From an uncultured Gammaproteobacteria bacterium (GTDB taxonomy: Bacteria; Patescibacteriota; Patescibacteriia; Patescibacteriales; UBA12465), in contig CAYSJA010000010.1 in the NCBI GenBank assembly GCA_964431235.1, positions 1 to 62,001 on the forward strand: a stretch of 62,001 nucleotides of DNA, read 5' to 3'. Under the pieces are notes generated by a model. That model saw nothing but the letters and a program-made list of their open reading frames with translations. It was not told where the DNA came from and searched no databases. Of this stretch, positions 1 to 62,001 are shown one piece after another. How positions within the stretch are numbered: the first letter of the stretch is position 1; each line of letters begins with the position of its first letter. The translations under genes were made by a program, and so were the position numbers.

Positions 1-201
1 AGATTGCTGACGCCGTTTCTTAGACTTCATATGAGCATGTCTAGCTTCATAACTACCGTCTACTCTAGAATTCCTAATTAATTCCCGCCCCAGTGATGAC
101 GGTGATCGTCCTAAAATCTGAGCAATATCTAAAAGTTCATAGTCTTGTCCAAGAAGCGGCTCTAGCGCAAAGCGTTCTTTTAAGTTAAGATGTTTATACA
201 T
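1..201 (-). CDS. IS30-family transposase, N-terminal part (truncated by window edge)
   Basis: Manual translation MYKHLNLKERFALEPLLGQDYELLDIAQILGRSPSSLGRELIRNSRVDGSYEARHAHMKSKKRRQQS matches the IS30 N-terminal HTH pattern (YxHLxxxER...IAxxLGRSxSxxxRExxRN...Y.A..A). Confidence 0.85.
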   Translation of the reverse strand, partial: MYKHLNLKERFALEPLLGQDYELLDIAQILGRSPSSLGRELIRNSRVDGSYEARHAHMKSKKRRQQS

Positions 202-294
202 ATACTCGTTTTGGTTAGCTGTTTATTAGATACATTCAGCATACACCGAAACGAGTATTTGTTGTATTAATTGCACTTCAAGCTTGAATTCAGC
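1..294 (-). mobile_element. Left end of an IS30-family insertion sequence (runs off the window start)
   Basis: Terminal-IR-like GCTGAATTCAAGCTTGAAGTGCAA (minus strand, 294-271) precedes an IS30-type transposase start at 201. A hairpin (202-215 / 245-258) lies over the translation start region. Confidence 0.8.
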
Positions 295-369
295 ACAAAT
301 GCTTGACTTTAATGAATTCTTGTGGTAATCTCATATAATTCACTAAATGTTCATTTAAAATATATTATC

Positions 370-585
370 ATGAAAAATAGTTCAATGAGATTAACTCTTG
401 TAAACATTATTGCTCTTGGATCTGCTTTTTCTTTAATTCGCAACTTACTATTTATATTTATAGACTCACCTGTAAACATACAAAGAGATGTTCATGGAAA
501 CCTCATAATGCTTGTTGGTTGCTTGATTTGGATGGCAGGAGTAAAGATTATAAATACAACCAGAGAAAAAAAGAAATTTTCCTGA
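370..585 (+). CDS. Small two-TM hypothetical membrane protein
   Basis: ORF 322..585, likely ATG at 370; two hydrophobic segments; TTGACT promoter-like element upstream and terminator downstream. Confidence 0.55.
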   Translation: MKNSSMRLTLVNIIALGSAFSLIRNLLFIFIDSPVNIQRDVHGNLIMLVGCLIWMAGVKIINTTREKKKFS

Positions 586-603
586 TAACCAAATGTTTAA
601 CAT

Positions 604-636
604 ACGACCTTTCACATACGAAGGGTCTTTTTTTAT
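604..636 (+). terminator. Intrinsic terminator
   Basis: GACCTTTC-loop-GAAGGGTC followed by a T run. Confidence 0.65.
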
Positions 637-1028
637 TGTCAATTTGTCAGCTTATCTGTATTTCTTATAGATTGTAACTATTTACACAATTTAGCTAACT
701 TTAGCTATCGGGCAAATAGTTTTCGTTAGATGTGTGGTTATAATCAAGTTAAGAGATAAAGATCTTGTTTGCTTTTTATCCTTTTAAAATATCAGTTTGG
801 CAAGTAATCTTTTTTCGGCCGGCTGGGCAGTCCGTCCGAAAAAAGATTATCCTTACAACAAACTAAAATATTTGAATTAAAAAGAATAAATAAACCATAG
901 CAAAACAGAGTTCACAAAAGTTACGGGCAATGTTTTGGGTAACTTTTTATTGTGGCTAATGTAAGCTAAAAAGTTTTGTGAATTTGGGGTAATTTTGAAG
1001 AAAATTACCTTAATCAAAAGAGATACTA

Positions 1029-1056
1029 TTGACAATTATATCCAATAGGATATAAT
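1029..1056 (+). promoter_or_regulatory. Sigma70 promoter with overlapping palindromic operator (TA autoregulation)
   Basis: TTGACA (1029-1034), 16 nt, TATAAT (1051-1056); perfect IR ATTATATCC-aata-GGATATAAT at 1035-1056. Confidence 0.8.
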
Positions 1057-1086
1057 ATGTTTATATAACATAAAATATAATTTTAT

Positions 1087-1512
1087 ATGGAGGTTGTTTA
1101 TTTTTATGATAAAGATTTAAAATACTGTCCAGTAAAAGAATATTTAAAACAATATTTACCAACCAATAAAGACAAAGAAAACATAATTCAGAGAAAGCAG
1201 AAAATATTAGCTGATATTGATGCTAAAATTGGTCATGTTAGAGAAAATAGGGGAAGACCTGCTCCTCCAATTTCCAAGCCATTGCATGGGTATAGTTGTT
1301 TTGAAATCTTAAATCCAAAAGACGCAAAGACGGTAATTAGAATTCTTTATTTCAGACATCAAGATAAAGTAGTTCTTCTTCACGCTTTTGAAAAGCCTGC
1401 TAATTATGATACAGAAAGAGAACGAAAAAAGGTTGATAAACAAAATCAAATTGGCGAAAAATATTTAAATATATTTAAATCAAATCCAAAAAACTATGAA
1501 AAATATGAATAA
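1087..1512 (+). CDS. Type II toxin, RelE/ParE superfamily (HigB/Gp49-like)
   Basis: V.FY....CPVKEYL N-terminus, KPLHGY..FEI, RILYF...VVLLHAFEK motifs; sits upstream of an XRE gene. Confidence 0.75.
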   Translation: MEVVYFYDKDLKYCPVKEYLKQYLPTNKDKENIIQRKQKILADIDAKIGHVRENRGRPAPPISKPLHGYSCFEILNPKDAKTVIRILYFRHQDKVVLLHAFEKPANYDTERERKKVDKQNQIGEKYLNIFKSNPKNYEKYE

Positions 1513-1891
1513 CAAAAAAATAAGTATAGATCCTATCGCTGAAGCTAGAAAAGGAAAATATTTTAATAAATATTCAAAAGAAGCAAAAGAAAGAATTAAG
1601 CTAGGTGTTGAAATTTATAACACCAGAGAAAACCTAAAAATCAGTCAGCAAGAATTAGCTAAACAAGCGGAAACCACTCAAAAAGTGATTTCTAGGATTG
1701 AGAATGGCGATGTCAATGTTGGTTTTTCTCTACTAAACAGAATAGCTGATGTTTTGGGATTTAATCATGAAAATTGGGGTAGAATTTTTAATTTTAATAC
1801 TCCATATAAATTTTTGTTTGTCGGAAGCAATACTATTAGCCATACTACAAAAATAGAAGAAAATGTCGCTTCTTTAAAAGTATCTTATTAA
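1505..1891 (+). CDS. XRE-family HTH antitoxin (HigA-like) with C-terminal extension
   Basis: SQQELAKQAETTQKVISRIENG HTH; overlaps the toxin stop; alternative start at 1496. Confidence 0.8.
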   Translation: MNNKKISIDPIAEARKGKYFNKYSKEAKERIKLGVEIYNTRENLKISQQELAKQAETTQKVISRIENGDVNVGFSLLNRIADVLGFNHENWGRIFNFNTPYKFLFVGSNTISHTTKIEENVASLKVSY

Positions 1892-1906
1892 TTAATAATT
1901 AAAAAT

Positions 1907-2356
1907 ATGAAAAATGTTTGGTCAATAATTTGTAATAATTCCTCTATAGATTCTCAAACTAACTTATTGAGTTTGTTTAACTGTATAGAAGAAATGAAAT
2001 TAGAAATAGACAAATCTAAAATGCCTAAAAGTGATAAATTAGTTATTCCTGCTAATCTACAACTTGTAAGTCTTTGGCTTATAGATGATTTTTCAAAGGA
2101 AAATACATCAGATATAAAACTGGAGCTTATAGACCCCACGGGCAAAGTTCTAAATGAGTTTCCTAATACTTTGAAATCCAAAAAGGGAGATAAAAGATTA
2201 AGGAGTATAACAAATATTCAAGGGATACAAATAACAGAAAGCGGAAGATATTATTACAGAATATCTCAAAAGAAAGGTAATAAATTTGAAGTAGTTTCTG
2301 AAACTCCTTTGGATATTAATTTGTCATATAAAATATTAGACAATATTAAAAAGTAA
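1907..2356 (+). CDS. Hypothetical beta-rich protein (DUF6941-like), third gene of the TA operon
   Basis: ICxxxxxDxxTNxxSLFN, LxDPxG and FxxxGxY-like motifs; 15 nt after the antitoxin. Confidence 0.55.
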   Translation: MKNVWSIICNNSSIDSQTNLLSLFNCIEEMKLEIDKSKMPKSDKLVIPANLQLVSLWLIDDFSKENTSDIKLELIDPTGKVLNEFPNTLKSKKGDKRLRSITNIQGIQITESGRYYYRISQKKGNKFEVVSETPLDINLSYKILDNIKK

Positions 2357-2411
2357 ATGAACAAAAACATATCTTGATTTTAATTAGAGGATATTAAAAG
2401 CTAAAAAAATT

Positions 2412-2963
2412 ATGCCGAATGTAATATTAGTCCACGGTAAAGACACTGACCCTACACAAAAATGGTATCCTTGGCTTAAAAACGAAGTTGAAAAGAAAAA
2501 TATTAAATTCTTTGCCCCTAAACTTCCAAAGGCCGATGATCCTATTCTTGATGAATGGTTAAGTGAAATAGAGAATTTACACCCCGACAAAAATAGTATT
2601 TTAATTGGACACTCTAGAGGAGGTGTTGCAATTTTACGTTGGCTTGAAAAACAACAAAAAGATGTAGAAGTTAAAAAAGTAATTTTGGTGGCTGTAAATA
2701 ACCCAGCTGTTAGTGAAAAAAATCAAATAAAAGATACTCACGGTTTTTACGAATTAGGAAAGTACAATTTTGAAAAAATAAAAAAGCATTGTTATAATTT
2801 TGTTGTTTTACATTCAGAAGATGATGAGTGGGTTCCTTTTTTAGCTGGTGAAGAAAACGCAAAAGGATTAAATGCAAAATTTCTTAGATTTAAAGACAGA
2901 GGCCACTTCGGAAAAAAACTACCAAAACCAGAAATACCAGAACTGTTAGATGAAATATTATAA
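2412..2963 (+). CDS. RBBP9/YdeN-family alpha/beta hydrolase
   Basis: VHG, WYPWL, GHSxG nucleophile elbow, SEDDEWVP, GHF catalytic His. Confidence 0.9.
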   Translation: MPNVILVHGKDTDPTQKWYPWLKNEVEKKNIKFFAPKLPKADDPILDEWLSEIENLHPDKNSILIGHSRGGVAILRWLEKQQKDVEVKKVILVAVNNPAVSEKNQIKDTHGFYELGKYNFEKIKKHCYNFVVLHSEDDEWVPFLAGEENAKGLNAKFLRFKDRGHFGKKLPKPEIPELLDEIL

Positions 2964-3134
2964 ATACCACCAACCACTGTATTGCCCCGCAAAAAGCGTT
3001 GACCATATGTTGCCCAGATGGTGATAAAAGTAGATATATTGAGTTGTTTTAGATAATTACAGATTAAACAATAATTACCTAATAATAGACAATAATTAGT
3101 ATATACGGGATTATTGTCTTTTTTATCTCTCTGT

Positions 3135-3157
3135 TTCGATTCCCGTTACCCGCTCCA
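3135..3157 (+). repeat. Duplicated 3' end of tRNA-Gly (attR-like site of an island extending left of the window)
   Basis: TTCGATTCCCGTTACCCGCTCCA = T-loop, 3' acceptor strand, U73 and CCA, with no 5' half upstream. TTGMCC direct repeats at ~2982-3017 resemble arm-type integrase sites. Confidence 0.8.
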
Positions 3158-3185
3158 AAGAAAAAAACAACCTTTTTAGATAGGG

Positions 3186-3932
3186 TTATTTTTTTATTGA
3201 TCTCCACATAACTTCAAACATTTCCTTATACATCTGTATTATATTTGGATTTTCAACAGATACAGCTATAATAGGTGGAACTAATTGATGAATTATAGCT
3301 CTTTTAGGAATAAAAACTAAGTTAGTTTTCAAATTTACTTCTTTTGGTAGTAATTTAACTTCTGAATTAAATTCTTGTTGTCTTTCAATATACTTCTTAG
3401 CTTCTTTGTTGTTCTGTAACAATATTTTTATATTAATATTAAGTTTAGCTCTTTTTTTAGTAAACTCCATAAAATACTTATTATCTAACTCAAACCATTT
3501 ATTAGCATTTGATATAATACAATAATCTTGATGTGCTTTTATATCTTTAATCATACTCTCATAAGCTGATTTTACTGACTCTAAACCTTCATAATATTTA
3601 ATCAAAGAATCATGACCATGCATGTTATATAAAGACAATAAGCCGGGTAAACTTTCTTTTAAAATTTCTTTTTTGCTTTCAACAATGCTTTTTAATTTTT
3701 CTGGGTTTTCTGAAACATAATACTGTTTCCAACCTTTTTGTTCAATGAACATTAATCCTTTTTGTTTTAAAGATTCAACCACCGAATACACAGTGGTTCT
3801 TTTAATACTAGCTTCTTTAGATAGCTTTAGAATTGTACTAGGGCCTACGGTGAGCCCCGCAACATAAACAAGAGCTTCATTATTGCTTAAACCAAAACTT
3901 GAAAGAGTTTTTATTAATTGATTTTTATTCAT
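3186..3932 (-). CDS. TrmB-family transcriptional regulator (wHTH + PLD-like effector domain)
   Basis: L..FGLS.NEA.VY...L, RTTVYSVVESLKQKGL, YYEG.E.V, FEVMW C-terminus. Confidence 0.85.
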   Translation of the reverse strand: MNKNQLIKTLSSFGLSNNEALVYVAGLTVGPSTILKLSKEASIKRTTVYSVVESLKQKGLMFIEQKGWKQYYVSENPEKLKSIVESKKEILKESLPGLLSLYNMHGHDSLIKYYEGLESVKSAYESMIKDIKAHQDYCIISNANKWFELDNKYFMEFTKKRAKLNINIKILLQNNKEAKKYIERQQEFNSEVKLLPKEVNLKTNLVFIPKRAIIHQLVPPIIAVSVENPNIIQMYKEMFEVMWRSIKK

Positions 3933-4098
3933 ATTTGTCTATTTTTTAGTCAACATTATTTATAGCTTTAGTATATATTAATATTGTATTAAATGCAACT
4001 ATACTAATCTTTGTCGACAAATTAGACATTATAATTTATATGTAGTAAATTAACATAATTAAATTGTTATTTAAAAGCTTAATAAAAGGAGGTAAAAA

Positions 4099-4221
4099 AT
4101 GAATTTAACTGAATGGTTTTCTCGTGATCCAGTAGGGGCTGGTATAGTAATTGGGATTATTGTAATACTTGTTTTAATAGTATTAGCAAGATTTGTAAAT
4201 TATTTGTGGTTTGATGAATAA
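4099..4221 (+). CDS. 40-aa single-TM microprotein
   Basis: AAGGAGGT SD then MNLTEWFSRDPVGAGIVIGIIVILVLIVLARFVNYLWFDE*. Confidence 0.7.
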   Translation: MNLTEWFSRDPVGAGIVIGIIVILVLIVLARFVNYLWFDE

Positions 4222-4240
4222 ATGTTATAAAAATCTGATT

Positions 4241-4339
4241 ATGGATAAAATTGTTTATGTTTTTATAGGATTATTATTTGCGCTTGCTTTGTTAATTGCA
4301 GGTCTTGGAATTTTCTTATGGGGAGATGAAGAAGTTTAG
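4241..4339 (+). CDS. 32-aa single-TM microprotein
   Basis: MDKIVYVFIGLLFALALLIAGLGIFLWGDEEV*; closely packed after the previous ORF. Confidence 0.55.
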   Translation: MDKIVYVFIGLLFALALLIAGLGIFLWGDEEV

Positions 4340-4348
4340 ACAATAAAG

Positions 4349-4459
4349 ATGGTTATTGCTAACACAGGATTAATTGTAGTAATTGAATTGGCCTGTATGC
4401 TTATTATTACTGGAGGTCTTCTTCTTTATAATATTTTATTTGATGAGTATGAGCCCTGA
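4349..4459 (+). CDS. 36-aa single-TM microprotein
   Basis: MVIANTGLIVVIELACMLIITGGLLLYNILFDEYEP*. Confidence 0.5.
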   Translation: MVIANTGLIVVIELACMLIITGGLLLYNILFDEYEP

Positions 4460-4547
4460 AATAAAAAATGTTATAAACCTCTTGATTTGATTTTTCCTCT
4501 AAAAAGAGGACATGTATAAAAAGCGCCAATATTTAGCAACAGCTAAC

Positions 4548-4581
4548 AAATGATCCCCATATTCAAAGGGGGTCATTTTTT
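4548..4581 (+). terminator. Intrinsic terminator after the microprotein cluster
   Basis: AAATGATCCCC-loop-GGGGGTCATTT followed by T run. Confidence 0.7.
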
Positions 4582-4582
4582 A

Positions 4583-4689
4583 TAAATATTTTTATTTCTT
4601 CTAATAATTTAATCCTAAAACAGGTTTGACTAATTTCCACTTTGGAGCTCAAAAACACAAAGACAACTTCGAAAGAGGTTGTTTTTGTT
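4583..4689. repeat. Cassette-junction repeat copy 1 (core 4616-4653)
   Basis: TAAAACAGGTTTGACTA-ATTTCC-ACTTTGGAGCTCAAA plus downstream hairpin. Confidence 0.9.
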
Positions 4690-4790
4690 TTATACCCTAA
4701 CGGGAAATAAAATTTCTGTGTTATTTATTGAGTTCTGGACTGGATAATGATAAAATTATATTAGCTATAATTTAATTAAAAGAGTTGACT

Positions 4791-5093
4791 ATGATTGATT
4801 TAAAAAAATTACAAAAAGATATATATCAAAATAAAATTGATAAAAAGTTTAATGTCAAAAATGTAGCTATGGAATTTCTTCTTACCCATGAAGAGCTATC
4901 AGAAGCCTATAGAGCTTATTATAAAAAATTACCAGACGTTGGTGAAGAGTTGGCGGACGTTGCTATATACTTATTAGGACTATCTGAAATATTAAACGTT
5001 GACTTAGAAAATGAAATACTAAAAAAAGTTAAAAAAAATAAAAATAGAATCTATAGACAGATAAACGGAGTGAACACCAGAATAAAAAATTAA
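4791..5093 (+). CDS. MazG-like nucleotide pyrophosphohydrolase
   Basis: EELSE...GEELADVAIYLLGL...KVKKN..R MazG-like pattern. Confidence 0.85.
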   Translation: MIDLKKLQKDIYQNKIDKKFNVKNVAMEFLLTHEELSEAYRAYYKKLPDVGEELADVAIYLLGLSEILNVDLENEILKKVKKNKNRIYRQINGVNTRIKN

Positions 5094-5110
5094 TAATATC
5101 TACTATAAAC

Positions 5111-5217
5111 AAATATTTCTAACTTTTTCTAATAATTTTATTTTAAAACAGGTTTGACTACCATCTACTTTGGAGCTCAAATATACAAAAACAACTTCAA
5201 AAGAGGTCGTTTTTGTT
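5111..5217. repeat. Cassette-junction repeat copy 2 (core 5144-5181)
   Basis: TAAAACAGGTTTGACTA-CCATCT-ACTTTGGAGCTCAAA plus the same hairpin as copy 1. Confidence 0.9.
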
Positions 5218-5353
5218 AGATAAAAATGAAAAATTTGACTATCATCTATTTAAGTATTACGGCTTACCATCCTTGATTTATTAGATGAATTATTATATCA
5301 TTAAATATCAATTAAAATAGTAAATTAACAACTAAATAATAGGAGGATTTAAA

Positions 5354-5995
5354 ATGGATAAAATTTTAATTACAGGCTTTGAGAGATTCGGAGACTACAA
5401 AGAGAATGTTACAGAAATTATAAGTAAAAAGATTTTAAGAATATCAAACCATTCTCTTGAATACATGATTTTTCCTGTCAGAATTTTTTCTAATGGAGCA
5501 GATAATTATGGTAAACAAATTATTGCCAGGGCAAAAGAAATTAATGCTAAAGCAATCATTTCCTTAGGAATGGGATCGGACATAAGAGGATTAAGAATTG
5601 AGTCACAAGCTATAAATTGGGTTGAAAATGCAAAATATTGTATATTGTCAGAACAAAAGAAAACCATTGATGATAGCTTAGATTCTAGGTCGACACTAAA
5701 GATAGACTTTGGAAAATGGAATATATCGAAAATTTTTTCCGCCTTTAAAGAAATGAATATAGTCCATGAATCAGAAATATCAATTGATGCCAACTCCTTT
5801 TGCTGCAATGCTTTGATGTTTAGAACATTACAAGCTATTCAAATCGAAGGATGTAAAATTCCTTATATTTACTTAAATCTTCCCTGTAGTCATCATGCTA
5901 TTGAGGGGCTTCCTGATTTTGATAAGAAAAAGCATCTTATATCAATATATGATGTTGAGGATATATTAACCATCCTTTCTATGTATTATATTTGA
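5354..5995 (+). CDS. Pyroglutamyl-peptidase I (C15) family protein
   Basis: ILITGFERFG, ISLG, RIE..A.N, SIDANSFCCN (cf. DAGxFxCN); AGGAGG SD. Confidence 0.8.
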   Translation: MDKILITGFERFGDYKENVTEIISKKILRISNHSLEYMIFPVRIFSNGADNYGKQIIARAKEINAKAIISLGMGSDIRGLRIESQAINWVENAKYCILSEQKKTIDDSLDSRSTLKIDFGKWNISKIFSAFKEMNIVHESEISIDANSFCCNALMFRTLQAIQIEGCKIPYIYLNLPCSHHAIEGLPDFDKKKHLISIYDVEDILTILSMYYI

Positions 5996-6053
5996 TACTT
6001 TTCAAAAAAATTAGTATAAAACGCTTTTACTAAAAGGCGTTTTTTCTATTTAT

Positions 6054-6134
6054 AAACATGTTTTTTAATATCCTCCAATATTTTAATTTTAAAACAGGTT
6101 TGACTAACTTCTACTTTGGGGCTCCAAAGAAAAA
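6054..6134. repeat. Cassette-junction repeat copy 3 (core 6090-6127); right boundary of the accessory region
   Basis: TAAAACAGGTTTGACTA-ACTTCT-ACTTTGGGGCTCCAA; GCTCCAAAGAAAAA is identical to 3152-3165. Confidence 0.85.
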
Positions 6135-6212
6135 CAGTCCAAAATTTTGAACTGTTTTTTATTAATAACAAAGTTTGTTTACCATTTATTTAAATTTTAA
6201 ATAAAAACCTCT

Positions 6213-6920
6213 TTAAAATTTTCCAAAATCATATTTTATAATCTTTTTTTTAATCCTACGATTAGTTAAAGTGAATATTCCCATTTTAAACCACTTCCAA
6301 CCACTAATAAAAAATCCTTCTTTCTGTATTCTTCTGGAAGAATAGAGCAGGGTACAACTCTTAATCATTCTAAATTTTCCTTGTTCTGCTATTCTAGCAC
6401 AATAATCACAATCTTCGGATAAAAAAATCTCTAAATCAAAACCTTTAATTTTTTGATGAAAAGAGCGACTAACTATTATAGCAGCTCCCATTGCCGCTGG
6501 ATATCGACCACGTTGTTTCAAAAAACAAATGAAATTAGAAATAAAAGAATAAATATTATAATACCAACGACTAGGGTTAAATCTTATATAAAAACTAGCA
6601 GCCGTTAACTTCCTATCAAAGAACTCTTTAACTGCTTTCTGTAAAAACCCGGGGGGTAAAACAGAATCAGCATCCAAAAATAAAATTTGCTCTCCTTGAG
6701 CAATTTGCGCTCCTTGATTGCGTTGAAAAGAAGGATGCTTTATTTTATCATTTATAATTAAACGAACTTTTTTTTCTACTGCTATTTTTTGCGTCAAATC
6801 TTTAGAACCAGCATCAGAAACAATTATTTCATAATCAGAAAAATTCTGATTTAAAATAGAATCAAGTAGCCGAGGTAAATATTTTTCTTCATTTAAAGTA
6901 GGTATTATTATAGATAGCAT
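6213..6920 (-). CDS. Glycosyltransferase family 2
   Basis: SIIIPTLNEE, DAGSKD, RNQGA, FLDAD, ED motifs. Confidence 0.92.
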   Translation of the reverse strand: MLSIIIPTLNEEKYLPRLLDSILNQNFSDYEIIVSDAGSKDLTQKIAVEKKVRLIINDKIKHPSFQRNQGAQIAQGEQILFLDADSVLPPGFLQKAVKEFFDRKLTAASFYIRFNPSRWYYNIYSFISNFICFLKQRGRYPAAMGAAIIVSRSFHQKIKGFDLEIFLSEDCDYCARIAEQGKFRMIKSCTLLYSSRRIQKEGFFISGWKWFKMGIFTLTNRRIKKKIIKYDFGKF

Positions 6921-6922
6921 AA

Positions 6923-7975
6923 TTAAAAAATTGTTTTAGCCAATTCCCAATATTCAGGATTGCCATTCTTATATTGATAATACCACCACTCAACCCCCCA
7001 GAGATAGGCTTTTTTAAAGCCAGTATTTATACCGTATTGTAAATTAGCTTTAAATTGCTCTAGATTAAAAGACTTATCAATTTCTTCTTCGGAAAGATAT
7101 ATTATACTTCCTTTAGGAACCCAGGGCTCAGCTTGAAGTTCTATAATTATTCTCTTATCTTTCGGTATATCAACTAAATAAGCTTTTAAAGGATAGAACC
7201 AGGAGGGAATTGGATAACGGATATATCCGGTCCACTTACCCCAAACTACACGATAAACTGTGCTTCCAAAAACATCAGCTAACTTTGCCTCCTTTCGCCA
7301 AAAACTAAGCTCTCCGGTAGCAGAAATAATTACTGGTCTATCATCTAAAGCTTTTATAGTTTCTAACTCTTTTTCAAAGAACCATTCATCAATAGGTGGA
7401 CAAATTCCAAATTCATTAAAAAAGGGTTCATTTTCCAATTGCCAAGCTATAATTGAATCATAATCCTTATAATGATTAACGGTGGCCATTAACATTCTAG
7501 CTAGTTTACCTTTAGTTGACTCCATTGTTTCTTTATTAATCCAAGTCGGAGCATGACATTCCGGCCAACGTGGTAAACGCCAACCAATATTAATAATGAA
7601 CTTCACTCCTCTTTTTTCACCTTCGTGTATTATGTAATCATACTTTGAAAAATCAAATACCCCTGGTTCTTTCTCAATTTCATCCCAATAAACAGGTAAT
7701 CTTATTTCTTTTACCTTTAAATTATCCAATATTGCTAAATAAACTTCCTGCCAATCAAGGCCTATTTCTTGACAAAACTTAGTAGAAAAAGTAACACCGA
7801 AAAAATCTGAATCATGCTTCAAATCACGTTTAAGTGGGTAGTTCTTAGCGATTTTCAAAAAATAGACTAATCCAAAAACTAAGATCAAAATAACAACTAT
7901 TGTTAAAAATCTTTTATTTTGGCAAAACCAATTAGGATGATGATGAAAAATATTTTTCAATCCCTTTAAATCCAT
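6923..7975 (-). CDS. Membrane-anchored glycoside hydrolase (clan GH-A, GH5/GH42-like)
   Basis: N-terminal TM, RLPVYW..IE..PG.FDF, WQLENEP acid/base, ELQAEPW, LWG.EWW. Confidence 0.75.
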   Translation of the reverse strand: MDLKGLKNIFHHHPNWFCQNKRFLTIVVILILVFGLVYFLKIAKNYPLKRDLKHDSDFFGVTFSTKFCQEIGLDWQEVYLAILDNLKVKEIRLPVYWDEIEKEPGVFDFSKYDYIIHEGEKRGVKFIINIGWRLPRWPECHAPTWINKETMESTKGKLARMLMATVNHYKDYDSIIAWQLENEPFFNEFGICPPIDEWFFEKELETIKALDDRPVIISATGELSFWRKEAKLADVFGSTVYRVVWGKWTGYIRYPIPSWFYPLKAYLVDIPKDKRIIIELQAEPWVPKGSIIYLSEEEIDKSFNLEQFKANLQYGINTGFKKAYLWGVEWWYYQYKNGNPEYWELAKTIF

Positions 7976-8019
7976 AAAAATAAAACTAATGATTATAATT
8001 TTTTAGATCTATAATCTGC

Positions 8020-8955
8020 TTAAACGGCAATAAAATAAAGTCCTATAAAAACTAAAATAACTGCACCAGTTTTTTGTAAAATTATAGGCCAAGAAAAAGT
8101 TTCTTTTAATAACTTTGGCGCTAAAGCGGCTAAAATAGCACTTATTATCAACAAAAAAGCATATTGAAATCCTTGCATAGCATTAACTATTGCTACTGGT
8201 CCAAGAAAAATCGCATAATTTTGCAAAATAAATCCACTGGATCCCAATATTTGATTAAAAATCACCAAAAATTTATTTTTCTTAGGAGATGATCTCTTAA
8301 AAAAAGAATTAATGGCTAAACGATCTTTTTTCCTTAATAAAAATAAGAGAACAAATAATCCGGCCCCTAAACGATTCCATAAAAAAGCACTCATAAAAGG
8401 CTGATTGTTATAGGCATACTTACTGGCAACAAAGTAAAAAGAATAAAACAGAGCGGAAACAAAAGCAATTTGTAAACCACGGCGATTAAATTTATTCTTT
8501 AATCCTATTTTTTTAAGAAAACGCGCTAAAAAATTACGTGGCTGGGGTAATAGAGCAATCACTAATACTCCGGCTAATAAAAACCCCATACCAATCCACT
8601 GATTCAAGGTATAAACATCTTTTAAGAATATCAAAGAAAGTATTATTGAAAAAACAGGGATTAAGCCACCGATAAATACTAAAATTCTAGCTGCTTCGCC
8701 TTGCTTTAGAGCTTCATACAAAAGCCATAAAGCAATAGCGAATAAAATACCAACAAATAAATTAAATGCTGACCAAGCCAGCCCCGGCCATTTTAAAAAC
8801 CAAGGAGAAACTAACATCACAGCCAAACCTAAAATACAAACAATAAAAACATAGGCCTGGCTACTCTTTAGTATATTATCAACTAAAAATTTATCCAATA
8901 AATTAGCTATTGCTAAAAATAAATAGGCGCTTAAAGCGACAAGCAACCAATCCAT
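8020..8955 (-). CDS. EamA/DMT-family transporter
   Basis: About 10 TM segments in two EamA-like repeats. Confidence 0.8.
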   Translation of the reverse strand: MDWLLVALSAYLFLAIANLLDKFLVDNILKSSQAYVFIVCILGLAVMLVSPWFLKWPGLAWSAFNLFVGILFAIALWLLYEALKQGEAARILVFIGGLIPVFSIILSLIFLKDVYTLNQWIGMGFLLAGVLVIALLPQPRNFLARFLKKIGLKNKFNRRGLQIAFVSALFYSFYFVASKYAYNNQPFMSAFLWNRLGAGLFVLLFLLRKKDRLAINSFFKRSSPKKNKFLVIFNQILGSSGFILQNYAIFLGPVAIVNAMQGFQYAFLLIISAILAALAPKLLKETFSWPIILQKTGAVILVFIGLYFIAV

Positions 8956-8958
8956 AAA

Positions 8959-10242
8959 TTATCTTTTAATTATTATTTTTTCTATATTGCATGTTCCTTG
9001 ATTCTCAGCATTCAAAAATCCGTCCATGGCTGCACGAGCTAAACGACCTGAAGAGAGCATATCTGGCAGCCATTCATCAATATAACGCTGATCTGGACTG
9101 TCTATTCCCGCGCCGATAGAGATAAGCCAGGCCCTATTAAAATTTTCTTGCGAACCGATTGTCTCTGACATTAAAATCGGCAATCCTAAACCGCTGTAAA
9201 AAGAGAGTTCCGAGGGTTTAGTCCATAAAATATCAGTCTGGTGCAAAATTTGATTGAACAGCTGAAAATACTTTATTTTATCTTTATGAAAAATAATTCT
9301 TACTTCTTTTTCTTTCTCTAAACTATTTGCTTCTATCTCCTTCTCAAAATATTTTTTTACCTCAAACCGACTACCGGCTATTAGATTGACCGTTATCTTT
9401 CCGTCTTTTATTTCATTAGCCAATCGTTTAATAATTTCCGCCCCGATTTCTTTTTGAGCACCGGCTCCGCCTACTGCAAAAGTTATTACCAAAGGCCTAT
9501 TACTTCTTCCCCTTAAACTGTCAGGCACAATTTTTTTTAACAGCGCCTTTTCTTTTTGACGATAAATTCCTGACTGATCAAGGGCAATGATACGCCTGGT
9601 TAAATCTTTTTTTATAATTTCTTTCTTCTCGCCAATATTCTCTAAAGGTAGAGGAAAACCGGTTATATAAATATTTTTTTCTTTTACTCCATACATCATC
9701 AGGCGCTCTTTTACCCTACTATTAGGAACCAAAAATTTAGTACGGCTATTTTTAGGATCAATCGGGGCCCAGGCACGAGAAATATCAGCATCGCATATTA
9801 TGCAATAAATATCTCCGCGATAATTATGTCCTTCCGCCATATACATAACTACAAAAAAAGTAGTGACTAAAGGCAAGTTAGTTTTTCCTAATTTATCTAT
9901 TAAATCTTTCCCTAACCCCTTTCTTATCAATTTATTGAAATACAATTGTTGAAATGCTGGGCGAGAAAGATTGCGTGAAGGATAAAATGATCTTATCCTT
10001 TGAAAATAATCCATAACTGAAAAAACAGCTTCGCCTATAATCGGTGTCTTTTTAAAGCGAGAAATTTTTTCATAAGTCTTTAAACTCTTAAGCCAATATT
10101 CTTCTTCCCATTTTGGTATTCCTTGATAATTATTAACAGTAATAATTTCATTACCGCCAAGATGCAACAAAGGATAAGCAGCTCTCTGATGACCATAACC
10201 CATATTAGCAGACACCAAATTTATTTTTTTTTCTATTTTCAT
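8959..10242 (-). CDS. GT-B fold glycosyltransferase-like protein (MGDG synthase/GT28-like)
   Basis: MGYGHQRAA, TGFP, VGGAG, TKP.ELS, G.QE..N motifs. Confidence 0.7.
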   Translation of the reverse strand: MKIEKKINLVSANMGYGHQRAAYPLLHLGGNEIITVNNYQGIPKWEEEYWLKSLKTYEKISRFKKTPIIGEAVFSVMDYFQRIRSFYPSRNLSRPAFQQLYFNKLIRKGLGKDLIDKLGKTNLPLVTTFFVVMYMAEGHNYRGDIYCIICDADISRAWAPIDPKNSRTKFLVPNSRVKERLMMYGVKEKNIYITGFPLPLENIGEKKEIIKKDLTRRIIALDQSGIYRQKEKALLKKIVPDSLRGRSNRPLVITFAVGGAGAQKEIGAEIIKRLANEIKDGKITVNLIAGSRFEVKKYFEKEIEANSLEKEKEVRIIFHKDKIKYFQLFNQILHQTDILWTKPSELSFYSGLGLPILMSETIGSQENFNRAWLISIGAGIDSPDQRYIDEWLPDMLSSGRLARAAMDGFLNAENQGTCNIEKIIIKR

Positions 10243-10361
10243 AAAAATAAAAGCTAATTTTATTTACCTTTTCTTTATTATAACAGTTATAATTTAATTT
10301 TCATATAAGTAAAAATAAGACTACCCCTTATATAAACGGTTAGTTTTTAGCAATTAATATC

Positions 10362-11276
10362 TTATTCATTTTTCATTTGTAAATATTGATAAGCACTCAA
10401 GGCGGCAATAGTGGCCTGCCCCATAGCAATTGTTAACTGTTTGAATTCACAGGAAACTACATCTCCAGCAACAAATAATCCTGGAGTTTTTGTTTCCATA
10501 TTAGGCTTGGCAATAATTTGATAACTTTCATCTCTTTCAACCAAATCAGCTACTAAGTCAGTACTGGCAATGCGACCAATCTCAATAAAAACTCCATCAA
10601 CTTCTAATTCCTCTTCTGTTTTTAATTGCTTATTTAACAATAATATTTTTTCTACTCTATCTTTCCCAATAATTTTCTTAATCTCCGTATTCATAAAAAT
10701 CTTAATATTTTGCCGCGCTTTTACCTCTGTCACTAAAGTATCAAAAGCTCTAAAATTCTCACTTCTGTGGATTAAATAAACTTGGCTAGCTATCTTAGAC
10801 ATAAATTCAGCAGCATCTAAGGCTGAATTTCCTCCACCAACAATAACCACTTTTTTACCTTTATAAAAAGGGCCATCGCAATTAGCGCAATAAGAAATAC
10901 CTTTTCCTCCTAATTCAACTTCTCCCGGAACTGCCAAACGGCGCGGAGAAAGACCCATGGTGATAATAATTGTTCTAGCTTGAAACTCTTCTTTGCCGGT
11001 GTGTAAGCGAAAATTGCCATCTGGCATTTTTTCCACTTTCTTTATTTCCCCATCTTTAAACTCAACTCCGAAATTACTAGCTTGATTTTTTATTCTAGTA
11101 ATGAGTTCAAAACTTTTTATTTTCTCAAAACCTGGGTAATTTTCAATTTCATCAGCCCAAATCATTTGGCCGCCAAGCTCTTTACCAATTATCAGAGTTT
11201 TCATTTCTCTTCTTACGGCATATATGCCGGCTGTCATTCCGGCTGGGCCAGAACCAATAATTATTAGATCATACAT
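10362..11276 (-). CDS. trxB: Thioredoxin-disulfide reductase
   Basis: IIGSGPAG, SYCANCDG (CxxC), GGGNSA, AGD. Confidence 0.93.
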   Translation of the reverse strand: MYDLIIIGSGPAGMTAGIYAVRREMKTLIIGKELGGQMIWADEIENYPGFEKIKSFELITRIKNQASNFGVEFKDGEIKKVEKMPDGNFRLHTGKEEFQARTIIITMGLSPRRLAVPGEVELGGKGISYCANCDGPFYKGKKVVIVGGGNSALDAAEFMSKIASQVYLIHRSENFRAFDTLVTEVKARQNIKIFMNTEIKKIIGKDRVEKILLLNKQLKTEEELEVDGVFIEIGRIASTDLVADLVERDESYQIIAKPNMETKTPGLFVAGDVVSCEFKQLTIAMGQATIAALSAYQYLQMKNE

Positions 11277-11803
11277 AATAATAAATAGCTGCTATAAGCA
11301 ACTTTAGTTAAATAGAATTTAATTATAGAAATATTATACTATAAAAAATAAAAGGCGACAAGAAAAAGGATAAAAAAATATTTTATAGATATTTAATCAA
11401 AAATTTGTTTTTCTTGTGGAAAAATAAATATGTTAATATTAGCTAAAAAAGTAAAGATAAGCACAATTTTTTGAAAAATATTTTTTAGCTAATATTAAAT
11501 AAATAAATTTAGAAAAGTCTAGATTAATGTGGACTCTTCTCCTTAATTTATGACATAAAATTTCTATAAAAAAATCTTAAACAAAAATTAAAATAAATTA
11601 TAAAAGTTTTTTCAATCATCAGTAAAAATAAGAAAATATTCATTAAAAATATAATTGATATAACTTCATCTCCTATTTTATTAATAAAGTTAAAATAAAC
11701 TACCATGGGCCATATAACCGCTGATATTTATCTTAGTACTTAAAATAATAACTTTGAATTGTCATTTTTTTATAAAAAATTAACTTAAACTAATCTTATT
11801 ATA

Positions 11804-12293
11804 TAATCCGTACTCTATTTAGTAGATACTTTTAAACCCGCTACCCACCTCCTTTGAGCTAAGAGATAATTTCTGTATTTGTATTCTACTGGGGCCATTC
11901 TATTTTTTGACCATTGTTTCCTTTGATTATTATAATATACTATATAATTATTAATTTTTACATTTAATTCTTCAAATATTTGACATAATCAGTAATCAGA
12001 TTTATCTTTTAGATAACCAAAAAATGATTCAATCGGGGCATTATTTGACCTTGACCAGATTTATCTAGCATTGATTTCAATATCGTTTAATTTTAAGGCG
12101 CACTTCTTAAAATCAAAAGTATAGTTAACTAAGTTGTTAGTACATTTAAATACACAAGGATTTAACCTTAATTTCTTAACTTGTTCACTAGAAAATTTGA
12201 TTCACATATTGTTTTAGTTTGTTATTTTATTATATCTCATTTTATCAACAAAAAAGCAGATACTTTTATATCTACTTTTTAGGGTACAAATCA
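11804..12293 (-). mobile_element. Internally deleted, degenerate IS3-family element
   Basis: Imperfect 25-bp IRs (11804-11828 / 12269-12293, 18/25 identical). Minus-strand fragments NAPIESFFGYLKD and YYNNQRKQW..RMAPVEY..RNYL match the IS3 integrase C-terminus and contain stops. Confidence 0.8.
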
Positions 12294-12296
12294 ATG

Positions 12297-12370
12297 TGGA
12301 CCATAAGGGACTTGAACCCTTGACCTCTTCCATGCCATGGAAGCACTCTAGCCAACTGAGCTAATGGCCC
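12297..12370 (-). tRNA. tRNA-Ala(GGC)
   Basis: Cloverleaf; anticodon arm CTTCC-AT-GGC-AT-GGAAG; G3:U70. Confidence 0.95.
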
Positions 12371-12504
12371 TTTAACATTTAGGTTCCTTAAGGAACATTT
12401 TTATAACAAACTAATAAAATTATATCTGTTATAAAATTATTGTCAAGATTAAAAAGAATATTTTTATTTAAATTTGTCAATTTATTGACAAATAAATAAA
12501 ATAG

Positions 12505-12576
12505 TGTTCCCACCAGGAATCGAACCTGGATTTAGAACTTAGGAGGTTCTTGTTTTATCCATTAAACTATGGGAAC
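12505..12576 (-). tRNA. tRNA-Arg(CCT)
   Basis: Cloverleaf; anticodon arm AGAAC-CT-CCT-AA-GTTCT. Confidence 0.95.
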
Positions 12577-12725
12577 AAAAATATTGCTAAACAAAGCAAA
12601 CTATGGATATTTTACTCTAATCTAATTAATTTTTCAACTTTTGCCAATTTATTATTTCTTTGACAAAAACAATATATTGGCTTAAAATAAAAGCAGTTAT
12701 TTTATTCTTATTCAATGATAAAATT

Positions 12726-13130
12726 ATGTTTAATCGTGAAAACAAACTAGAAAAATTTAAAGATGCAGAAACCATAATTGGTGCTTCGGTTAAAGTCAAA
12801 GGTAATTTTCATGGCCAAGGAAATATCGTAATTGAAGGCGTTTTAGAGGGGTCTTTAAAGACAGACGCTAATATTTTTATTGGTGAAAAAGCTAAAGTGG
12901 TAGCCAATGTTGAAGCTCAAGATTTAATTGTTAACGGAGAGATAAAAGGTAATGTCAAAGCCAAAAATTATCTTTCTCTTGGTAAAACAGCTAGAATAAA
13001 TGGTGACATCGGCTATGGAGAAATGTCCATAGAAAAAGGAGCTATAATCAACGGGCAAGTTTTATCTTCTCAAGAAAACGAAAAAAAGACTAATGAGCCG
13101 GAAAAAAACAAAAATGAAAAAAATAAATAG
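12726..13130 (+). CDS. Bactofilin (polymer-forming cytoskeletal protein)
   Basis: ETIIG..V.VKG...I.G...G beta-helix repeats, IEKGA.ING; likely ATG at 12726. Confidence 0.9.
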   Translation: MFNRENKLEKFKDAETIIGASVKVKGNFHGQGNIVIEGVLEGSLKTDANIFIGEKAKVVANVEAQDLIVNGEIKGNVKAKNYLSLGKTARINGDIGYGEMSIEKGAIINGQVLSSQENEKKTNEPEKNKNEKNK

Positions 13131-13147
13131 TCGCCTGAAGTAATTAT

Positions 13148-13879
13148 ATGTACGTTTATATTTATGACGACTATTTAAATAAGAATCGGTATAATAAAGC
13201 GGTTAATCGAATGGAAATTCGATTGACCGATCTTGGATTAAACGGAAAAATAATCAGATTAGGCAATATAAAAAATATAAAAGCCGCTGTTCAAAATGAA
13301 ATCCGCCTCGGCGCCAAAACTATTATAGCTGTTGGCAATAATCAAACTGTTAATAAAATAATGGGGGCAATAATTGAAGCTGATGTTTATAGTGATTTTC
13401 AAAAAAATACCCTCTTGGGAATAATCCCTATCGGAGGCGACAATTCAATTGCCGTCTCTTTTGGTATAAAAAACGAGGAAGAGGCTTGTAATATTTTGTT
13501 GGCTAGGAGAGTAAAAAAAATTGATCTTGGCCTGATTGGTGATTACTATTTTTTAAACGAAACAGAAACAGAAAGTAAAGGTACAAAAATAAATTTAAAA
13601 GGCTATTCTTTAGAAACCCAGGAAAAAGGGGTTATAAAAATAATAAACTTATTAAACAGGGGTGATATTTTAGATTCAAACCCTCGTGACGGATTGTTAG
13701 ATATTTTAATAAATACTAAAAAAAGGGATCAAAGTTTACTCCATTTAGAAAAATTTGAGCTTACAGGGAATAATGATATAATTGTCGATGGCGTTATCAC
13801 AGTAAAAATGCCGGTTGAAATTAGTGTGGCAAAAGGTAAACTAAATGTAATAGTTGGCAAAAATCGATCCTTTCAATAA
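13148..13879 (+). CDS. Diacylglycerol kinase (DAGK_cat)-like protein, degenerate motifs
   Basis: IIAVGNNQT, LGIIPIG..N..A..FGI, KIDLG, DGLLD. Confidence 0.7.
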   Translation: MYVYIYDDYLNKNRYNKAVNRMEIRLTDLGLNGKIIRLGNIKNIKAAVQNEIRLGAKTIIAVGNNQTVNKIMGAIIEADVYSDFQKNTLLGIIPIGGDNSIAVSFGIKNEEEACNILLARRVKKIDLGLIGDYYFLNETETESKGTKINLKGYSLETQEKGVIKIINLLNRGDILDSNPRDGLLDILINTKKRDQSLLHLEKFELTGNNDIIVDGVITVKMPVEISVAKGKLNVIVGKNRSFQ

Positions 13880-13881
13880 AA

Positions 13882-13999
13882 AAGATCGGCTTAAACGGGG
13901 AGGCAAGAAAATTCCTTCTAGGTATTTCTAGCAATTGCCGGAAAATCCTGAGAAGAAAATCCCCATGCTTGTCGTGCCTGTCCCGTTTAAACCGATCTT
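13882..13999 (-). ncRNA. Candidate structured ncRNA (~120-130 nt), identity unknown
   Basis: Long terminal stem AAGATCGGTTTAAACGGG..AGGCA / TGCCT..CCCGTTTAAGCCGATCTT (G-U pair favours minus strand); upstream TTGACA-17-(TGn)TAATAT at 14049-14021. Confidence 0.6.
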
Positions 14000-14137
14000 C
14001 ATTTTTTAATAAAACATTATATATTAACACATAAAAAAAATCTTGTCAAGAGTTTTATCAACAACTTATTAACAAAACAATAAAACCCTATATTTACAGG
14101 GTTTTATTTTAATTAACAATTTACCTTGATTGCCTTA

Positions 14138-15967
14138 TTATACCTTTATAACCACTGGCAAAACCATGGGACGACGCTTAGTTAACTTAAATAAAAATAA
14201 ACCAATATCGTTTCTAATCTTATTTTTAATAAAATCATCGTCAGCTGGTGTCATTGAATTTTTATCTTTTACTATTTTTTTCACTCTCATTCTAGTTTTT
14301 TCAATTAAATCCCGATTCTCCTTCATATATATAAAACCGCGTGAAATCAAATCAGGATTACCAATAATATCACCGGTTTTCGTATCTATCGTCACAATTG
14401 CTACTATCATGCCATCCTCTGACATCATGCGTCTATCGCGCAAAACAATCTCAGAAACATCACCAACTCCTAATCCATCAACCATTACATAATCAGCTGG
14501 AACTTTCTCTTTTGTTAAAAATCCGACTACTTTCTCAGAATTATCTCTGTAGAAAGAAACAACTTGTCCGTTATCAGCAACAAAAATATTGTTTTTAGGA
14601 ATACCAATTGCCTCAGCTAATTCTGCGTTAGCCTTCAACATATAATGATTAGCCTCTATGGGCATTACATATTCCGGCTTAAAAAGCCGCATAGCTAATT
14701 TCAAGTCTTCCTGTTTAGCGTGCCCTCCAGCATGAATATCAAGCATCTTATAATTTATCACTTTAGCTCCTTGGCGAGTCACCATATCCATTAAAGTTTG
14801 GATACTGCGTTCATTGCCGGGAATAACTGAAGAAGAAAAAATAACTGTATCTCCTTGTTTTAAATGAATAGAACGATGCTCACTATTTACAACGCGGCAC
14901 AAAAAAGCATTTTGTTCTCCTTGAGCGCCAGTACCGATGATAATAACTTTATCATCCGATAATTTATGTAGATCTCTATCATCAACTAATAAAGAAGGAT
15001 TAAATTTTAGATAACCTATTTCATGAGCCACCTCAACATTAGCTTTCATGCTCCTGCCTTGCAAATTGACTCTACGCCCATTTTTAGCAGCTAAATCTAA
15101 AATTTTCTGAACACGGCTAAGTTGCGAAGCAAAAGTCCCAATAATAATCCGCCCCTCTATATTTTCAAATAAGTGCCCCATTTCTTCGCCAATAGCTGAT
15201 TCAGAAATTTGATAACCAGCATGAGTAGCATCTGTTGAATCTATCATCAACATCAATACTCCCTGTGTTCCTAATTGAGCCATACGATTAAGATCAGCCG
15301 GCTTGTCATTAACTGGCGAAAAATCTATCTTAAAATCCCCAGTATGAATAATATTACCTAAATCTGTTTTTACTATAATTGCAAAGCAATCAGGGATAGA
15401 ATGGTTAACGCGGGTAAATTCAATCTGAAAAGAGTTTCCTAATTTTATAGAATGAGTTTCATCTATTTCTTTAATCTTTAGATTAGGAGCTTGCCTATAA
15501 TCTTGCTGCCTTTTTCTAACCAAGCCAGCGGTCATCTTACCCATAAACATAGGTGGATTACCTATTTCTCCCATAATATGCGGGATAGCCCCTATATGGT
15601 CATAATGACCGTGAGTAATAATTACACCTTTTATCCAATCCTTTTTATTTTTTAAATAGCTAATATTAGGGATAATATAATCAATTCCAAGCATATCCTC
15701 TTCCGGGAACTGCAAACCCATATCAATTATTATGATTTCTTTATTATATTCAATTACTGTCATATTACGGCCAACCTCTTCCAACCCACCTAAAACTATA
15801 ATCCGTAAAGGATTATTTTTGGGGCCGAATTCTTTCTTAAAAGAACCTTTTTGCGGATATTCTCTTGTTTTTTCCCTAGTGCGAGAATTGAAAACTGGCT
15901 GGCGAGAACGACCAGTAAAATTTTTCTGCGATGTTTTCGTCGCAGAAGACTGATTCTGTACAAACAT
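14138..15967 (-). CDS. rnj: Ribonuclease J
   Basis: LGGLEEVGRN, THGHYDHIG, HSIPD, HTGDFK, HAGGHA, RRPMVLPV. Confidence 0.97.
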   Translation of the reverse strand: MFVQNQSSATKTSQKNFTGRSRQPVFNSRTREKTREYPQKGSFKKEFGPKNNPLRIIVLGGLEEVGRNMTVIEYNKEIIIIDMGLQFPEEDMLGIDYIIPNISYLKNKKDWIKGVIITHGHYDHIGAIPHIMGEIGNPPMFMGKMTAGLVRKRQQDYRQAPNLKIKEIDETHSIKLGNSFQIEFTRVNHSIPDCFAIIVKTDLGNIIHTGDFKIDFSPVNDKPADLNRMAQLGTQGVLMLMIDSTDATHAGYQISESAIGEEMGHLFENIEGRIIIGTFASQLSRVQKILDLAAKNGRRVNLQGRSMKANVEVAHEIGYLKFNPSLLVDDRDLHKLSDDKVIIIGTGAQGEQNAFLCRVVNSEHRSIHLKQGDTVIFSSSVIPGNERSIQTLMDMVTRQGAKVINYKMLDIHAGGHAKQEDLKLAMRLFKPEYVMPIEANHYMLKANAELAEAIGIPKNNIFVADNGQVVSFYRDNSEKVVGFLTKEKVPADYVMVDGLGVGDVSEIVLRDRRMMSEDGMIVAIVTIDTKTGDIIGNPDLISRGFIYMKENRDLIEKTRMRVKKIVKDKNSMTPADDDFIKNKIRNDIGLFLFKLTKRRPMVLPVVIKV

Positions 15968-16005
15968 GTGTTTATTATTTAATTTTATGAGTTAAATAGG
16001 CTAAT

Positions 16006-17787
16006 TTATTTAGCCCAAGTTTTTTTAGTTTTTATATACCAACTTGTAATTTGACTGAACCTATCAGCCGGGGTAATAACAGCTTGACCATTAAAACCCT
16101 TTATTTTTTTATTTTGAATATAAGTATAAGTTGGAGAATAAAGAAAAATTGCCGGAACATCGTTTGTTAAAATATCTTGAAAAAGATAATATTTTTCTAT
16201 TCTCTCTTGCTTAGAACCCGATCCTCTAGCTTCAACTAAAAGTTTGTCAACTTCATTATTTTTATAACTAGAAATATTTAATCCTTGGGAACTAATCTGG
16301 CTTGAATGCCAAAAAGCAAAAACATCAGGATCTCCACCAATTGATTGACCATATAGCAAAACTTCAAATTCTCTATCCTTTATAACATTAAGAGCTTGTT
16401 CTAAAGGAATTATGTTGATTTCTACTTCAACTCCTACCTGCTGCCAATAATCTTTAACTCTTTCGGCTACTAATTTATTACCATTTATATCAATGGCTGT
16501 TAACTTTATCTTTAATTTTTTTTCTGACAAAACTGCTTTTGCTTCTTCAAAAATATATCCATTTTTATCTTCCACACCAGAATTATAGGCAAAACTAGTT
16601 TTTAATGTCGGACCCCAAGCAACTTCACAAGATTCACCGTAAACTTTATTAACAAGCTCCTCTTTATTTATTGCCTGGGCTAAAGCTTTTTTAATATCAT
16701 TATTTTGTAGGGTTTTATTATCCAAATTAAAAAATAAACCTACCAACTGCGGTCTTAATAGCTCAAATTTATTTACTGAATCCCGCAACAAAAAATCTGC
16801 TTTATAAGCAAAGGGCAAAACACTTAAACCATCAACATGATTATCGTTAAAACTTTCTATAAGCTCAGTATAATTATTAAAAAAGCGAAAATTTAAATTC
16901 TCTATAAATGGTTTCTTAGCATAATATTCTTTATTAGCTTCCAACTGATACTCCTTTAAATCACCATTTTTATTTTTAAGCAAAGATTTAAATTTATAAG
17001 GACCAGACCCAATTGGCTTTAAATTAAAATCATTCAGAGTAATTGCTTCTGGACTTATTCCTTCCCAAATCTTTTTAGGCATAATGCCAAAAGTTAACAT
17101 TTCTAAAAAAGGAGCATAAGGCTCAGGCAAAATAAATTTAATTGTTCTTTCATCTACTTTTTCAATATTTATTCCTGATAATTCTGATCGCAAGGGAGAG
17201 TTATAACTTTCATTTTGGATGAGATTAAAAGTAAAAATAACATCATCACTAGTTAAAATACTACCATTATGCCATTTAACACCATCTTTTATGGTTATTT
17301 TATACTCCTTGTTATCTGCAAAAATCTCATAATCATCAACTAAGTCAAAGACTAGCTCCCCTGAATCGCTATAAGCGAATAGACTAGAATAAATCAGACG
17401 GTTTAAATCATTGTCAACATCCCTACCGGAGGCATAAAGCGGATTAATGGCTTTAGGGTAGCCAACAACTCCTTCAATATAAGTTCCGCCAAAAACCGGA
17501 ACACTTTCAAAATAACGATTAAAAAAGATTATTCCTAAATAAACCGCGTTTATTAAAAAAATTACTAGACAGATTTTTAAAACTAGACTCTCTTTTGGAC
17601 TCAAAAATTTATTTAAATATTTAAATTGCCGGCTATTTGGAATTTTACGAGGCGACAAGGAATAAACTAATTTTTTATCTATATCTATCTGGTTTAAACG
17701 CCCGGATGTTTTAGAAAATAAAAAAAGGCCTAAAGACTGTTTAGTTTTTCTAAAAAAAGAAAAAATTTTATTTTTAAGTGAAGACAC
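16006..17787 (-). CDS. Peptide ABC transporter substrate-binding protein (family 5)
   Basis: TM anchor, KWHNG..LTSDDV.FT, PIGSGPYKF, DVPAIFLY. Confidence 0.88.
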   Translation of the reverse strand: MSSLKNKIFSFFRKTKQSLGLFLFSKTSGRLNQIDIDKKLVYSLSPRKIPNSRQFKYLNKFLSPKESLVLKICLVIFLINAVYLGIIFFNRYFESVPVFGGTYIEGVVGYPKAINPLYASGRDVDNDLNRLIYSSLFAYSDSGELVFDLVDDYEIFADNKEYKITIKDGVKWHNGSILTSDDVIFTFNLIQNESYNSPLRSELSGINIEKVDERTIKFILPEPYAPFLEMLTFGIMPKKIWEGISPEAITLNDFNLKPIGSGPYKFKSLLKNKNGDLKEYQLEANKEYYAKKPFIENLNFRFFNNYTELIESFNDNHVDGLSVLPFAYKADFLLRDSVNKFELLRPQLVGLFFNLDNKTLQNNDIKKALAQAINKEELVNKVYGESCEVAWGPTLKTSFAYNSGVEDKNGYIFEEAKAVLSEKKLKIKLTAIDINGNKLVAERVKDYWQQVGVEVEINIIPLEQALNVIKDREFEVLLYGQSIGGDPDVFAFWHSSQISSQGLNISSYKNNEVDKLLVEARGSGSKQERIEKYYLFQDILTNDVPAIFLYSPTYTYIQNKKIKGFNGQAVITPADRFSQITSWYIKTKKTWAK

Positions 17788-17793
17788 AATAAC

Positions 17794-18018
17794 TTAAACT
17801 TTTATCCAAAAAGCTGCTAATGACAATAAAACAAAAATTATAGCTAAAATTATAGTAAAAACGAATAATTTTTTTTCAAATCCTCTTTTAGTTAAATAGA
17901 CTCCGCCGCCACCGCCACCAAAGACACCACCAACTCCCGCTCCTCTATTTTGTAGTAGAATAACAACCATTAATAGAATGGCTATTATTATTTGTGTTAT
18001 TTTCAACCAGAAAACCAT
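17794..18018 (-). CDS. secG: Preprotein translocase subunit SecG
   Basis: ILLQ.RGAG.GG.FGG, RG.EK.L...T; two TM segments. Confidence 0.92.
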   Translation of the reverse strand: MVFWLKITQIIIAILLMVVILLQNRGAGVGGVFGGGGGGVYLTKRGFEKKLFVFTIILAIIFVLLSLAAFWIKV

Positions 18019-18019
18019 A

Positions 18020-18364
18020 TTATTTTACCTTATTTAAAATAGCTTTAAAAACCAATTGGTTATTTTCTGCTAAATCAGCTAAAATTTTACGATCAAGAGC
18101 AATGTTATTCTCTTTTAAAGCATTGATAAAACGAGAATAAGATAAACCGTTTCCTTTAGTTAAAGCGCCTATCTTTATTTGCCACAAAGCACGCATTGTT
18201 CTTTTCTTCTTACGACGATCAACAAAAGCATGAGCGCCGGCTTTAGTACGGGCCGTTCTAGCTAATTTAATCAAATTCTTACGTCCCCATTTATATCCTT
18301 TAACTGCTTTTAACAATTTTTTTCTTTTTTTTACATGAATAGTACCTCTCTTTACTCTAGGCAT
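18020..18364 (-). CDS. rplT: 50S ribosomal protein L20
   Basis: MPRVKRG, DRR..KR..R.LW, LDRKILADLA. Confidence 0.97.
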   Translation of the reverse strand: MPRVKRGTIHVKKRKKLLKAVKGYKWGRKNLIKLARTARTKAGAHAFVDRRKKKRTMRALWQIKIGALTKGNGLSYSRFINALKENNIALDRKILADLAENNQLVFKAILNKVK

Positions 18365-18375
18365 AAAATAAAATA

Positions 18376-18573
18376 TTAATGATAAGGAGTAATAGCCCTT
18401 ATGGTTTTCTCCAAAGTTTTAGTAACAGGAATATCTTTCCGTTTCCCCCTAGTAGTATTCCCTGATTCTCTAGAATTAAAATGATCTTGACCAGCTTTAC
18501 GTTTTTTTAACTTATTATTAGCAGTTTTTATAAAACGTTTAGCAGTAGCTTTATGGGTTTTTATTTTTGGCAT
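18376..18573 (-). CDS. rpmI: 50S ribosomal protein L35
   Basis: MPKIKTHK..AKRF; position in infC-rpmI-rplT. Confidence 0.96.
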   Translation of the reverse strand: MPKIKTHKATAKRFIKTANNKLKKRKAGQDHFNSRESGNTTRGKRKDIPVTKTLEKTIRAITPYH

Positions 18574-18617
18574 AAATACAGATTAAAAAAACAGGTAATA
18601 ACCTGAGTGTTAGATTT

Positions 18618-19175
18618 TTACTTTTTGTTTATCAATATAATAGTAAATCTTCCACCCTGTTTTGTCAAGGGCTGTTCAATCTCGGTATTAATATCCTCCT
18701 TAGCTTGAAGCTCGGCCACAAAATTATTGATAATCTCCGCTGCTTTCCTAGGGTGTTGCCTCTCTCTTCCTTTTAAAATAAGCTCTATTTTAATCTTATT
18801 ATCTTTGGATAAAAATTTTTCCGCCTGAGACAAGCGCATTTCTAGATCATGGCTACTAATTCTAAAAGATAAACGGATATTCTTTATATCCACTTTTTTC
18901 TGTTGCATTTTTTGCTTATGAACCAACTTATCTCTTTCATACTTAAGTTGCCCTAAATTAACAATTTTGGCTACCGGAGGATTAGCTTTAGGATTAACCT
19001 CCACTAAATCAAGATCTGCTTCCTTAGCTCGCTCCAAAGCATCAGATAAGGAAACTTTGCCAATCGCCTCTTCATTCTCATCAATCAAAAAAACTTCTTC
19101 TGCTTTTATTTGATGATTAGCTTTAAAAACAGGCTCTTCTTTTTTTCTTTCAAAACGATGAAATTTAATGCGCAT
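18618..19175 (-). CDS. infC: Translation initiation factor IF-3
   Basis: N..I.A.EV.LID, LDLVEV.P.A.PPVAKI, GRE. Confidence 0.96.
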   Translation of the reverse strand: MRIKFHRFERKKEEPVFKANHQIKAEEVFLIDENEEAIGKVSLSDALERAKEADLDLVEVNPKANPPVAKIVNLGQLKYERDKLVHKQKMQQKKVDIKNIRLSFRISSHDLEMRLSQAEKFLSKDNKIKIELILKGRERQHPRKAAEIINNFVAELQAKEDINTEIEQPLTKQGGRFTIILINKK

Positions 19176-19771
19176 CTCTTTCTCTATTTAACTATTAATT
19201 ATTAACGACTATTAATATCTTTATATCGCAGAAAGGGCTAAAAGTCAAATAAAAAATAGTTAGAAAAAACAATTTCTTATACTCTTGACAGACTTCTTTT
19301 ATTAATATAAAATATGGTTATAAAAATAAAAACGGAATAATGTTACGAAAAACAAGATAATTTTTTATCTCTGTTTTTTTCTGTCTTTATAGAACATTAA
19401 CAAAAAAATATAAAACAATCATGGTGATGGTTAATTTTGATGCTAATTGGCATCAATTCTAAACATAAATTTTATCCGTTTTTTAAACGGAATCTCAATA
19501 TTGAATTTAAATTTTTATTTAAATTCTTGTATAGAGTCAATCAAATTTTCAAAGAGTTTGATCCTGGCTCAGGATAAACGCTGGCGGCGTGTCTAAGGCA
19601 TGCAAGTCGAATGTCTGTAGCAATACAGGCATGGCAAACGGGAGAGTAACACATTGGTAATTTACCCCTAAGACGAGGATAACCTTGCGAAAGTGAGGAT
19701 AATACTCGATGGTATTAAAAAGCTTATGCTTTTTAATTAAAGCTCCGGCGCTTAGGGAGAAGCCTATGGCT

Positions 19772-19807
<36 letters not shown>

Positions 19808-20394
19808 TACGACGAGTATGGGGTGCGAGAGCATGGCCCCACTCACTGGGACTGAGACACTGCCCAGACTCCTACGGGAGGCTGCAGTCAAGAATCTTCC
19901 TCAATGGGCGAAAGCCTGAAGGAGCGACGCCGCGTGCATGAAGAAGCTCTTCGGAGTGTAAAATGCTTTTATCAGGGACGAAACAATGACGGTACCTGAT
20001 GAATAAGGGGCTGCTAACCTCGTGCCAGCAGCAGCGGTAATACGAGGGCCCCAAGCGTTATCCGGATTTATTGGGCGTAAAGCGTCCCTAGGTGGTTTGT
20101 CACATCTCCTGTTAAATCTCGAGACTCAATCTCAAGCCAGCGGGAGAGATGGACAAACTAGAGGCTGGAAGAGGCAAACGGAATTGCTGGTGTAGGGGTT
20201 AAATCCATTAATATCAGCAAGAACATCAAATGCGAAGGCAGTTTGCTAGGACAGTCCTAACACTCAATGGACGAAAGCGTGGGGAGCGAATGGGATTAGA
20301 TACCCCAGTAGTCCACGCCGTAAACGATGGATACTAAACATTGGAAGTATCGACCCTTTCAGTGTTGTTAATTTAAGGTAACCCGTTAAGTATC

Positions 20395-20436
<42 letters not shown>

Positions 20437-20437
20437 A

Positions 20438-20482
<45 letters not shown>

Positions 20483-20562
20483 GTAAGCGAGGAACCTCAC
20501 CAAGGCTTGACATCTAGCTGCAAGATCTGGAAACAGATTCGCCTTCGAGGGTGCTAGACAGA

Positions 20563-20599
<37 letters not shown>

Positions 20600-20899
20600 A
20601 CCGTTAAGTCGGGAAACGAGCGCAACCCTGATTCTATGTTTTACATGTCATAGGAGACTGCCCGTTTTAAATGGGAGGAAGGTGGGATGACGTCAAATCA
20701 GCATGGTTCTTACGCCTTGGGCAACACACGTGCTACAATGGGAGGTACAGAGGGAAGCCAAATCGCAAGGTGGAGCCAATCCCTTAAAACCTTTCTCAGT
20801 TCGGATTGAAGGCTGCAATTCGCCTTCATGAAGCTGGAATCGCTAGTAATCGTGGATCAGCTACGCCACGGTGAATACGTTCTCGGGTTTTGTACTCAC

Positions 20900-21619
20900 A
20901 ATATCCGCGCCGGGCAGATTAATTTACCAAACGGTTAAAATCCGTTCCTCCTTTTTGTCTATTAAGGAGCGTAGTTAAGAGATAGTCAATTTCCGCGAGG
21001 AGATTGGCGGAGGATCTCAAAACAAACAGCAGCCTGAAGATATAAAACGAAGAATCGACCTTTGACAGGGTGGTGAGCATTGGGAAGATTCATTAAAAAT
21101 TCGTTTCAGGATGTCGGGAAAGGAAAATTAATTTACCCCGGGAGATCTGATGCAACGATTTCATTAAATTTACTTTAATGATATAACTAAACTAACGCTG
21201 CGTCAGAAGTCAGCTAATTCATAGTACTTCGTATTAACGAAGGAAGGAATTACTCTAATGATTATGTTAAACAATGAATACATCACTGGTTTAATTAATG
21301 AAGAAGGTAGTTTTATTATTTATGTAAATAATAGAACTAAAATTTTATCTTAAGTTGGTAAGTGAAGATAAAAATAAATACCGAAACCATAAAAACTATT
21401 ATCACTACGAAGCAACAAAAAGAAAGGATTTACAAAAAGTAATCATCCCTTTCTTCAAAAGCAATCCGGTGAAATTCACAAGCAAGCAAAGAGCACTTAA
21501 CATCGTCTGGTTTAGCAAAATTATATCGGCTAAAACAGAGTATGCATTAGAGCTCGCTCAGTGCGGGAAATCCGCTCGCTGAGTGGGAACATCAATTCTT
21601 AAGTTTATAAGAAGATAAT
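20900..21619 (+). mobile_element. Group II-like intron in 16S rRNA (~E. coli position 1399)
   Basis: Splits TGTACTCAC|CGCCCGTCA; domain V CGCTCAGTGCGG-GAAAT-CCGC-TC-GCTGAGTG (21555-21585); short D6; ends in AT. Confidence 0.8.
21264..21500 (+). pseudogene. Decayed LAGLIDADG homing endonuclease
   Basis: MLNNEYITGLINEEGSF (LAGLIDADG helix), stop at 21351-21353, then IIPFFKSNPVKFTSKQ in another frame. Confidence 0.8.
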
Positions 21620-22010
21620 CGCCCGTCACGTCAAGGGAGTTGGTAGTGCCCGAAGGCTCACTTTTGTGGGACGAAGGCAAGACTGATGACAGGGACGAAG
21701 TCGTAACAAGGCATCCGTAGCGGAAGCTGTGGATGGATCACCTCCTTTCTAGGGAGTATTTCTTCTTTTCCACGTGGAAAGAAGAAATGGTCGCCTCCAA
21801 CATCGTGTTGGAGTGGCTATATTCTTCGGAATTATAGCAAAAAGAATTGATGCCAATTAGACTCAAAATTTCTCATGATTTACCACATAAAAACCGTTAT
21901 AAGCGGTTTTTTGTTTATAAACTTGGCATTGAATTAACAAAAAAACAAGGAGGACCTAAATCCCCCTTTTTAAATAGTAAAATAAAGTATTTTATAAAAA
22001 TTAAATAAAC

Positions 22011-23000
22011 TTAGTTTATTCCAATAATCCTTTTCACTTCATCTAATTTTTTATCAGCTATTTTCTTGGCTCTCTTCCGACCTTCTTCCAATATCACCAT
22101 TACTTCGTCATCACTAATAGCTCTATATTTTTCCTGAAATTTTTCTAAAAATTCCCCTATTACTTTTGCTAAATCTTTCTTAAATTCGCTATAGCCCTTA
22201 CCGTTATAATCTTTTACCAAACGCGGAATCTCTCTGTTGCCTAACTGAGCATAAATAGTTAAAAGATTACTGATGGCCGGCTTGTTTTTTAAATCATAAA
22301 CTATTTCCGAACCAGAATCAGTCACTGCTTTTATAATTTTTATCTCAGCAATCTCTACATCCTCTAATAAAGTGATAACATTATTGTGATTAAGATCACT
22401 TTTGCTCATTTTTTTTGATGGGTCGAGCAATGACATAATTTTAGCACCTTCTTTCTTTATAATTACCTGCGGAACCCTAAAAAAATCCCCGAATTCATGA
22501 TTAAACCTCTTGGCAATCTCTCGCGCCAGCTCAACATGTTGTTTTTGATCTTCACCTACCGGCACTACTTCTGTATCATATAGCAATATATCGGCCGCCA
22601 TGAGAACAGGATAATCATATAAACCAGCACTAACCGACTCCTGATTTTTACCGGCCTTGTCTTTGAATTGTGTCATTTTATTTAAATCAGCAATCCGAGC
22701 GCCATAACAATTAAAAATCCAAGCTAATTCTGTATGGGCACTGACTGTTGACTGTTGGAAAATAATGGTTTTTTCAGGGTCAACGCCAGCGGCTAAATAT
22801 ATCTTAGCCACTTCTTTTATCCGTTCTTTTAGTTTATTCGGATCCTGCCTAACAGTGATGGCATGATAATCAACAATAGAAAAAATGCATCTGTATTCTT
22901 CTTGCATTTTAATCCACTGTGAAATAGCGCCAATATAATTGGCAATATTTAACTGACCACTAGGTTGAATACCAGAAAAAATTATTTTTTTATTGTTCAT
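22011..23000 (-). CDS. trpS: Tryptophan--tRNA ligase
   Basis: FSGIQPSG, YPVLMAADILLY, VPVGEDQ.QH, KMSKS. Confidence 0.97.
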   Translation of the reverse strand: MNNKKIIFSGIQPSGQLNIANYIGAISQWIKMQEEYRCIFSIVDYHAITVRQDPNKLKERIKEVAKIYLAAGVDPEKTIIFQQSTVSAHTELAWIFNCYGARIADLNKMTQFKDKAGKNQESVSAGLYDYPVLMAADILLYDTEVVPVGEDQKQHVELAREIAKRFNHEFGDFFRVPQVIIKKEGAKIMSLLDPSKKMSKSDLNHNNVITLLEDVEIAEIKIIKAVTDSGSEIVYDLKNKPAISNLLTIYAQLGNREIPRLVKDYNGKGYSEFKKDLAKVIGEFLEKFQEKYRAISDDEVMVILEEGRKRAKKIADKKLDEVKRIIGIN

Positions 23001-23109
23001 ATAATTACTTTTAATATTATTATATTACTGTAAAAATGAATTAAAAGCAATTTTAAAAAAACCTCGGTTAAAATAAACCAAGGTAATTTGATAAAATCAA
23101 TAAAGAACT

Positions 23110-23300
23110 AAATTGAAATAAAGAGTGAGAAAAAGCAAAAAACTTTTTTTGGGCGCGACCAAAATGCAACCGTTTCCCTATTATCTAACAATTAAGTTTA
23201 GCTGGACCACGCTATATCCACTCGTAATCGGGATTCTTGCAGTTTCCTTGCTTTCCTCACCCAACTCTCGAGCGTGCAATTAATAAAATTTCAAGAGTAA
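23110..23300 (-). ncRNA. Candidate structured ncRNA, possibly 6S-like
   Basis: Long stem 23241-23262 / 23123-23144 with G-U pairs on the minus strand; outer TTGAAAT/ATTTCAA pairing; CTGACA..TAATAT promoter at ~23337-23310; terminator at ~23056-23090. Confidence 0.5.
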
Positions 23301-23438
23301 TTTCCTATTATATTAATACTTTAAAATTTTTTGTCAGATTAAAATTTTAAAGTAAAAAATTATCTAAAATCAGCTTGAAATATTCCGATTTTATGGTAAT
23401 ATAAAAATAAGTTCCCTAGCGAACTATTTTTATTGTAT

Positions 23439-23509
23439 CGGGCTGTAGTATAATGGTAGTACGCGTGCATGGGGTGCATGTAGCCCCGGTCCGATTCCGG
23501 GCAGCCCGA
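23439..23509 (+). tRNA. tRNA-Pro(GGG)
   Basis: CGGGCTG acceptor; CGTGC-AT-GGG-GT-GCATG; T-loop TCCGATT. Confidence 0.93.
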
Positions 23510-23536
23510 CATACTTTACCTCTATTTCTGCAGAAG

Positions 23537-23609
23537 GGGCTTGTAGCTCAGCTGGTAGAGCGCCGCCTTCGCATGGCGGAGGTAAGGGGTTCGAGTCCCC
23601 TCAAGTCCA
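23537..23609 (+). tRNA. tRNA-Ala(CGC)
   Basis: CCGCC-TT-CGC-AT-GGCGG; G3:U70. Confidence 0.95.
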
Positions 23610-23647
23610 CTAAACTTCTTAATTGATTAAAAAAAGAAGTAATGGTC

Positions 23648-23719
23648 CGGGCTGTGGTATAAAGGCTATTATACACGCTTCGGGTGCGTGTGATCCCGGT
23701 CCGATTCCGGGCAGCCCGA
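23648..23719 (+). tRNA. tRNA-Pro(CGG)
   Basis: CACGC-TT-CGG-GT-GCGTG; T-loop TCCGATT. Confidence 0.93.
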
Positions 23720-23734
23720 CTCTTATTATTTACT

Positions 23735-25222
23735 ATGATAGACTTCAAGAAAAAAATGGAAGAAATAGAAAAACAGGAAGCTAAAGAAAATTTTAACGAA
23801 GAATTTTTTGACGGCATCCAACCTAACAAAAAAAAGAAAAGAATAATTTTCTACATAATTACTTTTATAGTAATTACTTTAATCTTTTCCGGAAAAGTTA
23901 TTATGTCCAGCCAAAGCACGGTAGACTGGTTAACAGAAAAAGGATTTTTTAATACCTTAAAACACCTAGTTCCTAGTAGTGATAGGGAACTAATAGGAGA
24001 AAACGAAGATCGAATAAATATTCTACTTTTAGGCATGGGTGGGGAAGGACATGATGGTGCTTATTTAACTGATACTATTATAATCGCTAGCTTAAAACCT
24101 TCGGTAAAACAAGCCGCTCTCATCTCTATTCCTCGGGACCTAGTTGTCCCTATAGAAGGAAATGGTTGGAGAAAAATAAATCATATCAATGCCTTAGCTG
24201 AAGTTCAAGAAGAAAAAAGCGGAGGGAGTAAAACTATGGAAGCGTTAAGTAGCGTTTTTCAAATACCTATCCACTATTATATCAGAGCTGATTTTCAAGG
24301 CTTTATAAATATTATAAATGAAATCGGCGGTATAGAAATCTATGTTGAGAATACCTTAGACGATTACTCTTATCCCATCTTCGGGGAAGAGGATAATCCT
24401 AATTATTACGCTCGTTTTGAGCATTTGCATATTGAAAAAGGCTGGCAGAGAATGGATGGTGAGTTAGCTTTAAAATATACCAGAAGCAGGCATGCTTATG
24501 GCTTGGAAGGATCTGATTTTGCTCGAGCTAAACGCCAACAAATCGTGCTTGAAGCAATTAAAAACAAGCTTCTCTCCCGTCAAACATTACTAAATCCGGT
24601 TACTATAAGCAATTTAATAACCGAATTTAATCGTCATATTTCAACTGATCTTGAAGCTTGGGAAATGATAAAATTATGGAATCTATTTAAAAATATTAAA
24701 AAAGAAGAGGTAATAAATCAAGTATTAAGCGATGCTCCGAATGGATTACTTAAATCTTCAATCAGTGAAGAAGGCGCTTATATCCTTACCCCCACTTCTG
24801 GTAATTTTGGGGAAATACGAAAATTGTTTCAAAATATTTTAGAAAACAATGACAAAAAATATAATCAAGAAGAAGAAAATGAGAAGGAAAGCTCATTGGA
24901 AATAACCTTAATAGAGCCAGCTAATATAATTGTTAAAAATGGCACTTGGATAAACGGTCTAGCCAGTGAAACTGCCTCCCGGCTGGAAAAATATGACTTA
25001 ACAATTTTAGATATTAGCAATGCTCAAGAAAGAGATCAACAAGAATCTATTATTTTTGATTTGACTTACGGCAATAAAAATGAGGCCTTAATGGCTTTAG
25101 AAAAAATTACCGGAGCAGAACAAAATTTTGCTTTTCCTGACTGGATAAAAGATTATCAAAATCAAGAGGAAACAGTTGATTTCATCCTGCTCTTAGGAAC
25201 CGATGCTAATAATGAAAATTAA
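23735..25222 (+). CDS. LCP (LytR-CpsA-Psr) family protein with LytR_C domain
   Basis: TM, NILLLG, TDTII, SIPRDL, RSRH, DFARAKRQQ, V.NGT..GLA; start moved downstream of tRNA-Pro. Confidence 0.92.
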   Translation: MIDFKKKMEEIEKQEAKENFNEEFFDGIQPNKKKKRIIFYIITFIVITLIFSGKVIMSSQSTVDWLTEKGFFNTLKHLVPSSDRELIGENEDRINILLLGMGGEGHDGAYLTDTIIIASLKPSVKQAALISIPRDLVVPIEGNGWRKINHINALAEVQEEKSGGSKTMEALSSVFQIPIHYYIRADFQGFINIINEIGGIEIYVENTLDDYSYPIFGEEDNPNYYARFEHLHIEKGWQRMDGELALKYTRSRHAYGLEGSDFARAKRQQIVLEAIKNKLLSRQTLLNPVTISNLITEFNRHISTDLEAWEMIKLWNLFKNIKKEEVINQVLSDAPNGLLKSSISEEGAYILTPTSGNFGEIRKLFQNILENNDKKYNQEEENEKESSLEITLIEPANIIVKNGTWINGLASETASRLEKYDLTILDISNAQERDQQESIIFDLTYGNKNEALMALEKITGAEQNFAFPDWIKDYQNQEETVDFILLLGTDANNEN

Positions 25223-25223
25223 T

Positions 25224-26621
25224 ATGGAAAAAACAAATAACAATCTACCTTTAGTAGTAATCTGCGGACGTACTAACGTTGGCAAATCAACTTTATTCAA
25301 CTGCCTAATTGAAAAAAATCAAGCTTTGATATCTGATATTGCCGGCACAACTAGAGATAGTAATATAGGCCTGGTAAAATGGTCAAACAGTACTTTTGAA
25401 TTAATAGATACTGCCGGTCTTCTTGATGATTATTATTTAACAAATAAAAAAATTGTTGGTTTAGATATAGATTCAAAAACACAAAAACAAGCCAGGGATT
25501 ATCTTGATAAAGCTAACTTAATAATTTTTCTGGTTGATACTAAAGCCGGTTTGATGCCTGAAGATACTAAGCTGGCAAAAGCTATTAAAAAAATAGAAAA
25601 ATACAAAGAAAAAACTATATTAGTAGCTAATAAGGTTGATAGTTTGAATCTTGTTCCTGAAACAGCACAATTCAACAAATTAGGTTTAGGTGAACCATTT
25701 TTAGTGTCAGCGGCCAGCGGATCACGAACTGGGGACCTGCTTGAAAAAATTATTAATTTTTTAGGAAAAAGCTTAGAAAACAAAAAGGAAGAAAGAGAAT
25801 TAAATAATAATACTATAAAAGTCTGCCTCTTAGGAAAGCCAAATGTCGGAAAATCCTCTTTGTTAAACTCTATTTTAGGTTATGATCGAGTTATTGTCAG
25901 TCCAATAGCCCATACCACTAGAGAGCCGCAACATACAGATATAATCTACCAGAAAATTCATATTCGCTTAATTGATACTGCTGGTATTTCTAAAAAAGGC
26001 CAAAAAACCAAGGGTTTGGAAAAACCAGGAATATTAAAATCTTTAAAATTTTTAGATAAATCTGATATTGCTCTTTTAATTTTAGATATCAGCGAACTTC
26101 TTACTCACCAAGACTCAAAACTAGTTGAAGAAATAACCAATAGAAAAAAGGGGCTTATATTCATCGCTAATAAATGGGATAAAGTAGAAGAGAGAAATAC
26201 AAAAAAATGGACTCAATATTTATATGATAAAATGCCTTTTGCTACCTGGGCCCCCTTACAATTTATTTCTGCTAAAACCGGAGAAAAAGTACATAAAATA
26301 ATGGATACAATATTAAAAGTGGCTGAGAATAGAAAATTGGAAATAAGCGATTCCCAAGCGGATAAATTCCTTAAAAAAGTAGTTAAAATTCATAAACCGG
26401 CTAAAGGTAAGGGGATCAAACCACCAAGAATATACGAATTTCGCCAAATAAAAACAAATCCTCCGGCTTTTATTTTAAGAATAGGTCCTAATGATAATCT
26501 GCATTTCTCCTACGTTCGATTCATGGAAAACCGTTTGCGAGAAAAATTTAATCTTTTAGGAACACCAATAAAGATAACAGTTACTCAGAATAAAAAATCA
26601 CATACTACTTATTCTCAATAA
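25224..26621 (+). CDS. der: Ribosome biogenesis GTPase Der
   Basis: Two G domains (GRTNVGKS, DTAG, NKVD; GKPNVGKS, DTAG, NKWD) plus KH-like C-terminus. Confidence 0.96.
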   Translation: MEKTNNNLPLVVICGRTNVGKSTLFNCLIEKNQALISDIAGTTRDSNIGLVKWSNSTFELIDTAGLLDDYYLTNKKIVGLDIDSKTQKQARDYLDKANLIIFLVDTKAGLMPEDTKLAKAIKKIEKYKEKTILVANKVDSLNLVPETAQFNKLGLGEPFLVSAASGSRTGDLLEKIINFLGKSLENKKEERELNNNTIKVCLLGKPNVGKSSLLNSILGYDRVIVSPIAHTTREPQHTDIIYQKIHIRLIDTAGISKKGQKTKGLEKPGILKSLKFLDKSDIALLILDISELLTHQDSKLVEEITNRKKGLIFIANKWDKVEERNTKKWTQYLYDKMPFATWAPLQFISAKTGEKVHKIMDTILKVAENRKLEISDSQADKFLKKVVKIHKPAKGKGIKPPRIYEFRQIKTNPPAFILRIGPNDNLHFSYVRFMENRLREKFNLLGTPIKITVTQNKKSHTTYSQ

Positions 26622-26622
26622 T

Positions 26623-27171
26623 ATGAAAATTATTGCCGGTTTAGGAAATCCTGAAAAAGCCCACCAAAATAGCCGCCATAACGCCGGTTGGATTTTTCTT
26701 GATAATTTAATAACTGATCCTGATTGGAAAGAAAACAAAAAATTTAAAGCTCTAATCTGCCAAAAAGGAGATATTATGTTCGTGAAACCTCTCACTTATA
26801 TGAATAAATCCGGAGAAAGCTTAAAAAAAATCCTGGATTACTATGGTCTAATCCCTAAAAAATTAAAAATCTTATCTAAAAAAAACCAAAATTTAACTAC
26901 CGCCCTCACTGTAATCCATGATGAGCTTGATCTTGACTTTGGTTCTTTTAAGCTATCTAAAAATTCCGGAAGTGCCGGCCATAGAGGAATAAACTCTATA
27001 ATTTCCCAGCTTAAAACTAAAAAATTCACTCGTCTGAGAATTGGGATTAAAAATGAATTTTTAAAAACAAAAATTCCTTCGGAAAAATTCGTAATGCAAA
27101 ATTTTTCCAAGGAAGAATATCTCCGTCTTAAAAAAATTGCTTCTTGCTATCCTATAGATGACTTGATTTAA
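26623..27171 (+). CDS. pth: Peptidyl-tRNA hydrolase
   Basis: GLGNP, RHNAG, KP.TYMN.SG, HDELD, GH.G, RLRIGI. Confidence 0.97.
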   Translation: MKIIAGLGNPEKAHQNSRHNAGWIFLDNLITDPDWKENKKFKALICQKGDIMFVKPLTYMNKSGESLKKILDYYGLIPKKLKILSKKNQNLTTALTVIHDELDLDFGSFKLSKNSGSAGHRGINSIISQLKTKKFTRLRIGIKNEFLKTKIPSEKFVMQNFSKEEYLRLKKIASCYPIDDLI

Positions 27172-27245
27172 CTCCGGCAAAGCCCCGCTCAGTTTAGCGG
27201 GGTTTTATTCGCCTTATATTATAATTGCTAAACAATTATAATAAT

Positions 27246-28148
27246 ATGGCGCAAAACTACAAAAAGCCAATTCATTTAGAATTAGCCCTCTGCCCTTTTC
27301 TTGATCCGAAAACGGGCCTAAAAATAATAAACAATCTATCTGATAACCCGGATTTATCAACAATAAATGCTGCTTGGCTAAAAAATTTTAGTCTAAAAGA
27401 AAATTTGATTGCCCGCTTTATATCTTGGAAAAAAACCGTTAATCTCGGTCTTTTAAAGCAGAAATTAAAAGAACAAAAAATAAATCTTATCTCCTATAAG
27501 GACAAAGAATATCCCTTATCTCTAAAAGAGATCTACTTACCTCCGCCTTTCTTGTTCTATCGCGGTAATTTACAGCAAATCAATCAAAATAATAGTTTAA
27601 CCTTGGCTATCGTTGGCTCACGAAAAAATAGCTCCTATGGTACTTTAGCTTTGACAAAAATACTATCACCTTTATCCCAAAAGCAACAATTGGTCATTAT
27701 AAGCGGCTTAGCCCGAGGAATTGACACTCTTGCTCATGAGCAAGCTTTAAAACATGAGATTCCCACTATAGCTATTCTGGGTTCAGGCCTATTTAGCGAT
27801 AAAATATATCCGCCGGAAAACTTAAAACTAGCAAAAAGAATCATTCAAGCGAACGGATTATTGCTATCAGAATTTCCGCCTAACTGTCCACCTAAAAAAA
27901 ATAACTTCCCTAGAAGAAATCGCTTGATTTCCGGATTAGCAAAATCTGTCTTAGTAATTGAAGCAACGGAAAAATCAGGCGCTCTGATTACCGCCCGTTT
28001 TGCCTTGGAACAAAATAAAGATATCTTAGCTCTACCAGGAAACATTTTTCAGTCTAATTCAAAAGGAACTAATAAATTAATTCAGGCCGGAGCCTATCCT
28101 GTCCTAAACGCCGATGATTTGCTGGCCTGGTTTGATTTCAAATCTTGA
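27246..28148 (+). CDS. dprA: DNA-processing protein DprA
   Basis: AIVGSR, SGLARGID..AH, FP.RNR.ISG, SGALITA..A.EQ. Confidence 0.95.
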   Translation: MAQNYKKPIHLELALCPFLDPKTGLKIINNLSDNPDLSTINAAWLKNFSLKENLIARFISWKKTVNLGLLKQKLKEQKINLISYKDKEYPLSLKEIYLPPPFLFYRGNLQQINQNNSLTLAIVGSRKNSSYGTLALTKILSPLSQKQQLVIISGLARGIDTLAHEQALKHEIPTIAILGSGLFSDKIYPPENLKLAKRIIQANGLLLSEFPPNCPPKKNNFPRRNRLISGLAKSVLVIEATEKSGALITARFALEQNKDILALPGNIFQSNSKGTNKLIQAGAYPVLNADDLLAWFDFKS

Positions 28149-28224
28149 CACTCTCAAGATAAATAGTACACTGAATATATTAACAATACTCTTTATTAAA
28201 AAATAAATCTCTTTAAATAAAATT

Positions 28225-30261
28225 ATGGATCTAATTATAGTAGAATCGCCAACCAAAGCCAGGACAATAAGTAAATTCCTGCCGGATAAATACCGAGTGG
28301 AATCTTCTTTCGGTCATATTCGCGATTTACCAAAAGCAGAATTGGGGGTAGATATTGATAATAATTTCTCCCCAAAATATGTAATCCCGACTAAAGCTAA
28401 AAAAACTATGGCTTTTTTAAAAACAGCTTCTAAAGAAGCTGAACAGGTTATTTTAGCTTCTGATGAAGATCGCGAAGGAGAGGCGATTGCCTGGCACCTG
28501 GCTGAAGCTTTAAAAATAGACAAAAAAAGTAAACGTATTGTTTTTCACGAAATAACCAAAGAGGCTATCTTAGAGGCTTTAAAAAATCCCCGCAATTTAA
28601 ATATTGCTATGATTAACGCCCAACAAGCTAGGCGAGTATTGGATCGCTTAGTCGGATATAAACTATCACCTTTTTTATGGAAAAAAGTGGCTAAAGGGTT
28701 ATCTGCCGGTAGAGTTCAAAGTGTTGCTATAAGATTAATAATAGAACGAGAAAGGGAAATAAAAAGATTTAAAAGCGAAGAATATTGGACTATAAGCACT
28801 GATCTTGAAACCAAAGAAAAAGAAATCTTTAACTCTAACTTGATAAAAATAAATAATGAATCCTTAAAAAAATTAGAAATAAAGGAAGACAGGGCCAAAC
28901 TTTTAAAATCAGAATTAGAATCTTCTTCTTATAAAATAGAAAAAATTGAAAAAAAGGATGGAAAAAAAAATCCTTTGCCCCCTTTTATTACTTCAACTCT
29001 GCAACAAACAGCTAATCGTTACTTAGGTTATAGTGCCAAGCGAACCATGGTAGTAGCGCAAAAACTTTATGAAAAAGGTTACATAACTTATATAAGAACA
29101 GATTCTTTTAATCTAGCTACTAAATTTACCGGCGCTGCTGAAAATTGGATAAAAAATAATTTAGGAGAAGAGTACTATGGTGGAAAAAAATCCTTTGCCA
29201 ACAAAAATAAATCCGCCCAAGAAGCTCATGAAGCGATCAGACCGACTGAAGTTAAAAATTCACCAGAAAAACTGGCCGCCGGACTGGAATCTTCTGAAGA
29301 AAAGCTTTATAAATTAATCTGGCAAAGAGCTATTGCCAGCCAAATGTCAACAGCAAAAATTAGTTCTACTATTATTGATATAAAAGCAAATAACAACAAA
29401 AATTATTATATCTTGCGAGCCAATGGCCAATTAATATCCTTCCCCGGCTATTTAAAAATTTGGCCGGAAAAAACCAAAGAACAAAAATTACCTAAAGTCC
29501 AAGAAGGCAACGATCTGAACCTAATAAAAGTTATCTCCGAAAAGCATGAAACAGTCCCTCCGGCTAGATATTCTGATGCCGGCCTGGTTAAACAGATGGA
29601 AAAATACGGTATTGGACGCCCTTCAACTTATGCCCCGACTATAACCACCATCACCGCCAGAAATTATGTGGAAAGAGATGAAAATAAAAGATTAAAACCA
29701 ACAGATATTGCTTTTGTGGTAAACGATCTCTTAGTTTCTCATTTTCCTAAAATAGTTGATTATGAATTCACCGCGCAAATGGAAGAGGGTTTAGATCTGA
29801 TAGCTAAAGGGGGCAAAGACTGGCAACCGTTCATTTCTGATTTTTATCAAGAATTTGCTGATAATTTACAAAAAAAATATCAAGAAATTAAAAAAGAAAA
29901 AATTATGCCTATTGAAAAATCTAATGAAGTTTGCGATAAGTGCGGAGCGCCGATGGTTATAAAAACCGGACGCTATGGAAAATTTTTAGCCTGTAGCGCT
30001 TTCCCTGAATGCAAAAATATAAAAAAATTATCTGGGGATAGCAACGAAAAAAGCGAAAAAGATCCAAAAATAAAAGAGCTGGAAAAAATTTACCAAGCTG
30101 AAATTTGCGATAAGTGCGGAGCGCCGATGAAAGTAAGAGTAGGAAAATATGGACCATTTTTAGCCTGTTCAGCTTTTCCTAAATGTAAAAATACAAAAAA
30201 TATTCCCAATAATGAGACTGGTCAACCCTCTAACCCGTTTATGAAAAAGAAAAAATGGTAA
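28225..30261 (+). CDS. topA: DNA topoisomerase I
   Basis: IVESPTKA, GHIRDL, D.DREGEAIA, SAGRVQS, ITY.RTDS, two C4 zinc ribbons. Confidence 0.98.
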   Translation: MDLIIVESPTKARTISKFLPDKYRVESSFGHIRDLPKAELGVDIDNNFSPKYVIPTKAKKTMAFLKTASKEAEQVILASDEDREGEAIAWHLAEALKIDKKSKRIVFHEITKEAILEALKNPRNLNIAMINAQQARRVLDRLVGYKLSPFLWKKVAKGLSAGRVQSVAIRLIIEREREIKRFKSEEYWTISTDLETKEKEIFNSNLIKINNESLKKLEIKEDRAKLLKSELESSSYKIEKIEKKDGKKNPLPPFITSTLQQTANRYLGYSAKRTMVVAQKLYEKGYITYIRTDSFNLATKFTGAAENWIKNNLGEEYYGGKKSFANKNKSAQEAHEAIRPTEVKNSPEKLAAGLESSEEKLYKLIWQRAIASQMSTAKISSTIIDIKANNNKNYYILRANGQLISFPGYLKIWPEKTKEQKLPKVQEGNDLNLIKVISEKHETVPPARYSDAGLVKQMEKYGIGRPSTYAPTITTITARNYVERDENKRLKPTDIAFVVNDLLVSHFPKIVDYEFTAQMEEGLDLIAKGGKDWQPFISDFYQEFADNLQKKYQEIKKEKIMPIEKSNEVCDKCGAPMVIKTGRYGKFLACSAFPECKNIKKLSGDSNEKSEKDPKIKELEKIYQAEICDKCGAPMKVRVGKYGPFLACSAFPKCKNTKNIPNNETGQPSNPFMKKKKW

Positions 30262-30287
30262 AAAACAATTAATCACTCTAAACTATC

Positions 30288-30318
30288 AAAAACAACGGAA
30301 AGTTTTCCGTTGTTTTTT
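30288..30318. terminator. Bidirectional intrinsic terminator
   Basis: AAAAACAACGGAA-loop-TTCCGTTGTTTTTT between convergent genes. Confidence 0.8.
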
Positions 30319-30342
30319 AAAAGCTAAAAGATTTATTTTAAA

Positions 30343-30663
30343 TTATTTTTTCTTGGTTTTTTTACTACGACTTTTCCTCTCTTCTTTTTTACTAAACCAA
30401 TCTTTATTTTTTGCTAACTTAATAGCTTGTTTAGCTACTTCTGCTAAAATCATTAAATAAGCTGACCCTCCTTTTATTTTTTCCCTAATCAAAGAAATTG
30501 TTTCTTCTGTCTTAGAAACACCTGCCTCAATCTTATTTATTAAACGGTGCAGCTTCTTAACACTAACAATAATGTAATAAATTGCTGAAACCAAAAAAAT
30601 AGTCAAAACTGCGATAGAAACGGCTAAAACTAAATTTAAAACATCAATAGAAGTTGAAAACAT
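30343..30663 (-). CDS. Hypothetical single-TM/coiled-coil protein
   Basis: N-terminal TM; co-oriented after pheT. Confidence 0.75.
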   Translation of the reverse strand: MFSTSIDVLNLVLAVSIAVLTIFLVSAIYYIIVSVKKLHRLINKIEAGVSKTEETISLIREKIKGGSAYLMILAEVAKQAIKLAKNKDWFSKKEERKSRSKKTKKK

Positions 30664-30678
30664 ATTATTTTAATTATT

Positions 30679-33111
30679 TTAAAAATTTCTTAATTTAGCT
30701 CCAAGTTTATCAGCTGCCGCTTTTATCAAATCATTCTGTACCTTATCTACTTCGGCTGAAGTTAAGGTTCTATCCTCGGCTTGATAAGATAAATGAAAAG
30801 CTAAACTTTTCTCACTCTGTGATAATTTATCCCCGCTGTAAATATCAAATAATTCAATTGATTTAATCAGTGGGTTAACAGAAGATAAAACCTCTTTAAT
30901 ATCATTATACAATATTTTGTTAGAAACAACAAAACAAAGATCTCTTACAACTGGGGGATATTTAGCTATTTCTTTAAGACGAAATTTCGGCTGTTTTAAA
31001 AATATTTTTACCAGTTCATTAAAATTAATTTCTGCCAAAGAGGTGTTCATTTTTAAGTTTAAATTCTGTGAGGATTTTTGACTTAAAGATCCTAACCAGC
31101 CTATTTCTTGATCTAAAATAGAAATTTTAGCAGTTATCTTTTTATCTGACCAGCCCGGCGGACTGTCAAAACAAGAAAAAACTATCTCTTTATCAACTCC
31201 TAGTATTTCTTGTAAAAAATTAGTGACTATACTCTTTAATTCAGAGAAAACCTCTCTTTTTTTACCGGCTAAGACGATTCCTATTCTTTTTTCCTGATAA
31301 GGGAGCTTACTCTCCTTGTTATCTCCCCTATCAAATTCACCGGGCGCATCAAAAAATACATTGCCGACTTCAAAAAATCCCAAATCATCACTTTTAGCCT
31401 GGTTATTTTTTACATTATAAAATAAACCCGGAGCTAAGGACTGCCTAAGCATACTGTTAATCTCCGACAAAGGATTAATTAACTTTAAATAATGAAAAAA
31501 ATCCATATCTAATTTTTTTAGTTGCTCCTCACCGACAAAAGAATGATTATGAGTTTCAGATAAAGGGAATCTTAAATATAAAATGTCTTTTACTTTTCGC
31601 TCAAAACTCCTCTCTTTATTTTCCTCTGGAATAAATAGTTCTTCTTTAGGAAGAGTTGATTTTATATTATCGTACCCATAGACTCTCAAAACTTCTTCAA
31701 GAACATCTTCTCTATTCTTTATATCCTTAGTCGCCCGCCAGGAAGGCACAACAACCTCTATGTCCTTCTCTTTTTCCTCAACTTCAAAACCCAAACGATA
31801 AAGTGAATCCAAGGCTTCTTTCTTTGGTATCTCTTGCCCTATCTTAGTAATCAACCAGGGAAACTCAAAATTTATTTTCTTACTGGGGATTTTTCGATTA
31901 TATATATCTATCACCGGCCCAATTATCTTTGCTTCTGGGCACATCTTTAAAAGCAAAGTTAAAAAGCGATAAAGAGCGTCTTCTGTTAAACTAGGATCTA
32001 AACATTTTTCAAAACGCAAAGAAGCTTCCGTCCTAAGACCTAAACGTTGCACCGTCTTTCTGATTGTATCAGCTGAAAAATTAGCTGATTCCAATATCAT
32101 ACTACTTGAACTGTCAATTATCTGACTGTCTTTACCGCCAATAATCCCAGCGATTGCTATTGCCTCTCTACCATCGGAGATAACCAAATCATCAGAAGTT
32201 AATTCCCTTTCTTTACCATCTAGAGTTTCTATATTTTCTTGGTCAATTGCATTCTTAATCACTATTTTACCTGTTCGGGAAGCATTAAAGGTATGTAAAG
32301 GCTGGCCGCAATCAAACATTACATAATTAGCTAAATCAACGATATTGTTTATCGGGCGCTGATTTATTGCCGTCAAACGATCTTTTAGCCAAACCGGGGA
32401 AGGCTCGACCTTAATGTTGTCTATTTTTAAAGCCATGTAACGCCAACACTTATTCTTTTCTAGAACTTCAACTGATAATTTATCTTTTTTAGTCTCTATA
32501 ATTTCCGGTTTTTGGCCAATGATTTTTTCATAGGGTTTTAAAGGAATGGAAAAAGTAGCGGCCAGCTCTCTGGCTAACCCATAGTGACTGAAAAGATCTG
32601 GCCTATTAGATAATGATTTGTTATCAATTTCAAAAATATTATCCCTTATTCTTAAATAAGAAGCTAAAGGTTCACCAATCTTAGCTTTCTTATCTAGCAC
32701 CATAATACCGCTATGTTCTATTCCTAAGCCCAACTCATCCTCAGCACAAACCATGCCTTCAGAAATTTCACCTCTTATCTTACTAGTCTTTATCTCTAAT
32801 CCTCCGGGTAACACTGTTCCGTTCAGGGCAACCGGAACTAATTGGCCAGCTCTTATATTAGGCGCTCCGCAAACTATATTAAGTTTATGATCCTTTTTAA
32901 CGTCAAGAGTAGCAACTTTAAGTTTGCTAGCATTAGGATGCTTCTTTACCTCTAAAACCTTGCCGACTACAATATTATTAAATCTATCAGCTTGAGATTG
33001 GATAGACTCAACTTCAACTGTATGAGCTGTTAATTTCTCTGCTACTTGATTAAAGGATGTTTTGGCCGGCAACTTAATAAAGTCTTGTAGCCAGTTATAA
33101 GATATATACAT
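30679..33111 (-). CDS. pheT: Phenylalanine--tRNA ligase beta subunit
   Basis: IVCGAPN, NRPD..SH.G.ARE, GQPLH.F, EAS.RFEK, FDX-ACB C-terminus. Confidence 0.97.
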   Translation of the reverse strand: MYISYNWLQDFIKLPAKTSFNQVAEKLTAHTVEVESIQSQADRFNNIVVGKVLEVKKHPNASKLKVATLDVKKDHKLNIVCGAPNIRAGQLVPVALNGTVLPGGLEIKTSKIRGEISEGMVCAEDELGLGIEHSGIMVLDKKAKIGEPLASYLRIRDNIFEIDNKSLSNRPDLFSHYGLARELAATFSIPLKPYEKIIGQKPEIIETKKDKLSVEVLEKNKCWRYMALKIDNIKVEPSPVWLKDRLTAINQRPINNIVDLANYVMFDCGQPLHTFNASRTGKIVIKNAIDQENIETLDGKERELTSDDLVISDGREAIAIAGIIGGKDSQIIDSSSSMILESANFSADTIRKTVQRLGLRTEASLRFEKCLDPSLTEDALYRFLTLLLKMCPEAKIIGPVIDIYNRKIPSKKINFEFPWLITKIGQEIPKKEALDSLYRLGFEVEEKEKDIEVVVPSWRATKDIKNREDVLEEVLRVYGYDNIKSTLPKEELFIPEENKERSFERKVKDILYLRFPLSETHNHSFVGEEQLKKLDMDFFHYLKLINPLSEINSMLRQSLAPGLFYNVKNNQAKSDDLGFFEVGNVFFDAPGEFDRGDNKESKLPYQEKRIGIVLAGKKREVFSELKSIVTNFLQEILGVDKEIVFSCFDSPPGWSDKKITAKISILDQEIGWLGSLSQKSSQNLNLKMNTSLAEINFNELVKIFLKQPKFRLKEIAKYPPVVRDLCFVVSNKILYNDIKEVLSSVNPLIKSIELFDIYSGDKLSQSEKSLAFHLSYQAEDRTLTSAEVDKVQNDLIKAAADKLGAKLRNF

Positions 33112-33115
33112 AATT

Positions 33116-34147
33116 TTAAAATTGTTCAAGGAATTTTAAATCACCACTGTTAAACAAACGAACATCATTTATCGCATATTTAAGCATTGCTAATCTAGTT
33201 AAACCAAAACCAAAAGCTAATCCTGAATATTTTTCTGGATCAATCCCCCCTACTTTTAGGACATCGGGGTGAATAAGACCAGCGCCAACAATTTCCAGCC
33301 AACCCGTATTTTTGCAGACTCGACAACCTTTTCCGCCGCATAAAAAACAAGTATATTCACCATTGTTACCTGGCTCAACAAAAGGATAAAATTTTGGCCT
33401 CGTCCTTAATTTAGTCCCTGGACCAAAAATTTTTTCACCCACTATTTCTAATAAACTCTTTACATTAGAAAAATTTATATCCCGACCGATCATTAAGCCT
33501 TCAAATTGATAAAAAGTATGTTCATGCCTAGAATCGGTCGCTTCATTCCTAAAACACCTCCCGGGAATAATTGCTTTTAAGGGTGCTCCAAATTTTTTCA
33601 TAGCTCTTATCTGCACGGGCGAAGTATGAGTTCTCATCACTAAATCCCGCTCTTTACTGTTATTTCCAGATGAAGAAACGTAAAAAGTATCATGCATATC
33701 CCGAGCTGGATGGAGAGGGGGGACATTTAAAGCAGTAAAATTATAATAATCGCTTTCTAGCTCCGGGCCATCAACAATCATAAATCCTAGAGAAGAAAAT
33801 AAATCTTCTAACTCTCTTTGAATAATAGTTATAGGGTGGAGATGGCCTCTTTTCATTTTTTCTCCGGGCAAAGTAACATCTGCTACTGATGTAAATTGAT
33901 TATTCTCCCCAAATCTCTCTTTTATCACTTTCATCTTTGCCTCTAATTCTTTTTTTGTCTGATTGGCTAAAATTCCCATTTCCTTCCTAAAATCCGGGTT
34001 TAAATTTTTAAGTTGATGCATGATGGAGCTTAATTCTCCCTTACGGGAAAAATATTTTAATTCTATATTCTTCAAACTCTGAACAGTCTTTACTTCTTCT
34101 AACTTAGATAGAACTTCTTGTTTTAATTTTTGCAATTTATCTCTCAT
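33116..34147 (-). CDS. pheS: Phenylalanine--tRNA ligase alpha subunit
   Basis: HPARDMHDTF, RTHTSP.Q, F.Q.EG, AFGFG..R. Confidence 0.98.
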   Translation of the reverse strand: MRDKLQKLKQEVLSKLEEVKTVQSLKNIELKYFSRKGELSSIMHQLKNLNPDFRKEMGILANQTKKELEAKMKVIKERFGENNQFTSVADVTLPGEKMKRGHLHPITIIQRELEDLFSSLGFMIVDGPELESDYYNFTALNVPPLHPARDMHDTFYVSSSGNNSKERDLVMRTHTSPVQIRAMKKFGAPLKAIIPGRCFRNEATDSRHEHTFYQFEGLMIGRDINFSNVKSLLEIVGEKIFGPGTKLRTRPKFYPFVEPGNNGEYTCFLCGGKGCRVCKNTGWLEIVGAGLIHPDVLKVGGIDPEKYSGLAFGFGLTRLAMLKYAINDVRLFNSGDLKFLEQF

Positions 34148-34151
34148 ATTA

Positions 34152-34532
34152 TTAACGATTTTTTTTACGGCTTATTAGAAACAACTCTAAAATTGAAAAG
34201 GTTATTATTAAAAAAAGTAAATTTAACCAATTCAAAAGGCTACCCGCTTGCAAAAAAAGAGCAACAATTAAAAACAAAGAAAATAAGAATGACTGGCGAA
34301 AAGACAATTTCACCAAATTAAAAGCAAGCTCTCTTTTTAAAATTATAAATCTCACCAAAAAACCAATCAAGGTACTCAAGCCGCTCAAAGCTAAAAATAA
34401 GGAAGCATAGAATAATAGAAAGCCAAGCCAATTGGTGGAAAAAGGGTCTATTGTTCCAGCTACGAAAAAAAATATTCCCCAGCAAATAATGGTTAAAACA
34501 GACATTACCAACAAATAATTTCTTAGAGTCAT
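34152..34532 (-). CDS. Conserved 4-TM hypothetical membrane protein
   Basis: Four hydrophobic helices; translationally coupled to valS. Confidence 0.8.
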   Translation of the reverse strand: MTLRNYLLVMSVLTIICWGIFFFVAGTIDPFSTNWLGFLLFYASLFLALSGLSTLIGFLVRFIILKRELAFNLVKLSFRQSFLFSLFLIVALFLQAGSLLNWLNLLFLIITFSILELFLISRKKNR

Positions 34533-37168
34533 AGTTTTGTAAGCGTTTTACTTATTTTATCTAAATCAAGCTGATATTTATTTAATTTTTCTTTTTCTTT
34601 CTCCACGATATCTTTTGGCGCCTTGTCAATAAAATCCTGATTAGCTAATTTTTGTTCTTGAATCTTAATTAAGTTTTGTAAAGATTTTTTCTTTTTATTA
34701 AATCTGGTTATTTCCTTGTCAACATCAACTGCTCCTAAAAGAAAAGCTTCAATCTGACCAACAATAACAATAATCGCCCCTTTAAGCTTATCACCTTTGC
34801 TTTTTATTGCCAAAGAATTTATTCCTGTTTTCAAATTTTTTATTATATCCTGATTTCTCAATAAAATTTCCTCTTGATCATATCCATAAACAATTGCTGT
34901 TAATTTTCTGGCCGGCTCTATCTTATTTTTACTTCTAGCATTACGAATAGATACAATCAACTCTTTTACCTGATTGAAGGCTTGCTTGTCAGAATTATTT
35001 ATAATTTCTGAAGACAAGTTTGATTTGTTTATATCCGGCCAATTTTGGACCATTAGTAGATTATTGTCAAAACTTCCCCAAACGCTTTCTGTGACAAAAG
35101 GAATAAAAGGATGCCAAAGCTTAAGTATTTCTCTTAATATAAAAGCGAGAATATCTTCTTTCTTCTTTTCAATTTTAGCGATCTCCAAATACCAATCGGC
35201 CAATTTGTTCCAAGTAAAATCATTTAAATTTTCAGCTGCTAAAGAAAAGTTATTCGTCTCTAAATTATTGCCCACATTTTCAATGGTCTCTAATAAAGAA
35301 CTTAATATCCACTTATCAGCATCGGTAACTGCTTTTAAATCTTTTATCTTCAAATCTTTTTTTAAAGAGTCTGAACTATAGTTAATTATAAAACGTGATA
35401 TATTCCACAATTTGTTGACAAAATTCCTTTTTGCCTCTATTTTTTCCTCACTAAAACGAGTATCATTCCCTGGTGTGAATCCCATTAAAAGCGAAAGTCT
35501 AACAGCGTCAGCTCCGTACTTTTTTGTCATAAGCAAAGGATCAATGCCATTTCCTTTAGATTTCGACATTTTCTTGCCATTCTTGTCTAAAACCATACCA
35601 TGAAGATAAACTGAAGAAAAAGGGATTTCGTCTAAGGCAAAAAATGACATCATTATCATTCTTGATACCCACAAAGTTATTATTTCATAACCAGTTTCCA
35701 GCATCTGAGTAGGATGAAAGCGTTCTAAATCTCCAATTTTCTTTCCATTTTTATAATTATCAGGCCAACCCAAAGTGGAGAATGTCCACATTCCAGAAGA
35801 AAACCAAGTATCTAGGGTATCTTGATCCTGTGTCCAACCCCTCTCTTTAGGCGCTTCCAAACCACAGTACACTTTATCACCCTTGTACCAAACTGGTATT
35901 TGGTGTCCAAACCATATCTGCCTAGATATACACCAATCATGTAAATTTTCCATCCAATCTAAATATCTCTTTTTAAATCTAATTGGAATAAATTCTATCT
36001 TGCCAGCCTTAACAGCTTCAATCGCCTTATCTTTTAAGGATTTGTTACCCAGTCTGCTTAGCTTTTTATCAACATCTATAAACCACTGTTTTGAAGGCAA
36101 AGGTTCTATCACTGAATCACAACGATAGCAGTGAGCACTATTATGAATATAATCGTCATCTATATGGTCTATTAAACCCATTTTTTTCATATCTTTCACT
36201 ATCTCTTCCCGTGCTTCCTTGGTTGTTAACCCGGCATATCGTCCACAATTTCCCATCATCTTACCATCTTCATCAATAATCTTTTTAGCTGGCAAATTAT
36301 GCCTATTAGCAATTTCACTATCAATAAAACTATGAGCTGGAGTAACTTTTATGACGCCCGAACCAAAATTAATATCAACAGCTTGATCTGCCACTACTTT
36401 TACTTTAAATTTACCCAAAACTCCGTCTATTTCCAATTCTTTGCCCACAAAATCCTTATATCTTTTATCTGTGGGGTGAACTGCTACAGCTGTATCTCCT
36501 AATTTTGTTTCTGGACGAGAGGTGGCTAGCACAAAAGGCCCGTATTTTATCCAATAAAGCTTAGCTTTTTCTTCTTTATATTCAACTTCGTCATCAGCTA
36601 AAGTTGAATGACAGCGAGGGCACCAATTAACGACCCTTTCTCCTCTGTATATGACTCCTTCGTCATACATGTCTCTAAACATTGTTCTAACTGCTTTCTG
36701 CCTTTTTTCATCTAGAGTAAAGGCTAATCGGGACCAATCTAAAGATGCTCCCATCTTTCTTACTTGCTCTAATATCTCTGTCTGAGTGACTTCTAAAAAA
36801 GATTGGACTTCTTGTAAAAATCTATCTCGGCCTAAATCATGCCTATTTTTTTTCTGTTCTTGCCAAATTTTCTTTTCTACCACATTTTGAGTGGCGATAG
36901 CAGCATGGTCTGTCCCCGGCAACCATAAAGTTCTAAAACCTCTTAACCGCTTATAGCGAATTAGCATGTCTTCTATAGCTATCATAGCAGAATGGCCCAA
37001 ATGAAGTTTAGCAGTAATGTTGGGAGGTGGTAAAATTATGGTATAATTCTCAGCTTTTTCCGATAAACTTAAATTATCCGGATTAAAATACCCGGATTTT
37101 TCCCATTTTTCATAAATTTTATCCTCTTGTCCAACTGGGTTATAGACTTTATCCAATTCCTTTTTCAT
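34529..37168 (-). CDS. valS: Valine--tRNA ligase
   Basis: PPPNIT..LHLGH, DWCISRQIWFGH, DTWFSS, KMSKS, C-terminal coiled coil. Confidence 0.98.
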   Translation of the reverse strand: MKKELDKVYNPVGQEDKIYEKWEKSGYFNPDNLSLSEKAENYTIILPPPNITAKLHLGHSAMIAIEDMLIRYKRLRGFRTLWLPGTDHAAIATQNVVEKKIWQEQKKNRHDLGRDRFLQEVQSFLEVTQTEILEQVRKMGASLDWSRLAFTLDEKRQKAVRTMFRDMYDEGVIYRGERVVNWCPRCHSTLADDEVEYKEEKAKLYWIKYGPFVLATSRPETKLGDTAVAVHPTDKRYKDFVGKELEIDGVLGKFKVKVVADQAVDINFGSGVIKVTPAHSFIDSEIANRHNLPAKKIIDEDGKMMGNCGRYAGLTTKEAREEIVKDMKKMGLIDHIDDDYIHNSAHCYRCDSVIEPLPSKQWFIDVDKKLSRLGNKSLKDKAIEAVKAGKIEFIPIRFKKRYLDWMENLHDWCISRQIWFGHQIPVWYKGDKVYCGLEAPKERGWTQDQDTLDTWFSSGMWTFSTLGWPDNYKNGKKIGDLERFHPTQMLETGYEIITLWVSRMIMMSFFALDEIPFSSVYLHGMVLDKNGKKMSKSKGNGIDPLLMTKKYGADAVRLSLLMGFTPGNDTRFSEEKIEAKRNFVNKLWNISRFIINYSSDSLKKDLKIKDLKAVTDADKWILSSLLETIENVGNNLETNNFSLAAENLNDFTWNKLADWYLEIAKIEKKKEDILAFILREILKLWHPFIPFVTESVWGSFDNNLLMVQNWPDINKSNLSSEIINNSDKQAFNQVKELIVSIRNARSKNKIEPARKLTAIVYGYDQEEILLRNQDIIKNLKTGINSLAIKSKGDKLKGAIIVIVGQIEAFLLGAVDVDKEITRFNKKKKSLQNLIKIQEQKLANQDFIDKAPKDIVEKEKEKLNKYQLDLDKISKTLTKL

Positions 37169-37299
37169 AATATAAAATTAACAAAAAAAGACAGTAAAGT
37201 CAATTAAGAAAAGCTCCTTGACTGGGATTAAAAATAGTTATATATTACTTTATTAACCAACTATTTATAAATATAAAAATCTTTTTTTACTTTTCTAGA

Positions 37300-38403
37300 A
37301 TGTTTAAAACAAAAGAACAAATATTTAATCAATTAGACAAAGCTAACAATATTTTATTGGTTTTTCCTTCCGACTGGGAGCCTGACAACATATCTGCTTC
37401 CCTGGCTCTTTTCTTATTTTTAAAAAAACTCGGAAAAAGTGTTTCTGTTGCTGGTTCAAACAATAAAACAAAAAGAGGAAATTTTGCTTTCTTGTTTGGG
37501 TTTGAAAATATAAAAGATAATTTAGATCATTTAAGAAAATTCATAGTTTCTTTAAATATAAGCAAAACTAAAGTTAGCCAAATTAAATATGTAGTTGAAA
37601 AAGATCAACTAAATTTTATTGTTTCTCCGGAAAAAGGTTGGTTTGAACCTAAAGATGTCAGTGCTCGAGCCGGCGAATTCCGCTATAACTTAATAATAAG
37701 CATTGGCGCTAATGATCTAGAATCTTTAGGTGAGATATATGATAAAAATATTGAATTTTTTTATAAAACCCCACTTATAAATTTGTCGTGTCAGGCCGCC
37801 AATGAAGAATTTGGACAAATAAATCTAATAGATATAAGCTGTTCAACTGTTTCCGAGCTCATTTTTAATCTATTAAAAGAAAAGGATGAAACCTTGATAG
37901 ATGAGAATATAGCAACAAATCTACTGGCAGGGATAATCTTGCAGACAAAAAATTTTAAAAGTGGGAAATTAACTCCAGAAACATTGATTACAACCTCTCA
38001 ATTAATAAAACTTGGAGGAAGAAGAGAAGAGATTGTAAAACAACTTTATAGAAACCGTTGTATTTCTGACTTAAAAATTTGGGGAAAAATTTTACACAAA
38101 TTAAAAATAGAAAAAAATGGCTTAGCTTGGTCTCACTTAAAACAATCTGATTTAGAGGGACAAAAAATAGATCTTGATTCTTTACAAGATTTGATAGAGG
38201 AGTTGATGTCCGGTTTACCTGGTGCTGAAATAGCTTTGATTATTTTGGAAAAAACCGAAGAAACAGAGCTTTATGCCTTTTCTTTGAAAAATAGAAACGC
38301 TTTTGATTTCTTAAAAAAATACCAACCCCAAGGAAACAGTAAAACAGCTGTTGCTAAAAACAATAATAAAGCTGAAATTATTATATCCGACTTATTGGCT
38401 TAA
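37300..38403 (+). CDS. DHH/DHHA1 phosphoesterase-like protein with degenerate active site
   Basis: NrnA-like layout (PD..SA.LAL...L, NEEFG.IN, SEL, AT.LL.GI...T..F) but the DHH motif is replaced by SCQ. Confidence 0.75.
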   Translation: MFKTKEQIFNQLDKANNILLVFPSDWEPDNISASLALFLFLKKLGKSVSVAGSNNKTKRGNFAFLFGFENIKDNLDHLRKFIVSLNISKTKVSQIKYVVEKDQLNFIVSPEKGWFEPKDVSARAGEFRYNLIISIGANDLESLGEIYDKNIEFFYKTPLINLSCQAANEEFGQINLIDISCSTVSELIFNLLKEKDETLIDENIATNLLAGIILQTKNFKSGKLTPETLITTSQLIKLGGRREEIVKQLYRNRCISDLKIWGKILHKLKIEKNGLAWSHLKQSDLEGQKIDLDSLQDLIEELMSGLPGAEIALIILEKTEETELYAFSLKNRNAFDFLKKYQPQGNSKTAVAKNNNKAEIIISDLLA

Positions 38404-38441
38404 TCTTAAAAATTTGATAAATTAGAATTACAACTATGAAA

Positions 38442-38515
38442 GCGCCTATAGCTCAGTTGGTTAGAGCGCCGCTCTTATAAAGCGGAGGTCGATGGTTCAA
38501 GTCCATCTAGGCGCA
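38442..38515 (+). tRNA. tRNA-Ile(TAT)
   Basis: Cloverleaf; CCGCT-CT-TAT-AA-AGCGG; A73. Confidence 0.9.
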
Positions 38516-38520
38516 CAGAA

Positions 38521-38594
38521 GGGCTCGTAGCTCAGTTGGTTAGAGTGCTACGTTGACATCGTAGAGGTCTGCAGTTCGAATCTGCACGAGCCCA
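38521..38594 (+). tRNA. tRNA-Val(GAC)
   Basis: CTACG-TT-GAC-AT-CGTAG. Confidence 0.95.
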
Positions 38595-38723
38595 CTATAA
38601 AGCCGTTTTCAGCGGTTTTATTTTATTAAATCAAAAATTTAATTTTTTATCATTTATTATTTACATTTTCTATAAAAATTGGTACATTTAAAATATAAGG
38701 ATAACTATAATATTTATATAAGT

Positions 38724-39140
38724 ATGTTTTTTGATAAAAAAAATAAAGAGAAACCTCTAATAAAAGAGGGGGAATCGTCTATTAGCCAATGGCTAGAAAA
38801 TGGAGAGAATGAAGAGGAGGGACAATTGGCTATAGATGTTTTTCATGACGATAAAAAAATTATAATCAAATCAACTATTGCTGGTACTCAACCGGAAGAC
38901 TTAAAAATATCCCTTCATAATGATCTCTTAATTATAAAAGGTAAAAGAGAGCTAAAAGAAAAAATCTCTGAAGAAAATTACTTATTTAAGGAGTGCTACT
39001 GGGGGCCATTTTCCCGCTCTATAATACTACCTTCTGAAGTTGATCCTAAAAAAGTAGAAGCAGAAATAGAAAACGGAATTTTGACAATCACCTTACATAA
39101 AACTAAGTCAGAAAAAATAAAAGTCACCATGAAAGACTAA
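38724..39140 (+). CDS. Hsp20/alpha-crystallin small heat shock protein
   Basis: GQLAIDV, ECYWG.F.RSI.LP, A...NG.L.I. Confidence 0.93.
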   Translation: MFFDKKNKEKPLIKEGESSISQWLENGENEEEGQLAIDVFHDDKKIIIKSTIAGTQPEDLKISLHNDLLIIKGKRELKEKISEENYLFKECYWGPFSRSIILPSEVDPKKVEAEIENGILTITLHKTKSEKIKVTMKD

Positions 39141-39150
39141 ATTTTAAAGT

Positions 39151-41043
39151 ATGGCCGGAAAGAAAAAAGTGATTATAATCTTATTGTCAGCATTTTTTTT
39201 ATTGCTGGCGATTTTTTTGCTTACCTATTTTTTTTGGTCACAAAACTATAAAAATAGATTATTACCTAAAACTTTTATCGGTGAGTTTGATGTTTCTCAA
39301 ATGACTAGAAATGAGGTGGAAAAAATACTAAAGGGGGAAGAGGAAAAAATAAGAAAATCTGGAATAGAATTTTCTTATGGGGATAAAATAGCTTTTTTCC
39401 CTTTGAGCTTAAAAGCTGCTAGTCCAGATATACCAGAACTCAGCCTAAGATATGCAGATTCATTTTCTTTTGAACATGAAGAAACTTTAAACAAACTTTT
39501 TACCCAAGAAAACAAATCATTTATTAAGTATTTAAAAACCCAAACATTGAGTGATAATAAAAATAAATTTTATTTTTCTTTTTCTTATTCTCCACAAATA
39601 TTACGCGAATGGATTACGGAAGTTTTCCCTTCAGCAAATATTGAACCAGAAAATGCCTATTTTTCTTTAGAAGAAACAAATGGCGAAGAGAAATTGACAA
39701 GCGTCCCGGAAAAAATCGGCAAAGAGATAGACTGGGAAAATGCAGAGAGGTATCTTGTCAGCCAATTATCTGAATTAAAAAATTCAGAAATACGGCTACG
39801 AACAAGATCAAAATATCCGGAAATAAACCAATCCGAGCTAGAAAAGTTAAAACCAGAAGCAGAACAACTACTTGCTCATAATGACTTTAATTTATATTTT
39901 TTAGAGCAAATAAATGAAAAAGATAAAAAGGTGTTATTTAGTATTGATAGAAAAGAAATAATTACTTGGGTAAGCGCCAAAAAAAATAATATCAACTCTC
40001 TATCACTTGAATTTGATTTAAAAAAAATAAAAACTTATTTAGAAAAAGATATCTCTCCTCAAATAAACCAAGATGTTATTTTACCGCGTTTTGAAATAAA
40101 GGATGGAAAAGTCTCTAATTGGCAAGCGGGTAAAAATGGTCGAGAAATAAATTTGGAAAAAAGTGCTCAAAATATTTATAAATCTTTATTGGCTGGAAGC
40201 TGGGAAGCTGAAATTGAAATTAAAAAAATAAATGTAGATGATTTTGATAATAACAGTTTCAAAATCAAAGAAATTATTGGTATAGGACACTCTAATTTCG
40301 CCGGCTCTCCAGCTAACAGAAGATATAATATCAAAATTGGAGCTGAGGCTGTCCATGGTATATTAATAAAACCGGATGAAGAATTCTCTCTAGTAAAAAC
40401 TTTAGGGGAAATTGATGCTGCTTCTGGATATCTACCAGAATTAGTTATAAAGGGTGATAAAACTATCCCTGAATACGGCGGAGGATTATGCCAAATAGCA
40501 ACTACTATATTCCGTTCAGCTCTAAATTCTGGATTACCTATAACCGCCAGGAGACACCATTCTTATCGCGTCAGTTATTATGAACCAGCCGGGATGGATG
40601 CGGCTGTTTACGACCCTTGGCCAGATGTTAAATTCGTTAATGATACTAATAATTATATCTTAGTCCAATCACGCTTAGAAGGAAATGATTTATATTTTGA
40701 TTTTTGGGGCACTAAAGATGGTCGTACTGCCAGTACTACTGATCCGATTATTTATAATATTGTAAAACCACCGCCAACTAAACTTGTTGAAAGTGAAGAT
40801 TTAGAACCGGGTGAAAAAAAATGTACAGAAAGTGCTCATAACGGAGCGGATGCTTATTTTGACTATATTGTAATTTATCCTAAAGGGGCAACCTCTACTC
40901 CTAAACAAGAGGTGCGCTTTCATTCTCATTATGTCCCTTGGCAGGAGGTCTGTTTGATTGGTAAAGAAGAGACAGAAGAAGAAAGTAGAAAGGATGAAGA
41001 AGAAGAAATCTTAGAAGATGAATCTGATGTAGAAAAAATGTAG
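39151..41043 (+). CDS. VanW-family protein with PG-binding repeats
   Basis: TM, R.YNI, GGGLCQ.ATT.FR, HSY.V.YY, G.DA.V, D.KF.N. Confidence 0.9.
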   Translation: MAGKKKVIIILLSAFFLLLAIFLLTYFFWSQNYKNRLLPKTFIGEFDVSQMTRNEVEKILKGEEEKIRKSGIEFSYGDKIAFFPLSLKAASPDIPELSLRYADSFSFEHEETLNKLFTQENKSFIKYLKTQTLSDNKNKFYFSFSYSPQILREWITEVFPSANIEPENAYFSLEETNGEEKLTSVPEKIGKEIDWENAERYLVSQLSELKNSEIRLRTRSKYPEINQSELEKLKPEAEQLLAHNDFNLYFLEQINEKDKKVLFSIDRKEIITWVSAKKNNINSLSLEFDLKKIKTYLEKDISPQINQDVILPRFEIKDGKVSNWQAGKNGREINLEKSAQNIYKSLLAGSWEAEIEIKKINVDDFDNNSFKIKEIIGIGHSNFAGSPANRRYNIKIGAEAVHGILIKPDEEFSLVKTLGEIDAASGYLPELVIKGDKTIPEYGGGLCQIATTIFRSALNSGLPITARRHHSYRVSYYEPAGMDAAVYDPWPDVKFVNDTNNYILVQSRLEGNDLYFDFWGTKDGRTASTTDPIIYNIVKPPPTKLVESEDLEPGEKKCTESAHNGADAYFDYIVIYPKGATSTPKQEVRFHSHYVPWQEVCLIGKEETEEESRKDEEEEILEDESDVEKM

Positions 41044-41142
41044 AGTAAAATAATTAAAAAATATTTTATCTTCATAAAAAAACAACTTGATTTATTCAAG
41101 CTGTTTTATTTTAAATTAAATATTTATTTTATATTTACTTTT

Positions 41143-41898
41143 TTATTTTATTATTTCCCCGTCAATCACTTTATCTTTCAATTGATTATCATTCTTATCT
41201 TTTTTAAAAACAATTAATTGTTGAATAGCGGTTATAAGAGTAATAACTAACCAATAAAGAGTAAGTCCTCCAGGGAGCGACATACCAATAAAAACAGTAA
41301 CCGCTGGCATAATGAAAAGCATTTGCTTATTCATTATTGCCATCATACTTTCATCTTTAGCGCCAGGGGTCTTTACCACCGGTTTTTTGGTAGAAACCAT
41401 TTTAGCTTGCCAGAATTGAGCAGCGCCGGCTAAAACCGCTAAATAAACGTTAGGGGTAGCTAAATCAACTAAACCAAAAGAAATTGTATTTATTGTTTCC
41501 GGACGACTAATAAAAGGATAAACCAAATCTAAATTATTAGCTAAGCCGGTTCTAAAAATACGAAAAACTGCCCACAAAAAAGGTAGCTGGATTAAAAGGG
41601 GTAAGCAAGAAGAAAAAGGATTAACTTTATTTTCTTTGTAAAGAGCCATTATTTTTTGACTAGAAGCTACTTTATCGTCTTTGTATTTTTTCTTGATTTC
41701 TTCAATTTTCGGCTGAAGATCTTGAAGCGCTTTTTGTGACTTTATCGCTTTTCTGCCTAAAGGCCAAAAAATTAATTTAATTATTATGGTTAATAAAATA
41801 ATTGCTACTCCAAAATCATTAAAAGGGGTTATTTTATATAAAAAAACCAACAAATTTAAAACTGGTTGGTAAAAAATAGTGGTAAAAATATTTGCCAT
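41143..41898 (-). CDS. yidC: Membrane protein insertase YidC/Oxa1
   Basis: AIILLT, LQPKI, NPF.SCLPLLIQLP, GL.LYW. Confidence 0.95.
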   Translation of the reverse strand: MANIFTTIFYQPVLNLLVFLYKITPFNDFGVAIILLTIIIKLIFWPLGRKAIKSQKALQDLQPKIEEIKKKYKDDKVASSQKIMALYKENKVNPFSSCLPLLIQLPFLWAVFRIFRTGLANNLDLVYPFISRPETINTISFGLVDLATPNVYLAVLAGAAQFWQAKMVSTKKPVVKTPGAKDESMMAIMNKQMLFIMPAVTVFIGMSLPGGLTLYWLVITLITAIQQLIVFKKDKNDNQLKDKVIDGEIIK

Positions 41899-41916
41899 AA
41901 TAAATTATTAATTTAT

Positions 41917-42171
41917 TTATTTAACAGGATCATAACCGCCTTTATTCCAGGGGTTACATCTCAATACTCGCCAAACAGACATTAAAACTCCTTTTAGGGG
42001 TCCGTGTTTCTGTATTGCCTCTTTTGCATACTGAGAACAGGTTGGAGTAAAGCGACAAAAACCGTGGGGATAAAAAATTCGCAAAGGACCATGATCAAAA
42101 GATAATGTTTTTTGGTATAAAACAATAAGTTTTATAAGTATTTCTTTTATTACATTGGAAAACAATCTCAT
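41917..42171 (-). CDS. yidD: Membrane protein insertion efficiency factor YidD
   Basis: CRF.PTCS.Y, R..RC.PW..GG.DPV. Confidence 0.96.
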
Positions 42172-42521
42172 AAAGTTTTATTCTTAAAACTTTTTAGAGC
42201 TTGTAGGGTATTAAAAAGAGCTTTTCTGATTTCAAATTTGTCTTTTTTTTCTATTTCCGGAAGAGTAATTATAACAAAATCTCGGCTTGATTCAATATTA
42301 TCAATATTCTCTTGTAAATAGTCCCTTATTATCCTTTTTATTTGATTTCTCTTCACTGCCCCTTTACTTATTTTAGAGCTAACAATTATTCCAAATCGGC
42401 TTATACTTAAATTATTCTTACAAAATTTAATACCTAAGATTTTATTATAAAAAGAATTTCCGTGTTTAAATACCCGGTCAAAATCATTTTTCAAGTGTAT
42501 TCTGTTTTTCTTTTTCAGCAT
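42168..42521 (-). CDS. rnpA: Ribonuclease P protein component
   Basis: RFGIIVS.K..K.AV.RN..KR. Confidence 0.95.
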
Positions 42522-42535
42522 TTATATGCTTAAAA

Positions 42536-42673
42536 TTATTTTGATAATTTTTTTCTACCTTTATCACGGCGGCTTTTTAAAATATTTCTTCCATTTTTTG
42601 TTTCCATACGGCTAATAAAACCGTGCTTCTTCTTCGCCCGCCTTTTATTTGGCTGATAGGTCCTTTGTGGCAT
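42536..42673 (-). CDS. rpmH: 50S ribosomal protein L34 (absent from the ORF track)
   Basis: [45 protein letters not shown]. Confidence 0.96.
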
Positions 42674-42897
42674 ATTTTCTGTTTAAATAATTGTTTTTAT
42701 ACCATATCATTTCTATGTATTATAGTCAATTAAAATTATTTTTAAAGTTATTCACTAGTTATCAACATATTTTTAACATTTACTCGCCTTGTGGAAAAGT
42801 TGGATATCTAATATAATTAAATAACTATATTTTCAAATTCTTTCTGGTTTTATTTTTATTCTCTAATAAATTTTTATAAATAATAGCTACCCTCAAT

Positions 42898-44301
42898 ATG
42901 AATAATGAACAAGTTTGGAAAGCTGTCTTAGGAGAAATGGAAATCAGTTTATCCCGAGCTAATTTTATTACCTGGTTTAAAGATACTTTTATATCTTCTT
43001 TTGAAAATAATAAAATTATTCTTTGCGTACCCAATGCTTTTGTAAAAAAATGGTTAGAAGAAAAATACCATAAAAATATCCTAGAAGCTTTAAAAAGTGT
43101 TACTAAACAAAATATAAAAGAAATAATTTACAAAATAGAGTTAAGAAAATCCAAAAATAGCTTTCAGTTAGACATTAATAATACGGAGAAAAAACAGGAA
43201 AAAACACCTCAATTTAATCAATCAGCTGAAAAAATAGTATCTTTGAAAAATAAGCAATCTATCTCAACTAATAAATTTGGTTTGAATCCTAGATATGTTT
43301 TTGAAAATTTTGTCGTTGGAAAGGGTAATGAATTGGCTCACGCTGCCTGTTTAGCGGTGGTTAATAACCTTGGCCAATCTTACAATCCTTTATTTATTTA
43401 TGGTGGGGTTGGTTTGGGTAAAACTCATCTAATGCAAGCTATAGGCAATGCTGTTACCACAAAAACTAATAAAGTGCTTTATACTACAAGTGAAAAATTT
43501 ACCAATAACTATATTCAAGCGGTCACTACTGGAAAAGCTAAAGAGTTTAAAAATTTATATAGGAATGTTGATTTACTTTTAATAGATGATATCCAATTTA
43601 TGGGGGGAAAAGATGGCACCCAAGAAGAATTTTTTCACACCTTTAATGAACTACAACAAAACGATAAACAAATCGTTCTTACTTCTGATCGACCGCCAAA
43701 ATCAATTCCAGCTATTGAAAAAAGGTTAATATCTCGCTTTGAATCTGGCATGGTGGCTGATATTGGCAAACCAGATACTGAAACCAAGATAGCTATTTTA
43801 GAAAAAAAATCTTTAGAAAAAAATTTCAATCTAGAAAAAGACGTCCTGATTTACATCGCTGAAAATGTAAAAAATAATATTAGGGAATTAGAAGGAGCTT
43901 TGAATAAAGTTATAGTCTTCCATCAGTTAAAAAATTTAAAACCATCAATAGAAAGTGTAAAAGACGTACTTAGTGATTTTATGTCAAATATTCAATCTCG
44001 ATCCATGTCACCAAAAGATATTGTTGATATAGTAGCTAAATTTTATAACATAAATAATAAAGACATTATTAGTGGTAGTCGTAAAAAAGAATTAGTCACA
44101 CCCAGACAGATAGCTATTTATCTAATAAGGGAAGAATTAAACTCATCATACCCTGCTATTGGGCATGAATTAGGGGGAAGAGACCATACCACCGCTATGC
44201 ACGCTTATAATAAAATTGTTCACGAAATAAAAAGTTTAGGAAATGAAAAGTTAAAACAAGAAGTAGAATCAATTAAACAATTATTTAATCAGGGTTATTA
44301 A
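42898..44301 (+). CDS. dnaA: Chromosomal replication initiator DnaA
   Basis: YNPLFIYGGVGLGKTHL, DDIQF, QEEFFHTFN, RELEGAL, GGRDHTT. Confidence 0.99.
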   Translation: MNNEQVWKAVLGEMEISLSRANFITWFKDTFISSFENNKIILCVPNAFVKKWLEEKYHKNILEALKSVTKQNIKEIIYKIELRKSKNSFQLDINNTEKKQEKTPQFNQSAEKIVSLKNKQSISTNKFGLNPRYVFENFVVGKGNELAHAACLAVVNNLGQSYNPLFIYGGVGLGKTHLMQAIGNAVTTKTNKVLYTTSEKFTNNYIQAVTTGKAKEFKNLYRNVDLLLIDDIQFMGGKDGTQEEFFHTFNELQQNDKQIVLTSDRPPKSIPAIEKRLISRFESGMVADIGKPDTETKIAILEKKSLEKNFNLEKDVLIYIAENVKNNIRELEGALNKVIVFHQLKNLKPSIESVKDVLSDFMSNIQSRSMSPKDIVDIVAKFYNINNKDIISGSRKKELVTPRQIAIYLIREELNSSYPAIGHELGGRDHTTAMHAYNKIVHEIKSLGNEKLKQEVESIKQLFNQGY

Positions 44302-44576
44302 CAATTTTTTGTGGAATACCTTGTTGATAAATAAAATTTTGCTTGTGAGTTAAATTTAATAAATTGTTTATAATTCAAAACTTTTTCAAAAATTAACAGT
44401 TTATTAAAAATTACCCCCAATAAAGATCACAACCTATTAACAACAAAAACAAGTAAAAACCCCAATAAAACTCCTAGTTATTAACAAAAACAAAAAATAA
44501 TCCACCCCCTTATTGTTATTATTATATTTTATAATATAAATTAATAATATATAATATAAGTAATAAATATAAATAT
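44295..44576. other. Probable oriC (dnaA-dnaN intergenic; further boxes at 42745-42800)
   Basis: DnaA-box-like TTATTAACA, TGTGGAATA, TGTTGATAA, followed by a very AT-rich DUE-like stretch (44515-44576); strand bias of genes switches around here. Confidence 0.75.
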
Positions 44577-45698
44577 ATGAAATTTATAAGTTTACAGGAA
44601 AATTTAAAAAAAGGTTTAAATATAGTCGGACATGCTACTTCAAAAAATATAAATTTACCAATACTTAATAATATCCTAATAAAAATTGAAGAAGGAAATA
44701 TAGAATTAATAAGTACCAACTTAGAAATAGGAGTTAAATATTTACTTAGAGGAAAAATTGAATCAGAGGGTAATTTTACTGTTGATTCTAAATTAATTAC
44801 TGATTATATCAATCTTCTAAATGGGGGTGAAAAAGTTAAAATTGAAGAAAGAAATAAAGAATTAAAAATTGAGTCAGATAATTACAAAACCAAAATAAAA
44901 GGAGAGGTGGCTAAAGATTTTCCTTTAATACCAACTATAAATGGGGAATCGGCTTATATATTAGATATAAATGATTTAAAAAAGTCGTTATCACAAGTTA
45001 TTTTCGCGGTTTCTAATAGTGAAAATAGGGTTGAATTAACAGGTGTACTTTTCTCTTTTAATAAAGACAAATTAAATTTAGCGACAACAGATAGTTATCG
45101 TTTAGCAGAAAAAGAGGTAGTTATAAAAGAAAATTCAAAGAAAGAGGAGGAGGTTGTTATAGTTCCAGCTAAAACAATCCAAGAGCTTTTAAGGATTTTA
45201 AACAATTTTGATGAAGATATTGATGGTGTAAATGATGTAAAAATAAGTATTTCTGATAATCAAGTATTATTTACTTTTGATTCGGTTAGTCTTATATCCC
45301 GTTTAATAAATGGTCGTTACCCGGACTATAAGCAAATAATACCTAATGAAAGCCGAACAGAAGCTATTATTGATAAACAAGAATTTATTAGAGCAGTAAA
45401 GGCAGTATCTTTATTCTCAAAAAGTGGGATAAATGATATAACCATTCTTTTCTTAAAAAACAAGATTTCAATATCTTCTTTTTCTGGGGCTAGTGGTGAA
45501 AGCCAGGCGGAAATTTTAGCCGACATAAAAGGTGATGAAAATGAAATAACTATTAATTATCGTTATCTTTTAGATGGATTAAATAATATAGACGAGAAAA
45601 ATATTACAATAAAAGTTTTAAACAACAACACCCCTTGTTTAATTGAGCCAGAAAAAGAAAACAATTATTTGTATATTGTGATGCCAATAAAACAATAA
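44577..45698 (+). CDS. dnaN: DNA polymerase III beta clamp
   Basis: LPIL.NI, TNLE, ATDSYRL, SRLI.G.YPDY, IVMP. Confidence 0.98.
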   Translation: MKFISLQENLKKGLNIVGHATSKNINLPILNNILIKIEEGNIELISTNLEIGVKYLLRGKIESEGNFTVDSKLITDYINLLNGGEKVKIEERNKELKIESDNYKTKIKGEVAKDFPLIPTINGESAYILDINDLKKSLSQVIFAVSNSENRVELTGVLFSFNKDKLNLATTDSYRLAEKEVVIKENSKKEEEVVIVPAKTIQELLRILNNFDEDIDGVNDVKISISDNQVLFTFDSVSLISRLINGRYPDYKQIIPNESRTEAIIDKQEFIRAVKAVSLFSKSGINDITILFLKNKISISSFSGASGESQAEILADIKGDENEITINYRYLLDGLNNIDEKNITIKVLNNNTPCLIEPEKENNYLYIVMPIKQ

Positions 45699-45716
45699 AA
45701 AATTAATATCAAGTAT

Positions 45717-46049
45717 ATGAAAAATTTTGAATCTTTCAATAATAAAGAATGTGGGGATGACAAAAAAACTGAAAAAGAAATAGCTGAAGAAGAGAGAATA
45801 ATTTCTTTACGTAATAATTTATTAGAAGACATGGACAAAAGAGGTGGTGGTTATGATGATTTATATATTGTTTTTCAAGCTAAGAAATATAATATAGCTG
45901 CTAAGTTTGTAGAATATGTTTATAGGGGAATTATAAACTCAGAAACAATAAAAGATAAAGGTTTTATGGGGAGTTACATGGTTCATAATCCCAATTTAGA
46001 CAAAGAGCCCCACAAATGGTCAAAATATTATGGGCAAGATAATAAATAA
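45717..46049 (+). CDS. Hypothetical protein
   Basis: 110-aa ORF directly after dnaN; no recognisable motif. Confidence 0.55.
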   Translation: MKNFESFNNKECGDDKKTEKEIAEEERIISLRNNLLEDMDKRGGGYDDLYIVFQAKKYNIAAKFVEYVYRGIINSETIKDKGFMGSYMVHNPNLDKEPHKWSKYYGQDNK

Positions 46050-46093
46050 AGATTGTTAACTATGTTTTTGGTTAATTTTGGTAATTATTTTTT

Positions 46094-46627
46094 TTAAAAA
46101 ATAAAATTCTCTATTTCAAGAGATTTTTTTATTTCTTCAAATTCGCTTTGAGAAATTACTTTTTGTTTTTTTAAAATCTCTAAAAATATTACAGTGTCTT
46201 TAAACTTATTCTTGGTAGATATTTTTATTCCTAATTCATTAACATCTAAGATTTTAATATTTTCTTTTTTAGCCTTTTCGGTTGCCTTTTCATCATCAGT
46301 TATGAATATGCCGTCTAACTCTTGCGACAACACCATCGCGGATATTTCGCCTAAACCGAGAACCCCCTCTTTAATAAGATTACTCATCATGAAAATACTT
46401 TGTTGCTTTTTTAAAGTCTCTACTTCTATTTTTCCAGTCTCAATATTATCAATGATTGATTGGAGTTTTGGTTTTTTAACAATTCCCTTTTTAACTTCTT
46501 CTATTACTTCTTTTGTTGTGTAGATATTTTTGGAGATGTAAAAAATTAGCTCTAATTTTTCTATTCGAGCAAAATTGCTAAAGGTAGCATTATCAAAAAC
46601 AAATTTTTCATGATTTATTTTTTTCAT
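46094..46627 (-). CDS. PIN-domain protein (DUF3368-like putative RNase toxin)
   Basis: VFDNATFSNF, V.EEV, LG.GE.SA...., FITDDE.A acidic PIN motifs; overlaps the upstream gene. Confidence 0.8.
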   Translation of the reverse strand: MKKINHEKFVFDNATFSNFARIEKLELIFYISKNIYTTKEVIEEVKKGIVKKPKLQSIIDNIETGKIEVETLKKQQSIFMMSNLIKEGVLGLGEISAMVLSQELDGIFITDDEKATEKAKKENIKILDVNELGIKISTKNKFKDTVIFLEILKKQKVISQSEFEEIKKSLEIENFIF

Positions 46628-47381
46628 TTTTGGCTTTTTCAATTTCTGCCACCCAATCTTTAGTTTTCTCGTATGATTCACGCAACAATTCAGAAAGCTT
46701 ATTTAAAGATATTTTTTTATCAAAATAAGCTTTAAAAGCCAAATGATAAAAATTAGTAGGTAGCCTAAACTCACCATCGCTATCACTTTTTTCGGCCTCA
46801 AAACCTAGCTGGACAGACAAAGAGTTTAATATGCGAGTATCTGAAATTTTTTCTTTATAGGGTTTGTCAAAAGTGTAGCCCAAATCATGCAAGCGATATA
46901 TAATTGCTTGCCAGCTGACATCAAATTCATTTCTGATTTTTACCAGCGACTGATCATCTAACTTATTGCCATCTAATTTTAGTATTTCTTGAATGTAATA
47001 ATCAACTCCATCTTTGGGCATTAAAAGATTTGCGGCAAAACAATCAGCTCGTTTTTCAATGACTGATTTTACCATTTTATCATCATCAATTATTATTCTT
47101 TTTTCTTTATCCAGTAAAAAATGACAAAATTCATGAGCGGCCGTAAAAACTTGATGACCATTAGATCTGTTGCTATTTATTAATATTTTTCCCGAATCTT
47201 TTTCTTGATCATAATAAAAAGCGCCTGAAAGACCATTGCCACCTATCGGTATCTTAACAACAAAAATGCCCTGGCCTTCCAACAGTCCGAAGATATCACG
47301 AATAGGGGCTTTACCAAGTTTTAACTCACGTCTAATTTTATCAGCCTGTTTTTCGGCTTCTTGATATATACTTTGCGACAT
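46608..47381 (-). CDS. ImmA/IrrE-family zinc metallopeptidase
   Basis: FTAAHEFCH (HExxH), E.RA..FAA.LLMP, F.VS..A..YRL. Confidence 0.92.
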   Translation of the reverse strand: MSQSIYQEAEKQADKIRRELKLGKAPIRDIFGLLEGQGIFVVKIPIGGNGLSGAFYYDQEKDSGKILINSNRSNGHQVFTAAHEFCHFLLDKEKRIIIDDDKMVKSVIEKRADCFAANLLMPKDGVDYYIQEILKLDGNKLDDQSLVKIRNEFDVSWQAIIYRLHDLGYTFDKPYKEKISDTRILNSLSVQLGFEAEKSDSDGEFRLPTNFYHLAFKAYFDKKISLNKLSELLRESYEKTKDWVAEIEKAKNEKNKS

Positions 47382-47385
47382 ATGC

Positions 47386-47730
47386 TTAGATGTTTTTCAA
47401 AAATTCATAATCCTCACAGATTTTTTGGAATTCAAAAAGAGCCTTTTTTTCTTCCTCATCCAAAAAGTCTTTTTTTCTTAAATGCATAACTACCTCTTGA
47501 AAATTTGAACTAACCGATACGCTTTCTTCGGATAGTAAATTTTCTGCATTTGCATTATACAGATCAGCTAATTTAAAAAGCTCAAAGCTATCTATTTTCC
47601 TTCTTCCGGCCTCAATGTTAATAATAGCTTGTCTAGTAAGATTAAGCTCTTTAGCAACGAATTCTTGGCTATATCCAATATTTTCTCTGAGTTTTTTTAG
47701 TTTTTCGCCTAATTGGCTTAAATTAAGCAT
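47386..47730 (-). CDS. XRE-family HTH transcriptional regulator
   Basis: LK.LRE..G.SQ..VA..L...RQ....IE.G.R.I. Confidence 0.92.
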   Translation of the reverse strand: MLNLSQLGEKLKKLRENIGYSQEFVAKELNLTRQAIINIEAGRRKIDSFELFKLADLYNANAENLLSEESVSVSSNFQEVVMHLRKKDFLDEEEKKALFEFQKICEDYEFLKNI

Positions 47731-47798
47731 AGTTTTTGAATAATTTATATTTTTAGATTTTTAGCCCATCGACCTAATAGGCTATTTATCCACACTTT

Positions 47799-47828
47799 TA
47801 TTGTATAAAAATAATACATATAAGTCAA
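47799..47828 (-). promoter_or_regulatory. Promoter/operator of the XRE-peptidase-PIN operon
   Basis: Minus-strand TTGACT..TACAAT with palindrome TGTAT-N7-ATACA (47802-47818); perfect DnaA box TTATCCACA at 47786-47794. Confidence 0.6.
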
Positions 47829-48079
47829 GTCCAATGTCTGATAATTTGACATATTAAAGGAAGCGGTTAAAAAGAAAATTATCAAAGTTGAACCTACCAA
47901 GTTTATCAAAGCTCTAATGGATGCCCGGCTGGCTATTTTAAACCAAACACAAAAACCCCGAATAAACGAGGCTTCTGCGTTAAATCCACAAAAGGGTGAC
48001 CACCACAGCTATTGCTGGCTGATGAGCCCTTAGATTAAATAGCATCCACAACCAACCTGTGGTCAGATTGGATACCGTC

Positions 48080-48154
48080 TGGGGTGCCTACCGGGAATCG
48101 AACCCGGTCTAACGGGACCACAACCCGCTGTTCTGCCATTAAACCATAGGCACC
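48080..48154 (-). tRNA. tRNA-His(GTG)
   Basis: G-1, CGGG-TT-GTG-GT-CCCG anticodon arm, C73, encoded CCA. Confidence 0.95.
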
Positions 48155-48166
48155 ATAATTTATTCG

Positions 48167-48238
48167 TACGCCCAGAGGGAATCGAACCCCCATAACCAGC
48201 TTAGAAGGCTGGTGTTCTATCCATTGAACTATGGGCGC
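48167..48238 (-). tRNA. tRNA-Arg(TCT)
   Basis: CCAGC-CT-TCT-AA-GCTGG. Confidence 0.95.
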
Positions 48239-48451
48239 CTAGATTTTAATTCTTGTCTTATATTAATAAAAAAAGAGTTAGTTGTCAAACTAGGTTTTTT
48301 TAATTTTTTTTGTTTTAAAATTTTTAATAATATTATATTAACAAAAACAGAAATGTTAAAAAATTCAATATTATTTATATTAATATTATAAGATAAAATT
48401 TGACAAAAGCATATAATAAAACAGATAATGTTATTATAAAGTTATATAGCT

Positions 48452-51295
48452 ATGTCAAAAAGAAAAAAAATTAACAAGAAGAAAGATTCTTGGAAAAATC
48501 AAGTTATTAGAACTTCTTATAAAAATACAAAAGGTAAAAGGAGAAAATCTTGGGGAAAAAGGGTCTTTTTAGCTATCTTTTGGTTAATTTTATTAGGGTT
48601 AACTACTGGATCTTTAGTGATTGCCTGGGTTTCTCGGGATATACCAAATCCTAATCAATTGTTAGAAAGAGAAATAACGCAGAGTACTAAAATATACGAT
48701 CGCACCGGAGAGCATATTTTATATGAAATACATGGCGATCAAAAAAGAACCTTAATTTCTCTAAATGATTTACCTGACCATGTAAAATGGGCATCAATAG
48801 TCCTTGAAGATAAAAATTTTTATAACCATAAAGGTTTTAGTGTTTGGGCAATGTTTAGAACAGCTATTACTAACATAATTTATAATCGTCGGGCGGGAGG
48901 ATCCACTTTAACCCAGCAGTTTATTAAAAATGCAGTTTTAACTCCTGAGAAAAAAATAACCAGAAAGATAAAAGAAGTTGTTTTAGCCTATCGTTTAGAA
49001 AAAAAATTCAATAAAGATGAAATTCTACAAATGTATTTAAATGAAATCCCTTATGGATCAAACGCTTATGGTATAGAGGCGGCTGGTTTGAAATATTTTA
49101 ATAAAAATGCCAAAGACCTTACAATCGCCGAATCAGCTCTTTTAGCTTCTCTTATTCAATCTCCCACCCGTTATTCACCCTATGGGCCAAATAAAGATTT
49201 ACTATTGGGCAGAAAAGATTATGTTATTTCTTTGATGGCAGAACAGGGATATATAAGTAAAGAGGAGGCGGAAATAGCTAAACTAGAAGAAATAAATTTT
49301 GTTGGGCCAGAAACAAATATAACTGCTCCTCATTTTGTTATGTACATCAAAAGTATCCTAGCAGAGAAATATGGAGAAAAGATGATAGAACAAGAGGGCC
49401 TGAGAATATATACTACTCTTGATTTATATAAGCAAAGAATAGCTGAGGATGTTATAAAAGAAAAAACCGAAAATTATCAAGAAAAATATAATGCTAATAA
49501 TGCTGCTTTAGTCTCAGTAGATCCTAAAACTGGGCAAATTTTAGCCATGGTGGGCTCAAGAGATTATTTTAATAACGAAATTGATGGACAGGTAAATGTT
49601 GCTTTAAGGCCAAGACAGCCAGGATCATCATTAAAGCCTTTTGTTTACGCCGTCTTGTTTAATAAAGGTTATACCCCAGATACAATTTTATACGATGTTG
49701 AAACAAATTTTTCCAACAGTGATAAACCTTATGTGCCTAAAAATTATAATCTAAAAGAAAATGGCCCGGTAAGTATAAAAAAGGCCTTAGCCGGTTCTTT
49801 AAATATACCAGCGGTAAAAGCCTTATATTTAGCGGGAATAGATAATGTTATAGATTTAGCAGAAGAGGCTGGTTATACAACTTTTTATCCTCGTGATGAT
49901 TTTGGCTTAGCTTTAGTTTTAGGTGGAGCTGAAGTTAAATTACTTGAGCATGTAAATGCTTATAGCGCTTTTGCTAGAGATGGAAAAATAAACAACATAA
50001 TTAGTATTCTAAAAATAGAAGATAAAAATGGTAATATTATTGAAGAATATAAACAAGAAGAAAGAGAGATTATTAATTCACAGACAGTTAGAATGATAAA
50101 TAATATATTGTCGGATAATTCAGCCCGGGCCTATGCTTTTGGCGAAAAAAATAATTTAACAATTCCTAACCGACCAGTGGCGGCTAAAACAGGTACTACC
50201 AATAATTACCATGATGCTTGGACTATTGGTTATACTCCATCAATAGTAACCGGGGTCTGGGTGGGAAACAGTAATAATGACGCTATGAAAGGTTCAGTTG
50301 GTGGTAGTGTTTTAGCTGCTCCGATATGGAACGCTTTTATGACTAAAGTTTTAGGTGATACGCCAATAGAAGAATTTAAAAATCCAAGTGATTATAAGAC
50401 TGGTAAAGATATAATTGATGGCGAATTAGTGGAGAAGAAAATAAATATAGATATATCCACTGGAGATTTAGCAACCAGTTTTACTCCATTTGAGTTTATT
50501 TCTGAAATAACGGTTCCAGAAACACACTCTATTTTGTTTTATGTTAATAAGGATGACCCATTAGGACCCCCTTTAGAAAATCCAGAAGAAGATCCTCAGT
50601 TTGAGCTTTGGGAAGAAGCAATTATTTCTTGGGCAGAAGAAAACGCCACCTCAACTTTATTATTAAAAAAATTTGAAGAACTTCATGATCCGGAGAATGC
50701 TCCAGTAATAGAGATAGTAACGCCAATAAATAATCAAGACATAGAGCAGGGAAATCTTATAGTTGAAGTTTTTGCTTCAGCGCCTCGCGGAGTTAGTAAA
50801 ATATATTATTTTATCAATGGCGGTTTGTGGTATGTTGGTAATAAAGATGAGATAGTAATAGATAAGAAACTACCACCCTTAAAGAATGGATATCATAGTT
50901 TGACAGTCAGAGCTTGTGACGATGCTGATAATTGTTCAGAAAGCAGCGTGGATTTTAATTTAAGGACACAGCTTAGCTTGCCGGTTACTTCTAGTTCAGT
51001 AGCTATTATATCTCCCGCGAATGGATTTACTGTTGAGCAGACAGATTTCCCTTTGAAGATATCCCTAATAGTTGATAATCCGGAAGCTGCCGCTAAACTA
51101 TTAGTTTTTTCTATTTCAGAGAATGAAGAGGATATTTTGCCATTAGCTAATATAAGTGAATTGAATGGAAAAAAATTTGAAATTTATTGGCAGAATATGC
51201 CCGAAAAAAAAGGGACTTATAAGATTTATAGCGAACTTAGAACTTGGGATGGTGAGATCAGGAAAAGTAATGAAATTTCAATAACAATTTCCTAA
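48452..51295 (+). CDS. Class A penicillin-binding protein (PBP1A family) with Ig-like C-terminus
   Basis: EDKNFY.H.G, GGSTLTQQ, RK.KE, SxxK (GSSLKP), SLN, KTGT. Confidence 0.95.
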   Translation: MSKRKKINKKKDSWKNQVIRTSYKNTKGKRRKSWGKRVFLAIFWLILLGLTTGSLVIAWVSRDIPNPNQLLEREITQSTKIYDRTGEHILYEIHGDQKRTLISLNDLPDHVKWASIVLEDKNFYNHKGFSVWAMFRTAITNIIYNRRAGGSTLTQQFIKNAVLTPEKKITRKIKEVVLAYRLEKKFNKDEILQMYLNEIPYGSNAYGIEAAGLKYFNKNAKDLTIAESALLASLIQSPTRYSPYGPNKDLLLGRKDYVISLMAEQGYISKEEAEIAKLEEINFVGPETNITAPHFVMYIKSILAEKYGEKMIEQEGLRIYTTLDLYKQRIAEDVIKEKTENYQEKYNANNAALVSVDPKTGQILAMVGSRDYFNNEIDGQVNVALRPRQPGSSLKPFVYAVLFNKGYTPDTILYDVETNFSNSDKPYVPKNYNLKENGPVSIKKALAGSLNIPAVKALYLAGIDNVIDLAEEAGYTTFYPRDDFGLALVLGGAEVKLLEHVNAYSAFARDGKINNIISILKIEDKNGNIIEEYKQEEREIINSQTVRMINNILSDNSARAYAFGEKNNLTIPNRPVAAKTGTTNNYHDAWTIGYTPSIVTGVWVGNSNNDAMKGSVGGSVLAAPIWNAFMTKVLGDTPIEEFKNPSDYKTGKDIIDGELVEKKINIDISTGDLATSFTPFEFISEITVPETHSILFYVNKDDPLGPPLENPEEDPQFELWEEAIISWAEENATSTLLLKKFEELHDPENAPVIEIVTPINNQDIEQGNLIVEVFASAPRGVSKIYYFINGGLWYVGNKDEIVIDKKLPPLKNGYHSLTVRACDDADNCSESSVDFNLRTQLSLPVTSSSVAIISPANGFTVEQTDFPLKISLIVDNPEAAAKLLVFSISENEEDILPLANISELNGKKFEIYWQNMPEKKGTYKIYSELRTWDGEIRKSNEISITIS

Positions 51296-51372
51296 AACCG
51301 GCAGAGAAATAATTTATAATCGTTATAATAGCTTTATCTTATATTTTATAATGTTAAAAACTTAAAATTATT

Positions 51373-52434
51373 ATGTTTCTAACCTTTTATTTATTAGTGC
51401 TGTTAGTCTCCTTTTATTTTTTAGCGGTAATTTGCGATCGCTATTTTATTGACTCTCTTGATAGAATTGCTAATAAACTAAAAATGGATTCAGATATGGC
51501 TGGCGCAACCTTTATGGCTGTTGGTAGTAGTGCTCCCGAACTTTTTGTTGCCTTTATCGCTCTTTTTAAGCCAGGAAATGAGGCAATTGGTGCAGGAACC
51601 ATTGTTGGCTCTGCTTTATTTAACGTTTTAGCTATTATTGGTGCTGCTGCTATGGTAAAAGTGGCAGTGATTTCTTGGCAGCCGGTAATAAGGGATGTAA
51701 TATTTTATTCGGTTAGTATAATTTTGCTTCTTATTTCTTTTAAAGACGGTAGCGTTGATTTATTTGAAGCTTTAATTTTTATTGCTTTGTATGTAATCTA
51801 TATTTTTGCGGTTTTAAAGTGGCGAAAAGTTTTACCTTATAAAGATAAAAATAGGGATGATAAAGTGGCTAGTAAAGAGGCAAGACCATTGCCGGCTGGA
51901 AGGAATTTTTTAACTAAATTAAAGAAAGTAATTTATAGAATTTTAGATTTTATTTTTCCGAAAGCGAAAAAATATTGGCTGGTATTTATTTTTTCAATTT
52001 TAACTATTGCCGGCTTATCCTATATTTTAGTGGAAAGTGCGGTGGCGGTAGCTGAAATTTTAAATATCCCCTCGGTTATTATTGGTTTAACAATATTGGC
52101 GATCGGTACTAGTGTGCCTGATTTAGTTTCTTCAATTATAGTAGCTAGACAGGGTCGCGGAGGGATGGCTATATCAAACGCTATTGGTTCTAATATTTTT
52201 GATATATTAATTGGGCTAGGTTTGCCCTGGGTTTTGGTTATTTCTATATATGGAGGTAAAATCCCGGTTGTAACTAAAAATTTGAATAGTTCTATATTTT
52301 TATTATTTGCTACTGTAATTGCTATTTTGTTTTTGCTTATTTTGCGCCGTTGGAAAATAGGTCGATTTTCAGGATTGTTTTTAATTAGTCTTTATTTAGC
52401 ATATTTAGTTTGGGCCGTAATGCAGGCCTTATAA
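51373..52434 (+). CDS. Calcium/sodium antiporter (CaCA family)
   Basis: Alpha repeats GSSAPEL/GSALFN and GTSVPD/GSNIFD. Confidence 0.93.
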   Translation: MFLTFYLLVLLVSFYFLAVICDRYFIDSLDRIANKLKMDSDMAGATFMAVGSSAPELFVAFIALFKPGNEAIGAGTIVGSALFNVLAIIGAAAMVKVAVISWQPVIRDVIFYSVSIILLLISFKDGSVDLFEALIFIALYVIYIFAVLKWRKVLPYKDKNRDDKVASKEARPLPAGRNFLTKLKKVIYRILDFIFPKAKKYWLVFIFSILTIAGLSYILVESAVAVAEILNIPSVIIGLTILAIGTSVPDLVSSIIVARQGRGGMAISNAIGSNIFDILIGLGLPWVLVISIYGGKIPVVTKNLNSSIFLLFATVIAILFLLILRRWKIGRFSGLFLISLYLAYLVWAVMQAL

Positions 52435-52439
52435 AAATT

Positions 52440-54077
52440 ATGGATATAAAAGAACAAGATTTTCAAATTGCTTATTTCAGTATGGAAATTGCCTTGGAAG
52501 GAGGAATTAAAACATATTCTGGCGGACTGGGCGTGCTAGCCGGGGATATTCTACGATCAGCCGCTGATTTAGAGTTGCCAATGATTGGAGTTACTTTATT
52601 AAGTAGAAATGGTTATTTTCACCAAAAAATTAATAAACAGGGTGAACAAGAGGAATATCCAGCAAAGAATTATAATTTTTCCAAATTAAAAAAGATTAAG
52701 CAAACAATTAATATTAGAATTGGTAAAGATAAAGTAAAAGTTGGCGCTTGGCAGTATGATATCAAGAGCCCTAAAGGTTTTAAAGCACCGGTTTATTTAT
52801 TGGATACAGATTTTATCAGCAATAAAAAAACATATAGAAGATTAACTGATAATTTATATGGCGGCGATAAGGATTACCGCTTATTACAAGAAACTATTTT
52901 AGGAAGAGGAGGATATGCTTTGGTTAAAAAATTAGGATATAAGATAAATAAGTTCCACATCAATGAAGGGCATGGTAGTTTTGTGGCCATAGCTAAATTT
53001 TTAGATTTAAAAAACATGACGGAAAAAGAAAAAATAAAAAAAACTAAAGAAGCCTGCGTATTTACCACTCATACACCAGTCAAAATGGCTCATGATATTT
53101 TTTCTTTGGAAAAAGTTTTAGCTTACCAATTTGATTTTCCTTATAAATTGTTGAATTTGATAGAAAATAAGCAGGTTAATATGACTAAAATAGGTCTTTA
53201 TTTCAGTAGTTATATAAATGGCGTTGCTTTAAGCCATAAGGAATTGTCTATGCGGATGTTCCCTAGTTATCCAATCTATTGTGTTACCAATGGTGTTCAT
53301 TCTCAAACTTGGACAGCTACAGAATTTAAAAAGCTTTATGATAAATATATTCCTAATTGGCGCAATTCTAGTTTATCTTTAAGGAACGCTTTTTCTTTGC
53401 CACTTGAAGATATTTGGCAGGCGCATCAAAAAACAAAGAAACGCTTGATTTCTTTAGTGAATAAGGCAACAGAGCAGAATTTTAAAGAAAATGTTTTTAC
53501 TATTGGTTTTGCTCGGCGTTTTACTGCTTACAAACGTCCAATCTTGTTGCTTGAAAATATGGAACGTTTATTAGAGGTACAGAAAAATACTGGCAAAATC
53601 CAAATAGTCTATGGTGGTAAAGCGCACCCTTTAGATGAGCAAGGAAAAAAGCTTATCGCCGAAGTTAACAGAATAAGTCAAAGGTATAAAGATAAAATAA
53701 AAATAGCTTTTATAGAGAATTATGACATGGATTTAGCTAAAATAATAATTTCCGGGGTTGATTTGTGGCTAAACACTCCTTTGCCTCCCAATGAAGCATC
53801 AGGGACAAGTGGAATGAAAGCTGCTCATAATGGCGTTCCTCAACTCAGTTCTTTTGATGGTTGGTGGCGCGAAGGATATATAAAAGGAAAAACTGGCTGG
53901 ACGATTCAAAAGGACTCCGACAATTTATACTTTTTATTAGAGCAAGAGATCATCCCTCTTTACTATCAGAATCCTAAAGCTTGGCAGGAAATAATGAGGT
54001 TTGTTATTGGAATTAATGCTTCCTTTTTTAACACCGAGAGAGTATTGCGCGAGTATATCCAAAATGCTTATATTTAA
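52440..54077 (+). CDS. glgP: Alpha-glucan (glycogen/maltodextrin) phosphorylase
   Basis: YFSME, YSGGLG.LAGD, NEGH, FTTHTP, ARRF..YKR, EASGTSGMK. Confidence 0.93.
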   Translation: MDIKEQDFQIAYFSMEIALEGGIKTYSGGLGVLAGDILRSAADLELPMIGVTLLSRNGYFHQKINKQGEQEEYPAKNYNFSKLKKIKQTINIRIGKDKVKVGAWQYDIKSPKGFKAPVYLLDTDFISNKKTYRRLTDNLYGGDKDYRLLQETILGRGGYALVKKLGYKINKFHINEGHGSFVAIAKFLDLKNMTEKEKIKKTKEACVFTTHTPVKMAHDIFSLEKVLAYQFDFPYKLLNLIENKQVNMTKIGLYFSSYINGVALSHKELSMRMFPSYPIYCVTNGVHSQTWTATEFKKLYDKYIPNWRNSSLSLRNAFSLPLEDIWQAHQKTKKRLISLVNKATEQNFKENVFTIGFARRFTAYKRPILLLENMERLLEVQKNTGKIQIVYGGKAHPLDEQGKKLIAEVNRISQRYKDKIKIAFIENYDMDLAKIIISGVDLWLNTPLPPNEASGTSGMKAAHNGVPQLSSFDGWWREGYIKGKTGWTIQKDSDNLYFLLEQEIIPLYYQNPKAWQEIMRFVIGINASFFNTERVLREYIQNAYI

Positions 54078-54106
54078 TTAAAAGTTAATAAATAATTATT
54101 AAAAAT

Positions 54107-54367
54107 ATGCCTACAAAAAAACAAAAAAATCAAACTAAAACAGAACAATTTAAAGTTTCTGGAGAAGAAATTTTAAATAAAATCAAAACCCTCATAAAAG
54201 AGGGTAATATTCGCCGTATAATTATTAAAAATAGTAAAGGGCAGATTTTGTTGGAAATCCCGGTTACTTTTGCTGTGGTAGGTGCTGTTTTTGCTCCTAC
54301 GTTGGCGGCGATCGGCGCTTTAGCCGCCCTATTATCAAAAGCGACTATAGTAGTGGAAAGAAAATAG
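54107..54367 (+). CDS. DUF4342-like protein
   Basis: IK.LIKEGN.RRI.IK...LEIP.T..V.G. Confidence 0.8.
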   Translation: MPTKKQKNQTKTEQFKVSGEEILNKIKTLIKEGNIRRIIIKNSKGQILLEIPVTFAVVGAVFAPTLAAIGALAALLSKATIVVERK

Positions 54368-54381
54368 ATTTTAGATTTTTA

Positions 54382-54409
54382 AAAAGAGCTTGTTTTTCAA
54401 GCTCTTTTT
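54382..54409. terminator. Bidirectional intrinsic terminator
   Basis: AAAAGAGCTTG-loop-CAAGCTCTTTTT. Confidence 0.8.
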
Positions 54410-54421
54410 GTTTTTTAAGTT

Positions 54422-55564
54422 TTAAATATTTTTAGGCTTATTAGCAATATATAACAATATACTACCCCAACCGAGCCAAATCGCGGTCAAATTTATCATC
54501 CAGCCGAGCCAAGGGATTGAAAACAATAGAGATAAAATTATGGCACCAAAAAGTAAAGGCCAAAATAAATGAATTTGTTCTTTTTTGAATATTTCTTTTA
54601 ATATAATCGTTCCTAAAATTAAAGCAGCCATGGTTTTTCCGATAAAGATACCCGCCAACCATAAGGATATTAAAATAAGAGCTAATGGCAGACCAATAAT
54701 AGTGAAAGCAATAATAAGAGATAATGGAGGTATAATTAAGACTGCGGCTGCTCCCCATAAGAAAGAAAAGCCGGTTTTAGTTTTAGCTTGTGATATAAAT
54801 CGACGGCTATACCTAGGAATAATAAAGACAAAAATTAAGCCGATAAATATTATCGATAAGAAGGCAAAGAGGCGTCCCCATAGCCAAGTAGAAGCAGAAT
54901 CTCTCTCTTTTTTCTCCAGGGTTTTAAAGTTTATTTCTCCGGAGACCACAGCTTCATTGTTTAAATCAATTTTATTCTTAGCAGAATAATTAAGATCCCC
55001 ATTTATAATTGTTTCTTTGTCCAATATCAAACCTTCCCCTAAAGCTTTATTATAAATTCTTAAATTGGCATTTTTCCCCACTTTTCCAGAAATGAAAGTT
55101 TTTTGTGAATAGGAATCTAGATGGCCGTCAATATAACCTCTAATAGTGGAATCAAGGCTGCCAATAATAGCGTCCCAGCCTATTCTTGCATCTTTCCCTA
55201 TTACCACTTTAGAGCCAAAAGCATTTAAGTTACGAGAAATAGCGCTGTTTATAAAAACAGAATTACCAACTACCCGGATATTTCCACCAACTTCTCCTTC
55301 AATGCTGATATCTTGAGCTAAACCAATTATATCTCCTTCAATTCTGCCCGTTACTGCTATTGAATTGGCGGCGGCGATTAAATCACCACTTATAACCCCG
55401 TCTATAATGACGGATTCTCCAGCTGCTAGCAAATTACCAGTAATAGTCTCATCTGAAGCTACGAAAATTGTTCCTTTATTTTCTGATTCAGCAGCTTTTA
55501 AAATAAATATTGGTAGCAGCAACAGGACTGCTAAAATTATAATTTTACTCAATTTTGATTTCAT
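54422..55564 (-). CDS. Membrane protein with bactofilin-like beta-helix N-domain and multi-TM C-domain
   Basis: Signal peptide, repeated I.G.V.GD/N motifs, 5-6 TM segments. Confidence 0.8.
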   Translation of the reverse strand: MKSKLSKIIILAVLLLLPIFILKAAESENKGTIFVASDETITGNLLAAGESVIIDGVISGDLIAAANSIAVTGRIEGDIIGLAQDISIEGEVGGNIRVVGNSVFINSAISRNLNAFGSKVVIGKDARIGWDAIIGSLDSTIRGYIDGHLDSYSQKTFISGKVGKNANLRIYNKALGEGLILDKETIINGDLNYSAKNKIDLNNEAVVSGEINFKTLEKKERDSASTWLWGRLFAFLSIIFIGLIFVFIIPRYSRRFISQAKTKTGFSFLWGAAAVLIIPPLSLIIAFTIIGLPLALILISLWLAGIFIGKTMAALILGTIILKEIFKKEQIHLFWPLLFGAIILSLLFSIPWLGWMINLTAIWLGWGSILLYIANKPKNI

Positions 55565-55634
55565 AATACGATTGTTAATTTTAAAAAAATATAGTACTCT
55601 TAATAAGATTATAGTTTAATTATACTTCAAAACA

Positions 55635-57260
55635 ATGTCAGAAGCAATAAAAAATTTAATATTGGAAAAAATAGAAATAATTAAGAATCGGGATGACTTA
55701 GAAAATATAAAGAGAGAGTTTTGTAAAAAGTATAAATTGGGATCAATTTTAAACTCTGATATCTTAGAAGTATATAGAGAGTTGTTAGCTGTTGGTCAAA
55801 TAGAGCGATCTTTGTCTTTTGAGAGAATAATAAGAAAAAGATCGGTTAGGACCTTGTCTGGTATAGCGCCAGTAGCTGTTTTAACCAAGCCCTATCTTTG
55901 TCCAGGGCATTGCGCCTATTGCCCACGTGAAAAAAATGTTCCAGTTAGTTATCTTTCCAACGAACCGGCGGTTATGCGCGCTATCCGTTGTTCCTATAAC
56001 CCATATAAACAGGTAATTTGGCGTTTAAGAGCCCTGGAGAATAATGGTCATGAGCCGACAAAAATAGAAATAATAGTTATGGGCGGGACTTGGAGTTATT
56101 TGCCTAAAAAATATAAATATTGGTTTATAATTAACTGTTTTCGTGCCGCCAATGATTATAATAGGTTAAGAAAAAAGTTTTTGTTAAGCCAAAAGAAAGA
56201 TTCTTTGTTGGATTTAATAGTTTCTCCATACAAACAGAATTTAAAGCAAAAAGATTTAGATCAGATTTTAAAACGTGAACAGAAAAGAAATGAAACTACT
56301 CGTTATAAAATAATTGGTTTAACTTTAGAGACCAGGCCTGATTATATAAATAAGACAGAACTTGTTGAGATGAGAAAGTTAGGTTGTACCAGAGTTGAGA
56401 TCGGTGTACAAGCTATAGATGATAATATTTTGAAAATAAATAAACGTGGACATGGAGTTAAAGAAATAGAAGTTGCCACTGAAATGATGAAAAAATATGG
56501 TTTTAAAGTTACTTATCATTTTATGCCGGCTCTTCCCGGATCTTCGCCGCAAAAGGATTTGTCCATGTTTAGAGAACTTTTTACAGATAGCCGTTTTCAG
56601 CCGGATCAGATAAAGTTCTACCCTACGGTCGTTATCAAGGGTAGTCTACTATATCGCTGGTACAAAGAAGGTAAATATCAGCCTTATTCAGATAAACAGT
56701 TGCAGAATTTAATTATTCAATGCAAAAAATTAGTACCTGACTATGTCAGGATTATTCGCCTTATTCGTGATATTCCCGGCGAATCTATTATTGCCGGTAA
56801 TAAGATTACTAATTTACGGCAAGTCATGAAAGACAGAGGAATAACTTGTCGTTGCATTCGTTGTCGTCAGGCAAAAGGTATTTTACTTGAAAAATGGAAG
56901 ATAAATATTCAAGAGTATAAAGCTTCTTCAGGCAAGGAAATTTTTATCAGCGTTGATAGTTTGGATAAAAAAATATTGTACGCTTTTTGTCGGCTTAGGA
57001 TTGATAAAGATAGTTTAGTAGCCCCAGCTATTATTAGGGAGCTGCATGTTTACGGGGAACTGACCACGGTTGGCGAAAACGGAGAAATTCAGCATGTTGG
57101 TTTAGGAAAAAAATTATTATTAACCGCGGAGAATATTAGCAAGAAAGAAGGAGCTTCTAAAATAGCCGTTATTTCCGGAGTAGGGGTAAGAGGTTATTAT
57201 CGTAAGCAGGGGTATAAACTAAGAAACTCTTATATGTTTAAAAATATAGAAAAAAAATAA
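55635..57260 (+). CDS. elp3: Elp3 radical SAM/acetyltransferase (tRNA U34 carboxymethyltransferase)
   Basis: RTLSG.A.VAV, C...CAYCP, ETRPD, K.YP, RELHVYG, QH.G.G, ISG.GVR.YY. Confidence 0.93.
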   Translation: MSEAIKNLILEKIEIIKNRDDLENIKREFCKKYKLGSILNSDILEVYRELLAVGQIERSLSFERIIRKRSVRTLSGIAPVAVLTKPYLCPGHCAYCPREKNVPVSYLSNEPAVMRAIRCSYNPYKQVIWRLRALENNGHEPTKIEIIVMGGTWSYLPKKYKYWFIINCFRAANDYNRLRKKFLLSQKKDSLLDLIVSPYKQNLKQKDLDQILKREQKRNETTRYKIIGLTLETRPDYINKTELVEMRKLGCTRVEIGVQAIDDNILKINKRGHGVKEIEVATEMMKKYGFKVTYHFMPALPGSSPQKDLSMFRELFTDSRFQPDQIKFYPTVVIKGSLLYRWYKEGKYQPYSDKQLQNLIIQCKKLVPDYVRIIRLIRDIPGESIIAGNKITNLRQVMKDRGITCRCIRCRQAKGILLEKWKINIQEYKASSGKEIFISVDSLDKKILYAFCRLRIDKDSLVAPAIIRELHVYGELTTVGENGEIQHVGLGKKLLLTAENISKKEGASKIAVISGVGVRGYYRKQGYKLRNSYMFKNIEKK

Positions 57261-57329
57261 TTTTTTGTTTATTTTTTGTTTTTGACAAAAGCTTGCCTCT
57301 GGATTAATATTAAATTATAAAATAAAAAT

Positions 57330-58586
57330 ATGACTTATCAAAATTTAGCCCAAGAAGATTCAATTGTTTTTGAAATTATAAAAAAAGAAGCATTTCGTCA
57401 GAATGAGGAATTAGAGCTGATTGCTTCGGAAAATTACGTTTCTTTAGCTGTTTTAGAAGCGATAGCCACTGTTTTGACCAATAAGTACAGCGAGGGGTAT
57501 CCTGGAAAGCGTTATTATGGTGGTAATCAGGTGGTTGACGAAATAGAATCTTTGGCAATTTCCAGGACAAAGGAACTTTTTTCTGCTGAACATGCTAATG
57601 TACAGCCTTTATCTGGTTCACCGGCTAATGCGGCGGTCTATATGGCTTTTTTAGAGCCGGGCGATAAAGTTTTGGGTTTGAAGTTAGATCATGGCGGTCA
57701 TCTCTCTCATGGCCACGCCATTAATTTCTCTGGTCGTTTGTATAATTTTGCCCAATATGGCCTTGATTCAAAAAAGGGATTGATTGATATGGATGAGGTT
57801 AGAAAAATTGCTCACCAGGAAAAGCCGAAAATGATAGTAGCCGGGTTCAGTGCCTATTCTAGAGATATTGATTGGCAGGGATTTAAAGATATTGCTGACG
57901 AGATTGGTGCTTATACTTTCGCTGATATTGCTCATATTGCCGGATTGATTGCCGGTAAACAATTAAAAAACCCAGTACCGATTTTTGATGTTGTTTCAAC
58001 CACTACCCATAAAACATTACGCGGTCCGCGTGGCGCTCTTATAATGTGCCGGGAAAAATTCGCTAAACAAGTAGATAGAGCTGTCTTTCCTGGTATGCAA
58101 GGCGGACCCCATGATCACATAACCGCTGCTAAAGCAGTTGCTTTAGGTGAAGCTTTACGTCCGGAATTTTCTGATTACGCTCGACAAGTTATACTAAACG
58201 CCCAGAAAATGTCAGAAAATTTAATGGGTCGGGGTTATAATATAGTCTCTGGCGGTACAGATAACCATTTGTTTGTGATGGATCTTATTAAACAGAGAAT
58301 ATCCGGTAAAGAAGCTGAAAAAGCTTTAGAAAAAGCCGGTATCTCTGCTTCTAGATCAACCATCCCTAACGATCCTAACCCTCCTTATAACCCTTCTGGT
58401 TTAAGGATAGGAACGCCCGCTATAACTACTAGAGGCATGAAAGAAAAAGAAATGGAGCTAATCGCTTCTTATATTGATCAAGTTTTGCAAAATAAGGACA
58501 ATGGCAATGTTTTACAGAGGATAAAGAATGATATAAAGAAGATGTGCCAAAATTTTCCTTTGCCCACCGACAGTTTAAAATATTAA
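57330..58586 (+). CDS. glyA: Serine hydroxymethyltransferase
   Basis: LIASEN, EGYPG.RYYGG, GGHLSHG, TTTHKTLRGPRG. Confidence 0.98.
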   Translation: MTYQNLAQEDSIVFEIIKKEAFRQNEELELIASENYVSLAVLEAIATVLTNKYSEGYPGKRYYGGNQVVDEIESLAISRTKELFSAEHANVQPLSGSPANAAVYMAFLEPGDKVLGLKLDHGGHLSHGHAINFSGRLYNFAQYGLDSKKGLIDMDEVRKIAHQEKPKMIVAGFSAYSRDIDWQGFKDIADEIGAYTFADIAHIAGLIAGKQLKNPVPIFDVVSTTTHKTLRGPRGALIMCREKFAKQVDRAVFPGMQGGPHDHITAAKAVALGEALRPEFSDYARQVILNAQKMSENLMGRGYNIVSGGTDNHLFVMDLIKQRISGKEAEKALEKAGISASRSTIPNDPNPPYNPSGLRIGTPAITTRGMKEKEMELIASYIDQVLQNKDNGNVLQRIKNDIKKMCQNFPLPTDSLKY

Positions 58587-58589
58587 TTT

Positions 58590-59390
58590 ATGGTTAAATT
58601 AATTGACGGTCGAAAAATTGCTAACCGGATTAAAGATGAAATTGCTCAAGAAATATATAAAATGAAAGGAATAAGACCTAACTTAGCTATAATTTTAGCG
58701 GGCGATAGAGAAGATTCCCGTTTGTACGTTTCTTTAAAAGAAAAAGAAGGGAAAAAAGTAGGGATTGATACTCATCTTTATATTTTAGAGCCCTATACTT
58801 CTGAGAAAGAATTTTTGTCAATGATTGAATTTTTAAATAAAGATGAGACGATAGATGGAATACTTGTTCAATTACCTCTTCCTGCTAAATTTGATACTGA
58901 TAGAATAATAGCCGCTATTGATCCTAAAAAAGATGCCGATGGTTTCCATCCTCACTGTCCTGATTATATTAAATCTCCGGTTTTAGCCTCAGTTTCAGCC
59001 TGTTTACAAGAAATAGGCATGACAGGTCGAAACAAGATTGCTTGTTCTTTTCGCCGTTCAGAGGTTTTTGGCAAAGGACTGGAGGACATCTTGAAAAGGC
59101 AAGGATTTTCAATTTGTCCCAAGTCTAGATCTAACCAGGCCGATCTTTTAATCACTGCTATGGGTAAGCCCAAGTTAATCAAGAAAGATATGATTAAAAA
59201 AGGAGCAGTTATTATAGATATTGGTATAACTAAGGTAAATGAAAAAGTTCTGGGTGATGTTGATTTTGAAGATATAAAAAATAAAGCTTCTTATATAACT
59301 CCTGTCCCTGGCGGAATTGGCCCAATGACCATCGCTTTTCTTTTTAAGAATGTATTGGAAATATTCAAGCGTCGGAAAGATAATTCATAA
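58590..59390 (+). CDS. folD: Methylenetetrahydrofolate dehydrogenase/cyclohydrolase
   Basis: Y...K, GILVQLPLP, KDADG, GDVDF, TPVPGGIGPMT. Confidence 0.95.
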   Translation: MVKLIDGRKIANRIKDEIAQEIYKMKGIRPNLAIILAGDREDSRLYVSLKEKEGKKVGIDTHLYILEPYTSEKEFLSMIEFLNKDETIDGILVQLPLPAKFDTDRIIAAIDPKKDADGFHPHCPDYIKSPVLASVSACLQEIGMTGRNKIACSFRRSEVFGKGLEDILKRQGFSICPKSRSNQADLLITAMGKPKLIKKDMIKKGAVIIDIGITKVNEKVLGDVDFEDIKNKASYITPVPGGIGPMTIAFLFKNVLEIFKRRKDNS

Positions 59391-59400
59391 AAAATAATCA

Positions 59401-61170
59401 ATGGTTGATAAAAAACAACAATTATTAGAATTGCTACATATTCATTTTGGTTACCAATCTTTTCGTCCCGGGCAAGAAGAGGCAATAGATTGTATTTTAG
59501 CGCGAAAAAATACAGTTGTTGTTTTACCGACCGGTGTCGGTAAATCTTTAATTTTTCAATTATCAGCTTTGATTATGGAAGGGATTTCTTTGGTTATCTC
59601 ACCCCTCATTGCTCTGATGAAGGATCAGGTTGATTCTCTGAAAAAAATTGGCATACCAGCTACTTATATAAATTCAGCGCTTAGTCCTGATGAAGTTTCA
59701 AGAAGATTAAAGAAAGCTTCTCAAGGTTTTTATAAATTAGTCTATATCGCTCCGGAAAGATTTTATAACAAACAATTTTTAGAGGCCCTAAAAGATATAA
59801 AAGTTTCTTTATTTGCCATAGATGAAGCTCATTGTATTAGTCAATGGGGACATGATTTTCGTCCTAGTTATTTACGTTTGAAAGAAGCGGTTAAGTTGGT
59901 TAAATCACCGCCGGTAGTCGCCCTGACTGCCACTGCTACACCAGAAGTAAGGGATGATATTATTAAGCAGCTTGATTTAAAAAATTCTCAACTAGTTATC
60001 ACCGGTTTTAGTCGCCCTAATTTACGATTAGCGGTAATACCTTCGCAAAATGGACAGAAAATAGAGAACATTGTAGATTTCTTAATTACCAATCCGAATA
60101 TAGGCGCAGGAATAATATATACAGGAACTAGAAATAAAGCTGATGAACTAGCGGAGGTTTTGATAGCTAATGATATAAAGGCAGTTGTTTATCATGCCGG
60201 TCTTGATTCCGACAGTCGTCGTTGGGTTCAGGAAAGGTTTATGAAGGGAGAAGCACAAGTGGTAGTAGCCACCAATGCCTTTGGTCTGGGGATTGATAAA
60301 TCCGATATCCGTTTTGTTATTCATCATGATATTCCTGGAAGCATAGAAGCTTATTATCAAGAAGTCGGCCGAGCCGGTCGTGATGGTTTGCCCAGTTTTT
60401 GTCTGCTTTTCTATAATAAACAAGATAGATATCTTAGGGAATTTTTTATCAAAGGCGATAATCCGGAACCGGAGATAATTATTGAAATTTATGATTGTTT
60501 GTTGCAGCGTTTGGATTTAGAGAAAAATAATCATAGTTCTATACTTGTAACTTATGCAGAGATAGCTAAGCAGTTGTCAGAGCCAGTTCCAGAAATGGCA
60601 ATCGGTACAGCCTTAAAGGTTTTAGAAAAAGAGGGTTATATTTCTCGACCTAGAGAAAAAACGACTAACTCATTTTTAAAAGCTAAGATACCGGTTGAAG
60701 ATGTAGTAAGATTAATAGAGAAAAGAGCTAGATCGCAACAGCAAGTTATTAATAAATTAAAAGAAAAATATGAGATTGAATTAGAGAGAGGTTGGGAATT
60801 TTCAGCTGAGGAAGTAGCAATAGTTTTAAAGCTTAAAAAGAATGTTTTAATAAGAGCTATAAAAAAAATGGTAGAAAGAGATTATTTGGAATATCGCCCG
60901 CCGTTCAGAGGGACAGAGATAAAACTTTTAAAAATAGTTGCCAGTGAAGATTTAAACCTTGATTTTAAAGGATTGAAAGAGAAAGCGATCCGTGCTTATA
61001 AAAAATTAGATGAAATGGAAAATTATGTTTACCATAATGGTTGTCGCCAAGAATATATTTTAAATTATTTTGGAGATTACAACACTAAACCTTGTGGGAA
61101 ATGTGATAGTTGTCTGCGTTTGAAAAAAGGAGAAGATGAGCAGAGCAAGAGAGAATACCTTATAAGTTAA
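59401..61170 (+). CDS. recQ: RecQ-family ATP-dependent DNA helicase
   Basis: PTG.GKS, DEAHCISQWGHDFRP, YYQE.GRAGRDG, C..CD.C. Confidence 0.92.
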   Translation: MVDKKQQLLELLHIHFGYQSFRPGQEEAIDCILARKNTVVVLPTGVGKSLIFQLSALIMEGISLVISPLIALMKDQVDSLKKIGIPATYINSALSPDEVSRRLKKASQGFYKLVYIAPERFYNKQFLEALKDIKVSLFAIDEAHCISQWGHDFRPSYLRLKEAVKLVKSPPVVALTATATPEVRDDIIKQLDLKNSQLVITGFSRPNLRLAVIPSQNGQKIENIVDFLITNPNIGAGIIYTGTRNKADELAEVLIANDIKAVVYHAGLDSDSRRWVQERFMKGEAQVVVATNAFGLGIDKSDIRFVIHHDIPGSIEAYYQEVGRAGRDGLPSFCLLFYNKQDRYLREFFIKGDNPEPEIIIEIYDCLLQRLDLEKNNHSSILVTYAEIAKQLSEPVPEMAIGTALKVLEKEGYISRPREKTTNSFLKAKIPVEDVVRLIEKRARSQQQVINKLKEKYEIELERGWEFSAEEVAIVLKLKKNVLIRAIKKMVERDYLEYRPPFRGTEIKLLKIVASEDLNLDFKGLKEKAIRAYKKLDEMENYVYHNGCRQEYILNYFGDYNTKPCGKCDSCLRLKKGEDEQSKREYLIS

Positions 61171-61868
61171 TGAAGAAAAAAATTGCCAAAGCAATATTGA
61201 AATTAGTAGAAGACAGTTATAATTCAATTGCCACTGATTTTGATTTAACAAGAAAAAAGGAATTGTGGCCGAAGATAAAAGAATATGCAGCCAAGGTTGA
61301 TGATGGGAACAGGGTTTTAGATTTGGCTTGTGGCAACGGCCGTTTATTACAAGCTTTTAAGGATAAGAAAATTAGTTATTTAGGGATAGACAATAGTATT
61401 GGCTTGGTGAATATCGCTCGACGCAATTATCCAGGATTCGAGTTTGTAAAAGGTAATGTGCTATATTTATTAGATTTGCTTGATAAAGAGAAAAAATATG
61501 ATTATGTTTTTTGTCTGGCTGCCCTGCAACATATACCGGGAAAAAAATTGCGCTTAGAGGCGCTGAAAAACATGGGTGATATTTTAGCAGAAAATGGCGA
61601 AGTTATAGTGAGTAATTGGAATTTATGGCAAAGCCAACACCGGAAGAAGATTTTTTTATTCATTTTTTATAAAATTATAGGATTTAATAGTCTTGATTTT
61701 AAAGATATTTTGTTTCCTTGGAAGCGAAATAATGGTCAGAGAATAAGTTATCGCTATTATCACGCTTTTACCAAACGAGAACTTATTAAATTAGCTGAAA
61801 AGGCCGGTTTTAAAAAAATAATTCTAGAAAAAGATAAGTATAATTATTGGTTGTTTTTGAAAAAATAG
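61170..61868 (+). CDS. Class I SAM methyltransferase, Trm9/ALKBH8-like
   Basis: Y..IA..F..TR...W, DLACGNGR, A.LQHIP, D...PW, RYYH.F...EL. Confidence 0.8.
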   Translation: MKKKIAKAILKLVEDSYNSIATDFDLTRKKELWPKIKEYAAKVDDGNRVLDLACGNGRLLQAFKDKKISYLGIDNSIGLVNIARRNYPGFEFVKGNVLYLLDLLDKEKKYDYVFCLAALQHIPGKKLRLEALKNMGDILAENGEVIVSNWNLWQSQHRKKIFLFIFYKIIGFNSLDFKDILFPWKRNNGQRISYRYYHAFTKRELIKLAEKAGFKKIILEKDKYNYWLFLKK

Positions 61869-62001
61869 TTTTGATTTGAGTTTTTTGACATCTCCTCGAT
61901 AGGTATGATAAAATATAGTCATAAAAATAAATAAAAATAAAATAAACAGTAGAAATAAGTCTGTTTTTTTGTTTGATTTAAAAATATGTCAAAAGTTTTA
62001 G

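What the first reader, a model, noticed from the sequence alone, without database searches (positions are those of the whole stretch)
3135..6134. Candidate tRNA-Gly-anchored, integrase-free cassette array (integron-like)
Seen: an orphan tRNA-Gly 3' end (3135-3157) is followed by three modules of 1495, 528 and 946 bp (TrmB regulator + microproteins; MazG-like; pyroglutamyl peptidase-like). Each module ends in the same repeat, core TAAAACAGGTTTGACTA-N6-ACTTTGGRGCTCMAA at 4616, 5144 and 6090. Every junction carries GCTC(C/A)A, the last bases of the tRNA, followed by a terminator-like hairpin. GCTCCAAAGAAAAA flanks the whole array (3152, 6121), and core genes resume right after copy 3. No module encodes a recombinase. 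Inference: small non-autonomous circles were inserted one after another at the tRNA 3' end by an integrase acting in trans. The repeats are not attC-like, dif-like or CRISPR-like.
Basis: partly seen in the sequence, partly recalled or inferred. Interest (0 to 1): 0.85.

Follow-up and report, generated by a model that had tools for sequence, protein, structure and literature searches.

The report
Recombinase-less gene cassettes at tRNA-Gly
Three small gene cassettes sit one after another behind a glycine tRNA gene of an ultra-small bacterium, each ending in the docking arm of a mobile-element family whose complete relatives carry a large serine recombinase, so this is a real but not unprecedented kind of gene-shuffling hotspot.

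Summary
Three copies of a ~70-nt repeat (R) end modules of 1495, 528 and 946 bp at 3156-6124. No copy is expected by chance and there are no others in the genome.

In relatives R lies downstream of tRNA-Gly in the same orientation (13 loci; gcc, tcc and ccc genes), with different cargo. Five of these elements carry an intact, broken or remnant large serine recombinase (LSR) gene. Its 3' end overlaps the tRNA 3' end, and R is the far end. A 10-nt motif lies 5 bp closer to the shared GCTC in the tRNA than in R, as known for LSR attB versus attP.

All 20 same-genus relatives examined have tRNA-Gly(tcc) next to the GT2 gene without R; two are empty (65 and 85 bp). In four metagenome runs the array holds about one third of the core depth, and another allele holds most of the rest in three of them.

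The "orphan" tRNA end is the direct repeat of a fourth, tyrosine-integrase island inserted later.

Best reading: an array of non-autonomous LSR cassettes. Circles and catalysis are not shown. The closest known cases are Dehalococcoides ssrA islands and SCC composites. I rate it a new variant of a known kind.

The parts
1..3134 (+). Right part of island X. In relatives X is a tRNA-Gly-specific island with a tyrosine integrase. Here it holds an IS30-like HTH ORF cut by the contig start, a Gp49/RelE-like gene with an XRE gene, a DUF6941 gene and a Ser_hydrolase gene. Its conserved ~170-nt right arm lies at 2965-3134.
   Evidence: Pfam results. W2965-3173 is 93% identical over 210 nt to G068, and the same arm precedes a Fic cassette in G072. 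In G071, G128 and G132 the arm closes 6.4-10.4-kb elements that begin at tRNA-Gly(gcc) with a 381-393-aa PF00589 integrase. G128's element carries the same Gp49/XRE/DUF6941 trio.
3135..3155 (+). A 21-nt copy of the tRNA-Gly 3' end (TTCGATT...GCTC). It is the direct repeat (attR side) of island X, that is, the displaced original 3' end of tRNA-Gly(tcc). It is also the B half-site in front of cassette 1.
   Evidence: It is identical to the 3' ends of the tRNA-Gly genes at the end of C36 and the start of C40. It is contiguous with the X arm in G000, G068, G071, G072 and G132.
3156..4650 (+). Cassette 1 (1495 bp). Its left end has an A-rich run and a hairpin (3156-3200). It carries a TrmB-family regulator (3186-3932, minus strand) and three 36-42-aa membrane-like ORFs (4099-4221, 4211-4339, 4349-4459). 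It ends in repeat R1 (4582-4650).
   Evidence: The same block in G072 is 79-92% identical by tblastx, against about 34-61% for the neighbouring core genes. There it follows an R copy instead of the tRNA end.
4651..5178 (+). Cassette 2 (528 bp). Its left end has an A-rich run and a hairpin (4651-4690). It carries a MazG-like ORF (4785-5093) and ends in repeat R2 (5108-5178).
   Evidence: The same type of left end occurs with other cargo in G068 and G072.
5179..6124 (+). Cassette 3 (946 bp). Its left end has an A-rich run, a hairpin and a TTTGAC motif (5179-5245). It carries a Peptidase_C15-like ORF (5354-5995) and ends in repeat R3 (6053-6124).
6125..6920 (.). The native flank (B'). An A-rich run and a terminator hairpin lie at 6125-6170. 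The core GT2 gene follows at 6213-6920 on the minus strand.
   Evidence: All 20 same-genus relatives examined have tRNA-Gly(tcc), then a hairpin, then GT2. In four runs depth rises about threefold from 6130 onward.

Best explanation
The stretch 3156-6124 is a tandem array of three non-autonomous integrative cassettes at the 3' end of tRNA-Gly(tcc).

Each cassette keeps the two att arms of an element family whose complete members encode a large serine recombinase (LSR). The right arm is R, about 70 nt, and acts as the P half of attP. The left arm (P') is an A-rich run plus a hairpin, which also serves as terminator for the tRNA. The crossover lies in the GCTC shared by R and the tRNA acceptor end.

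Inferred steps: a cassette circle, with R joined to its own left end to form attP, is integrated at the tRNA (attB) by an LSR supplied in trans. Newer cassettes push older ones away from the tRNA. Because P' and the native flank B' have the same layout, the tRNA-proximal junction may still work as attB.

After the array formed, a tyrosine-integrase island (X) inserted into the tRNA itself and left the orphan 21-nt tRNA end at 3135.

Shown here: the repeat, its link to tRNA-Gly, the LSR in relatives, the empty sites, the variable cargo and the population polymorphism. Inferred: circles, action in trans and the order of insertion.
For: 1. Link to tRNA-Gly. R occurs in 15 of 316 genomes of the order, in 13 of 96 genera, with 0 control hits. 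It lies downstream of tRNA-Gly in the same orientation in 11 of the 16 loci scanned, and in 2 further loci. Eight are gcc, four tcc and one ccc genes.

2. Recombinase. Wherever a recombinase gene or its remnant lies between tRNA-Gly and R (5 elements), it belongs to one LSR clade.
- G161: intact, 530 aa, with Resolvase, Recombinase and Zn_ribbon_recom domains; element 8.7 kb, ending next to infC and rpmI.
- G016: intact; element 5.2 kb.
- G013: frameshifted.
- G300: broken by stop codons.
- G009: a 44-56-aa remnant.

The last LSR codons (Ser-Gly-stop) are the reverse complement of the tRNA acceptor end. All 7 full-length close database homologues end in FPVMSG.

3. Half-site geometry. The motif ACRGGTTYGA lies 17 nt from GCTC in R and 12 nt from it in the tRNA. 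This shift of +5 is the single best one (8 of 10 matches; the other 20 shifts give 6 or fewer) for both R classes. Passages of PMC3783163 describe the same 5-bp shift of the zinc-ribbon-domain motif between attP and attB.

4. Variable cargo between fixed flanks. G009 has six R copies after tRNA-Gly(tcc), with MerR/DUF4325, Fic, TrmB-like, PEP-utiliser and membrane genes, and then GT2. Metagenome contigs hold 2-3 R copies with R-GCTC-P' junctions.

5. The same cassette in different places. The TrmB block occurs in G000 and G072. The Fic cassette is 84% identical over 1437 nt between a tcc site in G068 and a gcc site in G072.

6. Empty sites. 20 of 20 relatives lack R; 2 have only 65 or 85 bp between the tRNA and GT2.

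7. Polymorphism. Array depth against core depth is 13.9 vs 42.6, 7-8 vs 22.7, 5-8 vs 16.2 and 5-8 vs 15.3 in the four runs. In run X1 an 888-nt contig (depth 27.9) joins 3135-3164 to 6089-6159 across about 780 other letters. The same joints occur in X2 and X3 at depths 15.5 and 5.8, and only the second joint in X4. Contigs C36 and C40 both stop exactly at ...CCCGCTC.
Against: - No circular form, and no attP that spans an intact LSR gene, was found. Viral contigs gave 0 hits. The three genuine metagenome junction hits lack an LSR.
- The G000 assembly holds no cognate LSR. The C-terminal query gave 0 hits. The best full-length hit is 36% identical and is cut by a contig end.
- Canonical LSRs do not recombine attP with attL, or attP with attP (PMC3783163 abstract). 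How arrays grow is therefore unexplained unless P' can stand in for B'. This was judged by eye and was not tested.
- Only 17 of 48 junction right flanks carry the TTTGAC-type motif. The internal junctions of G009 look like native flanks rather than the canonical P'.
- The run data are contigs, not reads. One run may be the source sample, and the four runs come from only two studies.
Confidence: 0.7

Rival explanations
1. The array is a set of fossil scars. Full-length LSR elements inserted one after another, and each lost its recombinase and most of its cargo by deletion in place. The small modules never moved as small circles.
For: Decay stages are seen next to tRNA-Gly: a frameshifted LSR (G013), an LSR with stop codons (G300, element 2.9 kb) and a 44-56-aa remnant (G009). 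Some LSR-less modules begin with the canonical P' that encodes LSR C-terminal codons (L025, L052, L053, L109, L110). G072 appears to have lost most of the R behind its TrmB block.
Against: - Serial insertion of full elements meets the same attB-regeneration problem.
- Cassettes as small as 0.5 kb keep both arms.
- The same left-end type is combined with different cargo.
- The same TrmB and Fic cassettes, with the same ends, occur in different genera and at different tRNA-Gly genes. They are far more alike than the core genes.
- Whole-cassette alleles coexist in one population.
Confidence: 0.2
2. The cassettes are moved by a tyrosine recombinase. This could be a host Xer-type enzyme, as for dif modules and IMEX elements, or the integrase of island X. 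The LSR would be an unrelated neighbour.
For: A tyrosine-integrase island family (X) uses the same tRNA-Gly genes and sits directly in front of R-type cassettes in G000, G068 and G072. The genome has a 326-aa PF00589 ORF on C30 and a fragment on C28.
Against: - X elements end in their own 170-nt arm plus a 21-nt tRNA repeat, not in R.
- In 5 of 5 elements with a recombinase gene or remnant between tRNA-Gly and R, it is the LSR.
- The arms of R on either side of N6 are not inverted repeats, as read from the sequence.
- The 5-bp motif shift fits LSR geometry.
Confidence: 0.05
3. R is a non-mobile functional element, such as a small RNA, a 3' UTR or terminator module, or a regulatory site, that happens to be repeated between genes.
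For: R is highly conserved across families; an identical 28-mer occurs in 5 genomes. Its minus strand is open in most copies and shows conservative changes such as Leu codon swaps.
Against: - There is no Rfam match.
- Single-strand folds are no better than shuffles, with z-scores of +0.31, -1.08, -1.73 and +0.18.
- Codon statistics do not single out one frame: 75 synonymous vs 205 non-synonymous changes, against 91 vs 179 in a plus-strand frame.
- R is strictly linked to tRNA-Gly and the LSR, and is absent from 20 of 20 close relatives whose core genes are conserved.
Confidence: 0.03

Closest known systems
Dehalococcoides ssrA-specific genomic islands (McMurdie et al. 2011, PMC3146451; passages read)
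   Same: A serine recombinase of about 540 aa (DsiB) lies next to attL at the 3' end of a tRNA-like gene, on the reverse strand. Several islands stand in tandem downstream. A short conserved motif precedes each boundary repeat. Fifteen islands have no integration module, and the authors suggest they are cis-mobilizable elements.
   Different: There the target is the tmRNA gene, with the crossover in the T-loop and a 20-bp target repeat at each boundary. Here the target is tRNA-Gly (three isoacceptor genes), and only GCTC is shared between R and the tRNA. The Dehalococcoides islands also carry a six-gene integration module with a second small serine recombinase. Here the cassettes are 0.5-1.7 kb with one or a few genes. 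Homology of the two recombinases was not tested.
Staphylococcal cassette chromosome (SCC/SCCmec) composite islands and ccr-less elements (PMC13739063; passages read)
   Same: Large serine recombinases insert cassettes at the 3' end of a conserved gene. Composites form in tandem with internal att boundaries. Some elements have att pairs but no recombinase. The outermost element is read as the oldest.
   Different: The target is rlmH, a protein gene. Two recombinases, CcrA and CcrB, act together. The elements are tens of kilobases long. The relaxed site choice of CcrAB is recalled from memory and was not checked here.
Cis-mobilizable elements (CIMEs) and site-specific accretion of ICEs and IMEs (PMC5704250 and PMC7563491; search listing only)
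   Same: Elements flanked by att sites but lacking recombination genes stand in tandem with autonomous relatives at one integration site.
   Different: As recalled, these cases involve mostly tyrosine integrases of Firmicutes, and the elements are larger. No conjugation or mobilisation genes are seen here.
Tycheposons of Prochlorococcus (bioRxiv 10.1101/2020.12.28.424599; passages read)
   Same: Integrative elements at tRNA genes in streamlined genomes. Successive integrations push older elements into the island. Degenerate remnants and partial tRNAs are present. Cultures are heterogeneous, with excised forms and tandem junctions.
   Different: 910 of 937 tycheposons have tyrosine recombinases, and their boundaries are partial tRNA copies. 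That description fits island X better than the R cassettes.
Integrons
   Same: Arrays of promoter-poor, mostly single-gene cassettes that each end in a conserved recombination site and are inserted next to a fixed primary site.
   Different: There is no IntI tyrosine recombinase beside the array and no attC-type folded site. The enzyme class and the site logic differ.

Membership tests
Large serine recombinase (serine integrase) integrative element | A recombinase with a resolvase catalytic domain, a recombinase domain and a zinc-ribbon domain | tested here: met
   The 530-aa G161 protein matches PF00239 (E 1e-20), PF07508 (E 5e-12) and PF13408 (E 6e-7). This was found in relatives only. No such gene lies in window 3135-6134.
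Large serine recombinase (serine integrase) integrative element | The recombinase gene lies at one end of the element next to the target, and a conserved att arm lies at the other end | tested here: met
   G161, G016 and G013 show tRNA-Gly, then the LSR, then cargo, then R. G300 and G009 show remnants of the LSR.
Large serine recombinase (serine integrase) integrative element | attP and attB share only a short core, and the distal (zinc-ribbon-domain) motif lies 5 bp closer to the crossover in attB | tested here: met
   The shared core is GCTC. The motif ACRGGTTYGA lies at 17 nt in R and 12 nt in the tRNA, and this shift is the single best of 21 tested. The rule comes from PMC3783163. Only the left half-sites were tested.
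Large serine recombinase (serine integrase) integrative element | Catalysis of attP x attB recombination, with directionality set by an RDF | not testable with these tools
   This needs an assay. No RDF candidate was sought.
Cis-mobilizable / non-autonomous element (CIME-like) | Flanked by the att sites of an autonomous family, with no recombinase of its own | tested here: met
   The three window cassettes carry R on the right and an A-rich run plus hairpin on the left, and have no recombinase domain.
Cis-mobilizable / non-autonomous element (CIME-like) | Mobilised by the recombinase of a related element | tested here: inconclusive
   The evidence is indirect: the same cassettes occur at other sites and in other genera, and alleles coexist. 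No circle was seen, and the G000 assembly has no cognate LSR.
Integron | An IntI-type tyrosine recombinase with attI and a Pc promoter next to the array | tested here: not met
   The only PF00589 hits in the genome are on C30 and C28, not on C10.
Integron | attC sites: imperfect palindromes that fold as single strands | tested here: not met
   Single-stranded DNA folds of R give z-scores of +0.31, -1.08, -1.73 and +0.18 against shuffles.
Classical tRNA-integrating island with tyrosine integrase (applies to island X, window 1-3155) | A tyrosine integrase next to the intact tRNA, and a direct repeat of the tRNA 3' end at the far boundary | tested here: met
   In G071, G128 and G132 a 381-393-aa ORF lies next to tRNA-Gly(gcc). 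The G132 copy matches PF00589 with E 1.5e-34. A 21-nt tRNA repeat follows the conserved arm in G071 and G132. In the window only the far boundary is present, because the contig starts inside the island.

The most novel reading that the evidence does not exclude
These bacteria may run a serine-recombinase counterpart of an integron. In this reading:
- Single-gene cassettes each carry a split attP.
- The P' arm imitates the native flank of the tRNA (an A-rich run plus the terminator hairpin). Every insertion therefore rebuilds a working attB at the tRNA and a working attP-like site at the far end.
- This would allow unlimited serial capture, and also RDF-free excision and reshuffling of single cassettes, by one LSR supplied in trans.
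- In complete elements the same hairpin lies inside the recombinase gene's last codons, and integration swaps the enzyme's C-terminal 10-11 residues for Gly-stop. That could act as a switch between the free and integrated states.
Probability: 0.3. Interest if true: 0.75.

Novelty: new variant of a known kind. Interest (0 to 1): 0.55.

Why it matters
Patescibacteria have tiny genomes, and little is known about how they gain and exchange genes. This locus shows a defined, sequence-addressable hotspot. Two element families, one with a serine and one with a tyrosine recombinase, use the same tRNA-Gly genes. Cassettes of one to a few genes differ between genera and between cells of one population. 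In relatives the cargo includes matches to restriction-modification methylase, AbiU and Fic-type defence families.

The site pair is compact and predicted: R plus P' on one side, the tRNA-Gly 3' end on the other. It comes with candidate enzymes from G161 and G016, so the mechanism can be tested directly. The key test is whether a serine integrase can rebuild its own attB. Such enzymes are also of interest as genome-engineering tools.

Tried and rejected
- attC-like folding of R was rejected; the folds are no better than shuffles.
- An Rfam search of 1-8000 at E up to 1 gave two chance-level hits and nothing at R or at the X arm.
- The sigma-70 and terminator scan was uninformative: 29 promoter-like sites against 22.6 expected, and its strict terminator rule missed the junction hairpins.
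- I asked whether R encodes the recombinase's C-terminal tail. The frame is continuous with the LSR frame and mostly open. However, synonymous and non-synonymous counts do not single it out. The R copies beside intact LSRs have a stop after 11 codons. I keep this only as a minor idea.
- A search for free or circular forms found nothing: 0 hits for R or for the R-P' junction in viral contigs and no LSR relative there. Of 13 metagenome hits to the 18-nt junction pattern, only 3 were genuine, and all were arrays without an LSR.
- PDB sequence search with the LSR gave 0 hits at E up to 1e-5.
- The target of the LSR on C35 could not be set. It is at most 39% identical to any fetched LSR, and the contig ends inside the gene. 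C35 shows no similarity to island X.
- A hairpin-start statistic for B' against P' was abandoned. The A and T tracts pair and blur the start. The only result kept is that 17 of 20 relatives have a hairpin plus T run within 17 nt of GCTC.
- Two joints (897 to 5116 and 3511 to 6571) have sides under 30 letters and were ignored.
- PADLOC gave no convincing defence match for the window's own cargo.
- Literature: six searches and passages of PMC12455944 (it has no occurrence of tRNA, integrase or recombinase) gave no description of this system in Patescibacteria. Supplementary files were not opened.

Full report
**1. Observation**

The window is contig C10 of a 778-kb, 43-contig genome, and the contig starts at window position 1. 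No match occurred in 100 shuffles, and the genome holds no further copy at up to 3 mismatches.

The repeat (R) is about 70-106 nt long. Copies 2 and 3 are 83% and 65% identical to copy 1. The three copies carry different N6 words, so they are not a recent local duplication. Conservation ends at GCTC. An A-rich run, a hairpin and a T run follow, and their sequence differs between copies.

The 23 nt at 3135-3157 equal the 3' ends of tRNA-Gly(tcc) and tRNA-Gly(gcc). These genes lie at the very end of C36 and the very start of C40, and both contigs stop at ...CCCGCTC. Pfam confirms the cargo calls of TrmB, Peptidase_C15 and a sub-threshold MazG-like domain. No module has a recombinase domain.

**2. 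R is tied to tRNA-Gly and to variable cargo**

R occurs in 7 of 148 genomes of the family and 15 of 316 of the order, counting the window's own genome. That is 13 of 96 genera, and the reversed control pattern gave 0 hits. An exact scan of 185,579 species genomes found 6 stretches on 5 contigs.

In 11 of the 16 relative loci scanned, a complete tRNA-Gly gene lies upstream of R in the same orientation. In the other five the contig ends before any tRNA could be reached. Two further loci came from the recombinase search. All three isoacceptor genes are used: gcc 8 times, tcc 4 times and ccc once.

G009 has six R copies behind tRNA-Gly(tcc), followed by the same GT2 and core genes as in the window. 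Its cargo is different: MerR/DUF4325, Fic, a TrmB-like gene, a PEP-utiliser-domain protein and membrane proteins.

**3. The recombinase**

In G161 a 530-aa large serine recombinase (LSR) lies directly next to tRNA-Gly(gcc). It has Resolvase, Recombinase and Zn_ribbon_recom domains. R lies 8.7 kb away, immediately before the core genes for IF-3 and L35. The element also carries a Rep-like gene, methylases and an AIPR protein.

The same clade appears in four other elements:
- G016: intact, 5.2-kb element.
- G013: frameshifted, 6.1-kb element.
- G300: broken by stop codons, 2.9-kb element at tRNA-Gly(ccc).
- G009: a 44-56-aa remnant.

The last codons, Ser-Gly-stop, are the reverse complement of the tRNA acceptor end. 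All seven full-length close homologues in the protein collection end in FPVMSG, which is the integrated form.

After the tRNA's GCTC comes ATAACAGGAAAAGCAGTCCC, a loop, then GGGGCTGTTTTT. This encodes the recombinase's C-terminus on the other strand and forms a hairpin followed by a T run behind the tRNA.

LSRs 44% identical to this one abut tRNA-Asn, tRNA-Gln and tRNA-Gly(ccc). The C-terminal query finds relatives in 83 of 316 genomes of the order.

**4. Half-site geometry**

I aligned R and the tRNA at the shared GCTC. The best 10-nt match is ACAGGTTTGA against ACGGGTTCGA, with 8 of 10 positions. It appears only when the tRNA copy lies 5 nt nearer to GCTC. All 20 other shifts give 6 or fewer matches, for both R classes.

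This is the relation that Rutherford et al. describe for the zinc-ribbon-domain motif of attP against attB (PMC3783163, passages). I therefore read R as the P half-site, the T-arm and acceptor strand of the tRNA as the B half-site, and GCTC as holding the crossover.

**5. The small modules keep both arms**

Modules without an LSR begin in one of two ways. Some begin with the canonical P' (L025, L052, L053; metagenome contigs L106, L109, L110). Others begin with a diverged version: an A-rich run, a hairpin and often a TTTGAC-type motif at +47 to +72. The window's cassette 3 is of this kind. The motif is present in only 17 of 48 junction flanks, and the internal junctions of G009 look like native flanks.

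Native flanks in 20 relatives have the same layout; 17 of 20 have a hairpin plus T run within 17 nt of GCTC. From this I infer that P' can stand in for B'. If so, the tRNA-proximal junction stays usable as attB. This would explain arrays, which canonical serine integrases should not build (PMC3783163 abstract). It is untested.

**6. Mobility**

- The TrmB-plus-microprotein block (3159-4480) is 79-92% identical by tblastx to a block in G072, another genus. Neighbouring core genes are about 34-61% identical. In G072 the block follows an R copy, and most of the R behind it seems to be deleted.
- A Fic cassette with its R is 84% identical over 1437 nt between a tcc site in G068 and a gcc site in G072.
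- All 20 same-genus relatives examined have tRNA-Leu(tag) where the contig reaches it, then tRNA-Gly(tcc), then GT2, without R at nhmmer E up to 0.1. The gap between the tRNA and GT2 is 65 or 85 bp in 2 relatives, 421-503 bp in 11 and 0.6-3.2 kb in 7. In the five 421-503-bp gaps printed, a small minus-strand ORF seems to fill the gap; this is my reading by eye.

**7. Population data**

Four runs from two studies hold the stretch; one of them may be the source sample. All are Logan contigs.

| Run | Depth of array (1028-6159) | Depth of core (6130 onward) |
|---|---|---|
| X1 | 13.9 | 42.6 |
| X2 | 7-8 | 22.7 |
| X3 | 5-8 | 16.2 |
| X4 | 5-8 | 15.3 |

In X1 an 888-nt contig of depth 27.9 joins 3135-3164 to 6089-6159 across about 780 other letters. 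It differs from the window at 6120, 6121 and 6128. The same joints occur in X2 at depth 15.5 and in X3 at 5.8; in X4 only the second joint is listed. In X1 and X2 the two depths add up to the core depth.

So about one third of the population carries the array. In three runs another allele, with one different cassette, accounts for most of the rest. This also explains why contigs break at the tRNA ends.

**8. The orphan tRNA end**

W2965-3173 is 93% identical to G068. The same 170-nt arm plus a 21-nt tRNA repeat precedes the Fic cassette in G072. The arm occurs in 6 of 148 genomes of the family.

In G071, G128 and G132 the arm closes 6.4-10.4-kb elements. These begin at tRNA-Gly(gcc) with a 381-393-aa tyrosine integrase; the G132 copy matches PF00589 with E 1.5e-34. 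G128's element carries the window's Gp49/XRE/DUF6941 trio.

Window 1-3155 is therefore the right part of a classical tyrosine-integrase island. It inserted into the tRNA after the cassettes were in place, and it displaced the tRNA's original 3' end.

**9. Comparison and verdict**

The closest known systems are:
- the Dehalococcoides ssrA islands, with a serine recombinase next to attL, tandem islands and 15 islands without an integration module;
- SCC composites and ccr-less elements;
- CIMEs and accretion (listing only);
- tycheposons.

Integron membership fails on IntI and on attC.

New here are the host phylum, the tRNA-Gly target with three isoacceptor genes, the cassette size of 0.5-1.7 kb, an R arm that is not a copy of the target, and a P' arm that doubles as tRNA terminator and as recombinase C-terminus. 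Six literature searches found no earlier description.

Not shown: circles, catalysis, the order of insertions and a cognate LSR in this genome.

Noticed in passing
window 1-3155: A second mobile-element family (X) uses the same tRNA-Gly genes. It has a tyrosine integrase and a conserved 170-nt right arm followed by a 21-nt tRNA repeat. In G072 the element between tRNA-Gly(gcc) and this arm holds a methylase, a 305-aa ORF read by eye as a restriction enzyme, and an AbiU-like gene, with no integrase ORF of 50 aa or more listed. A 67%-identical 42-aa integrase fragment lies at G000:C28:1685-1810.
   Followed up: partly
window 1-201: An ORF with an IS30-type HTH_38 domain is cut by the contig start. 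Depth over 1-1057 in run X1 is 58, against 14 for the rest of the island, which suggests a multi-copy insertion sequence.
   Followed up: no
G000:C42:344-1904 and G000:C9:20648-22009: A second large serine recombinase (551-aa open frame, 23% identical to the G161 enzyme) converges on tRNA-Glu(ttc). C42 repeats the tRNA-Glu and tRNA-Cys pair of C9. This may be another occupied and empty allele pair.
   Followed up: no
G000:C35:1-1056 (L060): A large serine recombinase gene with all three Pfam domains runs off the contig end. Its target tRNA and its element are unknown. It is at most 39% identical to any LSR fetched.
   Followed up: partly
L096, L098, L099, L100: LSRs 40-45% identical to the tRNA-Gly enzyme end next to tRNA-Gly(ccc), tRNA-Asn(gtt) (twice) and tRNA-Gln(ctg). 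The clade as a whole seems to place its gene's 3' end against tRNA 3' ends.
   Followed up: no
L126 (G139:C1:37600-51700), just after tRNA-Gly(tcc): A GC-rich segment of about 290 bp is present twice in tandem. Each copy is preceded by CCCCTTACCCGCTC (the tRNA 3' end) and the same terminator. It looks like a different mini-insert at the same site.
   Followed up: no
L135 (G071:C23) 12594-13682: Behind the X arm lies a further 1.07-kb module that ends in another 21-nt tRNA-Gly 3' fragment, followed by a canonical-looking P' (ATAACAGAAAAGTAGCCC...).
   Followed up: no
window 2731-3043: In all four runs a contig joins 2731 to 3043 with 12 other letters between (depth 85.8 in X1 and 40.6 in X2). 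This is well above the depth of the genome's core genes, so the X arm also sits in another, more abundant context.
   Followed up: no
window 4099-4459: Three adjacent 36-42-aa hydrophobic ORFs follow the TrmB gene and are conserved in G072 (64-81% by tblastx). There two more ORFs lie between them. None has a Pfam match.
   Followed up: partly

Follow-up and report, generated by a model that had tools for sequence, protein, structure and literature searches.

Integron arrays consist of mostly single-gene, promoter-poor cassettes with related recombination sites, and their recombinase lies outside the cassettes; this enzyme, IntI, is a tyrosine recombinase that works with an attI site and folded single-stranded attC hairpins. 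In the case of SCCmec and pseudo-SCC elements, which depend on the serine recombinases CcrAB, a conserved protein gene, rlmH/orfX, has cassettes of tens of kb stacked in tandem at its 3' end, and recombinase-less members are flanked by the same repeats. Int of phage Mx8, a complete phage, is a tyrosine recombinase, and its IntP open reading frame runs across the att crossover, which lies at the 3' end of a tRNA.

In Dehalococcoides, islands of the serine integrase DsiB are arranged in tandem behind the small-RNA gene ssrA, with the 3' end of that gene, or repeats of it, as their boundaries (PMC3146451). Among the tycheposons of Prochlorococcus, 910 of 937 use tyrosine recombinases (10.1101/2020.12.28.424599).

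Here we describe a tandem tRNA-linked island, with a 66-nt arm and small integrase-less cassettes, of an ultra-small, CPR-type bacterium with a reduced genome. It is located in a window of 62,001 nucleotides, this term denoting the whole stretch of DNA that was analysed. Single-gene cassettes, each closed by related recombination sites, are shared with integron arrays, but IntI, attI and attC hairpins were not found and the insertion point is the 3' end of a tRNA; no IntI-type tyrosine recombinase lies beside the array among the window ORFs and 57 array ORFs of relatives. As in SCCmec, serine-recombinase cassettes, including recombinase-less members, would be stacked at one site; the target here, however, is a tRNA gene, and in SCCmec the recombinase ORF does not span the site. 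The feature known from Mx8, an integrase ORF that crosses the crossover point, so that integration can change its C-terminus, is present in two relatives (G102 and G212), although the enzyme is a large serine recombinase (LSR) and the sole trace of an alternative C-terminus is a remnant junction on metagenome contig L132. Partition of the integrase gene as in SSV was considered and dropped: only 2 codons are exchanged, and the core has 4 bases in common with the tRNA.

The DsiB islands (PMC3146451) resemble this locus in having a ~540-aa serine recombinase on the reverse strand beside attL, a conserved element-side motif, unlike the target, upstream of the repeat, and members without an integration module that were proposed to be cis-mobilisable. 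They differ in their target, tmRNA with a 20-bp repeat, whereas here it is tRNA-Gly with 4 shared bases (L type of junction) or 23 (L2 type); moreover, our units are of 0.5-1.6 kb and often carry a single gene, the recombinase ORF crosses the crossover, and the hosts are genome-reduced CPR-type bacteria. Tycheposons (10.1101/2020.12.28.424599) are likewise tRNA-linked islands of streamlined genomes, with older elements pushed inward, partial tRNAs between them, degenerate remnants, defence/adaptation cargo and heterogeneous cultures, but they have their own integrase and often replication genes, while most of the present units have neither and their spacer is a non-tRNA 66-nt arm.

The repeat is present as three direct copies (4589-4694, 5117-5222 and 6063-6168), whose minus-strand translations, given in an earlier sequence-only reading, were confirmed by re-translation. 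No copy was found outside the window in a search of the whole 778,398-base genome, and more than 20 further copies are present in genomes of relatives and metagenomes. The 16-nt core has three exact matches in the window; three weaker ones, with 3 mismatches each, turned out to be unrelated. Every unit is composed of a conserved 66-nt arm (L), GCTC and a variable hairpin with a T-run. The GCTC is that of the 3' end of tRNA-Gly, where it comprises the acceptor stem end, the discriminator and the first C of CCA. L itself is conserved as a linear sequence, and its copies are free of indels. On the plus strand, fold prediction places a hairpin with a T-run at the end of each unit and L holds a TTGACT hexamer, which would suit a functional RNA or regulatory unit (a small RNA, a promoter with terminator or a tRNA 3'-end mimic) duplicated with its neighbours. 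We regard this as very improbable: RNAalifold on 20 copies returned 0 conserved pairs, an Rfam scan of 3000-8000 at E<=10 gave only chance-level matches, none near the gathering score, copy 3 has no plus-strand gene downstream, and both the common GCTC break with interchangeable partners and the empty sites would be left unexplained. When sequencing runs were searched for this stretch, no RNA run contained it. TTGACT was dropped as a -35 box, a matching -10 being absent, as was descent of L from a decayed tRNA 3' half, since L is conserved across families too well and is 5 nt longer. The right-arm hairpins were not flagged by a simple terminator scan, the sole flagged terminator being that at 6018-6043.

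In our reading, to which we assign a probability of about 0.72, the repeats are junctions of tandem small integrase-less cassettes inserted site-specifically at the tRNA-Gly 3' end, at GCTC (Table 1). A cassette would be made of a right arm (usually a hairpin with a T-run, which would terminate upstream transcription), 1-4 genes, the 66-nt L arm and GCTC, and the window would then be ordered as tRNA-Gly fragment, A (TrmB and three peptides), L, B (MazG-like), L, C (Peptidase_C15-like), L, chromosome. On its right side, the preceding island segment, which carries an IS30 fragment, a Gp49/HTH pair, DUF6941 and a serine hydrolase, ends in the L2 arm; counterparts of this arm in relatives are each followed by GCTC and a hairpin. 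ARAGORN found no whole tRNA-Gly in the window. The tRNA-Gly genes that the genome does have lie at contig ends, and their final 23 nt are identical to the fragment; the whole tRNA-Gly(tcc) is on another contig, C36, which stops exactly at GCTC. PADLOC returned only generic HTH and weak Csa3-like matches for the island proteins of the window.

Table 1. Coordinates of the junctions, cassettes and neighbouring features in the window
Feature	Position	Strand	Description
L2 arm	2950..3132	+	second conserved junction module, about 200 nt, ending in tRNA-Gly fragment; 90-93% identity to modules in G072 (L049), G068 C19 (L055), G068 C9 (L047)
tRNA-Gly 3' fragment, 23 nt	3133..3155	+	T-arm 3' half and acceptor 3' strand; GCTC at 3152-3155
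Cassette A body	3156..4583	.	hairpin R0, TrmB-like regulator, three membrane-peptide ORFs
TrmB-like regulator (A)	3186-3932	minus	Pfam TrmB
Three membrane-peptide ORFs (A), 36-42 aa	4099-4459	plus	
L arm copy 1 with crossover GCTC	4584..4650	+	GCTC at 4647-4650
Cassette B body	4651..5111	+	right arm, MazG-like ORF
Right arm (B), hairpin and T-run	4651-4694	+	hairpin fold
MazG-like ORF (B)	4785-5093	+	Pfam E 3.4e-5, below curated cut-off
L arm copy 2 with crossover GCTC	5112..5178	+	GCTC at 5175-5178
Cassette C body	5179..6057	+	right arm, Peptidase_C15-like ORF, terminator
Right arm (C)	5179-5255	+	conserved, about 78 nt; hairpin and second TTTGACTA-type motif
Peptidase_C15-like ORF (C)	5354-5995	+	Pfam
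Terminator of Peptidase_C15-like ORF	6018-6043	+	terminator scan
L arm copy 3 with crossover GCTC (attR)	6058..6124	+	GCTC at 6121-6124
Chromosomal flank B'	6125..6212	+	hairpin and spacer up to glycosyltransferase gene 3' end
Glycosyltransferase (GT2) gene	6213-6920	minus	adjoins flank B'

The anatomy of these junctions is repeated in relatives: behind the terminal GCTC of whole tRNA-Gly genes come arrays of cassettes 0.5-1.6 kb in length, with L-GCTC closing each of them. L or right-arm matches were obtained in 31 of 148 genomes of the family, and among 316 genomes of the order a profile of the L peptide matched 17, which have as many as 6 copies each. A whole tRNA-Gly (gcc or tcc) lies upstream of the arrays at six loci (L048, L049, L050, L052, L053 and L132). 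The tRNA, L and L2 all terminate in GCTC, and every right-arm class was found with two or more kinds of left arm in front of it. The hairpin type that window copies 1 and 2 share follows tRNA-Gly in G048, G072, G079 and G044 and L2 in G072 and G068; R0 is behind the tRNA fragment in the window and behind L in G072; the right-arm type of G009 is behind tRNA-Gly(tcc) in that genome and behind L in four metagenome contigs; and the LSR 3' end is found behind tRNA, tRNA fragment and L.

Whole cassettes recur as discrete units. For the Peptidase_C15 unit (5175-6143), the counterpart in G044 shows 81% identity over 974 bp; it begins at the GCTC of a whole tRNA-Gly(gcc) and finishes at L-GCTC. The TrmB unit is common to the window and G072 (cassette A, 89.5% identity over 1060 bp), where it sits behind an L-GCTC junction, and at the DNA level the MazG-like ORF of cassette B matches, at 71%, a MazG ORF of the array in G068 C19. 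Fic units of G068 and G072, which are 85% identical, stop at the GCTC of L. In relatives, the 57 array ORFs code for Fic, AbiEii, DpnI/DpnII, AIPR, NYN, MerR and similar cargo and for no integrase; nor was a recombinase found in or adjoining the window array or in any L-bearing locus fetched.

Empty sites are available for comparison. In four same-genus loci the GT2 gene ends 48-88 nt behind tRNA-Gly(tcc), and the spacer resembles flank B' of the window; in 11 further loci the distance is 420-735 nt. Copy 3 joins an element arm to chromosomal flank homologous to that of the empty sites, while copies 1 and 2 join element arm to element arm. From the arrays of relatives, the G044 cassette match and the empty sites it follows that attR is copy 3, the other two copies being internal junctions. 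The sequence-only reading had described the repeats as att-type cassette junctions at the tRNA-Gly 3' end and had assigned the three copies in the same way, and both proposals are borne out. Several elements stand behind one small-RNA gene, with att repeats between them and some members without an integrase, and the target site is empty in four same-genus loci, as in tandem accretion.

Arrays also differ in allele within one natural population. In contigs from four runs of two studies, the island of the window had a depth of 13.9 in run X1, a possible source sample, with the backbone at 42.6, and an alternative contig of depth 27.9 joined the tRNA end to copy-3 L via other DNA. The split was similar in X2 and less clear in X3 and X4. 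These contigs, which are not reads, represent alternative alleles rather than excision products or circles.

Candidates for the enzyme come from two relatives, G102 and G212, each of which encodes a 512-aa protein with Resolvase, Recombinase and Zn-ribbon domains. Both LSRs are intact, read antisense into the tRNA-Gly end and stop inside it, 2 codons past the crossover, with ...WSG*; that of G102 adjoins a whole tRNA-Gly(gcc) and that of G212 a tRNA-Gly fragment. All five close database homologues are likewise 512 aa long and end in WSG. The prediction of the sequence-only reading that an LSR ends at WSG* within the tRNA holds. Its claim that the window's tRNA-Gly end reads W-S-G-stop is correct as to the frame, the minus strand giving ...L-W-S-G-stop, but the tRNA-Gly end is a 23-nt fragment only and lies outside the coordinates given in that reading. 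The LSR 3' arm is behind tRNA-Gly or a fragment of it, not L, in six of the seven genomes holding the arm; in the seventh (G050) neither is recognisable. LSRs of the G102 type occur in 7 of 316 genomes of the order, none of them among the 17 L-bearing ones, and at E<=1e-80 the type is absent from this genome and from all L-rich genomes. Two other LSRs are encoded in this genome, on contigs C42 and C35. G079 has an L junction and no match to the C42-type query at E<=1e-10. No end overlaps were found that connect C35, where the LSR runs off the contig start, to a tRNA-Gly contig. An analogous LSR/tRNA overlap was noticed in this genome at tRNA-Glu. No attR containing L, L2 or a tRNA fragment was found by BLAST for the G102 element, and the G102 island is without L. 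By eye, a possible degenerate tRNA-like junction precedes the Peptidase_C15 gene of that element. Scans of viral contigs with the G102 LSR and with the peptide alignment gave no relatives.

The arms themselves bear on the type of enzyme. The tRNA-Gly end and L have only GCTC in common, and their best ungapped match is out of register, with a 5-bp offset: an L 10-mer matches the tRNA T-arm at 8 of 10 positions but 5 bp farther from the crossover (14/26 at the best shift), and a 6/7 heptamer at the +5 shift was reached by only 1.45% of shuffles. In phiC31 integrase the zinc-ribbon domain binds 5 bp nearer the centre at attB than at attP (10.1101/2025.05.02.651858). The 30 bp of L beside the crossover, with a near-invariant stretch at about -17 to -27 from the axis and a distal motif 5 bp farther out than in the tRNA, look like a serine-integrase attP half-site, a comparison made post hoc and on an assumed crossover axis.

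Use of the junctions by a tyrosine recombinase (integron-like attC or Xer/dif-module-like) was considered as well. Arrays of single-gene cassettes with no integrase nearby are reminiscent of integrons or attC clusters, several copies have the crossover inside an imperfect palindrome (..TTTGGAGCTCCAAA..), and a single full-length tyrosine recombinase is encoded in the genome, on contig C30. We find such a use unlikely. tRNA-targeting tyrosine integrases usually share a longer core with their target than the 4 bases seen here, L has no conserved fold, an IntI-like gene is absent near any array, and the sole recombinase seen at the exact crossover is a serine recombinase. An LSR acting in trans is most likely the enzyme, since tRNA and L share only GCTC, the half-site is attP-like, and in relatives an LSR ORF crosses the crossover. 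We infer that such an enzyme acts on L and that the cassettes are still moving.

As an addition to the cassette reading, not an alternative to it, L may be, or may recently have been, a translated ~25-aa C-terminal tail (..SSKVDGSQTCF[KR][VI][KR]LLEEVK..) of an LSR whose gene spans attP; the open minus-strand frame would then continue the LSR ORF in the excised (attP) form, and integration at tRNA-Gly would swap the tail for SG-stop, as with IntP/IntX of phage Mx8. We hold this to be possible, at somewhat less than even odds. Of the six frames of L, just one stays open, with 2 stops in 22 copies x 22 codons where each of the others has 27-79, and it is in this frame that the LSR ORF reaches the crossover. 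On L132, the last 31 LSR codons continue in frame into SSKVKVSQTCFRIKLLEGVK.., ...NEFINPPLW being joined to SSKVKVSQTCFRIKLLEGVKNIVLII-stop. This contig keeps only 31 codons of the LSR, and therefore the junction is one between two array members; in-frame joining by chance has a probability of 1 in 3. L is conserved for about 36 nt past the requirement of a half-site, fading where stops appear.

The sequence-only reading had called the repeat codon-conserved, which is only partly borne out. In tests on 22 copies from 15 genomes, pN/pS over 20 codons was 0.49 against a column-shuffle median of 0.685 (p 0.058). The 10 distal codons gave 0.36 (p 0.014; p 0.011 with one copy per genome), with four Leu codons used at two Leu positions and K/R and V/I exchanges elsewhere, but the 10 codons beside the crossover gave 0.97, without a coding signal, and 3-base periodicity of column entropy over the whole arm was not significant (p 0.32-0.44). 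An equally low value, 0.37, comes from the plus-strand frame in the same phase; the statistic therefore does not name the coding strand, and transitions in a purine-rich tract yield K/R/E exchanges without protein selection.

The proposed origin of the att sites in the 3' end of an LSR gene has the L132 join in its favour, but an intact recombinase with the tail was not found. In 316 genomes of the order, the SSKV..SQTCF tail occurs on no intact recombinase and no protein of >95 aa, and open frames matching the L peptide are all of 20-95 aa. A word-based search for longer proteins bearing the tail gave nothing among 5.8 billion proteins, and a profile search of 1.84 billion representatives gave only four ORFs of 50-70 aa and four repetitive chance matches; the expectation of a recombinase ending in ...SKVxxSQTCF thus failed in genomes and databases alike. 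The WSG* endings of all five close LSR homologues speak against the tail as well, as do the tRNA fragment, not L, that precedes the G212 LSR and the likely attR of G102, which by our reading would add only about 4 residues. A translated tail is unproven. Residues 1-13 of the peptide first put forward (TKTTSFEVVFV..) are the antisense of the plus-strand hairpin and T-run, are wholly different in other copies, and were ruled out as recombinase sequence. Gene callers did produce 50-70 aa ORFs ending in the L peptide, as independent small protein genes on the minus strand would; this is hardly credible, given that three copies have a stop 0-2 codons upstream of the conserved peptide, leaving no room for a start, and that the copies are unrelated to one another in the parts upstream of it.

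The genomes of CPR/Patescibacteria are tiny, and their means of gene exchange are poorly understood. Our full-text literature search retrieved no paper tying serine recombinases or tRNA-Gly islands to this group, and the main text of a paper on Patescibacteria gene exchange is without the words tRNA, integrase, recombinase, cassette and integron. It is conceivable, though on present evidence rather doubtful, that CPR-type bacteria run an integron-like cassette economy in which single-gene cassettes, equipped with just two att arms, would be captured and shuffled at the tRNA-Gly CCA end by an LSR in trans, whose attP-spanning ORF would have a conserved 25-aa amphipathic tail restored by excision and removed by integration, as a built-in directionality or stability switch. 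The locus itself illustrates how accessory and defence-type genes (Fic, AbiE, restriction-modification, MazG-like and similar) can be collected behind a single tRNA gene in a compact and repeatable manner. Should the serine recombinase and the 66-nt arm be confirmed, they would provide short, defined att sites from an uncultured lineage and a rare integrase with a C-terminus dependent on its integration state.

Alignment of the three window copies with more than 20 copies from related genomes resolved the repeat unit into three parts: a 66-nt arm (L), the crossover bases GCTC, with which tRNA-Gly also ends, and a right arm. L is free of indels and its final 34 nt are almost invariant. The right arm varies in sequence among copies and nearly always folds into a plus-strand hairpin followed by a T-run; these hairpins were not flagged by a simple terminator scan. 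The right arm at 5179-5255 holds a second TTTGACTA-type motif, in direct orientation and at a distance of about 80 nt from its counterpart in L, as do the right arms of four other loci (L047, L049, L052 and L067); this motif is a candidate accessory binding site or promoter. No copy beyond the three in the window was found in the 778-kb source genome (43 contigs, 96% complete), of which the window is contig C10.

Features of the window and of two other contigs of the source genome (G000)
Feature	Position	Strand	Remarks
IS30-type transposase N-terminus (HTH_38)	1-201	minus	contig starts inside gene
Gp49/HigB-like + HTH pair	1087-1891
DUF6941 + serine hydrolase	after the preceding pair, within 1-2963
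L2 arm (second junction module)	2950-3155		about 200 nt; terminates in the tRNA-Gly fragment
tRNA-Gly 3' fragment	3133-3155		23 nt; ends in GCTC, then hairpin and TrmB-like gene
Direct repeat copy 1	4589-4694
Direct repeat copy 2	5117-5222
Direct repeat copy 3	6063-6168
Large serine recombinase (LSR), 545 aa	G000 C42:233-1904 (locus L088)		last 13 codons antisense of tRNA-Glu(ttc) 3' end
Second serine recombinase	G000 C35:1-2431 (locus L089)		31% identical to G102 enzyme; runs off contig start

No whole tRNA-Gly was detected in the window by ARAGORN. The tRNA-Gly(tcc) gene of the genome lies at the extreme end of contig C36 and tRNA-Gly(gcc) at the extreme start of C40, both contigs being broken exactly at GCTC. 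Several contig ends of this genome overlap by 91-99 nt (C9, C13, C21, C33, C37, C43, C20/C30 and C10/C40); C40, which carries tRNA-Gly(gcc), shares such an overlap at its far end with the end of C10 and is thus the right-hand neighbour of the window. In relatives, the GCTC end of a whole tRNA-Gly leads into a right arm, then one or a few genes and L-GCTC, a pattern recurring as many as six times in the array of G009.

The cassettes are discrete units. The window segment 5175-6143, which holds a Pep_C15-like gene, matches a unit of G044 at 81% identity over 974 bp, and the G044 unit extends from the GCTC closing a whole tRNA-Gly(gcc) to an L-GCTC; a Fic unit ending at the GCTC of L is common to G068 and G072, and the TrmB unit of the window is also present in G072. 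Three left arms (tRNA, L and L2, the last 90-93% identical in three other arrays) are paired in many ways with right-arm classes, and the joint is invariably GCTC. L2 may be the arm of a different class of element, or an RNA. In four genomes of the same genus the end of a glycosyltransferase gene lies 48-88 nt behind tRNA-Gly(tcc), which represents the empty site; its spacer is similar to the DNA right of copy 3. Hence copies 1 and 2 represent junctions within the array and copy 3 represents attR, in line with the sequence-only reading of two reconstituted attP junctions and an attR.

The stretch is present in contigs of four public sequencing runs from two studies. In run X1, possibly the source sample, island depth was 13.9 and backbone depth 42.6, and an 888-nt contig (depth 27.9) links the tRNA end to the L of copy 3 via other DNA; X2 is split similarly, X3 and X4 less clearly. 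Given the differing depths and the alternative junction, at least two array alleles coexist in the population, the contig-level data speaking of alleles rather than of circles or excision.

Cassette cargo comprises Fic, AbiEii, DpnI/DpnII, AIPR, NYN, MerR, TrmB, MazG, Peptidase_C15 and similar genes, with no recombinase among 57 ORFs of relatives' arrays. Window positions 1-2963 probably carry further cargo of the island, on the upstream side of the L2 junction. At 4099-4459 lie three tandem ORFs of 36-42 aa, each encoding one hydrophobic helix with acidic C-terminal residues; they share 88-90% DNA identity with G072, where a similar small membrane ORF is a cassette of its own (L048 9675-9876).

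The proposed recombinase ending at WSG-stop within tRNA-Gly was found in actual genes. The minus strand of the window's tRNA-Gly fragment reads L-W-S-G-stop, as had been noted. In G102, of the same genus, tmRNA, tRNA-Leu and tRNA-Gly(gcc) are followed on the opposite strand by a 512-aa LSR (Resolvase, Recombinase and zinc-ribbon domains), whose ORF enters the tRNA-Gly end and terminates in INPPIWSG. A gene 88% identical to it in G212, from another family, lies behind a tRNA-Gly fragment and terminates in PPLWSG; a module related to L2 sits before it. All five database homologues are 512 aa long and end in WSG, the closest being labelled Patescibacteria by NCBI. The last 80 nt of the G102-type gene recur as a right arm in 7 of the 316 genomes searched. 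Four of these have a whole tRNA-Gly in front of it (G102, G146, G088, G041), two have a tRNA fragment there (G212, G081), and in G050 neither left arm is recognisable; at least three (G146, G088, G081) have lost the gene itself. In metagenome contig L132, tRNA-Gly(gcc) is followed by a cassette of 2.1 kb, by L-GCTC and then by this 3' remnant of the LSR gene, and on the minus strand 31 recombinase codons continue in frame into SSKVKVSQTCFRIKLLEGVKNIVLII-stop. The island behind the G102 LSR (contig C4; L120 4586-18208) encodes AAA_25, macro-domain, AAA_15 ATPase, MerR, Peptidase_C15 and a 102-aa ORF, partly the same types as in the window, without L arms.

That L is itself the translated tail of an LSR is possible, at slightly less than even odds. 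The frame continuing the LSR is the sole open one, with 2 stops in 22 copies versus 27-79 in the other five. Its distal ten codons give a pN/pS of 0.36, where column shuffles have a median of 0.58 (p 0.014; p 0.011 with one copy per genome), and four Leu codons are used across the two Leu positions. However, pN/pS is 0.97 for the ten codons adjoining the crossover, tests over the whole arm are non-significant, and the plus-strand frame of the same phase scores equally low. For the suggested codon-conserved peptide, a codon-level signal is confined to the distal codons. The expected recombinase with this C-terminus did not emerge: no protein above 95 aa with the L tail was found in 316 genomes, in 5.8 billion proteins by word search or in 1.84 billion representatives by profile search. 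Such absence is expected even for a real tail, because integrated forms dominate assemblies.

L and the tRNA have only GCTC in common. A 10-mer of L agrees with the tRNA T-arm in 8 of its 10 bases but lies 5 bp farther out from the crossover, and a 6/7 heptamer match at this shift was reached by only 1.45% of shuffles. For phiC31 integrase, the half-sites of attP and attB differ by a 5-bp offset (10.1101/2025.05.02.651858), and the near-invariant part of L occupies the place of the zinc-ribbon footprint described there. Offset and footprint would point, by a post hoc argument, to a serine recombinase. Against the LSR link count the lack of a G102-type LSR in any L-bearing genome (316 genomes of the order), of L in the G102 island and of a recombinase near the window's array.

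The source genome encodes two other serine recombinases. In many genomes of the family, relatives of the C42 enzyme (56-83% identity) show the same kind of overlap, with tRNA-Glu, tRNA-Arg(tct) or tRNA-Ala(tgc); a match (E<=1e-10) is present in 92 of 148 genomes. The C35 enzyme, adjoining a large unannotated ORF of 423 aa, is a candidate for acting on the array in trans; the 3' end of its gene and the att site fall outside the assembled contig.

Integron membership was rejected on both the integrase and attC structure. A full-text literature search found no paper on such arrays in this host group. The closest described system occurs in Dehalococcoides, whose ssrA islands have a serine integrase adjoining attL and include members without integrase (PMC3146451); tycheposons have an ecology similar to that of the present arrays (10.1101/2020.12.28.424599). 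Features new to these arrays are the size of their cassettes, their 66-nt arm of non-tRNA sequence, a recombinase ORF that crosses the site, and the host group.
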